Part shown: positions 1 through 64,000 of the stretch, piece by piece
How the letters are laid out: each line of letters opens with the position of its first letter
How positions within the stretch are numbered: position 1 is the first letter of the stretch
Source: Longimicrobiales bacterium
GTDB lineage: Bacteria; Gemmatimonadota; Gemmatimonadetes; Longimicrobiales; Gaopeijiaceae
Direction of reading: 5' to 3'
Assembly: GCA_965202805.1 (NCBI GenBank)
Contig: OZ241869.1
Coordinates: 2,048,001 to 2,112,000 of the forward strand
DNA: 64,000 nt
The notes under the pieces: generated by a model
Databases searched by the model: none
What the model saw: the letters and a program-made list of their open reading frames with translations, nothing else
What the model was told of the DNA's origin: nothing
Program-made: the position numbers and the translations under genes

Positions 1-676
1 GCCGGTCACCCGGCGGTCGCTCGCCAACGTGATCCTTCTCCGTCCCGGGGCGAGGGGTGCCCGGCGCGACCTCAACTGGCACCAGGTGGTCGGGATCTGG
101 TCGGTCCTGCCACTGGCCGTGATCGCGGCAACCGGGGTCACCACGTCGTATCCGGCTGTGGGAGATCGGGTCTATCCGATGGTGGGGAACGCGGTACCCG
201 CCGGGGCATGGACGGTTGGATCAGCGTCCCGGGAGGTGGAACCCGAGGGGGCGGCGATTTCGGAGGACTCCGCCCGCGTGCCGGACCCGGACCTGGGGGC
301 CGTGCTCGCAACCGCCGAGGCTTGGGCGCCGGGGTGGCGGACCCTGATCCTGAACCTGCCGCGACCCGCGGACAGTGAGGTCCGCGTCGAGGTGCGGGCG
401 GGCCGCGCAGGCCAGCCTCACAGGACCGGCTTTCTCACCCTGGACGCCGCCTCCGGCGCCGCGCGCGCATGGGAGTCCTTCGCCGACGATACGCCCACAC
501 GGCGCGCGCAGCAGTTCCTGCGGTACGCGCACACGGGGGAGTACTGGGGACTGGCCGGCCAGCTGTTGACCGGACTCTTCTCGCTGGCGGCCGCGCTCAT
601 GGTGTGGACCGGCCTTTCCCTGGCGGTGCGCCGGCTGCGCCGCTTCGTCGGGGTCCGGCGGACGCTGCGGGGATAG
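1..676 (+). CDS. PepSY-associated TM helix domain protein (5' truncated by window edge)
   Basis: Frame open from window start; 'RDLNWHQVVGIW' and 'FLRYAHTGEYWG...LMVWTG' are typical PepSY_TM His-containing helices. Confidence 0.8.
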   Translation, partial: PVTRRSLANVILLRPGARGARRDLNWHQVVGIWSVLPLAVIAATGVTTSYPAVGDRVYPMVGNAVPAGAWTVGSASREVEPEGAAISEDSARVPDPDLGAVLATAEAWAPGWRTLILNLPRPADSEVRVEVRAGRAGQPHRTGFLTLDAASGAARAWESFADDTPTRRAQQFLRYAHTGEYWGLAGQLLTGLFSLAAALMVWTGLSLAVRRLRRFVGVRRTLRG

Positions 677-758
677 TCGGTCTGCCCCGTCTCACGCGTG
701 AGGCGGGTCCCGCGCCAATCAGGCGTGGAACGAGCGGAGTCGACCGGCGAAGCCTGCT

Positions 759-1700
759 CTAGGGAATGCCCTGGGAGAGCTTCGGAAGAGGCCTCGGGCT
801 CGAAAACCCTCCGCCGGTCTCGATGTCGACGACGATCGAGCCGATCAGGTTCCCGATCGCCTTCTCCCCGCGGCGCAGCGCGTAACGATACAACGCGCGC
901 CAGCCGAGCGTAGCCAGCCCGCCGACCGCCGCTCCACCGGCAAGGAAGCCCAATACAGCCGCACCGGCCGCGAGACCCCCGACCCCGAGGGCGGCGGCCG
1001 CGGCCCCGCCCGCAAAGGCGCCACCGACACCGCTCAACGACCCGGCCAATCCCGAGACGCAGCCCCCGACCCACATATTGAGCTTGTGGCTGTAGATCAG
1101 GCTCCCCCGCACGGTCAACTCGGTCGCAGGCGGCTCGGTGGCCAGGCGCCGGAGGCTGAAAAGGAGCTGCTTGAGGTCGATCCAGGCCATCTCGTACGCG
1201 AACGACTGGTCTCCCAGGGTTGCCAGGTATCGAGGCACCTTGAACACCAGCACGCCCCCGTCGAGGGGACCGGCTCCGTGTTGATCGACAAGACTCAGGC
1301 GGAACGGGTCTTCCGGGAGGATCCGCTGCATGGCGCCGTAGACCTCCTCCGCCGGTGCGTGGATCACCCGGGAGACCTCCAGCGCAAGCGGCGGGTGGCC
1401 CAGGAAACGGGCTGCCATCGCCGACGGCCGGGCCCGGGCTCCTTCGGCGAGCGCCCGATTGCGAGCCTCTACGAGCGCATGATCGACGAACTCCGTCGAA
1501 ATGCCGGCTTCTTCGGCAGCGGCCCGGACATCCGCGAGGCGGTACCCTTCCACCTCCGCCGTGTCGGAGGGATGCCCCCGCGGAGCCAGCTGCCGCGAAC
1601 GCGCCTCGAGGCGACGGGCGGCCTCGGCCTGCAACTCGGCCGCACGCTGCCAGAGTGCGCGTGCCTCCTCTTCGGAGATGCGGGTTTCGTCCTGGTCCAT
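759..1700 (-). CDS. Hypothetical membrane protein (N-terminal helical 'SEEEARALWQRAAELQ...AAEEAGI' region, Gly/Ala-rich C-terminal TM hairpin)
   Basis: ORF 759..1901; ATG at 1700 (MDQDE) chosen because upstream residues look non-coding; hydrophobic C-terminal segment. Confidence 0.6.
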   Translation of the reverse strand: MDQDETRISEEEARALWQRAAELQAEAARRLEARSRQLAPRGHPSDTAEVEGYRLADVRAAAEEAGISTEFVDHALVEARNRALAEGARARPSAMAARFLGHPPLALEVSRVIHAPAEEVYGAMQRILPEDPFRLSLVDQHGAGPLDGGVLVFKVPRYLATLGDQSFAYEMAWIDLKQLLFSLRRLATEPPATELTVRGSLIYSHKLNMWVGGCVSGLAGSLSGVGGAFAGGAAAAALGVGGLAAGAAVLGFLAGGAAVGGLATLGWRALYRYALRRGEKAIGNLIGSIVVDIETGGGFSSPRPLPKLSQGIP

Positions 1701-1921
1701 GGAACCGTGGCAAGGGTTGCACACGCAGCCATCTCGGGGACGGGCGCCCCGCGCAGGCTTTTTCCTCAACGGCACCCCGCCAGTGCCGGAGGCCCGGGTC
1801 CGCGCCCGGTGCACGGCATGGCGGCGGGATGGCCCACATGTAGATTCATGCAAACTTCCCCGGCCCACCCGCGTCAGGCAAACGATGGGCTGGTGGAACA
1901 CCGGAACCCGAGGAGGCGCTC

Positions 1922-3877
1922 ATGCCAGGTCGTCTGCGGCTGATTGGAGCGGGCTCGCTCGCATGCGTGGTGTGGCTCTGGGCCTGCGAGCCCCGTTTCG
2001 GCGGCGGGGGCGGCGGGGGCGCCGACTCCGTCTATTGGGCCTACTTCGGAGGCGACAAGGCGTTCACCAGGTACTCTCCTCTCGATCAGATAACGCGCGA
2101 CAATGTCGGGGACCTGGAGGTCCTGTGGCGGCGCCCCGCCGTCGATGCCGCCCTGACGGACTCCTTTCCGGATCTGGGGGTCTCGGGCTACCTCAGGGCG
2201 ACGCCGATCTTCATCGACGGCGTGCTCTATGCCCCCAACGGCGTCGGTCTGGCCGAGGCCTTCGATCCGGCGACCGGCGAGACCCTCTGGATCCAGCAGC
2301 CGTTCCCGCGGACGATCGAGGAAGCCCGGGGCCGGTCCTCAAGGGGTATGGACTATTGGACCGACGGCTCCGAGCGCCGCCTGATACACGTGCGCGGCGG
2401 ATATCTCTACGCCCTCGACCCGGAAACCGGCCAGACCCGTCCCGGCTTCGGCGATGGCGGAAGGGTCGACCTGGTCCCGGCCTCGGCCCGGCGGTTCGGC
2501 TGGAGCTCCGGTCCCATCGTCGTGAACGACGTCATCGTGGTCGCGGGCACGGTCGACGGAGCGGGCGACTCGGGGACGCGCTGGAAGGGAAGCGCGCCCG
2601 AGAACCTGCGCGGATACGACGTGCGCACCGGCGAGCTGCTCTGGACCTTCAACGTCGTGCCGCGGGAGGGCGAGTTCGGCGTCGACACCTGGGGCAAGGA
2701 GTCGTGGCGGGAATCGGGCGACCTCGGCGCATGGTGCTGCCTCAGCGCGGACGAGGAGCTCGGCTTCGTGTACGTGCCCTTTTCGGCGCCGACCGCCGCC
2801 TACTACGGGGGCCATCGCCCGGGCGACAACCTGTTCTCCAACAGCCTGGTGGCGATCGACGCCGCGACCGGGGAGCGGGCATGGCACTTCCAGATGGTGC
2901 ATCACGACCTGTGGGAGTACGACACCGTGGGTCCGCCGACGCTGGGTGAGATCGTGGTGGACGGCCGCCGCATCGACGCCGTCATGCAGCCGGGCAAGAC
3001 GGGCTTCCTGTACGTCTTCGACCGCGTGACCGGCGAGCCGGTATGGCCGATCGAGGAGCGTCCCGTACCCCAGTCCACGGTTCCGGGCGAGCATACCTCC
3101 CCGACGCAACCGTTTCCGACCAGGCCGGCGCCGTTCGCCAGGCACGGCATCACCCCTGACGACCTCATCGACTTCCCGGGGCTCCGCGAGCGGGCGCGCG
3201 CGTTGGCCGATTCGTTCGTCGTCGGCCCGATCTTCACCCCGCCGTCGCTCGTCAGCGACGAGCCGGGCGGCACGAAGGGCACGCTGATGGTGCCCGGGTC
3301 GTGGGGGGCGGGAAACTGGAACACGGGTGCGTTCGATCCCGAAACCGGCATGTACTACGCCTTCGCCCACTCGATCCCGCGCGTCTACCGCATCGCCAGG
3401 GCCACGGACCCGACAGCGGAGATGGAGTACTGGAGCCCCAATCGAGACGCGCCCTACATCGACGGTTTGCCGATCACGAAGCCGCCTTGGGGCCGGATCA
3501 CGGCGATCGACATGAACCGGGGCGAGCACGTCTGGGTGAAGGCGAACGGGGATGGCCCGAGGGATCACCCGGCCCTTCGGGATGTGGAGGTCCCCCCGCT
3601 CGGCGTGGCCAGCCGGCCCGTGGCGCTCGTCACGAAGACCCTCCTGCTGATGGGCGAAGGAGCCCAGGGAGTATTCGGGGGCGTCCAGGCGAACATGTGG
3701 GGCAAGACCTTCCGCGCCTGGGACAAGGCCACCGGAGAGGTGGTCCGGGAGATGGAGCTGGACGCGGGGACGACGGCAGGCCCCATGTCGTACATGCACG
3801 ACGGGAAGCAGTTCATCGTGGTGGCCATCGGCGGCAGGGAACATCCGCCCGAATTCGTCGCGCTCGGGCTTCGGTGA
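1922..3877 (+). CDS. PQQ-dependent dehydrogenase (quinoprotein glucose dehydrogenase-like), probable lipoprotein
   Basis: 'RYSPLDQITRDNV', 'ATPIFIDGVLY', 'WHFQMVHHDLWEYD', 'KPPWGRITAID', 'GPMSY..GKQFIVV' PQQ propeller motifs. Confidence 0.9.
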   Translation: MPGRLRLIGAGSLACVVWLWACEPRFGGGGGGGADSVYWAYFGGDKAFTRYSPLDQITRDNVGDLEVLWRRPAVDAALTDSFPDLGVSGYLRATPIFIDGVLYAPNGVGLAEAFDPATGETLWIQQPFPRTIEEARGRSSRGMDYWTDGSERRLIHVRGGYLYALDPETGQTRPGFGDGGRVDLVPASARRFGWSSGPIVVNDVIVVAGTVDGAGDSGTRWKGSAPENLRGYDVRTGELLWTFNVVPREGEFGVDTWGKESWRESGDLGAWCCLSADEELGFVYVPFSAPTAAYYGGHRPGDNLFSNSLVAIDAATGERAWHFQMVHHDLWEYDTVGPPTLGEIVVDGRRIDAVMQPGKTGFLYVFDRVTGEPVWPIEERPVPQSTVPGEHTSPTQPFPTRPAPFARHGITPDDLIDFPGLRERARALADSFVVGPIFTPPSLVSDEPGGTKGTLMVPGSWGAGNWNTGAFDPETGMYYAFAHSIPRVYRIARATDPTAEMEYWSPNRDAPYIDGLPITKPPWGRITAIDMNRGEHVWVKANGDGPRDHPALRDVEVPPLGVASRPVALVTKTLLLMGEGAQGVFGGVQANMWGKTFRAWDKATGEVVREMELDAGTTAGPMSYMHDGKQFIVVAIGGREHPPEFVALGLR

Positions 3878-3945
3878 GCCGGGCCGGCGCGGTTACTGAC
3901 GGGGATGGGCCACGCCGCGGCGCGCATGCGTCCCTGGGCGGGTTA

Positions 3946-5142
3946 TCAGCCGGAGTTCCACCAGCGGGACGGCTTCAGGCGCTCGCCGCGTCCGCTGACG
4001 CGGTCCAGCCAGAGCGCGAGTCGCCTTAGGCGCGTGCCGGCCAGCCATCGCCACGCTCGACTCCACCGGTCGCGATAGTCGCGGTTGTACGGGCAGACGC
4101 GCACGCAGATCGAGCAGTCGGTGTTCTGGTTGGCCCAGAAGCGGAAGCACTTCTCGGCATCCGTTGTCCATTTGCGGATGCCCTGGATGTTCGACCGGTT
4201 GTGGACCACGGTGGACGGTTCGCCGTCGTCGATGGCTTTCGCGGGGCAGCCCTTTGTGCACGCGCGGCAGATGTCGCACGTCTCCTTCACGCCGAATCGC
4301 ACCGGGCGGTCGTGGGCGAGCGGCATGTCGGTGAAGACCTTGCCGAGCCGGACCCGGGGACCGTACTCGCGGGTGATGAGGAGGCCGTGGCGTCCGTACT
4401 CGCCCAGCCCGGCCTTGATGGCGAGCGGGATGGCCAGCGCCGAGTCGTTCATGCTGGCCACGGCCCGGTAGCCGAGATTGGTGATGTACTGCGCGATCGC
4501 CAGCAGCACGATGGTGTCCCGGGAGTAGGTGGCTCCCGTCGCGGTGCCGCTCAGCGCTGAGGGCGCCGTGCGCAGGAGCTCCCGGTCCATGGATTGCGCG
4601 ATCACGATCACGTTTTCGAACTCGGTGGAGATCTCCTGCGGCTTCTCGTGCTCGTTCTCGCGGCTGTAGGCGTGCGTGTAGAGCCAACGCTCGTCGTTGC
4701 CGGTGATCCCCACCAGATCGGCGCCCAGGGTCTTCGCGGCGTGCTTGATCTCGCGCGCCATCTCCTCGGGAGACGCCACCGGGGGCTGGCTGCCCGGGCC
4801 CTCGCGAACGACGGTGTACGGGTCCAGAAAACCCTCGCGGCGGTCGTCGCCCTCACGCAGTTCGGCGAAGATGTCCGTCACATGCCAGGACGCGTTGCGC
4901 AGCGCATAGTCGCGCTGGGTGAAGCCATCGACGGAACGCCAGGTCAGCTTCGGCGTCCGGTACGTCTCGTAGAACATGTCCGAGCGGTGCGTACGCACCT
5001 CCGGATCCCAGAACGAGCGGCAGAAGATGTCGTCCCTCTGCGAGAAGCGCTCGAAGTCCTCCCGGATGTCGAAGCCGGCCTCCTCGTCCGAGACGGCGAA
5101 TCCGGCATCGCGTGTGTGACCCGGGTTGGTTGAGTCGTCCAT
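3946..5142 (-). CDS. rdhA: Reductive dehalogenase (RdhA-like corrinoid/2x[4Fe-4S] protein) lacking a TAT signal
   Basis: 'AKTLGADLVGIT', 'AGLGEYGRHGLLITREYGPRVRLGKVFTDMPL', 'CDICRACTKGCPAKAI', 'WTTDAEKCFRFW...CSICVRVCPYN'. Confidence 0.8.
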   Translation of the reverse strand: MDDSTNPGHTRDAGFAVSDEEAGFDIREDFERFSQRDDIFCRSFWDPEVRTHRSDMFYETYRTPKLTWRSVDGFTQRDYALRNASWHVTDIFAELREGDDRREGFLDPYTVVREGPGSQPPVASPEEMAREIKHAAKTLGADLVGITGNDERWLYTHAYSRENEHEKPQEISTEFENVIVIAQSMDRELLRTAPSALSGTATGATYSRDTIVLLAIAQYITNLGYRAVASMNDSALAIPLAIKAGLGEYGRHGLLITREYGPRVRLGKVFTDMPLAHDRPVRFGVKETCDICRACTKGCPAKAIDDGEPSTVVHNRSNIQGIRKWTTDAEKCFRFWANQNTDCSICVRVCPYNRDYRDRWSRAWRWLAGTRLRRLALWLDRVSGRGERLKPSRWWNSG

Positions 5143-5170
5143 CTCGTTCGGCGCTCCAGCCGGCGGCCGG

Positions 5171-6508
5171 CTAGCGGACAGCCTCCGGCAGCCGCTTCAC
5201 GATGATCGTGGGGACGTCGAATTCGTCCGTCTCGACGAACGCGACCATGCCACCGGGGCCGAACGCGGCGGGCATCGGCGTCTCCTCCAGCGAGAACGTG
5301 CCGACGTACTCGCCCTCCGCGGCGAGGACATCGATCCATCCGTCAGGCGTCTCGTCCCTCCCCGACCCTGCGCCGGCGAACTCGAGCTGCCCCAATGGAT
5401 CGCTCCCCCACCGTAGGACCCAGATCGTCCCCTCCCAGGTCGTACGAAGATCGCGCACCAGGGGCACCTCGGGCATGAAAGCCGCGTTCGCCACCATTTC
5501 GCGCATGCCGGCCACCAGGCCCTCCATCAAGGCTGCGAACTGCGCGTGGGCGGCCTCCGGAACGTCTTCGCCCACCTCCGAGGTGGTGAACTGCGCCTCG
5601 ACGGACGCCTCGTATTCCTCCACCACCCGCGCCCGTGCGCGCTCCCGCAGGCGTTCTGTAACGGCCTGCGGGTGAAGGGGCCGGCCGACAACCCGTGGCG
5701 GGGCACCCGTCGTCCGGATCTTCACGACATACGCGGAGGAATCGGAATATGCCACCCCGCCACCGGGGAGAACATCGAACACCAGACGGGGCTCGAAGTA
5801 GGCGAGTGCGCCGTCGAGCGCGGCGAACATGTCCGAGGGGTCCTCGACCTCGATCGTGACCTGCCGCCGGGGGCGCGGTTCCCAACCCTCCGCGAACGGT
5901 ACCGGGACGGCCTCTTCCCTCTCGTCGAGAGCCACGCGGTAGATCGTGCGGTCACCCGACGTGACGGATGCTTCCCCGCGGCTGAAGCTCGCGGCCGTGC
6001 CTCGAGTCAGGAACAGCGCGCCCCCGTCCCGCGCGGGGCGCACGATCTGAGCGGAGCCGGCCCGGCCGTCGCCCGTATCCGCGAAGCGGAGCGCGCGTTC
6101 GAACGAGCCGTCCGGGCCGAACAGGAGGTAGGCGCGGTGACCCTCGTCGACGATCACGGCCCCGCCCTCGGGCCGAGCCACCATCTGCCCCACCTGCCGA
6201 AGCTCACCCGGGCCGTCGCCCATGCGTCCGAACTCCGCCGCCAGGCCTCCGATCACGTCCACGACCACGATGCGGGTGGAGGACCCTGCCTCGTCGCGAA
6301 CGTAGAGGTGACCGCGCGCGTCGAAGCCCAGGTCCGCGATCTCCGTGAACGCATCCCACCCTTCCGCCGCGATCCCGCCGATCCGGTACACCTCCTCGAA
6401 GTCGGCCTCCAGCGGACGGTCCTCGCTCACCGGCGGAGCGGACTCTCCGCCGGTTTCGCCACCGCAAGCGCCCAGCAGCGCGGCGAATACCGCGTAACGT
6501 CTTTTCAT
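5171..6508 (-). CDS. 6-bladed beta-propeller lipoprotein
   Basis: Lipobox 'LLGAC'; 'FGRMGDGPGEL' NHL-like blade; C-terminal 'IDVLAAEGEYVG...ETDEFDVPTI'; GGAGG upstream of ATG 6508. Confidence 0.75.
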   Translation of the reverse strand: MKRRYAVFAALLGACGGETGGESAPPVSEDRPLEADFEEVYRIGGIAAEGWDAFTEIADLGFDARGHLYVRDEAGSSTRIVVVDVIGGLAAEFGRMGDGPGELRQVGQMVARPEGGAVIVDEGHRAYLLFGPDGSFERALRFADTGDGRAGSAQIVRPARDGGALFLTRGTAASFSRGEASVTSGDRTIYRVALDEREEAVPVPFAEGWEPRPRRQVTIEVEDPSDMFAALDGALAYFEPRLVFDVLPGGGVAYSDSSAYVVKIRTTGAPPRVVGRPLHPQAVTERLRERARARVVEEYEASVEAQFTTSEVGEDVPEAAHAQFAALMEGLVAGMREMVANAAFMPEVPLVRDLRTTWEGTIWVLRWGSDPLGQLEFAGAGSGRDETPDGWIDVLAAEGEYVGTFSLEETPMPAAFGPGGMVAFVETDEFDVPTIIVKRLPEAVR

Positions 6509-6634
6509 CAGACAACCTCCCAGGGTCGCCAAGATAGCCGCGATTCTCCCGACCGCACAAAGAGGGTCCTTGGAAATATGGGAGGACCGGCCTCCGCCGG
6601 GTCCGAACCATCCGCCGACCGCGTCTTGCAGCGC

Positions 6635-8356
6635 CTATGCAACCTCTACGCGTATCGTGATGATGTCGATATCGTGGTATTGCTTGTGGTGTATGGACGA
6701 GGCGTAGTGGCGCAGCAGCCGCAGCGGGATTTCGTCGGCTGCGGATACTGCCGACTCGTTCAGCATGGCGAGTTGGTCTTCGATGTTCGTCTCGTCCGTC
6801 GTCGCGATGAATTCCAGGTCGGCCTCGTCGCCGTCGACCCCCGCCAGCAGAAGCAGCCGCCTCTCGCCCTTCCCCCGCCGAACAAGGATCTGAATGGTCT
6901 CCTCACCCACGGCGCGGAGACGCGTCTCCGTCGCTTCATCCCAACCCTTCCTGCCAGCGAACTTGCGCAGGAAGGCATCGATCTCCGGCCACCTGTCGGC
7001 AGTCAACCGGGTCTTGAGACGCAACCGCCGTCCTCCCGCCAATCCCCCGAGGAGCGTGAGGAGGATTACAGCGAGCCCCCCGACCGTCATCCCGTTGCCG
7101 AGCAACTCCTCCCAGGGGCCCTGGATCGCCGCCGGGTAGATCCAGTCGAGCTGGAAGGCCACGCCGAGCCAGAATGCGACACCGACGATGAGACCCTTCC
7201 GGTAGTCGAGGCCCTCCCGCAGGAGGATCTTCATGCCGAACACGAAGATCAAGGCGACGATGACCACCATGTATGCGGCCACCACCGGACCCGGTATCGC
7301 GATCAGAAGAGCAACGAACTTGGGCAGAAACGCAAAGGCGACCAACACGACACCTATGGCCACCCCGACCCGGCGTGAAGCGATTCCGGTAAGTTCGGCA
7401 ACGGCGACGCCCGAGCCATAAGTAGTGTTCGGTACGGTCCCGGCGAGACCCGAGAGCAGGTTCCCGAGTCCGTCCGCTGCGATCGCCCCCTGGATGGACC
7501 GGAAACTGATTGCCCTGGGTCTCCGCCATGACACTCGCTGAATCGAGATGCTGTCCCCGAGCGTGTCCATGGCGCTCGCCAGCGTGACCATCACGAAAGA
7601 CGGCAGAAGCGCCCAGAACTCGGGCCGAAAACTCAGGTCGATCCCTGGATAGGCCACCTCCGGCAACCCGATCCACGGAGCCTCGGCCGCCGCTGTCAGA
7701 TCGTAGATCCCGAATCCGAGGCCCGCCGTAAGGCATCCGGCAACGAGCCCCAGCGCCGGAGCCCAGATCCGTAGCGTGCCGGAGAAGTTGAGCGGAATGA
7801 GCAGGATGACCAGCAGCGTCACGCCCGCCGTGACCGGAGCCGCTGCCGGCGCCACATCAGGAGGTACGTCAGCCAGCTTGTTGAGAATCACGGGCGCGAG
7901 GGTCAGGGGAATCAGCATCAGCACGGTGCCGGCCACGGTCGGCGTGAAGACCCTGCGCAACAGCGCCATCCTGGACGCAAGGCCGAACTGGACCGCCGAG
8001 GACGCGATGATGAGAGCAGCGAGCATTCCCGGTCCGCCTTGTTCGAGGGCGGACACGCACACGGCGAGGAAGGCGCTCGTGCTTCCCATGATGAGGATGT
8101 ATCCGGCCCCGATGGGTCCCACCGTGCGTGCCTGGACGGCCGTGGTGATTCCGCAGATCACGATCGCCGAGAAGACCGCCCAGTAGAGGTACGGCTCGCT
8201 CCCGCCCGACACCGTGATCATTACCGTGGGTGTCATCACGATGCTGGCGATGCAGAGGCAGGCGAATTGCATCCCCAGCCCGGCGCTGAGCAATGGCGAA
8301 GGCCGCTCGTCGGGCTCGTAACGCACCTCGCGACTTGCCTTCGACGTGTTCGGCAT
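6635..8356 (-). CDS. NCS2 (uracil/xanthine) family permease with extra ~130-aa C-terminal soluble domain
   Basis: 'YEPDERP', 'LSAGLGMQ', 'GAIAADGLGNLLSG...PNTTY', 'FLPKFVALLIAIPGPV' NCS2 motifs; start uncertain. Confidence 0.85.
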   Translation of the reverse strand: MPNTSKASREVRYEPDERPSPLLSAGLGMQFACLCIASIVMTPTVMITVSGGSEPYLYWAVFSAIVICGITTAVQARTVGPIGAGYILIMGSTSAFLAVCVSALEQGGPGMLAALIIASSAVQFGLASRMALLRRVFTPTVAGTVLMLIPLTLAPVILNKLADVPPDVAPAAAPVTAGVTLLVILLIPLNFSGTLRIWAPALGLVAGCLTAGLGFGIYDLTAAAEAPWIGLPEVAYPGIDLSFRPEFWALLPSFVMVTLASAMDTLGDSISIQRVSWRRPRAISFRSIQGAIAADGLGNLLSGLAGTVPNTTYGSGVAVAELTGIASRRVGVAIGVVLVAFAFLPKFVALLIAIPGPVVAAYMVVIVALIFVFGMKILLREGLDYRKGLIVGVAFWLGVAFQLDWIYPAAIQGPWEELLGNGMTVGGLAVILLTLLGGLAGGRRLRLKTRLTADRWPEIDAFLRKFAGRKGWDEATETRLRAVGEETIQILVRRGKGERRLLLLAGVDGDEADLEFIATTDETNIEDQLAMLNESAVSAADEIPLRLLRHYASSIHHKQYHDIDIITIRVEVA

Positions 8357-8509
8357 CAGCGGCAAGAGTCCCGTGAGGGTTTCGTGTGTTGAAGTGGTGG
8401 GGCACAATGTTAACGGTCACGCCCGTCGGGCAACTCGGCTCACGGCCGTCCCATACGCCCCGCGCACCGCCGCCAGTCCAGCCCCGGCCCCCGGATTCCC
8501 GGTCCCGAC

Positions 8510-9880
8510 ATGTTCCTCGACTTCGCCCTGATCTCCGGCCTGTTGGTCGTCGCGCATCTGCTGCGCACGTGGGTCCGGTTTTTCCAGACCATTTTCCTGC
8601 CCACGCCGATCCTGGCCGGGCTGATCGGGCTGGGCGTCGGACCCGAAGGGCTGGACCTGCTCCCGTTCGCGCGCGATGCGGGCGGCGCGCCGGTCATGAC
8701 CCGGTATCCAGGCGAGCTGGTCGTGCTTCTGTTCGCCACCCTCTTCATGGGCTGGCGCACGAGCCGGCCCCGATTCAGGGAGATGATCCGCGACGCCGGG
8801 GACACCTTCTTCTACAATCTGTCGGCGTGGATCGGCCAGTTCGGGCTGGCGCTGCTGTTCGCGGGCGCCGTCCTCATTCCGCTCTTTCGCGAGGTCGGCG
8901 GACCCTTCGCCGTGATGCTCCCGGCCGGCTTCGTCGGGGGTCACGGCACGGCAGCCGCCGTCGGATCCATCCTCGCCGACCAGGGCCACGATCATGCCCT
9001 GCCGGTCGGATACACCTTCGCCACCATCGGACTCCTGGCGGCCGTGCTGGGCGGGGTTGCGGCGATCAACCTCGCGACGCGTTCGGGCTGGACCCGTCTC
9101 GTTTCGACCCCGCGCGAGCTTCCGGCGGACCAGCGGCGGGGGCTGATCGATCCCGACGACGCCCGCCACGTGGGGAAGGAAACCGTCAGCCCGCTGGCAC
9201 TCGACACTCTGTCCTGGCACGTCGCGCTCGTCCTGCTCGCCTATGGGGCCGCCCACGCAGTGGCCTGGGCCCTGCGCTCGGCGGGCGGCACCCTCACCGC
9301 CGTTCCCATGTTCGGGCTCGCGGTGATCTGCGGCGCCCTCATCCAGGCACTGCTGGACGCGCTGGGCGTCGGCCGGCACGTCGATCGACCGACGATGGGG
9401 CGCATCGGATCTTCGATCTCGGACTACCTGGTAGCGTTCGGGGTGGCGTCGATCCCCCTCACGATCGTGGCGGAGTACGCGGCGCCCATCCTCGTGATGT
9501 CGGTGTTCGGCTTCGCCCACGCGATCGTCCTGACCCTGTGGATCGCCCGCCGCACCTTTCACAACTACTGGTTCGAGCGAGGGCTGTTCACCTTCGGCTG
9601 GTCCACCGGGGTCGTGGCCATGGGGATCGCCCTTCTGCGCGTGGTGGACCCCAAACGGAAGTCGAGCACGCTCGACGACTACGGCCTGGCGTACCTTCCC
9701 ATCGCCGTGGTCGAGATCGCCGTACTGTCCACGCTGCCGCTGTGGATCGCCCAGGGCGCCGTGTGGCTCCCGGGACTCGTGCTGACCGCCGCGGCCGCGG
9801 GCCTGCTGCTGGTCTCGTGGCGCACGATCGGCTTCTTCCCATCCGATCCCGTGGCCCGGCGGACCGGAGAACCCGGATGA
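8510..9880 (+). CDS. Sodium/glutamate symporter (GltS/ESS family)
   Basis: 'FLPTPILAGLIGL', 'GFVGGHGTAAA', 'FATIGLL', 'FGWSTGVVAMGIALLRVVDP'. Confidence 0.85.
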   Translation: MFLDFALISGLLVVAHLLRTWVRFFQTIFLPTPILAGLIGLGVGPEGLDLLPFARDAGGAPVMTRYPGELVVLLFATLFMGWRTSRPRFREMIRDAGDTFFYNLSAWIGQFGLALLFAGAVLIPLFREVGGPFAVMLPAGFVGGHGTAAAVGSILADQGHDHALPVGYTFATIGLLAAVLGGVAAINLATRSGWTRLVSTPRELPADQRRGLIDPDDARHVGKETVSPLALDTLSWHVALVLLAYGAAHAVAWALRSAGGTLTAVPMFGLAVICGALIQALLDALGVGRHVDRPTMGRIGSSISDYLVAFGVASIPLTIVAEYAAPILVMSVFGFAHAIVLTLWIARRTFHNYWFERGLFTFGWSTGVVAMGIALLRVVDPKRKSSTLDDYGLAYLPIAVVEIAVLSTLPLWIAQGAVWLPGLVLTAAAAGLLLVSWRTIGFFPSDPVARRTGEPG

Positions 9881-9890
9881 CGGCGACCCG

Positions 9891-11210
9891 TCAGCTCCAG
9901 GGAAAGGGCGAGTTGCTGACCGGGTGGAGCCGGCCTTCGGCATACCGGCTGTAGCGGAAGGGTTCGAGCAGCGCCTGGCGCTCTCCCGTCAGCTCCCTGG
10001 CCACGAGGGCCCCCACGCCGATCATCTTGTAGCCGTGGTTGGAGTCGGCGATGAAGTAGACGTTGTCGGCGAAGGTGTCGAACACGGGGAAGCTGTCGGG
10101 CGTAAAGCTGCCGATGCCGCCCGAGGGTTCCCGGCTCATCAGGTGGGCCTTGCCCTCGAAACGCTTCTGGCAGAAGGCGAGGGCCGCGGTCCATCGGCGG
10201 TAGAAGTCCTCTCCGACCACGAAGTCCGGGGACTTCGGCCCGTAGGGATCGACCGCCACCTCGCACGCGGGCTTGTCGATCCGGTCGGGCATGTAGCCGC
10301 CCTGCACCCCGCCGAAGCTGAAGTCCGGCTTGTAGTAGAGGCCCCAGGGACCCTCGGTCACCAGCCCGCGCTCGTCGGACAGCGGCTGGTCGGTGTCGAC
10401 GTGCACGACCGGCGGCATGTTGCCCCGGTTGTCGACCAGGTACCCGGGATCCACGCGCAGCGTCCCCTCCTGAAGGGCCCAGTACGTCCAGGTCGGCATG
10501 TCGTGCATCTCGCCCCCGGGACCGCGGACCGGAGTTACCGCAGGGAGGTCGAGCATGGCCCACTGCTGCCGCACCCAGGGGCCGGTGGCCACCACCACCT
10601 GCTCGCAGGCGATGGATCCCCGATCGGTGAGCACCGCCGTGACCGCGCCCGAGGCGTCGCGCTTGAAGCCCCTGTTGGCGAGCCCGGCCACGAGTTGGAC
10701 GCCCTCGGCTTCCGCCCTCGCCCGCAACCCCTCGAGCGAGGCCATGTTGTTGGCGTAGCCGCCCCGGTGCTCGTGCAGCACGCTCGTGATGCCCCGGGCC
10801 TGCCAGTCGTCGAAGATGCCGCGCATGTAGCTCCGGGATGCCGCGCTTCCCCCGACGAACGTCGAGCTGTAGCCGATGGCCCGCTGCTGCTCGTGGATCG
10901 AGGTCACGTCCTCGCGCATGGCTTCGTGGCTGATCTGGAGATACCCCACGGGGTGGTAGGAAAACCCGGCCGGGTCGCTTTCCCAGACGCTCACCGAGTG
11001 GGCCATCAGCTCGCGCATGGCCGGCTGGAAGTAGTTGTTGCGGATGACCCCGCAGGCGATCCCCGAGGCACCCGCGCCGACGTCCGCCTTGTCGATGATC
11101 AGGATGTCGCGCCCGTCCCCGCGCCCGGATGCCCTGAGCTCCAGGGCGAGGTGCCACGCCGTGGAAAGGCCGTGGATGCCGGCGCCGATGATGACGTAGC
11201 GCGCGTGCAT
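9891..11210 (-). CDS. FAD-dependent oxidoreductase (DAO/sarcosine oxidase beta family), resembling N-methylglutamate dehydrogenase subunit A
   Basis: Rossmann 'VIIGAGIHGLSTA', 'GASGIACGVIRNNYFQPAMRELM', 'ADSNHGYKMIGVG', C-terminal 'SNSPFPWS'. Confidence 0.8.
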   Translation of the reverse strand: MHARYVIIGAGIHGLSTAWHLALELRASGRGDGRDILIIDKADVGAGASGIACGVIRNNYFQPAMRELMAHSVSVWESDPAGFSYHPVGYLQISHEAMREDVTSIHEQQRAIGYSSTFVGGSAASRSYMRGIFDDWQARGITSVLHEHRGGYANNMASLEGLRARAEAEGVQLVAGLANRGFKRDASGAVTAVLTDRGSIACEQVVVATGPWVRQQWAMLDLPAVTPVRGPGGEMHDMPTWTYWALQEGTLRVDPGYLVDNRGNMPPVVHVDTDQPLSDERGLVTEGPWGLYYKPDFSFGGVQGGYMPDRIDKPACEVAVDPYGPKSPDFVVGEDFYRRWTAALAFCQKRFEGKAHLMSREPSGGIGSFTPDSFPVFDTFADNVYFIADSNHGYKMIGVGALVARELTGERQALLEPFRYSRYAEGRLHPVSNSPFPWS

Positions 11211-11217
11211 CGTCCCG

Positions 11218-12756
11218 TTACCAGAACACGACGTAGAGCCCCACCGTCAGGAGCACCACGACCGCGCCCGCCCACCTCGCCGACGGCGCAGGCGCGAGGT
11301 CGAGGGCATCGGACTGCGGCAGCGGCCGGGCCTCCTCCAGCGGGCGCACGCGCGACCCGACGACCATGGCCACGCTCGATAGCACGAACGCTCCGGCTGC
11401 GGCGTTCAGGTACGCCTGCGAGTCGAAGAATGCATCGAGGGCCAGCGTCAGCAGCCCGTACGCCACCGGCCCGATCAGGAGCGCCACGGTCGCCGCCCGC
11501 GGGGGGGCCCTGGGCAGGATCATCCCCATGAGAAAGACGGCGAGGATGCCCGGCCAGATGAAGTTCCAGACGCGCTGCATGTACTCGTAGATCCCCCCGA
11601 CGGACGCGAGCTGTGGCGCCAGCAGGCAGCCGATCACGACGAAGACGCCGGTCGCGATCCTGCCGATGCGGATCGCCCTGCGGGGCTCGAGTTCCTCCTT
11701 CACGACGTGGCGCGAGTAGATGTCCAGCGTGAAGATCGTGGACGCCGAGTTGAGCATGGAGTCGAGCGAGCTCATCACCGCCCCGAAGAGTGCCGCAAAC
11801 ATGACGCCGCGGAGGCCCGTGGGCAGCAGATCGGCCATGAGCGTGGGATAGGCCTGATCTCCGATCGCGATCCGGTCCGCGTAGAGTTGATAGGCCGCGA
11901 TCCCCGGCATCACGATCAGGAACGGGATCAACAGCTTGAGGAACGCCGCCAGGATCACGCCCTTCTGGCCCTCGGCCAGGCTCCTGGCGGCCAGCGCCCG
12001 CTGGGAGATGAACTGGTTCAGTCCCCAGTACGCGATGTTCGGGACCCAGATGCCCATGAGGTAGATCGTCCACGGGAGCGTGGGATGATCGGCCGGCAGC
12101 ATCAGGTGGAGCCTGTCCTCGTTGGCGGACAGGAACGCGCCGAATCCGCCCACGGCCTCCATGGCCAGGAAGAACAGCACCGCACCGCCCCCGAGCAGCG
12201 CGATACCCTGCAGCATGTCGGACCAGACCACCGCCTTGAGCCCGCCGTAGATCGTGTAGCCGCCCGCGAGCAGGCCGATGGCCCAGACCCCCGCCGTCAT
12301 GTCGAGCCCGAAGATGCTCGTCAGCGCCAGGCTTCCCGCGTAGAGGATGCCGGCCAGGCCGACCACGACGTAGACGGTCATCAGATACGCGGCCATGATG
12401 ACGCGCGGCGTCGGTCCGAATCGGAATTCGAGGTACTCGGGCAGCGTGTAGATGCCCGCCTGCAGGAACCTGGGCAGGAGCACGAGCGCCACGAAGACGA
12501 GCGCGATGGCCGCGATCCACTCGAAGGCGGCGATGGCCAGTCCGGTCTGAAACCCCTCGCCGGACATGCCGATGAAGTGTTCGGAGGAGATGTTGGAGGC
12601 GATCAGCGATATGCCGATGAGCCACCAGGGCAGGTTGCGGCCGGCCAGGAAGTAGTCGGCGGTGGTGTCCTCCCTGCGGCCCGCGTACAGGGACACGCCC
12701 ACCACGACGCCGAGGAAGACGAGGAACGCGGCGAGATCGATCCGGTCTAGCGCCAT
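11218..12756 (-). CDS. Sodium:solute symporter (SLC5/SSS, sugar-type)
   Basis: 'YFLAGRNLPWWLIGISLIASNISSEHFIGMSG', 'YWGLNQFISQRALAA', 'MSSLDSMLNSASTIFTLD'. Confidence 0.92.
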   Translation of the reverse strand: MALDRIDLAAFLVFLGVVVGVSLYAGRREDTTADYFLAGRNLPWWLIGISLIASNISSEHFIGMSGEGFQTGLAIAAFEWIAAIALVFVALVLLPRFLQAGIYTLPEYLEFRFGPTPRVIMAAYLMTVYVVVGLAGILYAGSLALTSIFGLDMTAGVWAIGLLAGGYTIYGGLKAVVWSDMLQGIALLGGGAVLFFLAMEAVGGFGAFLSANEDRLHLMLPADHPTLPWTIYLMGIWVPNIAYWGLNQFISQRALAARSLAEGQKGVILAAFLKLLIPFLIVMPGIAAYQLYADRIAIGDQAYPTLMADLLPTGLRGVMFAALFGAVMSSLDSMLNSASTIFTLDIYSRHVVKEELEPRRAIRIGRIATGVFVVIGCLLAPQLASVGGIYEYMQRVWNFIWPGILAVFLMGMILPRAPPRAATVALLIGPVAYGLLTLALDAFFDSQAYLNAAAGAFVLSSVAMVVGSRVRPLEEARPLPQSDALDLAPAPSARWAGAVVVLLTVGLYVVFW

Positions 12757-12815
12757 CCTTCAACGTACGTGAGTTGCTTACCGGCTGTCACCGGCGAACG
12801 GTGGGATAGGCATCC

Positions 12816-13166
12816 CTACCTGGGATCCAGGAGCTGGTCGCAGTGCATCCAGAGGACTCGCGAGTAGCGGAACAACAGCGGAACCAGCAGAGGAAGCATC
12901 ACCGCCATCGTCAGGATGGACTGATTCGCCGAGAAGCCCGCGAACGCCATCAGGACCACACCGAGCGGCGCGCACAGGGCCAGGCCCAACCCGTAGCTGA
13001 AGTACATGGCCCCGGTGAAGTAACCCGGCTCTCTCTCGTAGTGCAGCCCGCAGGAGGGGCAAAGGGGGTGCATCCTCCAGAGGCTCTCGAAGACCGCGCC
13101 GTCCAGACAGCGCGGGCACCGGAGTCGGACGATGGCCCGGAGGCGTCTCGGCAGCCCCTCTCTCAT
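12816..13166 (-). CDS. DUF983-like zinc-ribbon membrane protein
   Basis: 'CPRCLDGAVF', 'CPSCGLHYEREPGYFTGAMY', two TM helices, 'FRYSRVLW'; alternative start 13214 overlaps the upstream SDR stop (TGATG). Confidence 0.75.
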   Translation of the reverse strand: MREGLPRRLRAIVRLRCPRCLDGAVFESLWRMHPLCPSCGLHYEREPGYFTGAMYFSYGLGLALCAPLGVVLMAFAGFSANQSILTMAVMLPLLVPLLFRYSRVLWMHCDQLLDPR

Positions 13167-13213
13167 CGACGCGGCGCGCGACCGTTCGGGAGCCGGCCCG
13201 CGGCCGCGGGGCA

Positions 13214-14008
13214 TCAGGACCGACCCGAAGGCGGCGTGTACCTTCCGTCTATGGCGGTCCAGCCGCCGTCCGCGAAAAGGACCGACCCGGTGACGTAGCT
13301 GGCCGCGTCCGAGGCGAGGAAAACGGTCGGGCCGGCCATCTCGCGGGCGCTCGCCCAGCGGTTGAGGATGTTGCGCGCGGCATAGGCGCCGTACCAGTCC
13401 GGGCTGTCCTTGATCGGGCTCGTGAGCGGCGTGTCGATCACGCCGGGCGCGACCGCATTGACCCTCACCCCGCGGGGCCCGAGTTCGGCCGCGGCGACGC
13501 GCACCATCTGCACGATCCCCGCCTTGGTGGCGGCGTACATGCTCTGGCCCGGCTCGACCACCACGGACCGGATCGAGCTGAAGAGGATGATGGACCCCGA
13601 GCCCTGCGCGCTCATGATCCGTCCCGCGGACTGGATGACGTGCGCGCCACCCTTGAGGTTGAGTCCCAGAACGCGGTCGATCTCCTCGTCGGTGTAGTCG
13701 AGGAGGGGCTTGCGCACGTTCACTCCGGGGGTGCAGACGACGACGTCGAGTGAGCCGCGGGCGGTCGTGATGTCCTCGAACGCGCGCGTGACCGCCGGGC
13801 CGTCCATGATGTCCAGGGGGGCGGAGGCGGCCTCGCCCCCGGCGGCGCGGATGGTCGCCGCGGTGCGGGCGGCGGCGGCCGCGTCGATGTCGAGGCAGGA
13901 CACGTGCGCGCCCGCCTCCGCGCATCCGACCGCGACGGCCTCGCCGATGCCGGAGCCGCCTCCGACGACCGCGGCGGCACGTCCCTCCAGGCTGAACATC
14001 GTGGTCAC
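13214..14008 (-). CDS. SDR family oxidoreductase
   Basis: 'GGGSGIG', 'YAATK', 'VNAVAPG', 'YVTGSVLFADGG'. Confidence 0.92.
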   Translation of the reverse strand: MTTMFSLEGRAAAVVGGGSGIGEAVAVGCAEAGAHVSCLDIDAAAAARTAATIRAAGGEAASAPLDIMDGPAVTRAFEDITTARGSLDVVVCTPGVNVRKPLLDYTDEEIDRVLGLNLKGGAHVIQSAGRIMSAQGSGSIILFSSIRSVVVEPGQSMYAATKAGIVQMVRVAAAELGPRGVRVNAVAPGVIDTPLTSPIKDSPDWYGAYAARNILNRWASAREMAGPTVFLASDAASYVTGSVLFADGGWTAIDGRYTPPSGRS

Positions 14009-14114
14009 GGGAAGCCTCCGGCGGGGTTTCGTGTGGTGAAGGGGCGGCGCACAATGTAAGGATCACGCGCGCGGGGCAACCCGGCTCACGGGCATGACAT
14101 ACGCCCCGCACACC

Positions 14115-14163
14115 GCCTCCGCTACCTCCAGCCCCGGCCTCCGCTACCTCCAATCCCCGGCCT
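14115..14163. repeat. Tandem duplication of a 22-23 bp unit (GCCTCCGCTACCTCCA..CCCCG) between divergent genes
   Basis: gcctccgctacctccagccccg / gcctccgctacctccaatccccg / gcct read directly. Confidence 0.7.
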
Positions 14164-14174
14164 CGGAGACCCGC

Positions 14175-15464
14175 ATGCACCACGTAGACCCGCCAACGCG
14201 CATTCGCCGAGACGACCGCGTCCTCGCCGAAGTGGAGGCCGCGCGCGACGAAATCGTGGCCTTTACGGCCGAGATGATCCGGATCCCCACGGTGAATCCC
14301 CCGGGAGCGTGCTACCGCGAGTGCGCCGAACTGATCGGCCGGCGGTTGCGGGCGACAGGCCTGGCGGTGGAGCACGTGGAGGCCGGGGGGCGCCCCGAGC
14401 ACACCGCCGCATACCCCAGGGTGAACGTGGTCGGGCGGGGGGCGGCCGTTCCGGGGCTCCCGCGGCTCCACCTGAACGGCCACTTCGACGTGGTTCCGCC
14501 GGGGGACGGCTGGACGGTCGATCCCTTCGCGGGGGTGGTGCGCGACGGGCGCATCTACGGAAGGGGTGCGTCGGACATGAAGTCGGGGATCGCCGCCGCC
14601 GTCTTCGCGGTCGAGGCGCTGCGGCGGGCCGGAGTCGAGCTCGAGGGAGCCGTGGACATCAGCGCCACCGTCGACGAGGAGAGCGGCGGCTTCGCGGGCG
14701 TGGCGCACCTGTGCGAAACCGGGATCATCTCGAGCGACGATACCCGGTACGCAATCATCCCCGAGCCGTTCGGACCCGCCCGCGTGTGCCTGGGGCACAG
14801 GGGCGTCTACTGGTTCGATGTGGTCGCGCACGGCCACACCGCGCACGGCAGCATGAGCCATCTCGGGCACAGCGCCATCGACGACATGGGAGCCCTTCTG
14901 GAAGCCTTCCGAACCCGGCTCGCCCCCGAACTCGCGACGCGCATTTCCGCTCTGCCCATCGTGCCCGAGCCCTCCCGGCGCCCCTCCCTGAACGTCAACG
15001 CGATCACCGGCGGCCAGGCCGACGAAGGGACGCAGTCGCCCTGCGTGGCCGACCTCTGCGTGGCCACCATCGACCGCCGTTTCATCCCCGAGGAGTCACT
15101 CGACGGGGTCCGCGGCGAAATCGCGCGCCTGGTCAGGTCGGTGGAAGGCGACGACCCGGAACGTCGTTTCACCATCGAGGAGCGCATGGTGGTCCACCCG
15201 ACCGCCGCGCCGCCCGGGTCACCGCTCGTGGCCGCCCTGTCCCGCGCGGTGGAAAGGGTACGCGGCCGCCCTGCGGAACTCGTGGCCAGTCCCGGCACCT
15301 ACGACCAGAAGCATTTTGCCCGCATCGCCGGCATCGAGCACTGCGTGGCCTACGGTCCCGGGCCCCTCGAGGAGGCACACCAGCCGGACGAGTCCTGCGC
15401 GGTGGACGACCTCGTCGCGAGCACCCAGGTGCTGGCGCTGGCGGCGCTGGAGCTGGTGGGGTGA
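14175..15464 (+). CDS. M20 family ArgE/DapE-like deacylase
   Basis: 'HLNGHFDVVP', 'GRGASDMKSG', 'DEESGG', 'AHGS', 'AHQPDE'. Confidence 0.9.
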   Translation: MHHVDPPTRIRRDDRVLAEVEAARDEIVAFTAEMIRIPTVNPPGACYRECAELIGRRLRATGLAVEHVEAGGRPEHTAAYPRVNVVGRGAAVPGLPRLHLNGHFDVVPPGDGWTVDPFAGVVRDGRIYGRGASDMKSGIAAAVFAVEALRRAGVELEGAVDISATVDEESGGFAGVAHLCETGIISSDDTRYAIIPEPFGPARVCLGHRGVYWFDVVAHGHTAHGSMSHLGHSAIDDMGALLEAFRTRLAPELATRISALPIVPEPSRRPSLNVNAITGGQADEGTQSPCVADLCVATIDRRFIPEESLDGVRGEIARLVRSVEGDDPERRFTIEERMVVHPTAAPPGSPLVAALSRAVERVRGRPAELVASPGTYDQKHFARIAGIEHCVAYGPGPLEEAHQPDESCAVDDLVASTQVLALAALELVG

Positions 15465-15530
15465 ACCGAACACGTCGCGCGACAGCCTCGGGCACGCCGA
15501 GAAACCGGGTGAAGCCCTGACAGGTCTGCA

Positions 15531-15600
15531 TGGGACGCTTCAGCTGAAACGCGAAGGGGGCGAAACGGGCCACGGGCTGTCCCAGCCGCGCCACCGGAGC
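15531..15600 (-). repeat. Diverged ~70-bp copy of galK internal segment 16621-16690, just after the galK stop
   Basis: tgggacgcttcagctgaaacgcgaagggggcgaaacggg vs tgggacgtttcagctgaaacgcgaacggcgcgaaacggg; both encode RFAPFAFQLKRP. Confidence 0.85.
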
Positions 15601-15607
15601 TGCGAGG

Positions 15608-16891
15608 CTACACCTCCCGGACCCCTGCCCCTCCGCCGGGCTTCGCGACGAACAACATGTTGCGGGTCGGCGGCCGGCCCAGGCGTGGCTCGTAGAACCG
15701 CGTGGCGAGCGCCTCCATGACGGGCGCGATGGTGGTGACATCGCATAGCGCGACGGCGCAGCCACCGAAGCCGGCTCCGGTGAGGCGCGCTCCCGCCGCC
15801 CCCGCCCCGAGGGCCACCGATACGATTTCGTCGAGCTCACCTGTGCTCACCTCGTAGTCGTCGCGGAGGCTTTCGTGCGACCGCACCATGAGGTCGCCGA
15901 AGCGGTGCAGGTCACCGTCGCGCATGGCTTGCTCGGCCTGCGCCACCCGGCGGCCCTCCGTAACCACATGGCGGAAGCGCCGAAACAGCACGGGGGCGAG
16001 GGCACGGCGCGCGTGGCGGAGCAGGCCGTCCGGGTCGTCCGAGGCGACCAGGTCGCGGTAGGTTGGCTGTCCGAGTCCCTCCAGCGCCTCCCGGCACTGC
16101 CTCGCGCGTTCGTTATAGGCCTCGCGCGCGCCCGCGGACTTCTCGGCACGAACCAGCGACGACGCCACCACCCACCGCCACTCCTCCGGCACGGCCACCG
16201 GCGTCACGCGCAGCGGGTCGAACTCGATGCGGAGGGCGTGTCCCTCGACCCCGTGAAGGCATGCGGCCTGGTCCATCCCGCCTCCTTCGAGCCCGACGAA
16301 GCGCTCGGCGCGCGCCATCAGGGCCGCGAGTTCCAATCGGGAGAGCGCGGCCTGGATGCGAGTTGTCTCCCGGACACCCGTCCCGGGCAACGCTGCACCG
16401 CCACTCCCTGTCCGTTCCCCCACCTCGACCCCGTTCGCCCTCAGCAGCGCCAGCGCCGACGCCACCACCAGCGCCGACGACGATGAGAGCCCCGACGCGA
16501 TCGGGACATCGCCGGTGACCGTCCCCTCGATGCCTCGCTCCAGCAGCACCCCGTGCTCCAGCAGTCCCCGCGCCGCGGCCCGCACGTAGTTTGACCAGTC
16601 GCCCTGGTCCGCCGCCTCAATGGGACGTTTCAGCTGAAACGCGAACGGCGCGAAACGGGTCGACGGGCTGTCCAGCCGCACCACCGGATCGTCCACGACG
16701 CGGAAATCGACGCGCACCTCCCGGTCGATTGCGATGGGGAGGACCGGCAGGCCGTTGTAGTCGGTGTGCTCGCCGATCAGGTTGACGCGGCCGGGCGCGG
16801 TGACTCGCCAACGGGCTCGAGCCGGCCGCGCGCCCGCACCGGCCTCGCGCGTCGCCCCGGACGGCCCTCCTCCTCCAACGCCACCGCTCAA
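15608..16891 (-). CDS. galK: Galactokinase
   Basis: 'APGRVNLIGEHTDYN', 'PIASGLSSS', 'GGMDQ', 'SHESLRDDYEVS', 'GARLTGAGFGG'; TTG start overlapping the SSS stop assumed. Confidence 0.9.
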   Translation of the reverse strand: MSGGVGGGGPSGATREAGAGARPARARWRVTAPGRVNLIGEHTDYNGLPVLPIAIDREVRVDFRVVDDPVVRLDSPSTRFAPFAFQLKRPIEAADQGDWSNYVRAAARGLLEHGVLLERGIEGTVTGDVPIASGLSSSSALVVASALALLRANGVEVGERTGSGGAALPGTGVRETTRIQAALSRLELAALMARAERFVGLEGGGMDQAACLHGVEGHALRIEFDPLRVTPVAVPEEWRWVVASSLVRAEKSAGAREAYNERARQCREALEGLGQPTYRDLVASDDPDGLLRHARRALAPVLFRRFRHVVTEGRRVAQAEQAMRDGDLHRFGDLMVRSHESLRDDYEVSTGELDEIVSVALGAGAAGARLTGAGFGGCAVALCDVTTIAPVMEALATRFYEPRLGRPPTRNMLFVAKPGGGAGVREV

Positions 16892-18660
16892 TCCGAGTAG
16901 CCCAGCTTCGGCAACAGCCGGAAGAGCCAGACCCCCGCTCCTGCCGAGATCGCCAGCGCGACCACCGCCGCCAGGGCCTGCCCGTACAGCAGATACCCGG
17001 TCCCGAAGAGGGCCGCGTAGACCAGCACGCACCCGAGGAACCAGGCCAGGAAGGCAGCGGTGATCGATTCGGCGCCGCGCGGCCCGTCGCCCACGTCGAC
17101 GACCCGCCGCCATCCCCGGCCCATGGGCCGGATCCTGTCGTAGAAGCCCTGCAGCGTCTCGGAATCGGCGGGCGCCGTAAGGAAGGTCACCGAGAGCCAG
17201 CCGACCGTCGTTACCGCCACGCCGATCACGAGCTGCGTCCAAGCCGGGAGCGGCGCGAGTCCCAGCGCCCCGTGCACCCAGGCGAAATAGACCGCGACCA
17301 GGAACGAGATCGTCATGCCGGCCAGCTCGCTCCACACGTTCACGCGGTACCAGAACCAGCGCAGGAGGAAGATGAGCCCGGTTCCGGCCCCGATCTGGAG
17401 GAGGATCTGGAACCCCTGCCCCGCCGTGTCGAGCTGCAGCGCGATGAAGGCGCCGAGCACCATCAATCCCACCGTCGACAGCCGCCCCACGGCCACCAGC
17501 CGCCGCTGGCTCGCGTCCGGGTTCACGAAGCGGCGGTAGAAGTCGCTGACCACGTAGGACGATCCCCAGTTGAGCTGGGTGCTGATCGTCGACATGTACG
17601 CGGCCGCCAGCGAGGCGACCACCAGCCCGAGCAGCCCGGCGGGCAGGAACACCAGCATGGCCGGATAGGCCAGATCATTGCCCACCAGCCCGGGATCCAG
17701 CTCCGGGAAGCGGGCCTGGATGTCGGACAGCTCCGGGTATACGAGCATCGAGCACAGCGCCACGATGATCCACGGCCAGGGACGGAGCCCGTAGTGCGCG
17801 ATGTTGAACCACAGCGTGGCCTTCATCGACTCCTTCTCGTTCTTCGCCGCGAGCATGCGCTGGGCGACATAGCCCCCGCCCCCGGGCTCGGCGCCGGGAT
17901 ACCACGCGCTCCACCACTGCACCGCGATGGGGATGATGAAGATCCCCGCGGCGACGCTCCAGTCGGAGAAGTCCGGGAAGAAGTTCATCGCAGACTGCAG
18001 GTCGGGGTGCGAGACCAGCCCCGCGAGCCCGCCGACCTCCGGCTGGCGCAGCGCGAACACGGCGGCCGCGACCGAGCCGATCATGGCCACGACGAAGAGC
18101 ACGAGGTCGGTCACGACGACCCCCCAGAGCCCCGAAGTCGCGGAGTAGATCATGGTCACGGTGCCCGCGATCAGGACCGTGGTCAGGGGATCCAGCCCCA
18201 GGAGCACGCCGCCGATCTTGGTCGCCGCGAGCGTCACCGTCGCGATGATCATCACGTTGTAGAAGACGCCGAGATAGAGCGCCCGGAACCCCCGCAGAAA
18301 CGCTGCCGCTCGCCCGGAATAGCGCAGCTCGTAGAACTCGATGTCGGTCAGCGCGCCCGACCGCCGCCAGAGCCTCGCGTAGAAGAAGACCGTGCACATC
18401 CCGGTGATCAGGAAGGCCCACCAGGACCAGTTCTGCGCGACCCCGCCGCCGCGCACGAAGTCCGCGATCAGGTTGGGCGTGTCGGTCGAGAAGGTGGTTG
18501 CGACCATCGACGTGCCCAGCAGCCACCACGGCAGCTTCCGCCCCGACAGGAAGAACTCGTCCGCCCCGGACCCCGCGCGCCGGGCGAAGCGCAGGCCGAT
18601 GGCGAGGGCGGTGAGCCCGTACAGCGCGATGACGATCCAGTCGAGCGTGGTGAGTTGCAT
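16888..18660 (-). CDS. Sodium:solute symporter family protein
   Basis: 'FFLSGRKLPWWLLGTSMVATTFSTDTP', 'GAEPGGGGYVAQRMLAAK', 'AYMSTISTQLNWGSSY'. Confidence 0.92.
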   Translation of the reverse strand: MQLTTLDWIVIALYGLTALAIGLRFARRAGSGADEFFLSGRKLPWWLLGTSMVATTFSTDTPNLIADFVRGGGVAQNWSWWAFLITGMCTVFFYARLWRRSGALTDIEFYELRYSGRAAAFLRGFRALYLGVFYNVMIIATVTLAATKIGGVLLGLDPLTTVLIAGTVTMIYSATSGLWGVVVTDLVLFVVAMIGSVAAAVFALRQPEVGGLAGLVSHPDLQSAMNFFPDFSDWSVAAGIFIIPIAVQWWSAWYPGAEPGGGGYVAQRMLAAKNEKESMKATLWFNIAHYGLRPWPWIIVALCSMLVYPELSDIQARFPELDPGLVGNDLAYPAMLVFLPAGLLGLVVASLAAAYMSTISTQLNWGSSYVVSDFYRRFVNPDASQRRLVAVGRLSTVGLMVLGAFIALQLDTAGQGFQILLQIGAGTGLIFLLRWFWYRVNVWSELAGMTISFLVAVYFAWVHGALGLAPLPAWTQLVIGVAVTTVGWLSVTFLTAPADSETLQGFYDRIRPMGRGWRRVVDVGDGPRGAESITAAFLAWFLGCVLVYAALFGTGYLLYGQALAAVVALAISAGAGVWLFRLLPKLGYSD

Positions 18661-18666
18661 TCGGTG

Positions 18667-19830
18667 TCACTCGCGGGAGAAGGGGGTTGGCGGAGCGTCC
18701 CGCGGGCCTGGCGGAGCGTCCCGCAGGGTTGGCCGGGCGTCCCGCGGGCCTGGCCGGGCGTCCCGCGGGGTCGGCTGCGCGTCCCGAAGGGATGGCCGAG
18801 CGTCCCATAGCGTTGGCCGAGCGTCCCATAGCGTTGGCCGAGCGTCCCATAGGGGCATCGGATAGACCCCCGAGTCTACCAGCCCCCGCAGCGATCGGGC
18901 CACTCCCGCATGATCGCCGGGGAACGTGACGCCGAGCCACAGCTCCCGGGTGGGCAGCACGGTGCAGCGCGCACGGCCCGCCCCGATCAGGTCGTTCATC
19001 GCCTCCGAGAGGTAGAATTCGCGGTCGAGGCCCGGCCCCGAAGCGAGAAACGCGGCGAACAAGTCGCGCAGCGGCAGAAGGATGTCCGGCTGGAAGCCCC
19101 AGAGGTTGGTGCAGACGGGGGTTCGCAGGGGGACCTCGAGCCGCTGGCCAGCTACGTCCCGGCCCATGGCGCGGTCTCCTTCGCGTCGGAGCTCGAGCCC
19201 CTCGGTCAGCCGCTGCAGCACGCCCGATTCGTCGATCTCGCAGAGGCCGCGGGAGACACCACCGCTCCCTGAGAGCGTGACTTCGAGGGGATAGCCTATG
19301 ATGAAGGCGCGGGTGAGATCGCCGGAAGTCATGTCAACATTACAATCTGTAATGTCAGCATTACTCTCCGCCGGACGTGGGCCGCTCGTTGCCGGATCCG
19401 AGCCCCGCATCGCGCGGATCAACGCTACGTACGCCCCCCGTCCGTAGAAGTCGTCGGCGTTGCACACCGCGAAGGGCCCGTTGACCTGTTCCCTCGCCGT
19501 CAGGACGGCGAAGCCGGTACCCCAGGGGCGGGTTCGCCCGGGTGGCGGGTCATCCACGAGCCCCGGATGGACCATCCGCTGGTTCGCGTAGCGGATGTCG
19601 AGGTGGGCCGCCGCATCGCGCAGGTGCGCGTCGAAATCGGGCCGAAGCGTCTCCTGGACGACGAGCAGGAAGCGGGTGAAGCCGGCGTGCGCGGCATCGT
19701 AGAGGGCGTAGTCGAGGAGAGCCTCGCCGCCCGGGCCGATGGGCGCAAGCTGCTTCAGGCGGCCGAACCGGGTGGAGCGGCCGGCCGCGAGGATGACCAG
19801 TGTGAGGGGTGGATCCAGTTTCGTTACCAT
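18667..19830 (-). CDS. Sugar-phosphate nucleotidyltransferase with repeat-derived C-terminal tail
   Basis: 'LVILAAGRSTRFGRLKQ', 'PWGTG', 'FAVCNADDFYG', 'GGVSRG', 'EFYL', 'WLGVT'. Confidence 0.88.
   Translation of the reverse strand: MVTKLDPPLTLVILAAGRSTRFGRLKQLAPIGPGGEALLDYALYDAAHAGFTRFLLVVQETLRPDFDAHLRDAAAHLDIRYANQRMVHPGLVDDPPPGRTRPWGTGFAVLTAREQVNGPFAVCNADDFYGRGAYVALIRAMRGSDPATSGPRPAESNADITDCNVDMTSGDLTRAFIIGYPLEVTLSGSGGVSRGLCEIDESGVLQRLTEGLELRREGDRAMGRDVAGQRLEVPLRTPVCTNLWGFQPDILLPLRDLFAAFLASGPGLDREFYLSEAMNDLIGAGRARCTVLPTRELWLGVTFPGDHAGVARSLRGLVDSGVYPMPLWDARPTLWDARPTLWDARPSLRDAQPTPRDARPGPRDARPTLRDAPPGPRDAPPTPFSRE
18684..18851. repeat. 8 x 21-bp tandem repeat encoding (L/P)(W/R)DA(R/P/Q)P(T/G/S) heptads
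   Basis: Units such as gcgttggccgagcgtcccata and gggttggcggagcgtcccgcg, period 21, no spacers. Confidence 0.92.
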
Positions 19831-19977
19831 CGATGCCGGTTTGGGTTACCGTATACAATACCGAAGTCCACCACGGCAGGAGAGGGAGGCTCTGGAGACG
19901 ATGACGGGCCGGGAGGGCGCCAGACACGTGGATGCAGACACGGAACGGGACTCGGCGGAGCGCCGGAGCTGTCCCGC

Positions 19978-20946
19978 GTGAGCCGGAGGGTCCTCATCAC
20001 CGGCGGCGCCGGATTCGTCGGGAGCCACGTGGCCGACGCCCACATCGCACGGGGCGATCGGGTCTGGATCATGGACGACCTCTCTTCGGGGCGGCTCGCG
20101 AACCTCCCCTCCCGCGCCGAGTTCGTCGAGATGAAAATCGGCGACCCCCGCGCCCGGGAGCTGATCAGCGATGTCGGCTTCGACCTGATCAACCACCACG
20201 CGGCGCAGATCGACGTTCGCGCCTCCGTAACAGACCCCATCGCGGACGCCAGGACGAACATCGTCGGCCTCATCAACATCCTGGAGGCGGCGCGCGACGC
20301 GGGGACCCGGCGGGTGGTCTTCGTGTCCAGCGGAGGCGTCGTCTACGGAGAGCCCGAGGTGTATCCCACGCCCGAGAGCGCCCCCAAGCGCCCGGTGTCC
20401 CCCTACGGGGTGTCGAAGCTCGCCGGTGAACACTACCTCGACTCATTTCGCGAAGTGCACGGCCTCGAGTGCGCGGTGCTCCGGTACGGCAACGTCTACG
20501 GCCCCAGGCAGGATCCCCACGGGGAGGCGGGCGTGGTGGCCATCTTCTGCAATCGTCTGATCGACGGCCAAACCCTGGACATCTACGGCGACGGCGAGCA
20601 GACCCGGGACTACGTCTACGCGGAGGACGTGGCGACCGCCAACCTGATCGCCGCCGACATGCCGCTCGAGGACGACGCCGGAATCGATGCGAGAGCCTTC
20701 AACGTGGGCACCGGGGAGGCGACGAGCGTGAACACGCTGGCGACCCTCCTGGAAGAGATCGCGGGCGTACGTCCCGGCCGGATCCACAGGGACGCCCGTC
20801 CCGGCGAGCTTCGTCGCAGCGTGCTCTCGACGGCGCGCATCCGCGCGATGGGCTGGTCGCCCGCGCACACCCTGCGCGAGGGGCTGGCGCGCACGTTCAG
20901 GCACATCGCGTCGGAGAGGGCGGCGACTCCTCCGCGTTCGGTCTGA
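19978..20946 (+). CDS. NAD-dependent epimerase/dehydratase (UDP-glucose 4-epimerase-like)
   Basis: 'LITGGAGFVGSH', 'HHAAQIDV', 'YGVSK', 'RYGNVYGPRQDPHGEAGVV', 'GEQTRDYVY'; GTG start. Confidence 0.9.
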   Translation: MSRRVLITGGAGFVGSHVADAHIARGDRVWIMDDLSSGRLANLPSRAEFVEMKIGDPRARELISDVGFDLINHHAAQIDVRASVTDPIADARTNIVGLINILEAARDAGTRRVVFVSSGGVVYGEPEVYPTPESAPKRPVSPYGVSKLAGEHYLDSFREVHGLECAVLRYGNVYGPRQDPHGEAGVVAIFCNRLIDGQTLDIYGDGEQTRDYVYAEDVATANLIAADMPLEDDAGIDARAFNVGTGEATSVNTLATLLEEIAGVRPGRIHRDARPGELRRSVLSTARIRAMGWSPAHTLREGLARTFRHIASERAATPPRSV

Positions 20947-20964
20947 TCTCTCGACGGTGCAAAT

Positions 20965-21002
20965 GACCCACGAGGTGGGTGATTATCACCCATCAGGTGG
21001 TC
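20965..21002. terminator. Imperfect inverted repeat between convergent genes (core TGGGTGAT-T-ATCACCCA)
   Basis: Palindrome read directly; function inferred from position only. Confidence 0.35.
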
Positions 21003-21082
21003 GATCTGCACTCGTTGGGGTATGACGCGCACGGCATACGTGGAGTGGATGGCGGGCCGCATCGCCCAGGCGGGAGGGTGAC

Positions 21083-22231
21083 CTACCCGGGCGGGTCGAA
21101 ACCGAGCCGCCAGACCACCATCTGAGGGTAGGCGCCTTCGGTCTCGGTATTCTCGATGGCCAGCCCATCGCCTACAAAGGCCTCGAACAGCGCATCGTGA
21201 CGGCGGGTGGCGATGAACGAGCCGCTGTTGAGATCGATCAGGTCGATGCGACTCTCGAAAACGTACCCCCAGTCATCGTCGGTCGGCGCATGGGCGATCC
21301 CCCCATTGGGCATGACCCGCTCCTCCAGGTGATCCAGCCAGTCATCCCTGCGGACGTGACCGAGCACCCAGAGCCGGTGTTCGCCGTCGACCTGCATCGC
21401 GAAGATCCGGCTGTGTGGCGGATTATCGGGAGACCAGGCCCCGCGTGAGGCTTCTCTTTCGTTCAGCCTGGGTCCTCTGAGCCCCAGGATCCTGCCGCCA
21501 CTCGCGCTCCATACCCGGATGAGATAGTCGCCCAGCGCTCGAGCGCTGTAGATGCGCGCCTCCCGACCGACGGCCAATACCCGAGGTGCGAAGCCCGGAC
21601 CCTCAATGCCTTCCATCTGGTCGAACGAATGAAGGATGTCCAACCCCTCGACGATGTGGAGCGGTACGCCCTCCGCCCCGGCCGTCGTCCTGCTTGTGTT
21701 CACCAGGTATCTCCCGTCCGCCCCGAGCGGTACGGCGACCTGGTAGATCCCCGGGAAGAGAGATCTGTCCGAACGATACGAGAAGTCGGCGTTCACAACG
21801 GTTTCTCGACCGTTAGCGAGGTCGAAGACATGCATCCGTCCCTCGCCGTCGGTGCCGACCGGGGCTGGACGCCGGAATTCCATGGGTCCGTCCCCCCTGC
21901 GACCGACCTGCCTCAGGAAACTCCCCTCCGCATCCCAGACCTTCACCACGGACTCCCGCGGCATTCCCACCCAGTAGTTGCCAAAGTCATCAACCGCCCC
22001 GTATATCGACCAGTCGATGTAGCCCGGCTCTATCGTGTCGCCCAGGGTCACGACGCGGTCGACGGTGATGCAGTTACCGCACGTTGCCGCACTCTCGAGG
22101 ATGTCTACGATGGCGGTGCTGTCCTGCAGCGTGGTGAGATCCCTCGGGGCATCGGGCGCGCCACAGCCGGAAAGCCAGCTGGCGAGGGCAATGGCCAGGG
22201 GCAGAGATGCCGTGGTGGACTTTCCGAACAT
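21083..22231 (-). CDS. Beta-propeller (NHL/6-bladed-like) lipoprotein
   Basis: Lipobox 'LSGC'; 'VGRRGDGPMEF' blade motif; GGAGG before ATG 22231. Confidence 0.7.
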   Translation of the reverse strand: MFGKSTTASLPLAIALASWLSGCGAPDAPRDLTTLQDSTAIVDILESAATCGNCITVDRVVTLGDTIEPGYIDWSIYGAVDDFGNYWVGMPRESVVKVWDAEGSFLRQVGRRGDGPMEFRRPAPVGTDGEGRMHVFDLANGRETVVNADFSYRSDRSLFPGIYQVAVPLGADGRYLVNTSRTTAGAEGVPLHIVEGLDILHSFDQMEGIEGPGFAPRVLAVGREARIYSARALGDYLIRVWSASGGRILGLRGPRLNEREASRGAWSPDNPPHSRIFAMQVDGEHRLWVLGHVRRDDWLDHLEERVMPNGGIAHAPTDDDWGYVFESRIDLIDLNSGSFIATRRHDALFEAFVGDGLAIENTETEGAYPQMVVWRLGFDPPG

Positions 22232-22339
22232 TTGAGCCACCTCCGTGGCGGGCCGCCGGAACGAGCAGGCGGCGAACTCCCTCCCTTCCCCCTTCGTTCT
22301 ACCCCTGCCTGGCGAAAATGCTCTCGGTCACGCCCGAGG

Positions 22340-23213
22340 TCAGAGCGTCTCCTGCCAGGCCACCAGGCCCTGAACTACAGCATCGCCGATCCACTGCTCG
22401 AATCTCCGGCGCGCATCCGCCAAGGCTTCACTCGCTCGCCAATTCCTGACGACGTACCTGCAGCGTGTCCGCCACCGATTGCACGACGGCCTTGAGCTGC
22501 TTCTTGCCGGCGATGATGGTCCGCGCCATGCCAACCGCCCCGTAGATTGCCCTTCTCTGAATGTCCGCAAAAAGGCGGACCAGCACTTCCTCACGCGCAT
22601 GGCTCGCATGCATCGCGATAAGCCGGTCCATTTCAGAAGCCACCTGCTCGGGCGGACAATACTCATGAAGCAACCCGTCGGGGCGCAGAGGATTGTTCGG
22701 GCGCTTCTTGTACTCTCCCTTCGCCAGCGGCATCTCGACGCGTCGTCCGAACGTGTTTCGAGCCGAAGCAGTGTCCTGATGAGCGAGCAACACCGCGTGC
22801 AGCTCCTTGACGAAGCTGGTGGACAGCTCGCGATCCCTCTTGATGAAGTCAAAGAGCCCGTCCAGAGCCAATGCGTGATCGCGCAGGATGTCGCTGACGA
22901 GGGCTGGGTCGCGGTTCGTGGCCGACGCGGCGATCAGGTTCTCCTGCAGCCCCCGCTCGACGAGAATCTCCGTCGTGTCCCGATCCAGCGTATAGATGCG
23001 CTCGATCAACCCGGTTTCGATCGCCCACTCCCGTTGCAGCCGCCGGTTGAAGTCCCGGACCCCTCCATGGGATGCAAGCTCCTCGCGGTTCTCGTTCCAA
23101 TACTCGACGAGGTACGCGAGGTCGGCATCGACGAGGGTCCGCCAGTTGTCCGGCAGGTCCTCGATGGGACGCCAGTGGTGGCCAACAGGGTTCGTGGCAG
23201 TCTTTTCGGTCAT
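22340..23213 (-). pseudogene. Fic family protein with internal deletions (catalytic HPFxDGNGR motif absent; C-terminus frameshifted)
   Basis: Fic-type 'REWAIETGLIERIY...FVKELHAVL...GEYKKRPNNP...YCPPEQVASEMDRL' then no Fic motif; probable terminal helix 'RFEQWIGDAVVQGLVAWQETL' lies in another frame ending at 22340. Confidence 0.7.
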
Positions 23214-23770
23214 GATTCACCCTTCGCCACATTCTCCGCGTACGTCAACGACTTCTCCAGCACCGGATTCGCGTTGTAGGCCTCGGACTGCCCGGGCGGG
23301 ATGCTCAGGTATTCCCAGTCGTCGCCGCAGAAGGACTTGGCCAGGTACACGATCTGCCCGACGTGATAGGCGGCGTGGGCCAGAGAGCGGAGGAGCGCTT
23401 CGTCAACGCGATGGGGGACGCTGCGGATGGTCACCTCGGAAGCCATGTCGTCGTCGGTCAACTCCGCGAGCGTGTCGAAGAGCACGCCCCAACCCTGGTC
23501 CCACTTCCCGGCTACCTCGGCCGGCGAGACGTTGCGCGCCTCGAACTCCGACTCACGGTCGCGCCAGGGCTTCTCCCCGTCCGTAGTCAGGAAGTCGGTG
23601 AAGCGCGACTCCAGGTTGCCGGCGACGTGCCAGACGATGGTCGCGACCGAGACGGCGTGCTCGGAACCGGCGACGAGTTGCTCGGCGTCCAATTGGCGGA
23701 ACGCGCGCTCCCCGAGGATCCTGTAGTGCTGGTATTCCGCTTCGATGAGAGCGAGGACCGTGCGGTTCAT
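23210..23770 (-). CDS. DUF1572 (DinB superfamily) protein
   Basis: 'HVAGNLESRFTDFLTTDGEKPWRDRESEF', 'HAAYHVGQIVYLAK', 'LSIPPGQS'. Confidence 0.88.
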   Translation of the reverse strand: MNRTVLALIEAEYQHYRILGERAFRQLDAEQLVAGSEHAVSVATIVWHVAGNLESRFTDFLTTDGEKPWRDRESEFEARNVSPAEVAGKWDQGWGVLFDTLAELTDDDMASEVTIRSVPHRVDEALLRSLAHAAYHVGQIVYLAKSFCGDDWEYLSIPPGQSEAYNANPVLEKSLTYAENVAKGES

Positions 23771-23880
23771 ATCGTCTCCTCATATTCTATTGTTAGGCCA
23801 AATAATATCATTGGAGTATATATACAACATCTATATATAGATATATAATGATATACACAATATACAATATAATACAGGAT
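23771..23880. other. Very AT-rich intergenic island containing palindrome ATCTATATATAGAT
   Basis: tatatatacaacatctatatatagatatataatgatatacacaatatacaatataatac within a GC-rich background. Confidence 0.8.
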
Positions 23881-23887
23881 CCCGGGA

Positions 23888-25054
23888 CTACCAACCCTTC
23901 GGGGTGATGCCGGCCGCCAGCGTCCCGATCTCCGCCACCGGAAGTACCGAGATCCGGTCGTCGAGCGCGTACTCCTCATTGCCCGGATACACGACCCACA
24001 GATGCTCCAACCCGAGATCCTCCAGCGCCACCCGCATCGACCGCGTGGTTCCGGGGGCGTCCGCGAACTTGCACTCGAAACCGTATCGCTTCCCTCCCCG
24101 GAGAACGAGAAGATCGAGTTCGGCGCCGGCGTGGGTAGCCCAGTAGTACGCGTCGCGCGTCTCCAGCGCGCCAACCAGCTGCTCGACCACGAATCCCTCG
24201 AACGAGGCCCCGACTTTGGGGTGACCCAGCAACTGATCTTCTCCCGGAATGCCGAGCAGGGTGTGCAGAAGGCCCGTGTCACGGACGTACACCTTCGGCG
24301 CTTTCACCTGGCGCTTCTTCAGATTCTCGAACCAGGGCGGCAGCACGCGCAGCATGAAGGCGCCCGCCAGGATGTCGAGATAGCGTCGGGCGGTGCCTCC
24401 GCTCGATCCCAGCGCCCGTGCGAACTCCGCGGCGTTCCAGGTCTGCCCGTGGTAGTGCGCGATCATCGTCCAGAAGCGCCGCAGGCTCTCGGCCGGAATG
24501 GTGATGCCAAGCTGCGGGATGTCCCGCTCCAGAAACGTGCGCACGAAGTTGCGCCTCCAGAGCGATGACGCCCGGGTGCTGCGCGCGAGGAACGCGCGCG
24601 GGAAGCCGCCACGGCCCCAGAGAGTTCGCCAGGCATCGGTTCCCGTTTCATTCAGGCCGAAACCGCCCAGGTCGACGAGCCCGACGCGCCCGGCGAGTGA
24701 CTCCGATACGCCCTTCACCAGCTCCGGGGATGCGCTGCCCAGCAAGAGGAAACGCGCGTCGCTGCCGGGACGGTCCACCAGCACGCGCAGGGTTTCGAAG
24801 AGCGCCGGCATTCGCTGGACTTCGTCGATGATCACCAACCCACGCAGTCGGTCCAGAGTCTGTTCAGGCGTGGCCAGGCGCTGCCGGTCGACGGCGGCTT
24901 CCAGATCGAACCAGGTGCTTCCCCGGGAGTCGGCGGCGATTTGCCGGGCAAGCGTCGTTTTGCCACACTGGCGGGGACCGGTCAGCGCGGCGCAGGGATG
25001 CACTTCCAGGGCTTCGTGGATGTGCTTGGCGGGTGTCGGGCGATCAATCAGCAT
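23888..25054 (-). CDS. AAA_14 + DUF4143 ATP-binding protein
   Basis: Walker A 'GPRQCGKT', Walker B 'IIDEVQ', 'LLGSAS', 'ESLAGR', 'GGFP', 'KAPKVYVRDTGL', 'ELDL...FECK'. Confidence 0.92.
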   Translation of the reverse strand: MLIDRPTPAKHIHEALEVHPCAALTGPRQCGKTTLARQIAADSRGSTWFDLEAAVDRQRLATPEQTLDRLRGLVIIDEVQRMPALFETLRVLVDRPGSDARFLLLGSASPELVKGVSESLAGRVGLVDLGGFGLNETGTDAWRTLWGRGGFPRAFLARSTRASSLWRRNFVRTFLERDIPQLGITIPAESLRRFWTMIAHYHGQTWNAAEFARALGSSGGTARRYLDILAGAFMLRVLPPWFENLKKRQVKAPKVYVRDTGLLHTLLGIPGEDQLLGHPKVGASFEGFVVEQLVGALETRDAYYWATHAGAELDLLVLRGGKRYGFECKFADAPGTTRSMRVALEDLGLEHLWVVYPGNEEYALDDRISVLPVAEIGTLAAGITPKGW

Positions 25055-25066
25055 CACCCACAATAT

Positions 25067-25105
25067 TCCTTGCAAATCCGCAGTGCAAGTGAGGATTTTC
25101 AAGGA
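25067..25105. promoter_or_regulatory. Inverted repeat (TCCTTGCAAATCC-13nt-GGATTTTCAAGGA) just upstream of the DUF4143 ATPase
   Basis: 12/13 arm match, ending 12 nt before ATG 25054; operator or terminator role inferred. Confidence 0.5.
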
Positions 25106-25123
25106 TTGTTGGAGCGATGTCGC

Positions 25124-26446
25124 CTATCCCGCCCCCGACGGCCTCCGCAGCACGCCCGCGAACAGGATCGCGCTCGACTCGCGCTCCCGGATCAGGTAGG
25201 CGAAGGGCCGGTCGGCGATCACCGACGGGGGAAGGCTCGTGACCCCGATCCCCACCGAGGTGGAGCCAGCCGCCTCCGCGCCCTCCTCGGACACCTCGAC
25301 GAAGGTCCTCTGCTTCACTTCGGAGATGTAGAGCGGAGGAGGAGTCGCGGAGATGCCCGTGAAGTCGGCGACGTTTGGCATGAAGGGGTCCGTCATGCCG
25401 AGCGACTGGAGCGTCTCCTTCAGGCTCTTGTCGTATTCGACGCGGAACCTGGGGAGCACCACCCGCACCCTTCTCGTGGTCAGCTTGTCGAGGATGCTCT
25501 CCCAGCGCGTCTCATCCATCGACCCGATCTCGTCGTCGATGTTGCTCCCGTCTGCGGGGACCAGGACCGTCATCGCGAAGGCCCCCTCGCCGAAAGGCAG
25601 GTCCACGATCTGCAGGCTGCCGTCTCGGCCGTGGGGGAATTCGCGGGTCTGGTCCATCATCGGGATCGACTCGGACTCGCCTTCAGCGATGTGGAAAGGG
25701 GCATCGGTCGTCTTCTCGGGATCGAACGCGTACTGCCATGGACCCCTGAAGTAGACCGCGTTGATGAGGAAGAGCACCGTGCGGCTGTCGATGGGCGGCT
25801 CGATGATGCTCTCGATGCGTCCGTTCGTCTTCTCCGAGACCCATTGGTTCATGGTGTCGGCCGCCGAGGCGTTGGAGAAGTCGAGCCCGGCGACCGTGGC
25901 ATCGAAGAACGCGCGCACCGTGTTCAGGAAGGTCGGCTCGACCTCGAATCCGTGCCGATACCACGCGGAGTTGGCGATCTGCGTGTTCACGGTTGAGTCC
26001 GCCATCGGCAGATTCGTCATGAGGCCGCGATAGCCGTTGTTGATGGTGTCTACCGCGACATCCGCGAACCCGAGCGTGGCCTGCATCTGATCGTACGTGG
26101 CGCCGCGGGCTCCGTTGAGCGCCATCCCGAGGGCCATGGAGGCGCTGAGCGGCGAGACGAGGACGTTCTCTTCCGGATCGGCGGCCATCGCGGCGGCGAG
26201 CAGATCCCGGGCGAAGAGGTTGCTCTTCTCGACGACTGCGGCCTCCGCCGAGGCCGAGCGCGGCGGGACGATGATCGAGTCGCCCGGGCCGGGGTCCGGG
26301 GGCTCGGGGATCGCGGGCTCGGCGGGACCGGGGTCGAGCGGGTCATCCGAGCAGGCCGGTGTCAGGATGACCGTCAGCCCGATCGCAAGGGCCAGCGCGG
26401 TGCGCGCCGTCGACGGAACGCGGGTCATGGAGGTAGCCGACTCCAT
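25124..26446 (-). CDS. Serpin (serine protease inhibitor), lipoprotein
   Basis: 'NVLVSPLSASMALGM', 'LINAVYFRGPW', hinge/RCL 'EVSEEGAEAAGSTSV', 'ADRPFAYLIRE'; lipobox 'TPAC'. Confidence 0.93.
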   Translation of the reverse strand: MESATSMTRVPSTARTALALAIGLTVILTPACSDDPLDPGPAEPAIPEPPDPGPGDSIIVPPRSASAEAAVVEKSNLFARDLLAAAMAADPEENVLVSPLSASMALGMALNGARGATYDQMQATLGFADVAVDTINNGYRGLMTNLPMADSTVNTQIANSAWYRHGFEVEPTFLNTVRAFFDATVAGLDFSNASAADTMNQWVSEKTNGRIESIIEPPIDSRTVLFLINAVYFRGPWQYAFDPEKTTDAPFHIAEGESESIPMMDQTREFPHGRDGSLQIVDLPFGEGAFAMTVLVPADGSNIDDEIGSMDETRWESILDKLTTRRVRVVLPRFRVEYDKSLKETLQSLGMTDPFMPNVADFTGISATPPPLYISEVKQRTFVEVSEEGAEAAGSTSVGIGVTSLPPSVIADRPFAYLIRERESSAILFAGVLRRPSGAG

Positions 26447-26641
26447 CCAAAGGTGTTGCTGTCACCGTCCGCGAGAACGAATGGGCTGGCGAGAATGTGA
26501 CGCCTGATCTGCGACCCGGTCCAGTCACGCAGCCGACCAGGCGTGTTTCTCCCCGCGCGAAGTGGGCGGCGGGGCGTTAAGCTCGACTACCTCCGGGCCG
26601 GTTCCCCAGCGCGTTTCACGGCTGTCGGGAGGAGCGACTCC

Positions 26642-29047
26642 ATGAGCATGAGGACTCCGATGAACGCCATCGTCCGTCTTGCGTTCGTGGCCGCAATGGC
26701 TTTGCCGACCGCGGCCACCGCAATTCCCCAGCAGACTCCGCCTGACGATCCCCCCGGGGCTCTTCCCTACGACCTCGCCTTCGGGATGGCGGCTTTCCTC
26801 TGGGACACGCAGTTCGCGGTCTCGGCCGACGGGCGCTTCGTCGCGTACGAGGTGCGGGTTCCTCCCGCCGACACCACGGCCAACCTGGACGAGCGCTACC
26901 AGCCCGATGGGACGCCGAGTTCGATGGTTGGGGCGGCGATCCGATACACGGAGATGGCCACGAAACGCACCGTCGAGGTATGCCCGGGGGGCGCGTGCTG
27001 GCGGCCGGTGTGGTCCCCGGACGGCACGGCGATCGCGTTCTTCTCGGACGGCGACGGCCTGCCGCAGCTGTGGGTGCACGATGTCGCGGCGGGCACATCG
27101 CGCAAGCTCTCCGATGAACCGGTGAAGCCGAAGCTGTGGCACGGCGACGAGCCCCGCTGGAGTCCGGACGGCTCCACGCTGTACGTCGGGTTTGCTCCCG
27201 AGGGGCGGTTCCGCAACCCGGTGCGGCCGGCGGAAGTCCGTGCGGACAATCCGGCGGGCGTGGTCGTACTGCGCAGCGGGAGCGAAACGGCGGCGGCTCC
27301 GGATGCCGACGGGCCGCCCCCCACGCCGATGACCGACCACTACGCGCGCGAGCACCTCGTGGCGGTGAAGGCCATCGATGTCGCCAGCGGGGAAACACGC
27401 GTGCTCGTCCCGCAAGACGCGGAGATCCCTGCCGGAACCCTGCGCCGCTCGGCATCCGGCAGATGGCTGGGATATCTCTCGACCTTCCGGCCGGAAAGCG
27501 ACACGACCCAGTCGACCGTGATGGACGTCGCGGTCGTGTCGGCTGCCGGCGGCGATCCCAATACCGTCGTGCGCAACGTCCCGCTCACCCGGGGCGACTA
27601 CTTCGGCGGCAGCTACGTCTGGCATCCGTCGCACGATCGGCTGATGTACCTGGACGGCAAGCGCATGCACCTGCTCGACCTCCGCTCCGGGTCGCCCGCC
27701 GACCCAGTGCCCCTCGCCCCCGCGCTGGGCGATGTCGCGCCGACCGTCTTCGCATTCACCCGCGACGGGCGGGCCGCGGTCATGGGCGTGGACATCGTCG
27801 ACGACCAGAACTACGGCGACCCGCGCCCACGCTCACTCGCGGTCGTGCCCCTGGACGGCGGCACGCCGACGACCTACGCGATCGACGACGAGCGCTGGAC
27901 GTACGACCAGCTCCTGAAGGCCGACGAGCGGACCGTGTGGCAGCCGGACGGCGCCTCGATCTCCGTCCTCCTCACCGAGCGCTCGACCGGCGACAAGGCG
28001 GTGGTCCGTTACGACGCGGCCACCCCCGACGGCCAGGTGCTGTGGAAGTCCCGGGCGAAGCTCGTCAATCTCACGTCCGGCGGCAGCCACGACTTCATCG
28101 TGGGCCAGTACGAGGACATGCACACGCCCGCGAACATCTTCCGCTTCAACGCGGACTTCTCATCCCGCGAGCGCATCTCCCACATCGATCCGCGCCTGGA
28201 CAACGTCGAGGCCGGCAGCGCGGAGGTTTTCGAGACCAGGGTTCCGCTCCACGACGGCACGCTCGCAACCGTCAAGACGGCCGTGCTGCTCCCGCCCGGG
28301 GCCGAGCGGGGCGACCGCCTGCCAGCCATCGTGACCATGTACCCGGGGGGCGACGTGACCCGCCGGGCCGCCGACTTCGGGGGCGGGAGCGTGTTCACGG
28401 TGCCCAACCTGATCTTCACCAGCCGGGGCTACGCGGTGGTGCTGTGCGACCTGACGCTCGGTCCCAACGAGCAGGCCGGCAACCCGATCCGCGACATGGT
28501 CGACGTGCTGCTGCCCCAGGTCTACCGGGCCGCCGAGCTCGGCTACGTCGACCTGAACCGCCTGGCGATCACGGGTCAGTCGTACGGCGGCTACGGCACC
28601 GGCTCGATCATCACGCGCACCAACATCTTCCGCGCCGCGGTGCCCATCTCCGGCATCTTCGATCTGTTCGGCACCTACGGGCGCATCGACGTCGACGGCG
28701 GCGGGTTCTTCCTGGCCTGGAGCGAGGGCGGACAGGCGCGCATGGGGACGCATCCGTGGGCGGACGTGCGCCGCTATCTGGACAACTCCCCCTACTACAA
28801 CGCGGACAAGATCTCCACCCCGGTGCTGATCGTGCATGGCACCGCGGACATGGCCTACCACGACGCCGGCAAGCTCTTCAGCGCCCTCCGGCGGCTGGGC
28901 AAGCCGGCACAGCTCGCCTCGTACCTGGATCAGGGCCACGTCATCTCGTCCTGGAAGCGGGAGAGCGCGGTCGACGCGGCCCGTCGCATGGTGGAGTTCT
29001 ACCGGCGGCACCTGGGAGAGCCGGAATCGAGCCCCGCCATCCCTTGA
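26642..29047 (+). CDS. S9 (prolyl oligopeptidase/acylaminoacyl peptidase) serine peptidase with N-terminal propeller
   Basis: Signal peptide; PD40 'PVWSPDG', 'PRWSPDG'; nucleophile 'GQSYGG', 'HGTAD', 'GH'; GGAGGA RBS. Confidence 0.9.
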
Positions 29048-29114
29048 TTCCAGCCCGGATCGCATCCTTCTTTCCCAACAGGACCACCACCTCCAACTCA
29101 ACCCGGGACCACTC

Positions 29115-29543
29115 ATGCAGCTCGGCGCCTTCTCCGTCAGCCTCTCGGTCGAGGATCTCGAAGCCTCCAGGTCCTTCTACGAGAAGCTCGGGTTCCGGCA
29201 GACCGGCGGCGGCGGCACCGGATACCTGATCATGGTCAACGACACCACGATCATCGGCCTCTTCCACGGGATGTTCGAGGGCAACATCCTCACCTTCAAT
29301 CCCGGGCTGGCGCAGGACATGTCGCGCCCGGAGATCTTCACCGACGTGCGCGAGATCCGCGCGTCGCTGGTGGCGGATGGCGTGGAGATGTCGACCGATA
29401 CGGACCCGGACGGCACGGGGCCGGCGCACATCGTGGTGGTGGACCCCGACGGCAACCCGGTGCTGATCGACCAGTTCTTCCCCAGGCCGGGGAGCGAGGG
29501 GGATGAGGCACGCTCCGAAGATGATCCCGGCAGGAAACCTTGA
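29115..29543 (+). CDS. VOC (glyoxalase) family protein
   Basis: '[27 protein letters not shown]', '[13 protein letters not shown]', '[11 protein letters not shown]'. Confidence 0.9.
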
Positions 29544-29761
29544 GCCGAACCGAAGTCCAGCGCACCATCGCGGCGCCTCCCCCGTAACGATCCCGTCGCG
29601 AATCGCCTGATTCCCCTCCCGGGCCTCGATGCGCGGGCACCGGGGTTTGCATCGTTGTTCGAGCGCATCCAGCTTTGGGGGCTTAAGGTTCGGGACCACG
29701 ATACGCGGACGGATCCCGCGGAGAGCAGCGAACCCTTCGACCCTCTCAGAGACGCACATCC

Positions 29762-32032
<2,271 letters not shown>

Positions 32033-32139
32033 CAACCCCTGGATCGGCAGCAGCCCGTGGACGGACTCCCCCCGGCATTCGAGCGGCGATGCCTCCGAGT
32101 CGCACCGCACGCGCCCGATCTCTTCCGAAGGAGCAAGAC

Positions 32140-33543
32140 ATGACATTCGATGCACGCGCGCGGCGTCGCTCAGGCGGCGCGGCGCTCTTCCTGCTTGTGT
32201 TCGTCCCCGCGCTCGCGGAGGATCTGGCTGCCCAGAAGCCGGCCTACATCCCGGAAGACGTCCCGGCCCGCGTCCAGCCCCTGCCCTCCCTGCGCGAGCA
32301 GGCGGCTGAGCAGCAGGAGTGGCTTGAGCTTCGCATCGGGCGGATTCTGCCGGCGCTGATGGCGGAATACGACGTGCGCATGTGGATCCTGTCGATGCGC
32401 GAATACGCCGAGGATCCCGTCTTCTGGTCGATCACCTCGCCGACCACCTTCGCCGCCCGCCGGCGCTCGATCTACGTCTTCACCCGCCAGGACGACGGCA
32501 CGGTGGAGCGGCTGGCGCTGGGCGGGACCGACCAGGGCGGGGTCTTCCAGGCGTACCGCTCCACCCGGCCGGCGCCCACCCAGCCCACCGCGGAACTGGT
32601 CGGCAACGAGCAGTGGCGGCTGCTGCGCGAGCTGGTGGAGGACCGCGATCCCGAGAACATCGTCCTCAACATCGATCCCGACTGGGCCTTCTCCGACGGA
32701 CTGCACGCCGGCGAGCGCGAGGAGCTGGAGGAGGCGCTGGGCCCGGAGCTGATGATGCGCGTGAAGCGCGAGCCGCGCCTGGCCATGAACTACATCGCCC
32801 TGCGCCTGCCGGAGATGATGCCCCGCTACCGCAAGATCGAAGAGACGGTGCACGCGGTCATCTCGGAGGCGTTCTCGAACGCGGTGATCACGCCCGGGGA
32901 AACCACCATCGAGGACGTGGAGTGGTGGATGCGCCAGCGGGTGCGCGACCTGGGCTATACGGTCTGGTTCCAGGCCAACGTGGACGTCCAGCGGGCGGGC
33001 GACGTGCCCACGGACGGCCCCGCGGTGATCGAGCGCGGCGACCTGCTCTGGACCGACTTCGGCGTGGTGGCCCAGAACCTCCACACCGACACCCAGCACC
33101 TGGGCTACGTCCTGCGCGAAGGCGAGACCGAGGTGCCCGCGGGGCTCCGGCAGTGCATGGCCAACTCGAACCGCCTCCAGGACATCCTGCTCGAGCACAT
33201 GGAGCCGGGGCTCACCGGCAACGTGATCCTGGCCAACACGCTGGCGCAGATGCGCGAAGAGGGCATCAACGGGACCGTCTACACGCACCCCATCGGCGAC
33301 CACGGCCACGGCGCCGGGCCGCTGATCGGGCGCTGGGACGGGCAGGAGGGGGTGCCGGTGCGCGGCGACGCGGTGCTGCTGCCCTCGACCTGGCACTCGA
33401 TCGAGCTGCAGGCCACGACCCCGATCCCGGAGTGGGACGGCAAGCCGGCGAGCTGCCGTCAGGAGGAGGAGGCGTACCTCGACGCCGACGGCGCGCGGCA
33501 CTGGGTGTTCCGCAGGCAGAGCCGGTTCCACATCGTGTGGTAG
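32140..33543 (+). CDS. M24 family metallopeptidase (Xaa-Pro aminopeptidase-like), exported
   Basis: 'WTDFG...HTDTQH', 'YTHPIGDHGHGAGPLIG', 'SIEL', 'QEE'; AAGGAG RBS; signal peptide. Confidence 0.85.
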   Translation: MTFDARARRRSGGAALFLLVFVPALAEDLAAQKPAYIPEDVPARVQPLPSLREQAAEQQEWLELRIGRILPALMAEYDVRMWILSMREYAEDPVFWSITSPTTFAARRRSIYVFTRQDDGTVERLALGGTDQGGVFQAYRSTRPAPTQPTAELVGNEQWRLLRELVEDRDPENIVLNIDPDWAFSDGLHAGEREELEEALGPELMMRVKREPRLAMNYIALRLPEMMPRYRKIEETVHAVISEAFSNAVITPGETTIEDVEWWMRQRVRDLGYTVWFQANVDVQRAGDVPTDGPAVIERGDLLWTDFGVVAQNLHTDTQHLGYVLREGETEVPAGLRQCMANSNRLQDILLEHMEPGLTGNVILANTLAQMREEGINGTVYTHPIGDHGHGAGPLIGRWDGQEGVPVRGDAVLLPSTWHSIELQATTPIPEWDGKPASCRQEEEAYLDADGARHWVFRRQSRFHIVW

Positions 33544-33597
33544 GGACCGCCGGTCACGGGGGAATCGCCGCCTCCGCCACCTGTGACGGCTGGCAGG

Positions 33598-34176
33598 TCA
33601 GTTCGGAGTCGGCGGCGTGACGACCGCGAGGCGGCCGCCGTCGTCCGGGGTCACCAGGATCACGTCTCGCGCGTCCGCGGAGACGATGGTGCTGAGAACC
33701 ATGGCCGGGTCGCCGGAGGAGTCGGACGGGTCCGGGTTGGCGGCCGGGCTGGTGGTCGAATCGTCGAAGGACTGCGTCGGCGGGTCGGGAAGGAAGCTCA
33801 CTTCGAGCGCGTGACGCCCGGGCGGGATCGGGAAGCGCTCGTGGACGCTGACGGTGCGGGCCCGCGCGCTCGACCGACCCACCGGCCCGGCCCGGAGGGT
33901 GTCACCGTCCAGCAGAATCGTGAGCCGGAAGGACACCGCTTCGTCCGTGCACACCTCCGTCGGGCGCATGTGCGGGAGGACGCCCCTCAGTTCGGCCTCC
34001 GTCGGCGGACGGCATCGCCGGTTGGATGGAGCCGGGATGCGCCACGACACCCGCAGTTCGGCGGCGTCCCCGGCCGAGGAGCGCCACGCGACCCGGGACA
34101 GGAGGACGATCCCGAGCAGGACGGTCACCGTCAGGGCCACGGCCGCCAGCTTCCGCGTGAACGTCGCTGCGGTCAT
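33598..34176 (-). CDS. Single-TM hypothetical protein translationally coupled to the cytochrome b fusion
   Basis: ATGA overlap at 34173-34176; TM helix then 'CRPPTEAEL...HMRPTEVC'. Confidence 0.7.
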   Translation of the reverse strand: MTAATFTRKLAAVALTVTVLLGIVLLSRVAWRSSAGDAAELRVSWRIPAPSNRRCRPPTEAELRGVLPHMRPTEVCTDEAVSFRLTILLDGDTLRAGPVGRSSARARTVSVHERFPIPPGRHALEVSFLPDPPTQSFDDSTTSPAANPDPSDSSGDPAMVLSTIVSADARDVILVTPDDGGRLAVVTPPTPN

Positions 34177-35714
34177 CGGGCCGCCGCCTTCCCGGGCACC
34201 TCGCACTCCGTGTCGATGGCGATCCCGTCTTCCCGGGTGGGGGCGTCGAGGAGCCCCAGCTCGCTCGCGAAATCAGCCCGGGCGCTCGCGAGGGCCTGCT
34301 CGTCGAAGCCGGACGCGTAGACGACCCGTACTCTCCGCCGGTCGACGCGCGCCTGCAGCTCCGCCTCTCTTTCGTGGTACAGCCGCTCGACGAGCCACCG
34401 GGGCCCCTCCCGGCCCCAGCAGTCGCGGGGCGGACACGCCACCACCAGAACACCGCCCACCCCGGCGCGCACCAGGTACTCCACCACCGAACTGTGCAGG
34501 TTGCCCGCGCACGACACCAGGAAGCGGCGGGAGTCCCTCCCCTGGCCCGGACCGGCCGCGGACCGGCCGCACCCCACCACCACGATGTCCCCGCGCCCGA
34601 GCACCCGGCCTGCCGCGAACTCCCTGACGCGGCTCAGCTGGTCCCTGCCGGTGCGGCCGGGCGGCCCCACCCCCATGGGCGCGCACGACCCGGCGCAAAT
34701 GCCGCAACTGACGCAGGCGGCCGGATTCACGCGGGCGACCAGACCCTCGCGCCCGTCGGTGCGTTCGACCATCCGGATGGCGTCCCAGGGACAGTCCACG
34801 TAGCACTGCTCGCACCCGGTGCACAGGCGCGTCGACGCCACCGAGGGCGCCGGCCGGCGGTCGGCGCGGGGACGCGTCAGGAGCGGCACGGCCAGCAGGG
34901 CCGTCCCCACCACCGCCGCGGCGAGCCACACCACCCCGGCGGAGGCGGAGCGGGCCGCCGGCAGCCAGAAGGCGTAGAAGACGTCCAGCACCACCTCCCC
35001 GGGCACCCGCAGCAGCTCCGCCGCGGGCGCCAGCGGGACGGGCAGAAGAACCGCCGCCGCGACCAGCAGCCCGACCGTCCACCGGAGGAGCGGCCGCGGA
35101 GGCAGCATGACCGGCCGGGCGACCCGGGACACGTGCAGCCAGAGAAAGATCACGATGCCGACCGGCAGCGCGATGTGCAGGAAGAGGTTCATGAAGAAGA
35201 AGGCGGCGGGCAGCGGGTCGGCGCCCGAGAAAGTCCGGGATATCGGTTCGGAGAAGAGCGGCAGGGCGTCGAGCAGCCGCGCACCCTCGGCGGCGAGCAA
35301 CTGCCCCTGCGCGTCCCACACCATCACGTAGCCCGTCCAGCCGCAGACGTACAGCAGGAACACCAGGAAGACGCCCGAAACCCAGGCGAGCGCGCGCGGC
35401 CCCCAGCTGCGGCCCTGGCAGAACATCCGCAGGGCGTGGGCGGCCGCGGCGACCACGGCCAGGTCCGCCGCGTACCGGTGGAGCGACCGAATCCAGCGCC
35501 CTCCCCACACCTGGGCATCGATGCGGGCGACGGATTCCCAGGGTGCCCCGATGCGGTAGAACAGGACCAGATAGAGCCCGGTGACGAGCACGACCGCCAG
35601 GCACGCCACCACCAGCGCGCCGGACTGGTAGAGCGGGTTCCACTTCCAGCCATGGAGGCGGTCCACCCAGGAGTCGACGCGCCGCAGGGATTGCCCGAGG
35701 ATTCGCTTGAGCAT
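34173..35714 (-). CDS. Cytochrome b/b6 N-terminal + 2x[4Fe-4S] ferredoxin + MvhD/FlpD-like [2Fe-2S] fusion protein
   Basis: Heme His pairs 'RSLHRYAAD...AAHALR' and 'LFLHIAL...WLHV'; 'CTGCEQCYVDCP', 'CVSCGICAGSC'; 'VGC', 'SCAG', 'ACPPRDCWGREG'. Confidence 0.88.
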   Translation of the reverse strand: MLKRILGQSLRRVDSWVDRLHGWKWNPLYQSGALVVACLAVVLVTGLYLVLFYRIGAPWESVARIDAQVWGGRWIRSLHRYAADLAVVAAAAHALRMFCQGRSWGPRALAWVSGVFLVFLLYVCGWTGYVMVWDAQGQLLAAEGARLLDALPLFSEPISRTFSGADPLPAAFFFMNLFLHIALPVGIVIFLWLHVSRVARPVMLPPRPLLRWTVGLLVAAAVLLPVPLAPAAELLRVPGEVVLDVFYAFWLPAARSASAGVVWLAAAVVGTALLAVPLLTRPRADRRPAPSVASTRLCTGCEQCYVDCPWDAIRMVERTDGREGLVARVNPAACVSCGICAGSCAPMGVGPPGRTGRDQLSRVREFAAGRVLGRGDIVVVGCGRSAAGPGQGRDSRRFLVSCAGNLHSSVVEYLVRAGVGGVLVVACPPRDCWGREGPRWLVERLYHEREAELQARVDRRRVRVVYASGFDEQALASARADFASELGLLDAPTREDGIAIDTECEVPGKAAAR

Positions 35715-35829
35715 GGTGGTGTTCGCCGATTCGGCCGGAATGGACGTCGGGGGATCGCGCTCGCGTCCGCCTCCAGCCGCAACCGATTTCAGCCGGTTTC
35801 GCCGGAGGCCGCGAACGCTTGCGCGAGCA

Positions 35830-35856
35830 TAAGTACCATATCATCATGACCTTATC
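35830..35856. promoter_or_regulatory. AT-rich imperfect palindrome (ATAAG-N17-CTTAT) in divergent promoter region; possible operator
   Basis: ataagtaccatatcatcatgaccttat; only the 5-bp ends pair. Confidence 0.3.
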
Positions 35857-35963
35857 CAGCATAGAGCACCGCGACGTGACCGAAGGCTCGCATGACCTCC
35901 AGGACGGCCGGCAACGCCCTTCCGGGGCGCGCCTGACCCCCAAACCCGAAGGAGCGCACACCC

Positions 35964-36149
35964 ATGGCCGACTCCGTCTCCCCTTCACCGCCCCCGGGTG
36001 ACGAGGACGGGACCCCGGTTCCCCTCATGCAACGCCTCTACGACAGCCCGTTCCTGCTTCTCGCCGCGTGCATCCTGGTGATGTTCGTGTTCTTCACGGC
36101 GTGGGGCATGATCGAAATCATGTCGCTCGAACCCGCACCTTTGCCGTAG
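35964..36149 (+). CDS. Small single-TM subunit of the heme-copper complex (subunit IIa-like)
   Basis: AAGGAG RBS; 'PLMQRLYDSPFLLL...FTAWGMIEI' TM directly before subunit II. Confidence 0.75.
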   Translation: MADSVSPSPPPGDEDGTPVPLMQRLYDSPFLLLAACILVMFVFFTAWGMIEIMSLEPAPLP

Positions 36150-36164
36150 GGAGGGCCGCCGCCG

Positions 36165-36728
36165 ATGTACCGAACGGGAATCGAACCGCCGGAACGGATC
36201 TGGTGGAAGAAGATCGACCGCCACGAGAAGGTATGGGTGTGGATCGCCTTCGCGTGGTGCATGGTGCTCTTCGCGATGATGCCCCTCTGGCACCTGCGGG
36301 GCGGCCAGAACCCCTCCGGGATCCGGCACCGGGTGGAGCCGGCCGACTACCAGGCGAGGGTCACGGAGTTCATCCGGGAATACCAGGTGGGCACCGACAG
36401 CGGCTTCCCCGTAGTCGAACCGCCTCCGGGAAGCGATGTCTACCTGCAGGCGACGAGCTTCGCCTGGATGCCGGTGCTGCGGTTGCAACAGGGAGCCGAG
36501 TACGTCCTCCATCTCTCGTCGCTGGACGTGAACCACGGGTTCAACCTGTACCCCCTCAACATCAATTTCCAGGTCGTTCCCGGATATGACTACGGCCTCC
36601 GGGTGGTCCCCAACGAGCCCGGTGAGTTCCACATCATATGCAACGAGTTCTGCGGAATCGGCCACCACCTGATGGTCGGCAAGATCATCGTCGAGCCGGC
36701 GGACGCGGAACAGGAAGGTGACCTGTGA
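36165..36728 (+). CDS. Heme-copper oxidoreductase subunit II (CuA), B-family type
   Basis: One TM; 'DVNHGF', CuA 'CNEFCGIGHHLM'. Confidence 0.93.
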   Translation: MYRTGIEPPERIWWKKIDRHEKVWVWIAFAWCMVLFAMMPLWHLRGGQNPSGIRHRVEPADYQARVTEFIREYQVGTDSGFPVVEPPPGSDVYLQATSFAWMPVLRLQQGAEYVLHLSSLDVNHGFNLYPLNINFQVVPGYDYGLRVVPNEPGEFHIICNEFCGIGHHLMVGKIIVEPADAEQEGDL

Positions 36729-38446
36729 ACATCTTCCGGACCTGCCCGACGACCGGCCTTCAGGTGCATCGAACCGCCGACCGCCTCATTCAGGCCAACG
36801 CGGTCGCGGCGACCGTGGCGCTCCTCATCGGGGGAATCGCGGCGCTGCTCGTCCTGCTGACGCGCTGGGAGGCCGTCCTCCTCCTCGACGCCGGCATGTT
36901 CTACCGCATGCTCACCGTGCACGGCATGAACATGCTCATCTTCTTCATCATCTTCTTCGAGATGGCCGTGCTCTACTTCGCGTCCGCCGTCCTGCTCAAC
37001 TGCAGGGTGCCGGCGCCCAGGGCCGGCTGGATCGCCTTCGCGCTCATGGTCGGCGGGGCGCTCATGGTCGAGTGGACGATGTGGACGGGCCGCGCCGACG
37101 TCCTGTTCACCTCCTACGTGCCGCTGCGGGCCCACCCGCTCTTCTATCTGGGGGTGATCCTGTTCGCGGTCGGCGCCCTGACCGTGGTCGGCCATTTCTT
37201 CGGCATCCTGACCGTGGCCAGGCGCGAGAATGCGTACGAGGGGTCGATGCCGCTGGTCACCTTCGGAGCACTCACCGCGGCCGCGATCGCGGCGGTCACC
37301 CTGCTGCACGGGGCGATCATCTACATCCCCACCTTCCTCTGGTCCCTCGGCCTCATGGAGGTCGATCCCCAGATGTACCGCCTGATCTGGTGGGGGCTCG
37401 GCCACTCCTCGCAGCAGATCAACGTGGCCGCCATGGTCTCGATCTGGTATCTGCTGGGCGCGCTCACGGTGGGCGCCGTGGTCCTGAACGAGAAAGTCAG
37501 CCGCACGGCGTTCGTCCTCTACGTCCTCTTCATCTCGATGGCCTCCGCGCACCACCTGCTGGTCGACCCCGGGATGGGACCGGCGTGGAAGATCTGGAAC
37601 ACCAGCTACTTCATGTACATGGCCGTTCTGGCCTCGATGCTCCACGGCTTCACCGTACCGGCCGGCATCGAATTGGGAATGCGCCTGCGGGGGGCGACCC
37701 AGGGGCTCTTCGGGTGGCTGAAGCGGGCCCCCTGGGGCGATCCCGGATTCAGCTCGCTGGTCTTCTCCATCGTGGTGTTCGGCTTCGTGGGCGGGATCAC
37801 GGGAGTGACCTTCGGCACCGAACAGATCAACATCATCGCCCACAACACGCTGCGGATTCCCGGCCACTTCCACGCCACCGTGGTGTCGGGGACGGCGATG
37901 GCCTTCATGGGGATCACCTACTACGTCATTCCGCTCATCTTCCGGCGCGAGATCGCCTTCTACCCGCTGGCCCGCATCCAGCCCTACCTGTTCGCCGTCG
38001 GCATGCTGGTGTTCTCGATGGCGATGACCTTCGCGGGCACCTTCGGCGTTCCGCGCAGGCACTGGAACGCCTCGTTCACGGGCGCGGTCTTCCAGCCCGA
38101 GTTCTCGCCCGCCGTCAACCTGATCATCGGCGTGATGGCGGTGGGCGGGCTGATCGCCATCGCCGGCGGCGCCATCTACATCGTGGTGACGGTGGTGTCG
38201 GTGTTCTTCGGGAAGAAGATGGCCGCGGACGATTCGGGGCTGGGCGCCGAGAGACGCGGTCTGCCTCCGGGCATCACCCATCCGCCACGCGCCCTGGTGG
38301 CGGAGGACAGCGAGGCGCTCGAACCCTCGGGCCGCATGGGACCGGTGCCGGGGACGATGGTGCTGGTGTTTATCTTCCTGGCCGCGTTCATCACCTACTA
38401 CTTCGTGAACTGGACGCTGCTTTCGTTCCTGTGGGAGGTCGGATGA
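36725..38446 (+). CDS. Heme-copper superfamily subunit I, probable eNOR-type nitric oxide reductase
   Basis: Six His ligands ('TVHG', 'GHSSQQ', 'AHH', 'GHFH'); helix VI H+4 position is Gln, not Tyr; GTG start overlapping subunit II stop. Confidence 0.8.
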   Translation: MNIFRTCPTTGLQVHRTADRLIQANAVAATVALLIGGIAALLVLLTRWEAVLLLDAGMFYRMLTVHGMNMLIFFIIFFEMAVLYFASAVLLNCRVPAPRAGWIAFALMVGGALMVEWTMWTGRADVLFTSYVPLRAHPLFYLGVILFAVGALTVVGHFFGILTVARRENAYEGSMPLVTFGALTAAAIAAVTLLHGAIIYIPTFLWSLGLMEVDPQMYRLIWWGLGHSSQQINVAAMVSIWYLLGALTVGAVVLNEKVSRTAFVLYVLFISMASAHHLLVDPGMGPAWKIWNTSYFMYMAVLASMLHGFTVPAGIELGMRLRGATQGLFGWLKRAPWGDPGFSSLVFSIVVFGFVGGITGVTFGTEQINIIAHNTLRIPGHFHATVVSGTAMAFMGITYYVIPLIFRREIAFYPLARIQPYLFAVGMLVFSMAMTFAGTFGVPRRHWNASFTGAVFQPEFSPAVNLIIGVMAVGGLIAIAGGAIYIVVTVVSVFFGKKMAADDSGLGAERRGLPPGITHPPRALVAEDSEALEPSGRMGPVPGTMVLVFIFLAAFITYYFVNWTLLSFLWEVG

Positions 38447-39468
38447 GAGAGGGGAGGGACGGTAGCGGGGCCGCCGCCGGGGCTGCCGCGGGCGGGGAGG
38501 GCCACGGGCCGACGGGCGTGAACGGTGCGCCCTCGTACGCGGCCGTTCGCGGGGCGATGGCGGCGATGGCGGCGCTGCTCGCGATCACGGTCGCGTGGTG
38601 GGCACTGGCGCTCTGGCCGGTGGCGGGGGTCCCGCCGGCGTGGCTGGAGCGTGCCCGCCAGGTGTGCTTCAACGCGGGTCCCTCAGGTCTCCCCGACGCG
38701 TCCGGATGGATGCTCCTGGTGGGCCAGCCCATCGGCATGCTGGCGGTGCTGATGGTTGTCGCGGGGGATGCGGTGCGGGCGGGGCTGCGGCGGGCGCGGG
38801 GCAAACCGGCGGGCCGGGTTGCGCTCGCGGCGGCCGCCGGGGCGGTCGTGGCGGGGGCGGCGCTGGCCGGGGTGCGCGTCGCATCGGTTCCGGGGGACGC
38901 GGAGTGGCTGGAGGCCGCCCGCGCCGAGGTGCCCGCCACCTACCCGCGCCTGGACCGCCGCCTTCCGGCCATCGAGCTCGTCGACCAGCGCGGCGAAGCG
39001 TTCACGTGGGAGCGCATCGCGGGCCGCCCGGCGCTCCTCACCTTCGGCTTCGGGCACTGCGAGACCGTCTGTCCCATGACGGTCATGAACGCGCGCCGGG
39101 TCCAGGACCGGTTCCGGGGGGAGGGCCGGAAGATGGCGCTGGTGGTGATCACGCTCGATCCCTGGCGCGACACCCCGTCCCGGCTTCCCGCCCTGGCGCG
39201 ACAGTTCCACCTCGGCGGCGAGGGTTCGCATGCGAATGCGGAGGAAGGCGGCGAAGGCGGGGAGGGCGCGGGGTCCTTCCTGCTTTCCGGCTCGGTAGAT
39301 GAGGTCAACGCGGCGCTGGACGCGCTGCAGGTGGCTCGCGAGCGGGTGCCGCGCACGGGAGACATCGTGCACCCGGCTCTCGTGTACCTGCTGGACGCGG
39401 AGGGTACGGTGGCCTACGCCGCGAGCGCGCACGCCGACCTGATCGAGGAGCTGGCGCGCCGCATGTAG
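38443..39468 (+). CDS. SCO/SenC copper chaperone with N-terminal membrane domain
   Basis: 'LVDQRG', 'FGFGHCETVCP' (CxxxC), 'ITLDPWRDTP', 'IVHPALVYLLD'. Confidence 0.88.
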   Translation: MREGRDGSGAAAGAAAGGEGHGPTGVNGAPSYAAVRGAMAAMAALLAITVAWWALALWPVAGVPPAWLERARQVCFNAGPSGLPDASGWMLLVGQPIGMLAVLMVVAGDAVRAGLRRARGKPAGRVALAAAAGAVVAGAALAGVRVASVPGDAEWLEAARAEVPATYPRLDRRLPAIELVDQRGEAFTWERIAGRPALLTFGFGHCETVCPMTVMNARRVQDRFRGEGRKMALVVITLDPWRDTPSRLPALARQFHLGGEGSHANAEEGGEGGEGAGSFLLSGSVDEVNAALDALQVARERVPRTGDIVHPALVYLLDAEGTVAYAASAHADLIEELARRM

Positions 39469-39550
39469 AGTGCGTCCCCGGGCGCGGCCACGCTCGCCGC
39501 CGGCCGCGACCCGGGACGGACGAAGCTTCCCCCGACCGGGACGGACCAAC

Positions 39551-41197
39551 ATGAAGACGACACGAATCACGATGCGAGGATGGGCCCTGGCGGCCCGTGG
39601 ACGAACTTCCCGCGGTATTCGAGCCGGGATGCTCCTGGCCTCCGCCGCCGCGCTGGCGGATTCGGCACAGCTTGCGGCAGCGCAGGGACTCGCCGTGCCG
39701 GATCCCGTACTCGAGGGCATCTGGACCGAGGCGATGGAAAACTCGCAGATCGAGCCCATGGGACAGGTGCTGCTGGACGCCATCGGCCCGCGGCTCACCG
39801 GCTCGCCGCACATGGAGCGGGCCCAGGAATGGGCGGTCTCGATGCTGGCCGGCTGGGGCGTGGAGGCCCGCACCGAGGAGTACGGCACCTGGGAGGGATG
39901 GGACCGCGGAGCCAGCCACGTGGACCTGGTGTCGCCGCGGGTGCGCTCGCTGGAGGGGCGCATCCTGGCCTGGAGCCCCGGGACCGGAGGTGAGCCGGTG
40001 GAGGGCGGGGTCGCCGTCCTCCCGGAGATGCGCTCGCCGGCGGATTGGCAGGCGTTTCTGGGCTCGGTGAGCGGCAAGTGGGTGATGCTCTCCTTCCCGC
40101 AGCCGACCTGCCGCGCGGACGAGCAGTGGGTCGAGTTCGCGCAGGAGGGCTCGTACGAGACCATGGCCGAGGCGCGCTCCGGAGCCAACCGGGCGTTCAA
40201 CCAGAGCCTGGCCGCCACCGGATCGCGCGATCCGCGCCGCCGCGACCTGCACGCGCAGATCGAGGAGGCGGGCGCGCTCGGCATCGTGACCTCGCTCTGG
40301 CCGGGCTCCTACGGGACCACGCGCGTCTTCAACGCCTACAACCGCGAGGCGCCCACCTTCGAGCTGGGGTGCGAGGACTACGGGCTCGTCCATCGCCTGG
40401 CCGCCAACGGACAGGAGCCGGTGCTGCGTCTGACCGCGGAAGCCGAGAATCTGGGCGAAGTGCCGGTGTCGAACGTCATCGGCACCATCCCGGGGACCGA
40501 GCTCCCGGACGAGTACGTCATGCTCTCGGCCCACTTCGACTCGTGGGAGGGCGGATCGGGCGCCACCGACAACGCGACCGGCTCGCTGCTCATGCTCGAG
40601 ACCATGCGCATCCTGTCCGCCGTGTATCCGAACCCGAAGCGCACCATCCTCATCGGGCTCTGGAACGGGGAGGAACAGGGGCTCAACGGCTCGCGCGCCT
40701 TCAGCGAGGACCATCCCGAGGTGGTGGAGGGGCTGCAGGTGCTCTTCAACCAGGACAACGGCACCGGGCGGGTGGTGAACATCTCCGCCCAGGGGTTCAC
40801 GGAGGTGGGATCGTCGCTCGCGCGATGGCTGACGCGGGTTCCGGTCGAGGTCTCCGGTCACGTGAGCCTGAGGCTCCCGGGCAACCCCGGCGGAGGCGGC
40901 TCGGACTACGCCTCCTTCGTCTGCCACGGCGCGCCCGGCATCAACCTGAGCGCGCTGTCATGGGACTACGGGTCGCACACCTGGCACACCCACCGCGACA
41001 CCTTCGACAAGCTCGTCTTCGACGACCTGAAGAACAACGCGGTGCTGGCCGCCTCGCTGGTCTACCTGGCTTCCGAGGACGACCGGCGGGTGAGCCGCGA
41101 ACGGCGCGAGCTGATCATGGGGCTGGGGGGGACCGGCGGGCGCTGGCCGGAGTGTACGCCCGCGGTGCGGAGTTCGCTGGACAGCCAGCGGATGTAG
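39551..41197 (+). CDS. M28 family metallopeptidase (carboxypeptidase Q-like)
   Basis: 'IGPRLTGS', 'SAHFDSW...GATDNATG', 'GEEQGL', 'NQDNG', 'GSDY', 'WHTHRDT'. Confidence 0.9.
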   Translation: MKTTRITMRGWALAARGRTSRGIRAGMLLASAAALADSAQLAAAQGLAVPDPVLEGIWTEAMENSQIEPMGQVLLDAIGPRLTGSPHMERAQEWAVSMLAGWGVEARTEEYGTWEGWDRGASHVDLVSPRVRSLEGRILAWSPGTGGEPVEGGVAVLPEMRSPADWQAFLGSVSGKWVMLSFPQPTCRADEQWVEFAQEGSYETMAEARSGANRAFNQSLAATGSRDPRRRDLHAQIEEAGALGIVTSLWPGSYGTTRVFNAYNREAPTFELGCEDYGLVHRLAANGQEPVLRLTAEAENLGEVPVSNVIGTIPGTELPDEYVMLSAHFDSWEGGSGATDNATGSLLMLETMRILSAVYPNPKRTILIGLWNGEEQGLNGSRAFSEDHPEVVEGLQVLFNQDNGTGRVVNISAQGFTEVGSSLARWLTRVPVEVSGHVSLRLPGNPGGGGSDYASFVCHGAPGINLSALSWDYGSHTWHTHRDTFDKLVFDDLKNNAVLAASLVYLASEDDRRVSRERRELIMGLGGTGGRWPECTPAVRSSLDSQRM

Positions 41198-41265
41198 GGG
41201 GAGGGGCCGGAGGCCGACCGTCGCGACCGCGAAGACAAGAGCGCCTTCCGGCGGTTGACCGGGCC

Positions 41266-41398
41266 GCAAGACGGTTCTCCGATCGAACCGGGATGCGTCT
41301 TGCAAGTTTCCGTTCGATCCGCAAGTCATTTTGCAGTCTTGCGATCAAACCGATAATCGTCTTGCGAAATGCCGATCGTTCGCCGAATCGCAAGACGC
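41266..41398. repeat. Intergenic cluster of GTCTTGC/GCAAGAC motifs forming nested inverted repeats between convergent genes
   Basis: gcaagac 41266, gtcttgc 41297, gcaagtc 41321, gtcttgc 41336 and 41359, gcaagac 41390. Confidence 0.7.
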
Positions 41399-41426
41399 TC
41401 GCGGGCAGGCGGCCGTCCGCGAGCCG

Positions 41427-42653
41427 TCAGTCGTCCGCAGGCGGCCCGCCCCCGCCCCCCACCCATCGGTCGACCACCACCGAAGTAGTGATCTGCCCCC
41501 ACAGGTTGGTCACCGTGCGGAACATGTCGGGGATGCGGTCGATGCCGAGCAGGATGCCCAGCCCGCCCAGCGGCACTCCCGCCACGTCCAGGGCGGGCGC
41601 CATGGTGAAGATGCTCGCCGACGGCACCGGCGCGATGGTGAGCGCGACCAGGAAGACCGCGAGCACCGCCCCGCCGGCCGCGGCGAGCGGGAACGGCACC
41701 TCGAACAGGTGCGCCAGGAAGACCACCGCGGCCCCCTGGAAGAGCGCGCTGCCGGGCCGGTAGAGCGACGCGCCCAGCGGCAGCACCAGGTCGGCGACGT
41801 TGTCCGACACGCCCAGCTTCCCGCTCGCCTCCTGGAGCGACGCCGGGAGGGCGGCCACCGTGCTGGTGCTCGCAAACGCGATGGAGGTGGCCCCGAACAC
41901 GCCGGTCACGAAGCGCCCCGGGCCGATGCCGCCCACCCAGCGCAGCAACACCAGGAACACCCCGCCGGTGAACAGGACGAGCCCCGCGAGCACGGCCGCA
42001 ACGAAGATCGCCAGGCTCTGCACGAGGTCCCACCCGAGCTGCGCGGTCACCGGGGCGGCCAGCCCGAACACCCCCACCGGCGCGCACCAGAGCACCCACC
42101 AGACCAGCTTGACGAGCGTCGCGGAGACCGCCTCGGCGAAGGCGAGCAGCTGCTCCTTGTGCTTTCCGCCGAGCGCCGCCGCAGCCGCCCCGAAGAGCGC
42201 CGTGAACACGATCAGCGGGAGCAGGCTCCCCGCCGAGGCCGCCGCGAAGGGGTTGGGCGGCACCAGGGTCACGAGGAAGTCGACCACCCCGGGGATCTCG
42301 GGGGCGGCCTGGTCGCCCGCCGCCGGCATCGCGATGTCGGGCGCGAAACGCAGGAAGAAGGCCATGCTGGCCATCCCCAGCACGATCGCCGGCGGGGTGG
42401 TGATCCAGTAGAAGCCGAGGGTGGTGCCGCCCAGCCGCCCCAGCTTGCGCAGGTCGCCGAGGCGGGCCACCCCGATGAAGATGACCGCCATCACCAGCGG
42501 GATAACCACCATGCGGATGGCGTTCATGAAGACGGTGCCGATGGGAGCGGACGCCAGCGCCACGGCCATGAGGGCGTCCGACCCGGTGGCCGCGGCGAGC
42601 AGCCCGACCGCGAAACCCAGCACGAGCCCCGCGGCGATGAGGATGTGCAGCAT
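41427..42653 (-). CDS. Dicarboxylate/amino acid:cation symporter (DAACS)
   Basis: 'FMNAIRMVVIPLV', 'VPPNPF', 'AFASTSTVAALP', 'GIDRIPDMFRTVTN'. Confidence 0.92.
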   Translation of the reverse strand: MLHILIAAGLVLGFAVGLLAAATGSDALMAVALASAPIGTVFMNAIRMVVIPLVMAVIFIGVARLGDLRKLGRLGGTTLGFYWITTPPAIVLGMASMAFFLRFAPDIAMPAAGDQAAPEIPGVVDFLVTLVPPNPFAAASAGSLLPLIVFTALFGAAAAALGGKHKEQLLAFAEAVSATLVKLVWWVLWCAPVGVFGLAAPVTAQLGWDLVQSLAIFVAAVLAGLVLFTGGVFLVLLRWVGGIGPGRFVTGVFGATSIAFASTSTVAALPASLQEASGKLGVSDNVADLVLPLGASLYRPGSALFQGAAVVFLAHLFEVPFPLAAAGGAVLAVFLVALTIAPVPSASIFTMAPALDVAGVPLGGLGILLGIDRIPDMFRTVTNLWGQITTSVVVDRWVGGGGGPPADD

Positions 42654-42888
42654 GGGAGTACTCCGGGCTGGAGTTCGGGCGCCGGCGGCTGGACCGCGCC
42701 GGCGGGGCTGCACCGATGCTACGCCGCGGCCTTTCCGCCCGGCAACCCCACCCCTGCTGCAACACCGCCGCCTTCAGCCGCCACCGGTCGGCGCCTCCGC
42801 GCGTCCCGGGTCGCGCAGCGCTTGCCTCCCGTCCAATCGCAGCGGAACCGGTGTATCTTCCTCCAGCCCCCAACCCGGAGACCCGCCC

Positions 42889-43299
42889 GTGAACGATCCG
42901 TACTTCCTCGCGATCGCCGTCCTCGGCGGCCTTCTCGCCCTCGCCGCCCTCGTCCTCGCCATCGTGCTGCGGCGCTACACCCGGCTGCGTCTGGAGCTGC
43001 CGGCCAGGCTGCGGGAGGCGCGGGAGGACGCGGTGGCGCGCAGCACGGCGGTCACGCGCGGGCAGGCGTTCGAGCACCTGGCGCCCTTCATGGACGACTT
43101 CGGCTACCATCCCCGCGACGCCCGCTTTCTGGGGAGCCCCATCGACCTCGTCGTATTCGACGGCCTCGGCGAGGCGGATGTGCGCGAGATCGTCTTCGTG
43201 GAGGTCAAGACGGGCCGTTCCCGCCTGAGCGCGCGTGAGCGGGCGGTGCGGAAAGCCGTGCTCGAACGGCGGGTGAGGTGGCGAGAGCTGCGGGCCTGA
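42889..43299 (+). CDS. Holliday junction resolvase-like endonuclease (Endonuc_Holl) with N-terminal TM
   Basis: 'GQAFEHLAPF', 'DARFLGSPIDLVVFDGL', 'VFVEVKTG' PD-(D/E)xK; GTG start. Confidence 0.85.
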   Translation: MNDPYFLAIAVLGGLLALAALVLAIVLRRYTRLRLELPARLREAREDAVARSTAVTRGQAFEHLAPFMDDFGYHPRDARFLGSPIDLVVFDGLGEADVREIVFVEVKTGRSRLSARERAVRKAVLERRVRWRELRA

Positions 43300-43312
43300 C
43301 TAAGATACTCGC

Positions 43313-45091
43313 ATGACATACGAAATCGTGTTCGTGCTTGTGGTTGCGGCGGCGGCCCTGGTGCTCTTCGCCATGGACCGCATCCGGCTCGACCAGCTCT
43401 CCATGTCGGTTCCGGTGGTGCTCCTGCTGGGCGGGATCATCGGTCCGCGCGAGGCGCTTTCGGGCCTCTCCAGCGAGGCCACCGTAACCGTGGCGGCGAT
43501 GCTGGTGCTCGGCCTCGGGCTGCGCAAGACGGGGCTGGTGGCGGCGATCGGCATCTGGGCGCGCACGGCGCCGCTGGGCGGCAAGACCCTGCGCATGTTC
43601 ATCCTCTGCCTGCTGGTGGCCTTTCTGTCGCCGTTCCTGAACAACACCGCGGTGGTGATCGTGTTCATACCGGTGTTCGCGGCGCTCGCGGACCAGGCCG
43701 ACGAGCCGGTCTCGCTGTACCTGATGCCGCTGTCGTTCGTGGCCATCATGGGGGGAACGGTCACCCTCATCGGGACCGCCACCAACCTGGTCGTGCACGG
43801 GGAGGCGGTCGCGCGCGGGTTCGACGAGCTGACCATGTTCTCCATCGCGCCGGTGGGGCTGATCTGCCTGGCGGTGGGGATGCTCTACCTCTTCACCATC
43901 GGACGGCGCCAGATGCCCCGCCGGGAGCGGCCGCCGGACCTGTCCAGCCGCTACGGCGTGCGCCGGTTCACGACCGAGCTGCGGGTGGGACAGGGCTCGC
44001 CCGCGGCCGGGCGCACGCTGGCCGAGTTGCGATGGGGCGAGCGCTTCGACGTCGTGGTCGTGGGGATCGAGCGCGCTGGACGGACCATCTCCCTCCCCGC
44101 CGGCGAGCGCGTCATCGAGGCCGGGGACAGGCTCTACGCCCAGGGCGCGGCGGACAACCTGCTGAGTCTCGCCCAGGTGCAGCGACTGGATACGCCCGAA
44201 GGGAAGCCGCCTCAGGCGGCGAGTGAGAATGTCGTCGGGGGACGCATGGTGGAGGTCATCATGGGGCCGGGTTCGGCGCTCGTGGGGCGGACGCTGAAGG
44301 ATCTCTCCTTTGCCCAGCGCTACGACGTGACCGTTCTCGGGGTCCAGAGCCACGGCACGACCGTCACCGACCGGATCGCCCAGATGGAGTTCTCCGTGGG
44401 CGACATCATCCTGGTGCGCGGGGAGGCGGGCGCGCTCGATCGCCTGGCCGACGAGCCGGGCTTCATCCTGATGGCCGAGGTGGACCACCCGGTGGGCAGC
44501 CGGCCGCGCGCAGCCTTCGCGGCCGCCATCATGGCCGGGGTGGTGCTGGTCGCGAGCGTCGGCCTCTTCCCGATCTCCACCTCGGCCATGGCCGGGGTGG
44601 CGCTCATGGTGTTCACGGGGTGCGTGCGCGTCAACGAGATCTACGCGGAGCTGGACTGGCTGGTGGTGTTCGTGATGGCCGGGCTCATCCCGCTTGGGCT
44701 GGCGATGGAGTCGTCGGGCGCGGCCGCCTGGATCGCCTCGGGCGTGGTGGACGCGACCTCCGGGCTCGGCGAGACCGGGATGATCGGGGCGTTCTACCTG
44801 CTGACGGCGGTCATGACCGCTGTGGTGGCCAACACCGCCACGGCAGTGATGCTCACCCCGGTCGCCATCCTGGTGGCGGAGAATGCAGGACTCAACCCCT
44901 ACGCCCTGCTGGTGACGGTCATGTTCGGGGCCTCGGCCTCCTTCGTCACCCCCTTCGGCTACAAGACCAACGTGATGGTCTACTCTCCAGGCGGATACCG
45001 CTTCATGGACTTCGTGAAGGTGGGAGGCCCGCTCAACCTGCTGCTCGCCATCGTAGCCTCGATCTGCATCCCGTTCTTCTGGCCGAGCTGA
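43313..45091 (+). CDS. SLC13/CitMHS family permease with two TrkA-C domains
   Basis: 'FLNNTAVV', 'GGTVTLIGTATNLVV', TrkA-C 'GSPAAGRTL' and 'GSALVGRTL', 'TPFGYKTN...GGYRFMDF'. Confidence 0.92.
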   Translation: MTYEIVFVLVVAAAALVLFAMDRIRLDQLSMSVPVVLLLGGIIGPREALSGLSSEATVTVAAMLVLGLGLRKTGLVAAIGIWARTAPLGGKTLRMFILCLLVAFLSPFLNNTAVVIVFIPVFAALADQADEPVSLYLMPLSFVAIMGGTVTLIGTATNLVVHGEAVARGFDELTMFSIAPVGLICLAVGMLYLFTIGRRQMPRRERPPDLSSRYGVRRFTTELRVGQGSPAAGRTLAELRWGERFDVVVVGIERAGRTISLPAGERVIEAGDRLYAQGAADNLLSLAQVQRLDTPEGKPPQAASENVVGGRMVEVIMGPGSALVGRTLKDLSFAQRYDVTVLGVQSHGTTVTDRIAQMEFSVGDIILVRGEAGALDRLADEPGFILMAEVDHPVGSRPRAAFAAAIMAGVVLVASVGLFPISTSAMAGVALMVFTGCVRVNEIYAELDWLVVFVMAGLIPLGLAMESSGAAAWIASGVVDATSGLGETGMIGAFYLLTAVMTAVVANTATAVMLTPVAILVAENAGLNPYALLVTVMFGASASFVTPFGYKTNVMVYSPGGYRFMDFVKVGGPLNLLLAIVASICIPFFWPS

Positions 45092-45496
45092 GCTGCCGCG
45101 AGCCGACCCCGGACCCGCCGCGCGGATCAGGCCTCGCTTCACAAATCCCGCACTCTGGCGAGAGATCCGGGATATGCGTACTGGCGCGGAGTGGGCCGAC
45201 GTTGTGCCTCTGCGCGCGCCCGTCGACCGCAGAGGATCGGCGTACACCCCGCCGGACGCCTGGGCGTTCGACACATGGGCGACTCGAGACGCCGCCGGAC
45301 GATCGGTGAACGGCGGGACGCGCAACGCCATCCGAAACGGGACTCTGTCCCCGCTACTCGCGATGGCGATTGATATGGACCAGCCAGCCGACACCACCCG
45401 CCACCTCCCCCTGGAACGCCTGACGAGCGATCACGTATGGTGCGGACAAGTGATCCGCATCCCCAACGAGGAGGCTGAATGTCTGAGGAACGAGGT

Positions 45497-45643
45497 GTGA
45501 CGTGGGTGGTGGTTGCGAGGACGTTCGTGTCCGTCGGGATCCTGCTGGCCCTCTGGCTGCAGACCCTCGCGAACGGACGAGCGATCGAAGCGTTGCGGGT
45601 GGAGCTGAGCGAGGCGCTGGCGCAGGTGGAGGCGCAGGACTAA
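45497..45643 (+). CDS. Small 48-aa TM + coiled-coil protein (below ORF-track cutoff)
   Basis: GTG..TAA: MTWVVVARTFVSVGILLALWLQTLANGRAIEALRVELSEALAQVEAQD; GAGGA upstream. Confidence 0.5.
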   Translation: MTWVVVARTFVSVGILLALWLQTLANGRAIEALRVELSEALAQVEAQD

Positions 45644-45662
45644 GGGACGCAGGACGGGTCTC

Positions 45663-46913
45663 TTACGGCCCCAGCGCCCCGATCGGAATCACGCTCACCC
45701 CGTCTTCCCGCGTGTAGCCGTAGCCGCTGCTCACGATCACACCGAGCGCTGCCGGCTCGCCCATGCGCTTCGGGTCCACCCGTTGCGCCAGTCGCAGCAG
45801 GTTGGCGGCTCCCGCGTCCGCCCGGCCCTCGCCAAGCTTGACCTCGAAGGCCGCCCAGCGGCCGTCGTTGGCCTGCACGATCGCGTCCACCTCCAGACCG
45901 CCCTTCTCGCGGTAGTGGAAGACCTCGGCATCGGCGGCCTGGGCATAGACGCGCAGATCCCGGATCACCATCGACTCGAAGAGGAGCCCAAGGAAGTCGA
46001 GGTCGCGAAGCAGCCGAGGAGGCGTCGCGCGGACGGCGGCCACGGCGAGCGACGGGTCCGCAAGGTGCCGGACCGGCTTGCTCCTCAGAACCGATCTCGA
46101 TCTCAGATGCGTGGGCCATGACGGCTGGTTCTCCACGATCATGATGCGCTCCAGCGCTCGAAGGTAGTCCGCCGCGGTGTGCTCCCTGATGGCGGACATG
46201 CCTTCGCCGGTGTCCGAGGCGAGGGTTGCGGTCGCCACGGGTGTCGCGACGTTCCTCGCCAGAGACCGAAGGAGCATGCCCACCCGCACAGGGTCTCGCT
46301 TTCTGCCATCGCCATTGGCGATGTCGAGGCGCCGGATCTCGTCGAGGTGATCCCTGTTGGCACGGAGCGCCGTTTGCGTGCTGCGCCCAAGGTTGACGGG
46401 CCAGCCGCCTACGCAGATCAGCGCCGCCAGGTCATCGAGGAGGACTACCGATCTGCCTGCCCTGGCGGGCGTCCCTTCCAGGAGACCGGCCAGCGAAATT
46501 TCGCCGGACGAATGACCCAACTCGAACAGTGAGAGCGGGCGCATGCGGAGACGCGTCAGGCGTCCGGCACCGGTATGTCGGGTGGCGTCGTCAGCCGGCA
46601 CCGCCGAACCGGTGAGGATGAACTGACCCGGCTGGCGCCGATCGTCCACGGCCCTGCGCACGTGGTTCCAGATCGCCGGCTCCAGCTGCCATTCGTCGAT
46701 CAACCGCGGGACGTTGCCGACCAGCACGCGGGCCGGTTCGAGGCTGGCCAGGCGTCGCGCCACATCGTCGACGTCGAGCCTCACTTCGCTGGCGGCGATC
46801 TGCTGCGCCGTGGTGGTCTTTCCGCAGGCCCGAGGGCCCTCAATCACGACTGCGCCGGTGGCCTGCAAGCGCTCCGCCAGTTCGCGGTCGACGATTCTGG
46901 GCTGGTAAGTCAA
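45663..46913 (-). CDS. AAA_14 + DUF4143 ATP-binding protein (second, divergent paralogue)
   Basis: 'YQPRIVD', 'GPRACGKT', 'LIDEWQ', 'FILTGSA', 'HTGAGR', 'LADPSLA', 'EVDAIV...FEVKLG'; TTG start assumed. Confidence 0.9.
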   Translation of the reverse strand: MTYQPRIVDRELAERLQATGAVVIEGPRACGKTTTAQQIAASEVRLDVDDVARRLASLEPARVLVGNVPRLIDEWQLEPAIWNHVRRAVDDRRQPGQFILTGSAVPADDATRHTGAGRLTRLRMRPLSLFELGHSSGEISLAGLLEGTPARAGRSVVLLDDLAALICVGGWPVNLGRSTQTALRANRDHLDEIRRLDIANGDGRKRDPVRVGMLLRSLARNVATPVATATLASDTGEGMSAIREHTAADYLRALERIMIVENQPSWPTHLRSRSVLRSKPVRHLADPSLAVAAVRATPPRLLRDLDFLGLLFESMVIRDLRVYAQAADAEVFHYREKGGLEVDAIVQANDGRWAAFEVKLGEGRADAGAANLLRLAQRVDPKRMGEPAALGVIVSSGYGYTREDGVSVIPIGALGP

Positions 46914-47020
46914 GTTGGTACCGGCATGGGGGCAGGCGAATCCGGTTGATCGAAGATGGCCGGGGGTCTGTCGGGCGCAGGCGCACGAGGATGGTAACCG
47001 TAGGGAAGACTTCGGAAAAG

Positions 47021-47112
47021 GTGTCAGCGTCAGATTCGGCATCGTATCAGCGTCAGAAATAGCGTATTACCGACGACAGAAATATCTCATCGTCAACGTC
47101 AGAAATGGCGCA
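47021..47112. repeat. 4 x 23-bp degenerate direct repeats (core CGTCAGAAAT) upstream of DUF4143 ATPase
   Basis: Cores at 47028, 47051, 47074 and 47097, exact 23-bp period. Confidence 0.8.
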
Positions 47113-47205
47113 GACGGGCGGAGAGTTTCAGCTGAAACTCTCCTGGGCTCGTCGATCCCCGCGCCAATCAGGGCCCGGCAGGCGGCCACCCGCTGAGCCG
47201 TCCGC

Positions 47206-47802
47206 TCAGGAACCCTCCCTCGGCGCCAGGCTGAACGGTTCCCGCGCGAACACCCGGCGCACCATCGGCTCGAAGAACTCCAGCGGCAGCGACTCATAGT
47301 CGGGATCGAACGCGCACTGGTCCCAGCGGTGACAGAAGTCCACGGCGTCCTGATACCAGGGATGGTCGCGGTACTTGTCGCGAGCGTTGCGGTCGCCGCC
47401 CATGTGATGGGCGTAGTAGTAGTACTGGAACAGGCCGTGGTGGCGGACGATCCAGTGGGTTCGTTCGGTCACGTAGGGGCGGAGCAGCAGCGCGGACAAC
47501 TCGCCGTGGCTGTGAGGGGCCAGGAGGTCGTCCATGTCGTGGAGAAGCGCCGCCACCACCATCTCCTCTTCCGCGCCGTCGCGATGGGCGCGGGTCGCGG
47601 TCTGCAGCGAATGCTCCAGCCGGTCGACCTGGTAGCCGGAGAGCGAACCCGACAGCTCGCGGAGATGCGCCAGCACCCGGTCGGCGGTACCGGCGGCGAA
47701 CTCCTCCTCGAGTTCGTCGAGCAGCTCGTAGTCCTCGCGGGTGCCGTCCGCCATGCGGGTGAAGCTCACCACGGGGCCGCCGGGCCTTGCCATGTCGTCC
47801 AT
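47206..47802 (-). CDS. HD-domain metalloenzyme (PhnZ/TmpB/MIOX-like di-iron oxygenase candidate)
   Basis: 'LEHSLQTA', 'AALLHD', 'HSHG', 'RHHG', 'WDQ' give an H...HD...H...H...D ligand set. Confidence 0.8.
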   Translation of the reverse strand: MDDMARPGGPVVSFTRMADGTREDYELLDELEEEFAAGTADRVLAHLRELSGSLSGYQVDRLEHSLQTATRAHRDGAEEEMVVAALLHDMDDLLAPHSHGELSALLLRPYVTERTHWIVRHHGLFQYYYYAHHMGGDRNARDKYRDHPWYQDAVDFCHRWDQCAFDPDYESLPLEFFEPMVRRVFAREPFSLAPREGS

Positions 47803-48023
47803 TGCGCGTCACTCCCGCGATGAGGGCTCCTGGTCACGCAGCGTGCGCCGAAGCGCAGAGATGTGTCAAGCGGGCGCCGGCTTGCCCGGACCGGGGACCG
47901 ATCCTGATGGGACCACCCCCCTCGGAGCCGGTGCTTGACGCGCGCGCCATGGGTGCACTCTGATACTCCATAGTGGCCGGGTGCGCTCCGCCCCGGGCTT
48001 CGACGGACCTGAGGAGGCCTACC

Positions 48024-49139
48024 ATGCATGACTCGATCAGCAGCCTCACCCGGAATGGGGACGCCCTGTCCGCAGTCTGGGCCGGCGGCGAACGGACCGA
48101 CCTTCCCTACCTCTGGCTGCGCGACAATTGCGGGTGCAGCGAGTGCCGCGTCGTGCAGACCACCGAGAAGCGATTCCACCTCTTCCGGGTCGACAAGGAC
48201 CTGAGACCAGCGCAAGCCACCATCGAATGTGCCGGATCCGCCGACGAGGCGATCTCCATCGCCTGGCCGGACGGGCACCAATCGCGCTACCGCTCGAGCG
48301 AGATCCGCGGCCTCCTGAGCAGGCCTCGTTCCGACCTGCGCTACTGGGACGGCCGGTTCCAGCCGCGGAGGTTCGACTACCAGCGGTTCCTGGCGAGCGA
48401 CCGCGCGGCGGCGGAGCTGATCGAGGAGTTTCTGCAGACCGGCGTCTGCGTGCTGATCGACGCCCCCACCGAACCGGATTCGTCCGAGCAGCTCGCGCGC
48501 CGCCTGGGCCCCGTCCGCGAGGTGCTGTTCGAGCGCATCCACAACGTCGTGCTCGATCCGAAGGGATACAACATCGCGCACACGGGTCTGGCGGTCGCGG
48601 CGCATAACGACTTCACCAGCTACACCTGGCCGCCGAGCGTGCAGGCGCTGCACATGCTGGTGAACGAGTGCGAGGGCGGCGAATCCATCGTCGTGGACGG
48701 CTTCGGCCTGCTCAACGGGCTCCGCCGCGATCATCCCGACAAGTTCGACGTGCTGTGCGCGGTGCCGGTGCCGTTCCGCATCTTCAGCGAGCGATACGAG
48801 GTCTACGCGGCCAACCCCATGGTCGAGCTCGACAGCGCCGGCGAGGTCAGGCTGATGCGCTTCAACACCGCGCAGATGCAGGCCGTGCCTCTCTCGGAGC
48901 CGCGGCTGGGCGACTTCTACGCCGCGTACCACGAGCTTTCCAGGCGCGTGAATGACCCTGGCGCGCAGGTGACCTTCCGGTTGGAGGGCGGGCAGGTGCT
49001 GCTGTGCGCCGGGCACCGGGTGCTGCACGGTCGTACCGCGCTGCGTTCCAAGGGACAGCGCCACCTGCAGGACGCCTACTTCGAGCACGACAACGTGCGC
49101 ACCCACCTCAGGTGGCTGCGCCTCAGCGGCCGGATCTGA
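48024..49139 (+). CDS. Fe(II)/2-oxoglutarate dioxygenase, gamma-butyrobetaine hydroxylase-like (TauD/TfdA)
   Basis: N-terminal 'WLRDNCGCSEC...WPDGHQSRY'; 'HND' (HxD), 'VDGF', 'RVLHGR', 'RHLQDAY'; GAGGAGG RBS. Confidence 0.9.
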   Translation: MHDSISSLTRNGDALSAVWAGGERTDLPYLWLRDNCGCSECRVVQTTEKRFHLFRVDKDLRPAQATIECAGSADEAISIAWPDGHQSRYRSSEIRGLLSRPRSDLRYWDGRFQPRRFDYQRFLASDRAAAELIEEFLQTGVCVLIDAPTEPDSSEQLARRLGPVREVLFERIHNVVLDPKGYNIAHTGLAVAAHNDFTSYTWPPSVQALHMLVNECEGGESIVVDGFGLLNGLRRDHPDKFDVLCAVPVPFRIFSERYEVYAANPMVELDSAGEVRLMRFNTAQMQAVPLSEPRLGDFYAAYHELSRRVNDPGAQVTFRLEGGQVLLCAGHRVLHGRTALRSKGQRHLQDAYFEHDNVRTHLRWLRLSGRI

Positions 49140-49152
49140 AGGCCGAAGGCCC

Positions 49153-50052
49153 GTGGGGGACCACCCGCCGACTCCTTCTGAGACCGGGATTCAAGCTGCA
49201 CTCTCCGGCTTGTGCCTCGGCGCCTCGGTGGAGATCCTGCCGGGTCGGCTGCCGTCTCCGGAAGTCCTCGCCGGCCACCTCCCGCGCGGTGCCTCCGTCT
49301 ATATTCCGTTCCCTCCGAAGGGCCGGTGGTTCGATACCATCGACGCCTGTGAACAGGTGCTGGCGGCGGGCATGAAGCCGGTGCCCCATCTGCCGGCGCG
49401 CTCGGTGCAGAGCGCGGGCGAACTCGACGACTGGCTGGCCGCAGCGGTGGGGACGGGAGTGGACTCCCTGATGCTGGTGGCCGGAGACCGCGCCACACCC
49501 GCCGGCCCCTACCCCGATACGCCGGCCCTGCTCGACTCCGGGCTCCTCGCCAGGCACAATCTCCGGCGGTTCGGCGTCACCTCGTATCCGGAGGGGCACC
49601 CCCTGGTCGGCCAGACCGATCTGGATGCAGCACTCCGGCGCAAGACGGAATACGCCCGGACGACGGGTTCGGAACTCTGGATCGTAACCCAGTTCGTGTT
49701 CTCGCCTGCCCCGGCGCTCGCCTGGCTGGCGCGGACGAGGGACGCAGGTTGCACGCTGCCGGTTCGCATCGGCATGCCGGGGCCGGTCGCGCTGAAGACG
49801 CTGATCGGATACGCGGTCCGCTCCGGCGTCGTGGCGTCCGCGCGGGCGCTGAAGCGCAAGCCCGGCATCGCGCGGTTGGCGGGCAGATGGTCGCCGACCC
49901 CCATTGCCCTGGCGCTGGCCCGGCACCTGGCGGCACACGAGAACACGCTGGGCGTCGACATTCATCTGTTTACCTTCGGTGGGCCGGCGGACGCCGCCGA
50001 ATGGCTGTCAACTCTCCCCAATGAACTCTTTTGTTCGCCAGAATCGGGCTGA
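49153..50052 (+). CDS. Methylenetetrahydrofolate reductase-like protein
   Basis: 'PVPHLPAR', 'LVAGD', 'YPEGHP', 'IVTQFVF', 'RIGMPGP', 'HLFTFGG'. Confidence 0.85.
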   Translation: MGDHPPTPSETGIQAALSGLCLGASVEILPGRLPSPEVLAGHLPRGASVYIPFPPKGRWFDTIDACEQVLAAGMKPVPHLPARSVQSAGELDDWLAAAVGTGVDSLMLVAGDRATPAGPYPDTPALLDSGLLARHNLRRFGVTSYPEGHPLVGQTDLDAALRRKTEYARTTGSELWIVTQFVFSPAPALAWLARTRDAGCTLPVRIGMPGPVALKTLIGYAVRSGVVASARALKRKPGIARLAGRWSPTPIALALARHLAAHENTLGVDIHLFTFGGPADAAEWLSTLPNELFCSPESG

Positions 50053-50069
50053 TCCGGCAAACAAAAGAG
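50026..50069. repeat. 44-bp palindromic element copy 1 (CTCTTTTGTTCGCC-16nt-GGCAAACAAAAGAG)
   Basis: 13/14 arm pairing; overlaps the MetF-like gene end; homologous to 53777-53820. Confidence 0.75.
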
Positions 50070-50271
50070 GGGCCGGCGATGAAAGCTGCACTCCCCTGAT
50101 CTACGAGGACCTCCTGGCAGGCCGGCGGGAGTACAATTGTCGCGCCCATCCGGGTACTCTTGTGGCGCAGTTCGTGCAAGGTTCGGGGTTCGGGGGCGGT
50201 ACCAGGCCCGCCGGTGCGGCGGAGCCGGGGTCGCCAAGCCCGTCAGTGGCTACGGGAGGGACGTGGAAACG

Positions 50272-52608
50272 ATGTGCTCGCGATTCGCGGCGGGGACGCA
50301 GATCCTGCTTTCGCTCGTCGTCCTTGTCGCACCCCTGCCCGCATTCGCCCAGACGAACCAGCTGAGCGGTCGGATCCGGTCCGAGGACGGCCGTCCCGTC
50401 GAAGGGGCACTGGCGCAGGTCAACCCGGTTTCCGACTCGACGCGGGTCGAATACACCCTTTCGGATGAGCTCGGCTTCTTCGCCTTCCGCAATCTCGAGC
50501 CGGGCGCGCACGTGCTCAGAGTGACCCGAATCGGTTTCGAGGAATACCGGGAACAGGTGACCGTCGAGGCCGAGGGGACCGAAGTCGAGGTCGCCATGAC
50601 TTCGCAGGCCATCGAGATCGCGGGCATCACGGTCGAGGCCGAGCGCAGCCGCGCCAAGACCCGCTTCGAGGAGTCGGCCGGGATCACCGTGCAGGAGATC
50701 GAGGCCGCCGCCCTCAAGTCGCTCCCCATCATCGCCGAATCGGATCCGCTCCGGGCCATCGAGGTGCTTCCGGGCGTGACTACCGTTTCGGACTTCTCGG
50801 CGGCGTTCAACGTCCGCGGCGGCTCCGCCGACCAGAACCTCATCCTCCTCGACGAGGTGCCGATCTTCAACCCGTTCCACCTGGGGGGCATCTTCTCCGT
50901 GTTCAACGCGGACATGGTGGACCGGGTCGAGTTGCAGTCCGGAGGCTTCGCGGCCGAGTACGGCGGGCGGGTCTCTTCGGTGTTGACCATCGAGAGCGAT
51001 CCCGGGGACGGAGAGTTCGGGGTCGACGCGGGCATCAGCGTCCTGGCATCGCGCCTGGCGGTCAACGGAACGATTCCCGGGGGCGTCACCGAAAAACTGG
51101 GGTTCCAGACGACCCGCTGGCGCATGTCCGCGCGGCGTTCCTATCTGGACGTGCTCTTCAAGCCCTGGGTCGACTTCCCGTACCACATGTCGGACGTGCA
51201 GGGAGTCTTCGAGGCGTGGACGGGGCGCGGAAGCCGGCTCCGTTTCGTCGGGTACACGGGACGGGACGTCGTGGACCTCTCCGGAGTGGATGACACGCCT
51301 CTCCCGATCCGATGGTGGTGGGGGAACGACGCGATCGGCGGTTCGTGGACGCAGTCGATGAGCGGGGGCGCTTCGATGGCGGTTCGCGCCTCGCTGTCCC
51401 GCTTCGGATCCGATCTGTCCTTTCCGGAGGCCGACGCCGAGTTCAAGACCGGGGTCGAGCAGGCGAGCGTCGGCGCGGATCTCGAGTTGCTTCCCTCCTG
51501 GGCGACGCGCTGGAAGTCGGGGGTAAGCGCCAAGCAGGTCTCGTACGACAACGGCCTGCTGGGGGGCGGGTCGACCTTCCTGGACCAGGAGGGGAGTGGT
51601 GTCGAAATCGCCGGATACAGCCAGGTGCACTGGGACCCCAGTCCGAACTGGCTGGTGGAGGGTGGCGTCCGTGCGGACTACTGGCGGCCGAACGCAGGTG
51701 AAACCGAAGCGACACTCTCGCCCCGGTTCGCCGTGCGGCGCTTCCTGCGCGACAGGAACTCGGCGGTGCGCCTGGCGGCGGGCCGGTACAGCCAGTTCAT
51801 CCACTCGACCCGGGACGAGGAGTTCCCCTTCGGGATCGACACCTGGGTGCTGGCGGGCGCGGAGGCCCCGCGCATCGTGTCCGACCAGGTGCAGGTAGGC
51901 GCCGAGACCTTCTTCGGCGAGGACGACGACTGGTTCGCGTCGCTCGAAGGCTATTACCGCACCTTCGACGGGGTCGCCGCGGTCAATGCGGTCGACGATC
52001 CCAACGACGACTCGGACGCGCTGGTGGCCGGAGATGGCGATGCCTACGGCGTGGACCTCTACGTGAAGAGGGACCGGGGCACGACCACCGGCTGGCTCTC
52101 CGTCTCGTTCCTGAAGACCCTCCGGTCCTTCCCGGACACCCGCGTCGGCATCGAGCCCAAGCCCCTGATCACCTATCCCCCGGTTTTCGACCGCCGCTTC
52201 GAAGTCGATCTCGCCCTGCGCCGGCCCCTCGACTGGTGGGGGCTCGAAATCGGCGTCAGGGCCAATTTCGGAACCGGACTGCCGTTCACCAGGCCGCTCG
52301 GCACCTACCACGTATATCGCAGCCAGCTGACCAGCGGCGTCGCGGATCCCGACGATGAGAATGCGGTGCTGCTCGGGCCGCGAAACGGCGCGCGCTACCC
52401 GTCCAGGCACCGGCTGGACCTGTCGTTCCGCAAGACCATCACGAAGGGGTGGGGCACGATGACGCCCTACCTGAGCGTGATCAACGTGACCAACAAGAAG
52501 AACGCGCTGTTCTACTTCTACAACTACGACGCCTCGCCCCCGACCCGGGAGGGCGTGTCGATGATCCCGCTCCTTCCCACGCTGGGCCTCGAGGCCTCGT
52601 TCCGGTGA
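50272..52608 (+). CDS. TonB-dependent receptor with N-terminal carboxypeptidase-regulatory-like domain
   Basis: Signal peptide; plug 'LPGV...NVRGGSADQNLILLD', 'AEYGGRVSSVL'; C-terminal barrel strand 'LGLEASFR'. Confidence 0.9.
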   Translation: MCSRFAAGTQILLSLVVLVAPLPAFAQTNQLSGRIRSEDGRPVEGALAQVNPVSDSTRVEYTLSDELGFFAFRNLEPGAHVLRVTRIGFEEYREQVTVEAEGTEVEVAMTSQAIEIAGITVEAERSRAKTRFEESAGITVQEIEAAALKSLPIIAESDPLRAIEVLPGVTTVSDFSAAFNVRGGSADQNLILLDEVPIFNPFHLGGIFSVFNADMVDRVELQSGGFAAEYGGRVSSVLTIESDPGDGEFGVDAGISVLASRLAVNGTIPGGVTEKLGFQTTRWRMSARRSYLDVLFKPWVDFPYHMSDVQGVFEAWTGRGSRLRFVGYTGRDVVDLSGVDDTPLPIRWWWGNDAIGGSWTQSMSGGASMAVRASLSRFGSDLSFPEADAEFKTGVEQASVGADLELLPSWATRWKSGVSAKQVSYDNGLLGGGSTFLDQEGSGVEIAGYSQVHWDPSPNWLVEGGVRADYWRPNAGETEATLSPRFAVRRFLRDRNSAVRLAAGRYSQFIHSTRDEEFPFGIDTWVLAGAEAPRIVSDQVQVGAETFFGEDDDWFASLEGYYRTFDGVAAVNAVDDPNDDSDALVAGDGDAYGVDLYVKRDRGTTTGWLSVSFLKTLRSFPDTRVGIEPKPLITYPPVFDRRFEVDLALRRPLDWWGLEIGVRANFGTGLPFTRPLGTYHVYRSQLTSGVADPDDENAVLLGPRNGARYPSRHRLDLSFRKTITKGWGTMTPYLSVINVTNKKNALFYFYNYDASPPTREGVSMIPLLPTLGLEASFR

Positions 52609-53684
52609 TGGGCGGAGCGGGTTGGTCCAGTAGGCCCACGCGCGCGAGACACCCGGACGTCCGCCAGCAGTTGCGCCTGCCGCTCGGCCGATCGCGGCGG
52701 CCCCGCGGGTCGGGTCCGTGTGCGGCCCTGAGCGCCCTGGCGGCGACGGCCGTCCTGCTGGGAGGTTGTGAACTCACCGAGGTGACGCTCGCGGAATCGG
52801 ACGACGTGGTGATCGCCGAGACGCGGCTCGTCCTGAATCTCGAGAGCGGGGACCGGGCAGCGTCCCTGGATGCGTACACGTACCTGCACCGTACGCTCAG
52901 CGCCGCGCGCGGGGACGAGGTGGAGGGAGCCATCGTGCGCCTGTCCGGTGCGTCGGGCGGAGTCGTTCATCTCGATCCGACGAACGACGGCAACGCGTGC
53001 CTCAGCTACGACCCGGACGAACCAAACGAGGATGTCGGTTCCTGTTACCGGGCGGTCGTCTCCCCTTCCCCCTTCGCTCCCCGCGAGGTCATCGAACTCG
53101 AGGTGACCCTGGCCGACGGCGGCACCCTCACCGCATCCAGCCGAATCCCCGGCCCCTTCGACTTCGTCGGGCTCACCCACGAGGACGGGCACTGCCGCAT
53201 CGAGCCCGATACCAACTACCGATTCAACTGGACCGAGGCGGCGGGCACGTGGTCGTACCTGTCCGACACCTGGATCAGGGGATTGCCCGAGGCCCTGGCC
53301 GGGCGGGACATCGAGGTGCCCGACTCGGTATACCTGACCGGTTTCGGGATCGGCCGGGAGGACACGGATGTCCTCTTCCCCGGGGAATACGGGCTGTTCG
53401 ACATAGTCGACGACGTCGAGACCGACCTGCTGCGCATTCTCGACGACGGCCTCCCCGGCGGCGCCTGGGGCCGGATCGCGTTCGCCGCCACCGACCGAAA
53501 CTGGGTGAACTGGATCCGGGGCGGAAACTTCAACCCTTCGGGGATCATCCGAATCCCCTCCGTCTTCGGAGAAGGGACCGGCTTCTTCGGCACGGCGACG
53601 CAGCGCGTGCTCCACGTCCGGGCTGCCCCCGGCGGCGACGGCATGCCGCCGCTCTGCGGACCTACCGCGCCTCCGGATTCCTGA
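52608..53684 (+). CDS. DUF4249-like lipoprotein partner of the TonB receptor
   Basis: TGATG coupling; lipobox 'LGGC'; C-terminal 'SVFGEGTGFFG'. Confidence 0.65.
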   Translation: MGGAGWSSRPTRARHPDVRQQLRLPLGRSRRPRGSGPCAALSALAATAVLLGGCELTEVTLAESDDVVIAETRLVLNLESGDRAASLDAYTYLHRTLSAARGDEVEGAIVRLSGASGGVVHLDPTNDGNACLSYDPDEPNEDVGSCYRAVVSPSPFAPREVIELEVTLADGGTLTASSRIPGPFDFVGLTHEDGHCRIEPDTNYRFNWTEAAGTWSYLSDTWIRGLPEALAGRDIEVPDSVYLTGFGIGREDTDVLFPGEYGLFDIVDDVETDLLRILDDGLPGGAWGRIAFAATDRNWVNWIRGGNFNPSGIIRIPSVFGEGTGFFGTATQRVLHVRAAPGGDGMPPLCGPTAPPDS

Positions 53685-53772
53685 GAGACCGCATACGCCG
53701 GACTGCCTCGGGTACGCAGATCGGCTCGTGATCAAGCCGCGCGACCCCTGGAAGACATAGTCCACTCCCATG

Positions 53773-53824
53773 GACCCTCTTTTGTCCGCCACTTTTCGGC
53801 TGTTGTGGCGGACAAAAGAGGGTC
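53773..53824. repeat. Palindromic element copy 2: perfect 20-bp inverted repeat, 12-nt loop; likely bidirectional terminator or REP-like
   Basis: gaccctcttttgtccgccac-ttttcggctgtt-gtggcggacaaaagagggtc between convergent genes. Confidence 0.8.
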
Positions 53825-53879
53825 GCGGGTGAATGATGCCCGCAGTGTGCCCCAGCGGGGGTCGAACCGTGTTCGCGCC

Positions 53880-56030
53880 CTAAGGCGCCAGCGGGTCCGG
53901 CCGCAACTGGAACTGGAGGACCTTGCTGGGCGTTCCCTTGCCGCCCTCCATGTGGAAGGGCGCGCGCGTGCTCACGGTCGCCCACAGGCCCCTTCCCTTC
54001 CATCCCCCGTCCGGGTCGTCGATGCGGCCGTCCAGCCACTTGGTGTAGAAGCCGAGCGGATAGGGGACCCGCAGAACGATCCATTCACCGTCCACGAGGG
54101 CCAGCAGCCCTTCGGAGGCGTTGCCGGTGTTGATGGGCACGTTATCGCCCAGCCCGAAGACGTTGAACTGGTCGACCCAGGTGTAGTAGCTCGCCTCGGC
54201 GCTGCCGGGAGCGGTCACACCCCGGATCTGCGGGAGCGGCTCCCGGTGGAAGGTCCAGCCCTCCGGGCAATGCTGGCCCGTGGCCTCCGGACCGTTGAGC
54301 GGCCCCGTGCACTTCGTGCGGTCGAAGCTGGCCATGTGCCCGCTGGCGAGCGCCACCCACATCACCCCGTTGCGGTCGATGTCCCCGCCGCGGGGCGAGA
54401 ACCCTTCGATGGGCGCGCCCGAGACGTCGAGCGGCAGCTCGTACAGCTCCGCGAGCGCCGTCGCCGGGGGGTTCGGACCCGGATCCAGCCGGACCACCGC
54501 CCCCGGGTAACCGAGTGACGTCGCCCACACTGACCCGTCCGGAGCAGGCGCGACGGAGTAGAAGCCCGCCACGACCCGCTTGTCCATCGCGGGGTCGACC
54601 GGCTCGTCGGGCTCGACGTAGTCGTCGCGCCGGCCGTTGCCGTTTGTGTCCAGGATGAGCGCGGTCCAGCCCTGCGAGGCCTCCTCGTCGCCGGTCTCCT
54701 CGAACATCCTCGTATTGAGCCAGCCCACGACCTGTCCGCCGCCACTCGTCCAGAGCGTGTTGTCCTCGTCCTCGGCGAACATGAGATGGTGCGTGCTGAA
54801 GCAGGTGCGGATATGGGTGAGCTCCTGCGTCTCCGGGTCCCAGAGCTGGAGATGGCGCCGGGCGCTGTTCGTCGGAAAGAGCCTCGCCGACGGGTGGTCC
54901 GACCCCTCGCGACAGAAGTCCGGATTCGCGGGCGGAGCCACCGTGGAGGTGAGCCAGAGCCGCCCCCGCTCGTCCAACATCGGGTTGTGGACGTTGTTCT
55001 TGCTCGTCCAGATGACTTCGTCTCCCCAGTAGGGCGAGGGCTCGGGCATGCCCGGACCCGATGCGGGCTGCGTGCTCGCATCGCGCACCGTCAGCGGGAT
55101 CCGGGTCGCCGCGTGGTCCACCGGATCCAGCACCGGCACATAGTCCGCGCTGGCCTCGAGCGCCCCGTAGATGGGACCATAGGCGTTGACCGTCGGATCG
55201 CGCCGGTCGGTGGAGACCTCGTCGTGGAGGTAAGCCCTGGGATCGGCCCAGTCCCACAGCGTGACGACCACGTTGCGCTCGATGCCCTCGGGCCGCGGAG
55301 GCGCCTCCGCCGGCACTTCGCCCGCCGCGATGCGGTCGGTCCAGTCCGCGAACATCTCGAGCATCCGCTGCCGGCCCATGCGGTTGAAGCCGCCGCTCAT
55401 GCCCCCGCCGGCCTGCCCCGACTTGATGCGCCGGTCCCAAGCGTCCACCGAGGAGGCGAACTCGCCCAGTTCCGCCGGGATGTTGCGGGTGCCGAGGCCG
55501 CCCATCTGATGGCAGGCCGTGCAGTTGCCCGACTTCAGGAGCCGCATGAGCTGCGCCTGGTGCTCAAGGTTGGGCGAGATCCCGTTCCCCTCGTCACCGG
55601 TTCCCGGGAACTCGTGCTCCTCCGGCACCTGGAGCAGCGACAGCCAGTAGCCTGCGGGGTAGTATTCCGCGGCTGCGCGGGCGTCGGGCGCCGGCACCGC
55701 GGTCAGGTCCAGGGCCGCGCCCGGCGAGGCGCCCACCTTGTCCGAATCCACCAGGCCGTACCCGCGCACCCACACCTCATAGCTCGCCTCGGGCAGGTCG
55801 GGAATCAGGTATCGCCCCTCGTCGTCGGTTACGACGATCCGGGCGAAGCGGGTGGGGAGGTCGAGCGTCTCCGCGATCACCCAGACGCCGGCTTCGGGAC
55901 CGTTCGCGCCGGTCACGACGCCGCTGATGTCGTCGGCATCAATGGCGGGTGTGTCGGCAGCGGGTTCGCAGGCGGTGAGCGCGGTCAGGGCCGCGACTGC
56001 GCCCGCGCAAAAAATACGCCAATTCCTCAT
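53880..56030 (-). CDS. Lipoprotein with carboxypeptidase-regulatory-like domain, single CxxCH heme-c motif and beta-propeller
   Basis: Lipobox 'LTAC'; 'GPEAGVWVIAET...VTDDEGRY...WVRGYGLVDS'; 'CTACHQ'; GGAGG 6 nt before ATG. Confidence 0.8.
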   Translation of the reverse strand: MRNWRIFCAGAVAALTALTACEPAADTPAIDADDISGVVTGANGPEAGVWVIAETLDLPTRFARIVVTDDEGRYLIPDLPEASYEVWVRGYGLVDSDKVGASPGAALDLTAVPAPDARAAAEYYPAGYWLSLLQVPEEHEFPGTGDEGNGISPNLEHQAQLMRLLKSGNCTACHQMGGLGTRNIPAELGEFASSVDAWDRRIKSGQAGGGMSGGFNRMGRQRMLEMFADWTDRIAAGEVPAEAPPRPEGIERNVVVTLWDWADPRAYLHDEVSTDRRDPTVNAYGPIYGALEASADYVPVLDPVDHAATRIPLTVRDASTQPASGPGMPEPSPYWGDEVIWTSKNNVHNPMLDERGRLWLTSTVAPPANPDFCREGSDHPSARLFPTNSARRHLQLWDPETQELTHIRTCFSTHHLMFAEDEDNTLWTSGGGQVVGWLNTRMFEETGDEEASQGWTALILDTNGNGRRDDYVEPDEPVDPAMDKRVVAGFYSVAPAPDGSVWATSLGYPGAVVRLDPGPNPPATALAELYELPLDVSGAPIEGFSPRGGDIDRNGVMWVALASGHMASFDRTKCTGPLNGPEATGQHCPEGWTFHREPLPQIRGVTAPGSAEASYYTWVDQFNVFGLGDNVPINTGNASEGLLALVDGEWIVLRVPYPLGFYTKWLDGRIDDPDGGWKGRGLWATVSTRAPFHMEGGKGTPSKVLQFQLRPDPLAP

Positions 56031-56177
56031 GTCCATCCTCCCGCTCAGGCCTTCCCGAGACACACAACCCGGGTACTCTGATTGATAGGCGGGAGCGTGA
56101 TGGCGGGCCAGCGACGAGGGTTCGTGTGTAGTACAGATCACAGAGTGGCAACGGTCGTCAAGCAGGAGACGCGGTAG

Positions 56178-56621
56178 ATGTCACACACAGGGCGATCGCC
56201 TGGTAGCCCGGAGAGGAAACCGAAACTCCTCTCCGGCGGCAACCCCCAGATCCCGAAGGGCGACGGGGACGCGCCCGTGCAGGCCTACCTCGCGGCCATG
56301 CCCGGCTGGAAGCGCGACGTCGGCCGCTACCTCGACGGGCTGATCGAGCGCAGCGTGCCCGATGTCCGCAAGGCGGTCAGATGGAACTCGCCCTTCTACG
56401 GCATCGAGGAGCAGGGCTGGTTCCTCGCCTTCCACTGTTTCACCAAATACGTCAAGGTGACCTTCCTCAACGGTGCCTCGCTGCGCCCCGTTCCGCCGGT
56501 GGCGTCAAGGCACGAGCACGTGCGCTATTTCCACATCCACGAGGAAGACGAGCCCGACGAGGAGCTCCTGGTGAGCTGGATCAGGCAGGCGTCGGCGCTG
56601 CCGGGAGAGAAGGTCTTCTAG
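56178..56621 (+). CDS. DUF1801 (YdhG-like) protein
   Basis: 'LSGGNPQIPKGDGDAPVQAY', 'AVRWNSPFYG', 'YVKVTF.NG'. Confidence 0.88.
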   Translation: MSHTGRSPGSPERKPKLLSGGNPQIPKGDGDAPVQAYLAAMPGWKRDVGRYLDGLIERSVPDVRKAVRWNSPFYGIEEQGWFLAFHCFTKYVKVTFLNGASLRPVPPVASRHEHVRYFHIHEEDEPDEELLVSWIRQASALPGEKVF

Positions 56622-57769
56622 TCGCGTCGGGCCGGAACATTCGCGAAGAGGCCGTTCTGAGTCCCTGAATTCGCGGTCACGATGTCGGGGAACCCGTCGC
56701 CGTTCAGATCCCCGATCCCCAGCCCGTAGGTCGAGCAGTCCGCGCACCCGAAGCGGAACTCGTCGAACGCCGAGGGCCCGCCGCCCAGGTTGAAGTAGAC
56801 CGCGTTCCGCGCGCCCACGTTCGCAACGACGATGTCCGCGTCCCCGTCGAGGTCCAGGTCCGCGAGATGGACCGCGTAGCTCTCGTCGTCGGCCGGTCCG
56901 AACGGCATGCTGCGCTCGAACCGTCCCGATCCGTCACCGAAGTACACGCCGTTCGGCTCGCCGATGTTCGCCGTCACGATGTCCAGGACACCGTCGCCGT
57001 CCATGTCGCCCACCGCCACACCGCGCGTCTCGTCGCTCCCGGTTCCGTACCCGCTCACCCGTTCGAAGCTGCCGCCATCGTTCCAGTGGATGGTGTTCGC
57101 TCCACCGTCCCGGTTGGCGAGCACGAGATCCGGGTCCCCGTCGCCGTCGAGGTCCGCGGCGACGACATCGATCGTAGAGTCGTCCCCGGCCCCGAACGGC
57201 GTTCGCTCGCGGAAGGCTCCCGAGCCGTCTCCATGGAAGATGAAGTTCTGGCGGCCGCGGTTCACCACCAGGATGTCCACGTGCCCATCCCCGTCCAGAT
57301 CGGCCAGCGTCAGGCTTCGCGTCGAACTTGGGGTGCCGAAGGCGGCGCCGGCCTCGAATCGGCCTGTTCCGTCGTTGAAGAAGATGAGGTTGCGCGTGCG
57401 ATCGTTCCCCACCGCGACATCCAGGTCTCCGTCGCCATCGAAATCGGCGAGCGGGACGGCGTAGCTGCCCGCCTCTTCCTCCCCCAGCCGCCGCGCCAGC
57501 GTGAAGGCGGCTCGTCCATCGTTGAGGTAGACCCGGTTCTGCCCGGGCCAGTGGCGGCCGTTGGCGACGACCACGTCGAGTGCCCCGTCGGCGTTCACGT
57601 CGCCCAGGCTCACCGAGGCCGTCAGCTCGCTGCCTCCGCCCAGGGGTCTGAGGGGGCGGAAGGTGCGGTCCTGGCCCACCAGGGGGGTCGCGGCGAGGGC
57701 GAATGCGAGAACAAGGGCTGCTGCGACTACTTTAAGGATGCACGGCTCATCGATGGCCGGATGCCTCAT
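56618..57769 (-). CDS. FG-GAP/VCBS repeat (integrin-like beta-propeller) secreted protein
   Basis: Seven 'D(L/F/M/V)(D/N)xDGxxD..VAN' Ca-binding blades. Confidence 0.9.
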   Translation of the reverse strand: MRHPAIDEPCILKVVAAALVLAFALAATPLVGQDRTFRPLRPLGGGSELTASVSLGDVNADGALDVVVANGRHWPGQNRVYLNDGRAAFTLARRLGEEEAGSYAVPLADFDGDGDLDVAVGNDRTRNLIFFNDGTGRFEAGAAFGTPSSTRSLTLADLDGDGHVDILVVNRGRQNFIFHGDGSGAFRERTPFGAGDDSTIDVVAADLDGDGDPDLVLANRDGGANTIHWNDGGSFERVSGYGTGSDETRGVAVGDMDGDGVLDIVTANIGEPNGVYFGDGSGRFERSMPFGPADDESYAVHLADLDLDGDADIVVANVGARNAVYFNLGGGPSAFDEFRFGCADCSTYGLGIGDLNGDGFPDIVTANSGTQNGLFANVPARRD

Positions 57770-57869
57770 GTCTTCCTCCTCTCTGCCTCGCGTGCGTCTG
57801 ACGTTGCCGCTCCAGGGTTCCCACTGAGAATTCGAGTAAGGCAGGGCTGTCTTGCGGAAGCGTCGCCCC

Positions 57870-59144
57870 TCACCACCCCAACACCCCCGGCAGCCACAAC
57901 ACCACCCCCGGCACCACCGCGATCACGACCGTAAGCCCAAGCATCAGCGCCAGATACGGCCACAGCGGCCGCGCCACCTCCGCCGGCTCGACCCCTCCTA
58001 CCGAGCAGGCCACGAGCAGGCTCACCCCCACGGGCGGCAGGAACACGGAGATCCCCTGGGTCGCCACGATGACGGCGCCGTAGTGCACGGGGTCGATCCC
58101 GAGCTGCGTCGCCAGGGGCAGCAGGATCGGCGTCAGCAGGACGACCGCGGGCACGCCCTCGAGGATGGCCCCGAGCGGCAGAAAGACGAGGATGGTGAGG
58201 ATCATGAAGCCGGCCTGCCCGCCCCCCATCCCCACCACCGACGACGCCAGCGCCTGGGGCACCTGCATGACCGCGAGCACCCAGCCGAGGAGGCGTGCGG
58301 CGCCCACCACGAACAGCACCATCCCCGACACCATGGCGGTCTGGACGACCTTGGCCCACAGGTCCCGGACGGTGAGCGACCGGTACACCGGGCCGGCCAG
58401 CACGAGCGCGTAGGCGACGGCGACGGCCGCGGCCTCCGTGGGCGTGAAGAGCCCGAAGCGGATGCCGCCCAGGATGACCACGATCATGAAGAGGGGGAGC
58501 AGGGCGTCGACCGCCGCGCGCCGGACCTCCGCGAGGGATGCGCGCTCCCCTGCCGGCCATCCCTGCCGCCGCGCCTGCCACCCGATCAGGGTCATCAGGC
58601 CCACCGCGATCAGGAGCGCGGGTACGATCGACGCGACGAACAGGGCGCCGATGGAGACGTTGCCGATGACGCCGTAGACGACCATCACGATGGCCGGGGG
58701 AATGAGGATCCCCATCCCGCACGCGGCCGACACGATCGCGGTGGCTCGCGCCCGGCCGTATCCGTTCGCTCTCAGCTGCGGCACCATGATGCCCCCGATG
58801 GCGGCCGCGTCCGCGGAGGTGGAGCCCGACACCCCCGAGAAGAACATCTCCGCCATGATGACCACCTGCCCGAGCCCCCCGGGGAGATGCCCCACGAGCG
58901 CCCGCGCCAGCGCCACCAGGCGGCGGCTGATCCCCCCGACGTCCATCAGGAAGCCGGCCAGAATGAAGAGGGGGACGGCGAGCATGGGGAAGGAGTCCAT
59001 CCCCGCGACGATCTGCTGCGGGATGATGACGAGCGGGAGGTCCGCGACCACGATGGCGACCACGGCCGCGATCGCGAGCGCGAAGCCGATGGGCACGGCG
59101 GCCAGCACCAGGAGCCCGAAGACGCCAAGGAGAAAGGCGCCCAT
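57870..59144 (-). CDS. dctM: TRAP transporter large permease
   Basis: 'FPMLAVPLFILAG', 'GVSGSTSAD', 'GILIPPAI', 'FTPTEAAA', 'GIDPVHYG', 'PPVG'. Confidence 0.93.
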   Translation of the reverse strand: MGAFLLGVFGLLVLAAVPIGFALAIAAVVAIVVADLPLVIIPQQIVAGMDSFPMLAVPLFILAGFLMDVGGISRRLVALARALVGHLPGGLGQVVIMAEMFFSGVSGSTSADAAAIGGIMVPQLRANGYGRARATAIVSAACGMGILIPPAIVMVVYGVIGNVSIGALFVASIVPALLIAVGLMTLIGWQARRQGWPAGERASLAEVRRAAVDALLPLFMIVVILGGIRFGLFTPTEAAAVAVAYALVLAGPVYRSLTVRDLWAKVVQTAMVSGMVLFVVGAARLLGWVLAVMQVPQALASSVVGMGGGQAGFMILTILVFLPLGAILEGVPAVVLLTPILLPLATQLGIDPVHYGAVIVATQGISVFLPPVGVSLLVACSVGGVEPAEVARPLWPYLALMLGLTVVIAVVPGVVLWLPGVLGW

Positions 59145-59620
59145 CAGCCCGACCGCCCGCCCACCCAGCCTGCCACCATGTGCACCACCATCAGCACGCC
59201 CGACACCGGTGCCGCCGCGTAGACCAGCGCGACAGGCAGGTTCAGCGCCGGGGAGCGCTCTCCCATGGTGAGATCCATGAGCGCGATGCCCGTGCCGATG
59301 AGGATGAGCGAGAACAGGAGCACGACCGCCCCCGCGAACCTCTCCACGACCCTCTTCGCCCGCGGGGCCAGCGCCTTTGTGACCTGGTCGAACCCGAAGT
59401 GGGCCCGGTGCTCCACGGCCAGCGAAGCTCCGAGCAGCGACAGCCAGATGAAGCAGAAGCGCGACACCTCTTCGCTCCACGGATTCGGATGGGCGAAGAG
59501 ATACCGCATCAGGACCTGGAGCAGGACGACCGCGGCGACCGTGACCACGAGGACGCCCGCGGCACGGGTTTCGAGTACGACGAGGAACCGGTTGAGCGTG
59601 CGGAGTCGGCGGAGCAACAT
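59144..59620 (-). CDS. dctQ: TRAP transporter small permease
   Basis: 'QVLMRY...WSEEVSRFCFIW...H', 'SPALNLP'. Confidence 0.9.
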   Translation of the reverse strand: MLLRRLRTLNRFLVVLETRAAGVLVVTVAAVVLLQVLMRYLFAHPNPWSEEVSRFCFIWLSLLGASLAVEHRAHFGFDQVTKALAPRAKRVVERFAGAVVLLFSLILIGTGIALMDLTMGERSPALNLPVALVYAAAPVSGVLMVVHMVAGWVGGRSG

Positions 59621-59754
59621 GGGCCTCTCCTCGTTGACAGCCCTCGCGGTCCTGAATGAAGATGAACCATAACCCGGAGCAGCCCGGATTAACAGCGCCA
59701 TATGCCGGACGACGCCAAGCCGGAATCGTGATTCTCGCTGCAAGGAGGATTGCC

Positions 59755-60156
59755 ATGACCGAATCCACTCACACGGCGGAAGCGATCCGCGCGGCGATGG
59801 ATCATCTTATCGATCGCGCGACCAATTTCGACGTCGATGCCCTGAAAACCATCTATCACAAGGACTTTCATACAACGCTGGTGATGCCCGACAGCACCGT
59901 AACCACCTACAGCAAGGAGGAATTCATCGCCCATTTCCGCAAGCAGGCGGAAGAGGGCAAGACGCGGCTCAATCCGTGGGCGGACTGGCATGATTTCCAT
60001 GTTCTGGGCGACACTGCGGTTTGTGTGCTGACCCGCAGACACAGCGGCATGAGCGGCGAGGAGATGCAACTCCTGTGCAACATCGAGTGGCGTTACGAAG
60101 ACGGGCGCTGGCAAGTGCTTCGCGAGCAGATTTTCCTTCGTCCGCTGGACGCGTGA
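59755..60156 (+). CDS. NTF2/SnoaL-like (DUF4440) protein
   Basis: AGGAGG RBS; 'DVDALKTIYHKDF', 'WRYEDGRWQV'. Confidence 0.75.
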   Translation: MTESTHTAEAIRAAMDHLIDRATNFDVDALKTIYHKDFHTTLVMPDSTVTTYSKEEFIAHFRKQAEEGKTRLNPWADWHDFHVLGDTAVCVLTRRHSGMSGEEMQLLCNIEWRYEDGRWQVLREQIFLRPLDA

Positions 60157-60186
60157 AGCGCCCCCTCACCGAAAGGAGCGAAGCTC

Positions 60187-60810
60187 ATGACCACTTCAAG
60201 CCTCGACATATCCAGCGAGGCGGTACCGGCGTTTCCGGCGATCGTACCGGGGAAGCTGATCCTCAACGGCGAAAACCCGTTCATTCGCCTAAGCGATGCA
60301 CCTGGCGATCCGTTCACCACCGACGCCAGCCTCTGGACGATCACCTATTCACCCGGGGGCGCCGGTCACGCCCTGTTCATCAGGAGTGAGCTGACCGACG
60401 ACCAATGGCGCATCTACACCGACAATCCGGAGATGGTGAGGTGGCTGCAGGCAACCGTTCAGGGAATGCTGAACCCGGAAACGGCCAGTAGCCGCATTGC
60501 CCTTCTGGATGCCAGCTTTTCGCGACACGGTGACGTGCAGAGCATCTGGACCCAGACGGTGCGTTCGGATACTGACGAAATCGTGCTTTCCTGGAGCAAT
60601 CTGATCGGCCCGCTCCTGATGGCGCATGACCAGCCGGCCCAGCTCCCCGAAAGGGAATACGGCGTCAGTCTCGTCATGATTCCGGCCCTGGAGGCCGGGT
60701 TGACGTTGAACGGCCGAAGGGCATCGGGCCGGGTTTGGCCCTGCCGGTATGACGGACAGCCCTTCAGCACTTCAGCGCTGGCCTTTTCGGAAAGCTGGAG
60801 AGAACCCTGA
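60187..60810 (+). CDS. Hypothetical protein (207 aa)
   Basis: AAGGAG RBS, protein-like composition, co-oriented with the NTF2 gene; no family recognised. Confidence 0.7.
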   Translation: MTTSSLDISSEAVPAFPAIVPGKLILNGENPFIRLSDAPGDPFTTDASLWTITYSPGGAGHALFIRSELTDDQWRIYTDNPEMVRWLQATVQGMLNPETASSRIALLDASFSRHGDVQSIWTQTVRSDTDEIVLSWSNLIGPLLMAHDQPAQLPEREYGVSLVMIPALEAGLTLNGRRASGRVWPCRYDGQPFSTSALAFSESWREP

Positions 60811-60832
60811 CGGCTCCCGTAATTCACGCCTT

Positions 60833-61882
60833 CTACCCCACCCGCTCCGCCTCTCGCACCAGCCGCTCGATCAGCGCCTCCCCGTCCGGCAGCCGATTCG
60901 CCAGCTCGTCCCGGATGCGCGGGATGACGGCGGGGGCGAACGGCGCCAGCTCCGGGCGCGAGATCTCCACGCCCGCGGCCCGCATCTGCTCGATGGCCTC
61001 CGCCTCCATCCGGCGCGCCTCTTCGCTCTGGTACGCGAGCGCGTCGGCCGCGGAACGATCCATGATCTCCCGGATGTCCGCCGGCAGCGCGCGGTAGAAC
61101 GGCTCGTTCACCAACAGCGTGATCGGGTTGTAGGTGATGGAGGTGAAGCTGTAGAAGCGGGCCACCTCATGGAGCCGGCTGCTCACGAACCCGATGGCGT
61201 TCGCCTCCCCGCCGTCGATCACGCCCTGCTGCAGCGCTGAGTAGACCTCGCCGTAGTTCATCGGGGTCGCCTGCACGCCGAGCGCGGAGTAGGCCGCCAG
61301 GTAGGTCGCGTTCTGGAGGACCCGGAGCTTGAGCCCGGCGAGATCCCCGGGCGCCTGGACAGGCCGGCGCCGGTTGTAGACGTGGCGGAACCCGTAGTCG
61401 AGGAAGCCCAGCGAGCGGACGCCGGTGCGCTCGAGCAAGAGATCGCGCCACCAGTCCCCGACGGGGCCGTTCATCACCGCGAGCCCATGGTCCCGGTTCT
61501 CGAAGAGGAACGGGAGGTCGAACATCTGCCCCTCGGGCACCCAGCCCGAGAGCACGGGGGTGCCGGTGATGGCCATGTGCACCGCGCCGACCTGGATCTG
61601 CTCGAAGGCCACGCGCTCGCCCCCAAGCTGTCCCGAGGGATAGATGACGACCCGAAAGCGCCCGTTGGTGCGCTCGAGCATCAGGTCCCGGAAGCGCTCC
61701 GCCAGGAGATGGAACTCCGAGTTGGTCGAGAGCACGTGGGAGAAGCGGACTTCCCACGCAGGCGCGTCACCCCGCGTTGCGCTGTCGGCATCGCCGGGCG
61801 CGGGGCCGCGGCAGGACGTCAACAGGAGGGCTGCCACCAGCGCCGGCAGTCCGCGGATGATTCCGCGCGAGCCCCTACGCAC
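60833..61882 (-). CDS. dctP: TRAP transporter substrate-binding protein (lipoprotein)
   Basis: 'YPSGQLGGE', 'FDLPFLF', 'GFRH', 'GLKLRV', 'EVYSALQQGVIDGGE'. Confidence 0.93.
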   Translation of the reverse strand: MRRGSRGIIRGLPALVAALLLTSCRGPAPGDADSATRGDAPAWEVRFSHVLSTNSEFHLLAERFRDLMLERTNGRFRVVIYPSGQLGGERVAFEQIQVGAVHMAITGTPVLSGWVPEGQMFDLPFLFENRDHGLAVMNGPVGDWWRDLLLERTGVRSLGFLDYGFRHVYNRRRPVQAPGDLAGLKLRVLQNATYLAAYSALGVQATPMNYGEVYSALQQGVIDGGEANAIGFVSSRLHEVARFYSFTSITYNPITLLVNEPFYRALPADIREIMDRSAADALAYQSEEARRMEAEAIEQMRAAGVEISRPELAPFAPAVIPRIRDELANRLPDGEALIERLVREAERVG

Positions 61883-62639
61883 CCCAGATCGTCTGGCCGG
61901 CGTCGATGAACAGGCTGGCGCCGGTCACGAGACGCGCCTCGTCGCCGGACGCGAGGTACACCACCGCCCCCACCAGGTCGTCCGGGTTGCCGATCAGGCC
62001 GAGCGGGATGCGCGCCAGCCGGCGCTCGCGGAACTCCTCCTGCGCGATGTCGGCCCGGTTCAGGTCGGTCTCGATGAGGCCCGGGGCGATGGCGTTGACC
62101 CGGATCCCGCGGGGCGCGAGCTCGAGGGCCATCTGCTTCGTCAGCATCTCGATCCCGGCCTTCGACACGCAGTAGTGGGTGAGGTTGGGGGCGGCCACCG
62201 CCTGCCCGGCGGATGACACGTTGACGATGGCGCCCGCCGTCCCGGCCTCGACCATGCGGCGCGCCACCGCCTGCCCCACCAGGAAGTACCCCTTCAGGTT
62301 GACGTCCAGGATGGCGTCCCACTCATCCTCGGCGATCTCGAGGAAGGGCGTGCGCTTCAGGATGCCCGCATTGTTGACCAGGATGTCGATGCCGCCCAGG
62401 AAGTCGTGCGCCTCGGCGACAAAGCGCTCGACATCCGGGCGGGAGGCCGCGGACCCCTGCACGGCCACCGCGCGCCGCCCCATCTCCTCGATCTCGTGGA
62501 CCGCGCTATCGGCATCCCCGCGGCTCCGCCGATAGTTGACCGCTACGTCCGCGCCCTCACTGGCCAGCCCCAGGGCGATGGCCCGGCCGATGCTCCGCGA
62601 ACCACCGGTGACCAGGGCACGCTTGCCTTCAAGACGCAT
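61875..62639 (-). CDS. SDR family oxidoreductase
   Basis: 'TGGSRSIG', 'NNAG', 'YCVSK', 'VNAIAPG'. Confidence 0.92.
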   Translation of the reverse strand: MRLEGKRALVTGGSRSIGRAIALGLASEGADVAVNYRRSRGDADSAVHEIEEMGRRAVAVQGSAASRPDVERFVAEAHDFLGGIDILVNNAGILKRTPFLEIAEDEWDAILDVNLKGYFLVGQAVARRMVEAGTAGAIVNVSSAGQAVAAPNLTHYCVSKAGIEMLTKQMALELAPRGIRVNAIAPGLIETDLNRADIAQEEFRERRLARIPLGLIGNPDDLVGAVVYLASGDEARLVTGASLFIDAGQTIWGA

Positions 62640-62651
62640 CGCGTGTCGAAC

Positions 62652-64000
62652 TCACCCCAGATCGAAGCGATCCAGGTTCATCACCTTGTTCCACGCCGCC
62701 ACGAAGTCGCGCACGAAGGCTTCCTGCCCGTCGTCGCACGCGTAGATCTCCGCGAACGCGCGCAGCTCGGAGTTCGAACCGAAGACGAGGTCGACGCTGG
62801 TGCCGGTCCACCTCACCTCACCCGTCCCGCGATCACGCCCCTGGAACTCGTCGTCGGATGCCTCGGAGGCCCCCCACTCGACACCCATGTCGAGCAGGTT
62901 CACGAAGAAGTCGTTGGTCAGCGTGCCCGGGCGGTCGGTGAAGACACCCAGCTCGGCCCCCCCGCAGTTGGCACCCAGGACGCGCAGGCCGCCCACCAGA
63001 ACGGTGAGTTCGGGTGCGGTCAGCGTCAGCAGGTCCGCGCGGTCCACCAGCTGCTCCGCCGCCGGCCTCCCGTTGCCGCCCCCGCTGAAGTTGCGGAACC
63101 CGTCCGTCTTCGGCTCGAGCACGGCGAACGACTCCGCGTCGGTCTGTTCCGCCGTCGCATCCGTGCGCCCGGGCGAGAACGGCACCTCGACATCGTGCCC
63201 GGCATCTCTCGCCGCCTGCTCCACGGCCGCGCACCCGCCCAGCACGATCAGGTCGGCGAGCGAGACGCGCTTGCCCCCGGACTGCGAGCCGTTGAAGTCC
63301 GCCTGGACCGCTTCCAGGACCCCGAGCGCGGCCGCCAGTTCGGCCGGCTCGTTGACCTCCCATCCGTTCTGTGGCGCCAGGCGAATGCGCGCGCCGTTCG
63401 CCCCGCCGCGCTTGTCGGTGCCGCGGAAGGTCGAAGCCGATCCCCAGGCGGTCGAGACCAGCCGGGAGACGGACAAGCCCGATGTCAGGACCCTGCCCTT
63501 GAGCTCTGCGATGTCCCGCGCGTCGATCAGCTCGTGGTCGACATCGGGCACGGGATCCTGCCACAGCTGCGGCTCGGCCGGGACCTCGGCCCCGAGATAC
63601 CGCGCCACCGGCCCCATGTCGCGATGCGTCAGCTTGTACCAGGCACGCGCGAACGCGTCGGCCAGCTCCTCCGGGTTCTCCATGAAGCGCTTCGCGATGG
63701 CCGCATAGGCGGGATCCATCCTCAGGGAGAGATCCGTCGTCAGCATCATGGGGGCGTGCGTCTTCGACGGGTCGTGCGCGTCCGGCACCGTGCCCACGCC
63801 GGCGCCATCCTTCGGGGTCCACTGCGCCGCGCCGGCAGGGCTCCTTACCTGCTCCCAGTCGTAGCCGTGCAGGTTCTCCAGAAAGTTGTTGTCCCACTTC
63901 ACCGGGTTGGTCGTCCACGCGCCCTCGATCCCGCTGGTGACGGAATCGGCGCCCTTGCCGGTGCCGTAGCCGGTCTTCCAGCCGAGCCCCTGCTCCTCCA
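62652..64000 (-). CDS. katG: Catalase-peroxidase (5' part beyond window)
   Basis: 'EEQGLGWK...TSGIEGAWT', '[11 protein letters not shown]', '[19 protein letters not shown]', '[12 protein letters not shown]', 'KVMNLDRFD'. Confidence 0.97.

Follow-up and report, generated by a model that had tools for sequence, protein, structure and literature searches.

eNOR is about as widespread as cNOR and qNOR, and NO reduction, lack of O2 reduction and heme As have been demonstrated for the R. marinus enzyme only, which in purified form is active with TMPD/ascorbate (PMC11214002). A Gln in the position of the cross-link Tyr is diagnostic for eNOR (PMC8756737). Our literature searches returned no account of its physiological electron donor or its assembly route. 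In the locus described here, part of a 64,000-nucleotide stretch of a Longimicrobiales genome (hereafter the window), a gene for a cytochrome b-ferredoxin-MvhD protein stands head-to-head with an eNOR operon. The preliminary description knew of no characterisation of this architecture, which holds for function, as no functional test was found in the literature searches. The architecture itself, however, was already named in 2014 as the 'PDWF-FeS' cytochrome b clade by Kao and Hunte, who count its motif as a Qo variant (PMC4122944), and one example from an eNOR operon is contained in a 2026 preprint (bioRxiv 10.64898/2026.01.22.701106).

The likeness to the PDWF-FeS clade is one of architecture: a cytochrome b continues into 4Fe-4S and MvhD domains, and the cluster has no Rieske gene. 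Our protein differs in its LDVFY motif and in being split in two. The parts of the 2014 paper considered here mention neither eNOR linkage nor a C-terminal periplasmic domain or a function. T. parva is scored as eNOR=1 in Murali's dataset, and for AMB-1 there is a figure of an eNOR neighbourhood. According to the sections of the preprint considered here, the eNOR operon of Ferrigenium straubiae carries two 'bc1 chain C-like' genes, and the cytochrome b + Fe-S gene was seen in the proteome; the genes are called unusual and a possible Ferrigenium marker, a quinol:NAD+ oxidoreductase is proposed, and a cytochrome b-2Fe2S-FAD-NAD paralogue is also present (section 6.5.2). Likened by description, both operons combine such a gene with sco1 and, in Ferrigenium, heme o synthase, but the window has no FAD/NAD paralogue, and in the preprint electrons flow from quinol to NAD+, against the direction favoured here. 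The gene pair of Ferrigenium recurs in one of our homologous loci (L154), where a cytochrome b-2Fe2S-FAD-NAD paralogue is likewise present.

Other known systems resemble the protein in part. With bc1/b6f it has in common four heme His and the cytochrome b fold (Z 19-23, ~260 residues), but it has no Rieske or c1/f partner, degenerate Qo/Qi residues, no heme ci Cys, and in addition a predicted cytoplasmic Fe-S insert and periplasmic beta-sandwich. The FlpD profile, the Cys pattern and the ferredoxin-MvhD end recall MvhD/FlpD and HdrA2, whereas our genome has no NiFe hydrogenase and no second FlpD, and no Mvh/Hdr cluster is among the recurring neighbours. We take the ferredoxin-MvhD end to be analogous to QmoB. 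CcoG, as far as the publication was considered here, combines two [4Fe-4S] clusters with an Ig-like domain in the periplasm, and the Cu(II) that it reduces serves the assembly of oxidase (PMC7558416). Our protein resembles CcoG/FixG as a membrane redox protein encoded among heme-copper assembly genes, with two [4Fe-4S] motifs and a predicted periplasmic beta-sandwich of unassigned role, but differs by its di-heme cytochrome b and MvhD; FixG/CcoG homology was found neither in Pfam nor among the NCBIfam matches listed, and metal reduction would here be an analogy. NosR, MsrQ and FRD reductases are presumably further systems for comparison.

The cytochrome b-ferredoxin-MvhD protein and its C-terminus

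The locus comprises the following features (window positions):

33598..34176, minus strand: small gene, 192 aa, encoding the C-terminus of the same protein as the next gene, judged by fused homologues, hhalign, model and conservation
34173..35714, minus strand: cytochrome b-2x[4Fe-4S]-MvhD/FlpD gene, 513 aa, assigned by Pfam, ligand conservation and a homologue model
35820..35848, plus strand: conserved promoter/operator-like element TTGC...CATATCATCATG, recognised by eye in relatives
35892..35936, plus strand: scar of a deleted Rrf2-family regulator gene, a 14-codon remnant of a gene that is intact in L001
35964..36149, plus strand: 61-aa single-TM protein upstream of subunit II, by hydropathy, in 76/80 loci
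36165..36728, plus strand: eNOR subunit II with CuA motif (H124, C159, E161, C163, H167, M170), by profiles and the intact motif
36725..38446, plus strand: eNOR subunit I, a B-family-related heme-copper oxidoreductase with HSSQQ aligned to ba3 HPVVY/HPIVY
38443..39468, plus strand: SCO1/SenC copper chaperone whose N-terminus has three hydrophobic helices, by profiles and hydropathy

Pfam matches above cut-off place Cytochrome_B at residues 27-195, Fer4_7 at 298-344 and FlpD at 400-486 of the 513-aa protein, the last with 31.2 bits against a cut-off of 22.3. The domains named in the preliminary description (a di-heme b6-like part, two [4Fe-4S] motifs and MvhD in one protein) were thus all recovered, but the membrane part exceeds b6, since a model of a homologue comprises helices A-F, with helices E and F as well as the ef loop. 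This model, of the fused homologue P0137 (pLDDT 96.4, pTM 0.93), matches 9ftz_H with Z 23.0 and rmsd 3.3 over 263 aligned residues, and cytochrome b6 matches the 513-aa protein at E 3e-16 with all four heme His aligned. Among 135 aligned proteins, the heme His (H79/H93/H180/H194), the eight ferredoxin Cys (C298-C344) and the MvhD Cys C382/C402/C427 are each kept in 132-135 (C382 in 132), and C432 in 112; hemes bL and bH are accordingly predicted to be held by H79, H93, H180 and H194. C402, C427 and C432 match Cys of solved MvhD by alignment, C382 lying outside the aligned part; solved MvhD gave E 0.05 against the 513-aa protein and E 3e-13 against the homologue L102. Moreover, the ferredoxin + MvhD unit (aa 272-487) matches the C-terminus of HdrA2 (profile 553-769). 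Going by cytochrome b topology, the Fe-S clusters would face the cytoplasm, and the unit would sit within a cytoplasmic loop of one membrane protein. The ESM Atlas returned hypothetical-protein clusters only, plus one FlpD-bearing cluster at 0.80. No form of 899-2565 aa turned up at 1e-20 in 8000 candidates, a result of little weight.

The ATGA coupling to a small single-TM protein reported earlier was verified as an overlap at 34173-34176, and the small ORF does have one hydrophobic helix (9-27) followed by C55-RPPT..H69-M70-R71..C76. It is not a separate partner, however, but a split-off C-terminus: its domain is fused to the cytochrome b part in 97/104 long homologues, and hhalign gave prob 100. 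Read from these alignments, the two genes encode halves of one membrane protein, and the alignment end-points indicate that the helix is probably equivalent to cytochrome b helix G. After the helix, the model predicts a periplasmic beta-sandwich with a finger flanked by Cys55-Cys76 and bearing (H/N)-M-R. Asn replaces the finger His in 40/109 rows, so this His is not a fixed metal ligand, and both Cys are missing in some fused forms; a type-1-like copper site formed by H-M and the two Cys is ruled out on these grounds, and a disulfide is the more likely role of Cys55/Cys76. The domain had no Foldseek match at E 0.001, and a VIA fold search of 48161 chains gave a best Z of 7.7, none reaching Z >=8, as for a generic beta-sandwich. 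By model and fold comparison it has no cofactor motif and is unlike a cupredoxin or a Rieske head. At least three long homologues (P0235, P0239, P0245) end in a cytochrome c domain, as does RME88945 (PMC8756737 appendix table). When the cytochrome b part and the small protein were modelled in complex with subunit II, the prediction (score 0.01, mark 0.32) gave no answer and is weighed neither way.

Linkage to the main eNOR lineage

Subunit I carries H227-S-S-Q-Q, with Gln for the cross-link Tyr, and keeps six His ligands, by which the divergent operon is identified as that of an eNOR. The 61-aa protein, without Pfam or NCBIfam match, is probably what we assume it to be, a subunit IIa-like small subunit. 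Elsewhere the genome encodes ctaA, an ACIII-like operon, c-type cytochromes and complex I, with none of nirK, nirS and nosZ over cut-off; nirK is also missing in 53/68 fusion-bearing Gemmatimonadota genomes, which together fits NO removal rather than full denitrification.

Across 301 Gemmatimonadota genomes the linkage is very tight. A matching close eNOR is present in 66/68 fusion-bearing genomes, the two exceptions being a contig break within subunit I and a decayed remnant, and conversely the fusion is present in 66/66 genomes with a close eNOR; in G122 both were lost together. Further afield, HxxQQ was found in 71/80 GTDB loci and 52/80 distant metagenome loci. The fusion is the rule for the main eNOR lineage, with a near-obligate linkage, and the association proposed earlier held in this co-occurrence check: homologues accompany the HxxQQ subunit I, not Mvh/Hdr. 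Linkage to Mvh/Hdr was rejected on the basis of PF00374 (absent), FlpD (a single one in the genome), the NiFe motif and recurring neighbours (no Mvh/Hdr cluster). The NiFe motif occurred in 1/161 loci, where it is part of an uptake-type hydrogenase that has a cytochrome b of its own.

A second eNOR-like lineage with HG[A/S/T]QQ occurs in four Gemmatimonadota genomes and on plasmids of Thermus and Thermomicrobium. It has CuA-type subunit II genes but lacks a neighbouring fusion; the fusion is therefore not a universal requirement for assembling CuA. Because this fusion-less group joins long branches in a quick tree of subunit I (support 89), we do not put it forward as monophyletic. Distance matrices of the cytochrome b part and of subunit II correlate (r 0.93); this received no weight, as linkage by itself gives genes a common history.

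By gene order, the fusion is placed among assembly genes and does not adjoin subunit I. It follows cyoE and SCO in Defluviimonas, lies between SCO and a subunit-I-like paralogue in L154 and precedes a CtaA-like ORF in L180. NAD(H) flavoproteins were recruited twice, as NuoF-like genes abutting the fusion in L102/L103 and as the FAD-NAD paralogue of L154 and Ferrigenium, yet such NAD(H)-linked partners occur in only 3-4/161 loci and 0 in Gemmatimonadota.

The 249-bp divergent intergenic region was confirmed (35715-35963). A sigma-70 scan found no promoter; the pattern taken from the TTGC...CATATCATCATG element recurs in 37/80 GTDB loci, a count without chance control. L001 has a whole 132-aa Rrf2 at the place of the scar, and 69/80 GTDB loci have an Rrf2 match, while none was found in our own genome. 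The short, Rrf2-less form of the gap is spanned by contigs of runs from three studies.

Possible electron routes across the membrane

The preliminary description had read the module in its title as a candidate quinol:NO electron-transfer route, which is weakened by degenerate Qo hallmarks and by Fe-S clusters that would lie on the cytoplasmic side. Its other proposals, a low-potential donor in the cytoplasm and a part in eNOR maturation, may each hold, and direct transfer to CuA would be a candidate step. The Qo motif is LDVFY instead of the canonical P(E/D)W(Y/F), its Trp being kept in 43/135 rows. Where b6 has 'GYWA', our protein reads GQLL in the alignment, and 123/135 rows have L/V/I at position 140, so that at cd1 both the Trp and the next small residue of W-(G/A) are replaced. 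We assume the Qi His to stand five residues past the last heme ligand and the heme ci Cys to be the other marker position; position 199 is A/S/N/T, not His, and position 30 is Q/R/H/Y, with Cys absent among the common residues. By these residues, the hallmarks of both Qo and Qi are degenerate. On the other hand, the ef-loop Asp D244 is kept in 126/135 and Y/F247 is conserved, and outside Gemmatimonadota 24/25 rows have Trp after this Asp, giving DW(F/Y)Y with a variable Pro; a quinone site may therefore survive.

The earlier observation that the window holds no Rieske protein or cytochrome c1 agrees with our scan, in which no coding-like ORF had a Rieske motif and a single ORF (53880-56141) had CxxCH. 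No respiratory Rieske gene was found in locus or genome, the two PF00355 matches belonging to a SUF-like operon and an oxygenase-like ORF, and the 513-aa protein is the sole PF00033 match in the 98% complete genome. A substitute for missing complex III is ruled out by the ACIII-like operon: the fusion is kept in a genome that has one, so no complex III gap is being filled.

Electron transport across the cell membrane is the module's probable task, and it is probably a missing working or assembly part of the N2O-producing eNOR. We favour, with reasonable confidence, an outward wire from cytoplasm to periplasm serving eNOR over quinol oxidation. Without Rieske partner or Q-cycle, the cytochrome b would act as a linear wire. 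An NAD(P)H flavoprotein or a ferredoxin, as low-potential donor in the cytoplasm, would dock at the MvhD [2Fe-2S]; electrons would pass through the two [4Fe-4S] clusters to heme bH and heme bL and exit on the periplasmic side, at a site which the remodelled Qo region would form with the finger of the beta-sandwich.

What such a wire delivers is less certain. Its most likely task, though at clearly under even chances, would be to supply the reductant with which eNOR metal centres are built or re-activated, much as CcoG or a transmembrane metal reductase would do, with Cu(I) or Sco thiols for CuA, active-site Fe(II), or the oxidised or NO-blocked enzyme as possible targets. The reciprocal linkage, the position among assembly genes, the retention in a genome with an ACIII-like operon, the twofold recruitment of NAD(H) flavoproteins, Qo/Qi residues ill-suited to a Q-cycle and the analogy to CcoG (PMC7558416, as far as considered) all point this way. 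Against maturation speak the fusion-less lineage with its CuA subunit II, the Asn in the finger, the lack of Pfam homology to FixG/CcoG, the quinone site that may survive and the rarity of NAD(H) partners, and the C-terminal cytochrome c domains fit catalytic delivery better.

These cytochrome c ends (P0235, P0239, P0245, RME88945) would suit an outward wire that feeds eNOR turnover, whose electrons, taken from cytoplasmic NAD(P)H or ferredoxin, would end at CuA, at a cytochrome c of the periplasm or, leaving heme bL sideways, at subunit I and its low-spin heme. Such a route from NAD(P)H to NO would not involve quinone, would yield little net energy and would be suited to NO removal. It is possible, with slightly lower chances than maturation: it shares the eNOR linkage and agrees with NuoF/FNR partners, the frequent lack of nirK and the Rrf2 matches, but the periplasmic domain offers no cofactor motif, ACIII and c-type cytochromes are already there, the R. 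marinus enzyme runs on TMPD/ascorbate (PMC11214002), and the genes do not adjoin subunit I.

Quinol oxidation at a remnant Qo, with one electron passing to eNOR and the other through the hemes to the cytoplasmic Fe-S chain, appears doubtful. The complete cytochrome b fold, its ef loop included, the conserved D244 and Y/F247 and the DW(F/Y)Y outside Gemmatimonadota speak for it, as do the Qo variant of Kao and Hunte (PMC4122944, parts considered) and the quinol:NAD+ oxidoreductase of the preprint, in whose Ferrigenium version the energy of NO reduction drives NAD+ reduction. The missing respiratory Rieske gene, the replaced cd1 residues and LDVFY argue against it. Moreover, by established potentials electron transfer from b hemes to [4Fe-4S] is steeply uphill. 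Finally, a Qmo-like donor:quinone oxidoreductase, an outward wire ending on menaquinone at the remnant Qo and only co-regulated with eNOR under NO stress, is improbable, as the HdrA2 match, D244 and NuoF/FNR partners that suggest it leave the near-obligate linkage to one eNOR lineage, the joint loss in G122 and the conserved periplasmic domain unexplained, and complex I is present.

Possible consequences for eNOR biology

Returning to the outward wire, its strongest form, which we consider rather unlikely, is that in vivo the main eNOR lineage does not act as a cytochrome c:NO reductase of two subunits but depends on an obligatory partner. Electrons would then cross the membrane directly from cytoplasmic NAD(H) or ferredoxin to NO, with neither quinone nor complex III involved, perhaps in reverse in iron oxidisers, and the partner would be a complex III cytochrome b that was given the ferredoxin-MvhD arm known from heterodisulfide reductase. 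If true, such a respiratory module would be of a new kind. A cytochrome b that occurs naturally without a Rieske protein also bears on the modular assembly of complex III. eNOR lineages fall into those that have the partner and those that do not. The partner would explain the requirements for expressing active eNOR and, as a near-obligate redox partner, presents a precise knock-out target in culturable Magnetospirillum and Defluviimonas.

The fusion, its small partner and the eNOR operon

The gene arrangement proposed in the preliminary description is borne out. The 513-aa ORF has Cytochrome_B, Fer4 and FlpD matches above the Pfam cut-offs and shares an ATGA overlap with the 192-aa ORF, whose product has a single hydrophobic helix and carries the C55..HMR..C76 motif. 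The divergent eNOR operon at 249 bp comprises a 61-aa membrane peptide, CuA subunit II, subunit I and a SCO protein.

Features of the window
34173-35714 (-): fusion, 513 aa
33598-34176 (-): small protein, 192 aa
35820-35848: AT-rich conserved element ending CATATCATCATG, candidate promoter or Rrf2 operator
35892-35936 (+): Rrf2 regulator gene remnant in the divergent gap, the gene being deleted here
38443-39468 (+): SCO protein with three N-terminal hydrophobic helices, no single anchor, and an additional Cys (VCFNAG)
53880-56141 (-): 753 aa; no other coding-like ORF of the window carries CxxCH
25124-26446 (-), 23888-25102 (-) and 45663-47042 (-): presumably, judging by sequence, a serpin-like lipoprotein and two AAA+/DUF4143-like ATPases

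The closest relatives of subunit I are B-family oxidases of the ba3 type (E 6e-48), whose HPVVY/HPIVY aligns with its HSSQQ; Gln at this site is the eNOR diagnostic given in the portion consulted of PMC8756737. A pattern related to the AT-rich element occurs in 37 of 80 loci, a count made without a chance control.

The two window genes are one protein. Of 134 representatives, 104 are at least 590 aa long, and 97 of these carry a homologue of the small protein as their C-terminal domain (profile comparison probability 100); at least three long homologues terminate in a cytochrome c domain. For P0137, one of the fused homologues, AlphaFold2 gave a model from 121 rows with high confidence in all domains (pLDDT 96.4, pTM 0.93). 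Over 263 residues this model superposes on full-length cytochrome b with Z 23.0 and rmsd 3.3, many alignment rows placing model residues 29..534 onto chain residues 28..342. Going by these end-points and the usual helix numbering, the small protein's helix would occupy the helix G position, so that the ferredoxin and MvhD unit would follow helix F as a cytoplasmic insertion, with the beta-sandwich predicted to be periplasmic. The Cys of the inserted unit align with solved MvhD, and its match to the HdrA2 C-terminus reaches 49 bits, far under the 1100-bit cut-off. The periplasmic domain alone is modelled as a generic beta-sandwich, and fold searches returned no clear structural match for it. 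Of 109 rows, 106 retain C55 and C76, 103 retain R71 and 101 M70, and residue 69 is mostly His (64 rows) or Asn (40); we read this region as a putative disulfide-stapled docking finger, not a fixed metal site.

Distribution and linkage to the eNOR

The module is genuine and widely distributed, and its linkage to the main eNOR lineage is tight. Relatives are encoded in 476 GTDB genome stretches (among the best 80, 79 are titled Gemmatimonadota or its orders and one Acidimicrobiia), a word-based search gave 2643 proteins, and a 50%-cluster library gave 401 matches at 1e-30, 150 of them listed. Members with a name come from Gammaproteobacteria, Thermodesulfobacteriota and Bacteroidota, among others; one member lies on an alphaproteobacterial plasmid. 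In 135 aligned rows, made up of P0001 and the 134 listed representatives that reach 480 aa, the four heme His, the eight ferredoxin Cys and three of the MvhD Cys are each conserved in 132-135, and C432 in 112.

The suggested co-occurrence with an HxxQQ subunit I was found in 71 of the 80 GTDB loci. Among all 80, subunit II was identified in 77 loci and subunit I in 73; the three lacking subunit II begin at most 155 bp from the fusion match. A metagenome scan for more distant relatives, run with an alignment of ten diverse homologues, confirmed at least 603 loci; in the best 80, HxxQQ occurs in 52, a partial subunit I in nine and neither in 19. Seventeen of the latter have less than 1.8 kb upstream, L122 ends within the gene, and L095 has 6 kb without an eNOR upstream of a truncated, cytochrome-b-only ORF (6020-6826), a decayed copy. 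Within 301 Gemmatimonadota genomes at least 90% complete, the fusion occurs in 68, a subunit I match (1e-70) in 75 and both in 66. Because kin are not independent, neither these counts nor those for the loci above amount to a statistical test. One fusion-only genome (G290) has a contig break within subunit I, the other (G122; L179 9363-11037) a decayed half fusion and a SCO fragment without eNOR.

Nine genomes have subunit I only. Five lie at 34-35% identity, the two checked being HPLVY oxygen-reductase types, and four at 47-49% carry eNOR-like HG[S/T]QQ enzymes, with no FlpD match in their genomes. Nor was the fusion found in Thermus and Thermomicrobium plasmid loci with HGAQQ enzymes; a complete fusion match turned up in just one of the 12 eNOR-like records on plasmids. 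This second, HG[A/S/T]QQ lineage without a cytochrome b partner (L175, L176, L177, L178, L184 and L185) has hosts in Gemmatimonadota, Thermus and Thermomicrobium, and the partner is thus a trait of the main eNOR lineage and not of eNORs in general.

Within 7.5 kb, the neighbours that recur (60 scanned of 110 cluster representatives picked) are subunits I and II, SCO/cyoE, CtaA, hemerythrin, Crp/Fnr, NirS-like (labelled from reading the sequence), NirK-like and NnrS genes. Linkage to hydrogenase, the competing context raised earlier, was not observed apart from one of 161 loci with a NiFe hydrogenase motif, a membrane-bound uptake-type enzyme with its own cytochrome b directly 3' of SCO (L056 34-3846). 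A degenerate subunit-I paralogue with an FWGGGH motif and some heme ligands lost (L096 10899-12377, L102 434-1882, L154 12132-13598 and others) occurs in 22 of 81 non-GTDB and none of 80 GTDB loci; it may correspond to what the Ferrigenium preprint calls an 'eNOR scaffold'.

The architecture has already been named in print, its function being putative. In the parts consulted, Kao & Hunte 2014 (PMC4122944) use the name PDWF-FeS clade for Magnetospirillum and Turneriella cytochromes b that bear 4Fe-4S and MvhD domains, Turneriella being scored eNOR-positive in Murali's table; an appendix table of PMC8756737 includes a single protein that combines b6, Fe-S and FlpD domains; and section 6.5.2 of the Ferrigenium preprint reports two cytochrome b-FeS genes in an eNOR operon, both in the proteome, with NAD+ reduction put forward as speculation. 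The fusion is not discussed in the sections seen of Murali et al. (PMC11214002, bioRxiv version), PMC8879329, PMC6431628 and PMC10734462, and no functional study was found in the full texts searched, which include few subscription journals.

Proposed electron path and role of the fusion

Electrons would probably run outward, from a donor through [2Fe-2S], two [4Fe-4S], bH and bL to a periplasm-side acceptor. Given established redox potentials, this would be the downhill direction, with low-potential-type clusters predicted on the cytoplasmic face and NAD(H) flavoproteins repeatedly recruited. A NuoF-like FMN/NADH protein gene adjoins the fusion in L102 (6422-11381), where two fusion copies flank it, and in L103 (279-3663), with a partial match in L109. 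In L154 there is an additional cytochrome b, joined to 2Fe-2S, FAD and NAD domains.

We tentatively favour eNOR maturation or reactivation as the job of such a wire, because of the placement among assembly genes, the retention beside ACIII and the analogy to CcoG as described in the part consulted of PMC7558416. Catalytic NO removal fed by the fusion ranks close behind as a possible role, to which the cytochrome c fusions among long homologues and the frequent absence of nirK from fusion genomes lend support; nirK, the only nir gene surveyed in the Gemmatimonadota sample, occurs in 15 of 68 fusion genomes versus 20 of 233 others.

Quinol oxidation or reverse flow is rather unlikely. A Q-cycle cannot run as in bc1 because there is no Rieske partner; where b6 has its 'GYWA' segment, GQLL is aligned in the fusion, position 140 is L/V/I in 123 of 135 rows, the Qo Trp survives in 43, and there is neither His at the Qi position nor Cys at the heme ci position. 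On the other side, 126 rows retain the ef-loop Asp, and outside Gemmatimonadota D-W is conserved in 24 of 25, so the protein may still hold a quinone pocket. A Qmo-like quinone reductase is improbable.

The genome of this Longimicrobiales bacterium (one contig, 98% complete) has a single cytochrome b match and a single FlpD match, both the fusion itself, two Rieske matches in unrelated contexts, and no NiFe hydrogenase. It encodes an ACIII-like operon (pentaheme cytochrome, 1006-aa subunit, NrfD and monoheme, to which we presumptively give Act labels), an A-type oxidase, ctaA and complex I; nirK, nirS and nosZ are not found above cut-off. An unlinked NAD-linked formate-dehydrogenase-like cluster that includes a second NuoF-like gene (G000, this genome, C1 82473-87150) is a candidate cytoplasmic electron donor. 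The Rrf2 gene is intact in L001 (7822-7427) and has a match in 69 of 80 GTDB loci, with none in the present genome; its deletion may have left the operon deregulated in this lineage.

Follow-up and report, generated by a model that had tools for sequence, protein, structure and literature searches.

Does an operon whose main gene bears the name of a cytochrome c oxidase in public relatives encode an O2 reductase or an enzyme that reduces NO? The locus lies within a 64,000-nucleotide stretch of a Longimicrobiales genome (hereafter the window). The initial annotation had read it as a probable eNOR-type NO reductase operon with a small subunit and SCO, prone to automatic mislabelling as a ba3 or cbb3 oxidase; the public relatives are indeed labelled 'cbb3-type' or 'b(o/a)3-type cytochrome c oxidase subunit I'. 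We confirmed the four plus-strand genes of this operon, including the small subunit and SCO. Absent from the earlier description were a pair of divergently oriented genes and the remains of a regulator gene, which complete a cassette as follows.

33544..39547, no strand: whole cassette, 6 kb, bounded by two peptidase genes
33598..34206, minus strand: partner protein, N-terminal TM and beta-sandwich, about 192-202 aa
34173..35714, minus strand: cytochrome b-2x[4Fe-4S]-MvhD/FlpD [2Fe-2S]-type fusion, 513 aa
35818..35856, plus strand: AT-rich, putative promoter/operator-like block, conserved in an alignment with 18 relatives
35892..35936, plus strand: Rrf2-family regulator remnant, 14 codons, in-frame deletion
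35964..36149, plus strand: small subunit, 61 aa, one TM, found in 75 of 80 loci
36165..36728, plus strand: eNOR subunit II, 187 aa, one TM, CuA site, candidate channel-entry residue E21
36725..38446, plus strand: eNOR subunit I, 573 aa, six His ligands, Gln231, K-channel-like Y242/S304/H307
38443..39468, plus strand: SCO1/SenC copper chaperone, 341 aa, carrying an additional membrane domain at the N terminus, present in 75 of 80 loci

All six cassette genes are intact, and dN/dS is 0.08-0.13 for subunits I and II. The SCO protein matches Pfam PF02630 (E=8e-26) and has C206, C210 and H310. In ba3-type operons a small gene precedes those for subunits II and I, and the small-subunit gene here occupies that position. 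In 14 of the 16 congeneric genomes examined the cassette site is empty; inspection of the cassette ends by eye revealed no evident target-site repeat or mobility gene.

The active-site residues of subunit I set it apart from the A-, B- and C-family O2 reductases. All six metal-binding His residues are kept (H66, H227, H276, H277, H381 and H383); the eNOR definition also tolerates a His/Lys variant at the low-spin heme. The helix VI sequence is WWGLGHSSQQINV; its H+4 residue, where the cross-linked Tyr would sit, is a Gln (Q231), as the initial annotation had noted. A HMMER alignment places this stretch onto the HPxVY motif of the Thermus thermophilus ba3 oxidase (4gp4) and of 7deg. The helix VI HxxxY cross-link of A- and B-family O2 reductases is thus replaced by Gln, and Gln also differs from the Asn of bNOR and sNOR and from the Glu of nNOR at the same position. 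The cross-link column holds Gln in 81/81 sequences, the window and 80/80 related genome loci, which rules out a sequencing error or a strain quirk; contigs of run X1 are identical to the window subunit I, with zero differences. A compensating Tyr from helix VII, which the initial annotation had named as contrary evidence, appears to be ruled out by sequence position: in the cbb3 enzymes the Tyr precedes the HH pair by six residues (3/3 CcoN loci), and the window protein has I270 there. The genome yields no hit to TIGR00780, and in place of the cbb3 cytochrome c subunits there is a CuA-type subunit II. As initially described, it has a single hydrophobic segment (residues 22-44) and a complete set of CuA ligands, H124, C159, E161, C163, H167 and M170, each 99-100% conserved among 87 aligned sequences.

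The AlphaFold model of subunit I (pLDDT 92.9) has the ba3 structure 1xme as its top fold match, with a TM score of 0.77. The likeness to the T. thermophilus ba3 oxidase (B1; PDB 1xme, 1ehk) extends to the three-subunit layout and the K-channel-like residues. In contrast, Y237 is replaced by Gln, Y244 by Val (V238) and T312 by His, and identity in the structural alignment is about 24%.

A close counterpart is the Rhodothermus marinus DSM 4252 eNOR (Murali et al. 2024, PMC11214002), which shares the CuA subunit II and the B-family ancestry. Dataset S1 of that study lists Q245, Y256, S318, H321 and E(II)21, with no Y244 equivalent. Compared through this published residue list rather than by direct sequence alignment, the window residues Q231, Y242, S304 and H307 lie at a constant offset of 14, and E21 of subunit II bears the same number, so that all five are identically spaced. 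Y131, the equivalent of the ba3 Y133 residue of the Trp/Tyr chain used as a criterion in Dataset S5, is kept in 81/81 sequences. Gln at the position of the cross-link Tyr is also given as diagnostic in PMC8756737. Our FastTree analysis of 52 rows, built without the R. marinus eNOR and without bNOR, sNOR, gNOR or nNOR references and leaving out P0122 and P0123 (broken at helix VI), gathered the Gln sequences in one clade (18/18 rows, SH-like support 100). This clade, which stands apart from the Tyr-bearing oxidases, includes the Thermomicrobium roseum plasmid protein, from a genome scored eNOR=1 by the authors of PMC11214002. H307, Q230 and Y266 are shared with sister proteins that retain the Tyr (P0126, P0129, P0130 and P0147), and therefore only Q231 truly discriminates.

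The eNORs are a described, biochemically verified and common family, already scored in this Longimicrobiales lineage: in Dataset S8 of PMC11214002, five Longimicrobiales species labelled 'Bin94' have eNOR=1 and nirK=nirS=nosZ=0. One of our loci (L007, 'bin94') is 91% identical and is tied to those species by name only. The R. marinus enzyme, the sole eNOR assayed, reduced NO, not O2, with a kcat of 0.68/s (PMC11214002). With all testable sequence features that define an eNOR present, subunit I would be an ordinary member of this family, and the eNOR reading of the initial annotation is supported at the level of sequence; we infer that this protein also reduces NO.

The genome around the cassette bears on where the NO may come from. 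It is 98% complete, and our searches detected no NirK, NirS, NosZ, NrfA, NOS or Hcp above cut-off, the NirS search having been run without a true positive control. No nap or nar genes were found either; the four molybdopterin-family matches are not Nap or Nar, since one lies within the nuo operon and the other three, which were scanned, read as Fdh-like, Phs/Psr-like and ActB/QrcB-like. R. marinus, in contrast, has Nap, NirS, NirK and NosZ (PMC11214002). Because no nitrate, nitrite or N2O reductase was found, the denitrifying respiration that the initial annotation had offered as one role is unlikely. As neither an NO-producing nor an N2O-reducing enzyme was detected, the cassette enzyme most likely consumes NO from external sources and gives off N2O. 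The ctaA and ctaB genes, also sought at the suggestion of that annotation, are both present, outside the cassette, a difference from the R. marinus eNOR. The genome further carries a Tyr-bearing A-family oxidase and ACIII. It lacks the ba3-type (B1) oxidase present in 13 of 18 congeners, an absence that leaves room for a microoxic role of the cassette enzyme. We also noted a partial cytochrome bd-like match.

In the mechanism that we propose, the enzyme would convert 2 NO to N2O with two electrons, a reaction that would not need the His-Tyr cofactor. Electrons would pass from CuA in subunit II to the low-spin heme and on to the high-spin heme/metal centre, while cytoplasmic protons would probably enter through a channel formed by E21(II), Y242, S304 and H307. 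Given cytoplasmic proton uptake by this channel, turnover may be electrogenic. Copper would be loaded by SCO, and heme a would be supplied by the ctaA and ctaB products. The NO would most likely be released by neighbouring nitrifiers or denitrifiers, or by an animal host. The fusion of cytochrome b with Fe-S domains would, with its partner, serve as a dedicated accessory module. We assign a probability of about 0.88 to the best explanation of the operon, a B-family-derived eNOR acting as an external-NO sink that releases N2O, with its own accessory module.

The most improbable of the alternatives is that the enzyme is a high-affinity O2 reductase standing in for the missing ba3 oxidase and using another radical donor, such as Y266 of helix VII. 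The closest solved structures are ba3-type oxidases, the genome lacks both the B1 oxidase of most of its congeners and a detected NO source, and Y266 is invariant in the 81/81 close sequences. However, Y266 lies at -10 from the HH pair, not at the -6 position used by cbb3 enzymes, and it also occurs in the sisters that keep the H+4 Tyr. Moreover, the other three eNOR-bearing congeners have ba3 in addition, and the R. marinus eNOR gave no O2 reduction.

Another alternative arises from the upstream region. In 29 of 31 close relatives the first gene of the operon encodes an Rrf2 Fe-S regulator. L001 and L002 have this gene at its length of 140 aa; in the window, a 378 nt in-frame deletion has brought its first 10 codons up to its last ones. 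Contigs bridge this junction in 4/4 runs from 3 studies (X1 being possibly the source sample), which rules out an assembly artefact, and contigs of runs X3-X5, 1-2% different, carry the same junction. The L001/L002 regulator scores above the Rrf2 superfamily cut-off (100 vs 73 bits) and below the NCBIfam equivalog cut-offs for NsrR (26-28 vs 182) and IscR (67-68 vs 208). Upstream of the remnant, the block at 35818-35856 reads TTGC...CATATCATCATG and may function as a promoter or operator; a sigma-70 consensus scan of the promoter region found no site. The loss of the regulator gene probably leaves eNOR expression unregulated. If Rrf2 was instead a required activator, the operon would have been switched off and the cassette would be a decaying, silent relic, in keeping with the deletion, with the genome's lack of a second Rrf2 above cut-off and with the undetected internal NO source. 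We regard this as scarcely less improbable than the O2 reductase, since the six genes remain intact and subunit I shows 28 synonymous to 5 non-synonymous window-specific codon changes, similar to the 37:7 of the sister lineage with an intact Rrf2 (counted over the whole branch, not just after the deletion). The divergent X3-X5 contigs share the junction, and L013 and L074, which also lack Rrf2, retain the genes. Our literature search found no paper on eNOR together with Rrf2.

The role of the accessory pair is a separate question. The fusion and its partner, divergent to the operon, lie beside the eNOR in all assessable loci (67/67; partner 57/57), and a cytochrome b/Fe-S fusion is found there in Gemmatimonadota, Myxococcota and Spirochaetota as well as on an alphaproteobacterial plasmid. 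Around the plasmid eNORs of T. roseum and T. thermophilus, a search of 8 kb did not find the pair, which is thus not essential to all eNORs. The fusion, the only PF00033 match in the genome, has a b6-like cytochrome b part (H79/H93/H180/H194); these four heme-ligand His residues and all Fe-S Cys residues are invariant. The Qo motif, which reads LDVF in the window and DWF in some relatives, is degenerate and varies. The partner is membrane-anchored by one N-terminal TM and has a beta-sandwich domain with an invariant Cys pair and His-Met. We found no NCBIfam or Pfam family for it, and a Foldseek search gave nothing at E<=0.001. Its best VIA Z of 7.8 reflects a generic beta-sandwich, and Atlas matched it only to 'hypothetical' clusters and, as no more than a lead, to one FlpD-bearing cluster at 0.80.

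Fused to 4Fe-4S and MvhD domains, with no Rieske gene in the cassette, the cytochrome b matches in domain content the 'PDWF-FeS' clade (Kao & Hunte 2014, PMC4122944), described there as cytochrome b with 4Fe-4S and an MvhD delta subunit but no Rieske partner; the window motif is LDVF instead of PDWF. The passages of that paper on the clade draw no tie to an NO reductase, yet two of the three hosts named there, Turneriella parva and Alicycliphilus, are eNOR references in Dataset S4 of PMC11214002. Our literature search likewise returned no paper linking cytochrome b and MvhD with a heme-copper NO reductase. The eNOR operon of Ferrigenium straubiae (bioRxiv 10.64898/2026.01.22.701106) resembles the window cassette in having eNOR I/II, SCO and an adjoining cytochrome b-[Fe-S] gene, a likeness of gene content rather than established orthology, and differs in a FAD/NADH-domain cytochrome b version that the window cassette lacks. 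The preprint describes these cytochrome b genes as unusual and suggests that they might mark Ferrigenium.

We lean towards the pair as an electron feed over a metal-loading reductase. The other possibility, less likely though by no means negligible, is that fusion and partner are maturation factors that reduce and deliver Cu or Fe rather than catalytic electron donors, in the manner of CcoG, described in PMC8267372 as a membrane [4Fe-4S] cupric reductase for cbb3 oxidase assembly. The invariant Cys, His and Met of the partner, the degenerate Qo motif and the absence of Rieske and cytochrome c1 genes from the cassette are consistent with such a role, and ACIII could already feed electrons through cytochrome c. 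However, the invariant heme His and Fe-S Cys residues give a full transmembrane wire, copper is already served by SCO, and in Ferrigenium related proteins occur in the proteome alongside eNOR. Extending the electron-feed role, we tentatively suggest that the cassette might be a portable, self-contained NO-respiring unit, in which electrons would run from quinol or a cytoplasmic reductant to the eNOR along a non-Rieske wire made of the fusion and its periplasmic partner; in this lineage the unit would have become a constitutive, energy-conserving sink for the NO of others.

To conclude, our work adds to the initial annotation the extent of the 6-kb cassette, the divergent accessory pair, the Rrf2 deletion and the missing denitrification genes. 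Its main value is re-annotation: a gene named as a cbb3 or ba3 oxidase would be an NO reductase, and N2O surveys that rely on norB overlook genomes with such genes. Both the extent of the cassette and its near-perfect co-occurrence with eNOR suggest that the uncharacterised cytochrome b/Fe-S pair is a dedicated eNOR partner; both also argue against treating a cytochrome b/Fe-S neighbour of eNOR as a marker specific to Ferrigenium. Electron supply can be tested directly in culture (Defluviimonas plasmid host), and the naturally occurring loss of Rrf2 allows eNOR regulation to be compared. If the portable NO-respiring unit proves true, it would be a hidden source of N2O among bacteria scored as non-denitrifiers.

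Our analyses indicate, as judged from the sequence, that the operon is a real eNOR, a B-family-derived heme-copper NO reductase, and an ordinary member of a published family; the interpretation in the initial annotation is correct. The four genes that it had described all lie where it had placed them. The functional unit is larger, with two divergent genes added.

Genes of the cassette (window positions)
33598-34206, divergent from the eNOR operon: single-TM beta-sandwich partner protein
34173-35714, divergent from the eNOR operon: cytochrome b-2x[4Fe-4S]-MvhD/FlpD fusion, 513 aa
35892-35936: Rrf2 remnant, a 14-codon ORF holding the first ten and the last codons of a 140-aa protein
35964-36149: small protein, 61 aa, single TM
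36165-36728: subunit II, one TM and complete CuA ligands
36725-38446: subunit I, PF00115, 196 bits
38443-39468: SCO protein

Subunit I retains all six of the reported metal-binding His residues (H66, H227, H276, H277, H381 and H383), and the single TM and CuA site claimed for subunit II were also recovered. Helix VI reads WWGLGHSSQQINV, in which the Gln described at H+4 is Q231, aligned with the cross-linked Tyr of ba3 oxidases; Gln also occupies the Tyr position in 80/80 loci from related genomes (the top 80 of 418). Residues Q245, Y256, S318 and H321 of the R. marinus eNOR (Dataset S1, Murali et al. 2024, PMC11214002) correspond to Q231, Y242, S304 and H307 at a constant offset of 14; E21 of subunit II is likewise shared, and an equivalent of Y244 is absent from both enzymes (V238 in the window). 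Where the window has Gln, Asn is found in bNOR and sNOR and Glu in nNOR, which excluded these three families. The N-terminal membrane domain of the SCO protein (38443-38900), with a conserved WW-x-LALWP, a near-invariant Cys75 and GW-x-LL-x-GQP, gave no family match; a role in copper or disulfide handling is possible.

A tree made with FastTree from 52 subunit I sequences, without the R. marinus sequence, without bNOR, sNOR, gNOR or nNOR references and without two proteins broken at helix VI (P0122 and P0123), grouped all 18 Gln-bearing rows in one clade with support of 100, which places the window protein with eNORs and apart from the Tyr-bearing oxidases. This clade takes in a Thermomicrobium roseum plasmid protein and a Thermus plasmid protein with a His/Lys heme variant; Murali et al. 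(PMC11214002) score the T. roseum genome eNOR=1 and mention the variant for eNOR. Because H307, Q230 and Y266 are common to the closest Tyr-bearing sisters of eNOR, Q231 is the real discriminator. In a sister group of eNOR (P0126, P0129, P0130 and P0147) the motif is HxxQY: the cross-link Tyr is kept, H+3 is already Q, and both the channel His and the Tyr of helix VII are in place. The group resembles an intermediate step from B-family oxidases to eNOR. eNOR is a common family, with 547 GTDB genomes. The 2024 dataset (PMC11214002) lists five 'Bin94' Longimicrobiales species as eNOR=1 and nirK=nirS=nosZ=0; a 91% identical locus titled bin94 (L007) is tied to them by name only.

As had been predicted, named relatives carry cbb3 or ba3 oxidase subunit I labels. 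The AlphaFold model of subunit I (pLDDT 92.9) has ba3 as its best fold match (TM 0.77). In 3/3 CcoN loci the C-family Tyr precedes the HH pair by six residues; the window has I270, and so no compensating Tyr, at that position. We regard O2 reduction by this eNOR-like enzyme as very unlikely. At a probability of about 0.88, the sequence argues for 2 NO + 2 e- + 2 H+ -> N2O + H2O at the heme/metal site: external NO would be the substrate, electrons would enter through CuA, protons may be drawn from the cytoplasm, and N2O would be released.

The divergent pair accompanies the enzyme closely. Where a locus extends at least 1.6 kb ahead of subunit I, the fusion was found in 67/67 cases (70/80 overall); where it extends at least 3.6 kb, the partner was found in 57/57. 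The same 14 of 61 genomes hold both eNOR and a full-length fusion. A reverse search from the fusion, covering the best 80 of at least 566 matches and biased to near kin that are not independent, recovered subunit I in 37/38 metagenome loci that extend 3 kb or more upstream, and Gln in 45/45 readable motifs. The pair is also present in the Defluviimonas eNOR operon; no such pair was found beside the plasmid eNORs of T. roseum and Thermus, so it is not universal. The architecture is named PDWF-FeS by Kao & Hunte (PMC4122944), and a cytochrome b/Fe-S gene adjoining eNOR in Ferrigenium is called unusual in its report (bioRxiv 10.64898/2026.01.22.701106). In literature outside most subscription journals, we found no paper linking an MvhD fusion to NO reductase or tying eNOR to Rrf2.

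All four heme His of the fusion are conserved, 7/8 [4Fe-4S] Cys are invariant with C337 nearly so, and the four MvhD-type Cys are invariant. Its Qo motif is degenerate (LDVF), and quinol oxidation is therefore uncertain. The partner conserves Cys, His and Met. The pair might load metals in the manner of CcoG (PMC8267372), a less likely alternative. Electron supply by the pair is the more likely role, at somewhat better than even odds.

In 29/31 loci whose subunit I shares at least 85% identity, a gene for Rrf2 separates the promoter-like block from the small subunit. Of 39 loci that are more distant, 14 have the gene at this place, 5 have it at another point of the locus and 20 lack it. The relatives' protein (140 aa, three Cys and a His) scored above the cut-off for the Rrf2 superfamily only, below those for NsrR and IscR. 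In the window, the ends of the gene are fused in frame at a short repeat, and contigs span the junction in 4/4 runs from 3 studies. No further Rrf2 exceeded the cut-off in this genome; within the genus, Rrf2 was found solely in the 3 other eNOR-bearing genomes among 18. Two close relatives (L013 and L074) lack the gene in the intergenic region and show no comparable remnant, which suggests an independent loss. Rrf2 proteins are usually Fe-S-sensing repressors, so that the operon would be expressed constitutively after the loss. The structural genes are still under purifying selection, with dN/dS of 0.08-0.13 for subunits I and II and about 0.2 for the fusion. That the operon is a silent relic is very unlikely.

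The insertion site is empty, its two flanking genes abutting, in 14/16 congeners with the left flanking peptidase, and filled in the other two (G005 and G013); G007 has the cassette at another site. Insertion in an ancestor of three genomes would be the simpler reading. The G007 cassette (L024:9103-11265) is convergent with a Tyr-bearing ba3-type oxidase, an enzyme present in 13/18 congeners and absent from the window's own genome.

That genome (one contig, 98% complete) encodes two heme-copper enzymes, the eNOR and an A-family oxidase with GHPEVY, together with an ACIII-like cluster and, as the search for them established, ctaA and a ctaB homologue. NirK, NirS (searched without a true positive control), NosZ, NrfA, NO synthase and Hcp were not found above cut-off. 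Among the 61 genomes, two of which are unpublished and lack the cassette (G037 and G056), the NirK model matches 13 and the NosZ model 8; of the 14 with eNOR, 6 have NirK and 3 NosZ, and neither model matches any of the 19 genomes of the genus. Four molybdopterin-family matches were rejected as Nap/Nar: three scanned are Fdh-like, Phs/Psr-like and ActB/QrcB-like, and the fourth lies inside the nuo operon. One TGA, which probably encodes selenocysteine, splits a formate dehydrogenase alpha-like gene (G000:C1:82473-85232, L106). A three-gene cluster (G000:C1:2512964-2516540, L107) with no NCBIfam family above cut-off lies upstream of the operon for the A-family oxidase; it encodes two c-type cytochrome proteins and a 641-aa protein partially matching cytochrome bd subunit I (profile 3-248 of 418). 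About a dozen secreted proteins of 800-890 aa, with two CxxCH motifs each, are scattered across the genome.

Among relatives with a name, the nearest are MAGs of Gemmatimonadota/Longimicrobiales, many presumably from sponge studies, given their isolate names. We infer that the NO would come from neighbours or a host. Longimicrobiales includes sponge and coral symbionts, according to PMC10581226, and nor-only genomes are treated as likely detoxifiers by Pold et al. (PMC12569097). With the enzyme family already published, the value of this locus lies mainly in the anatomy of the cassette, its putative partner and the deletion of its regulator.
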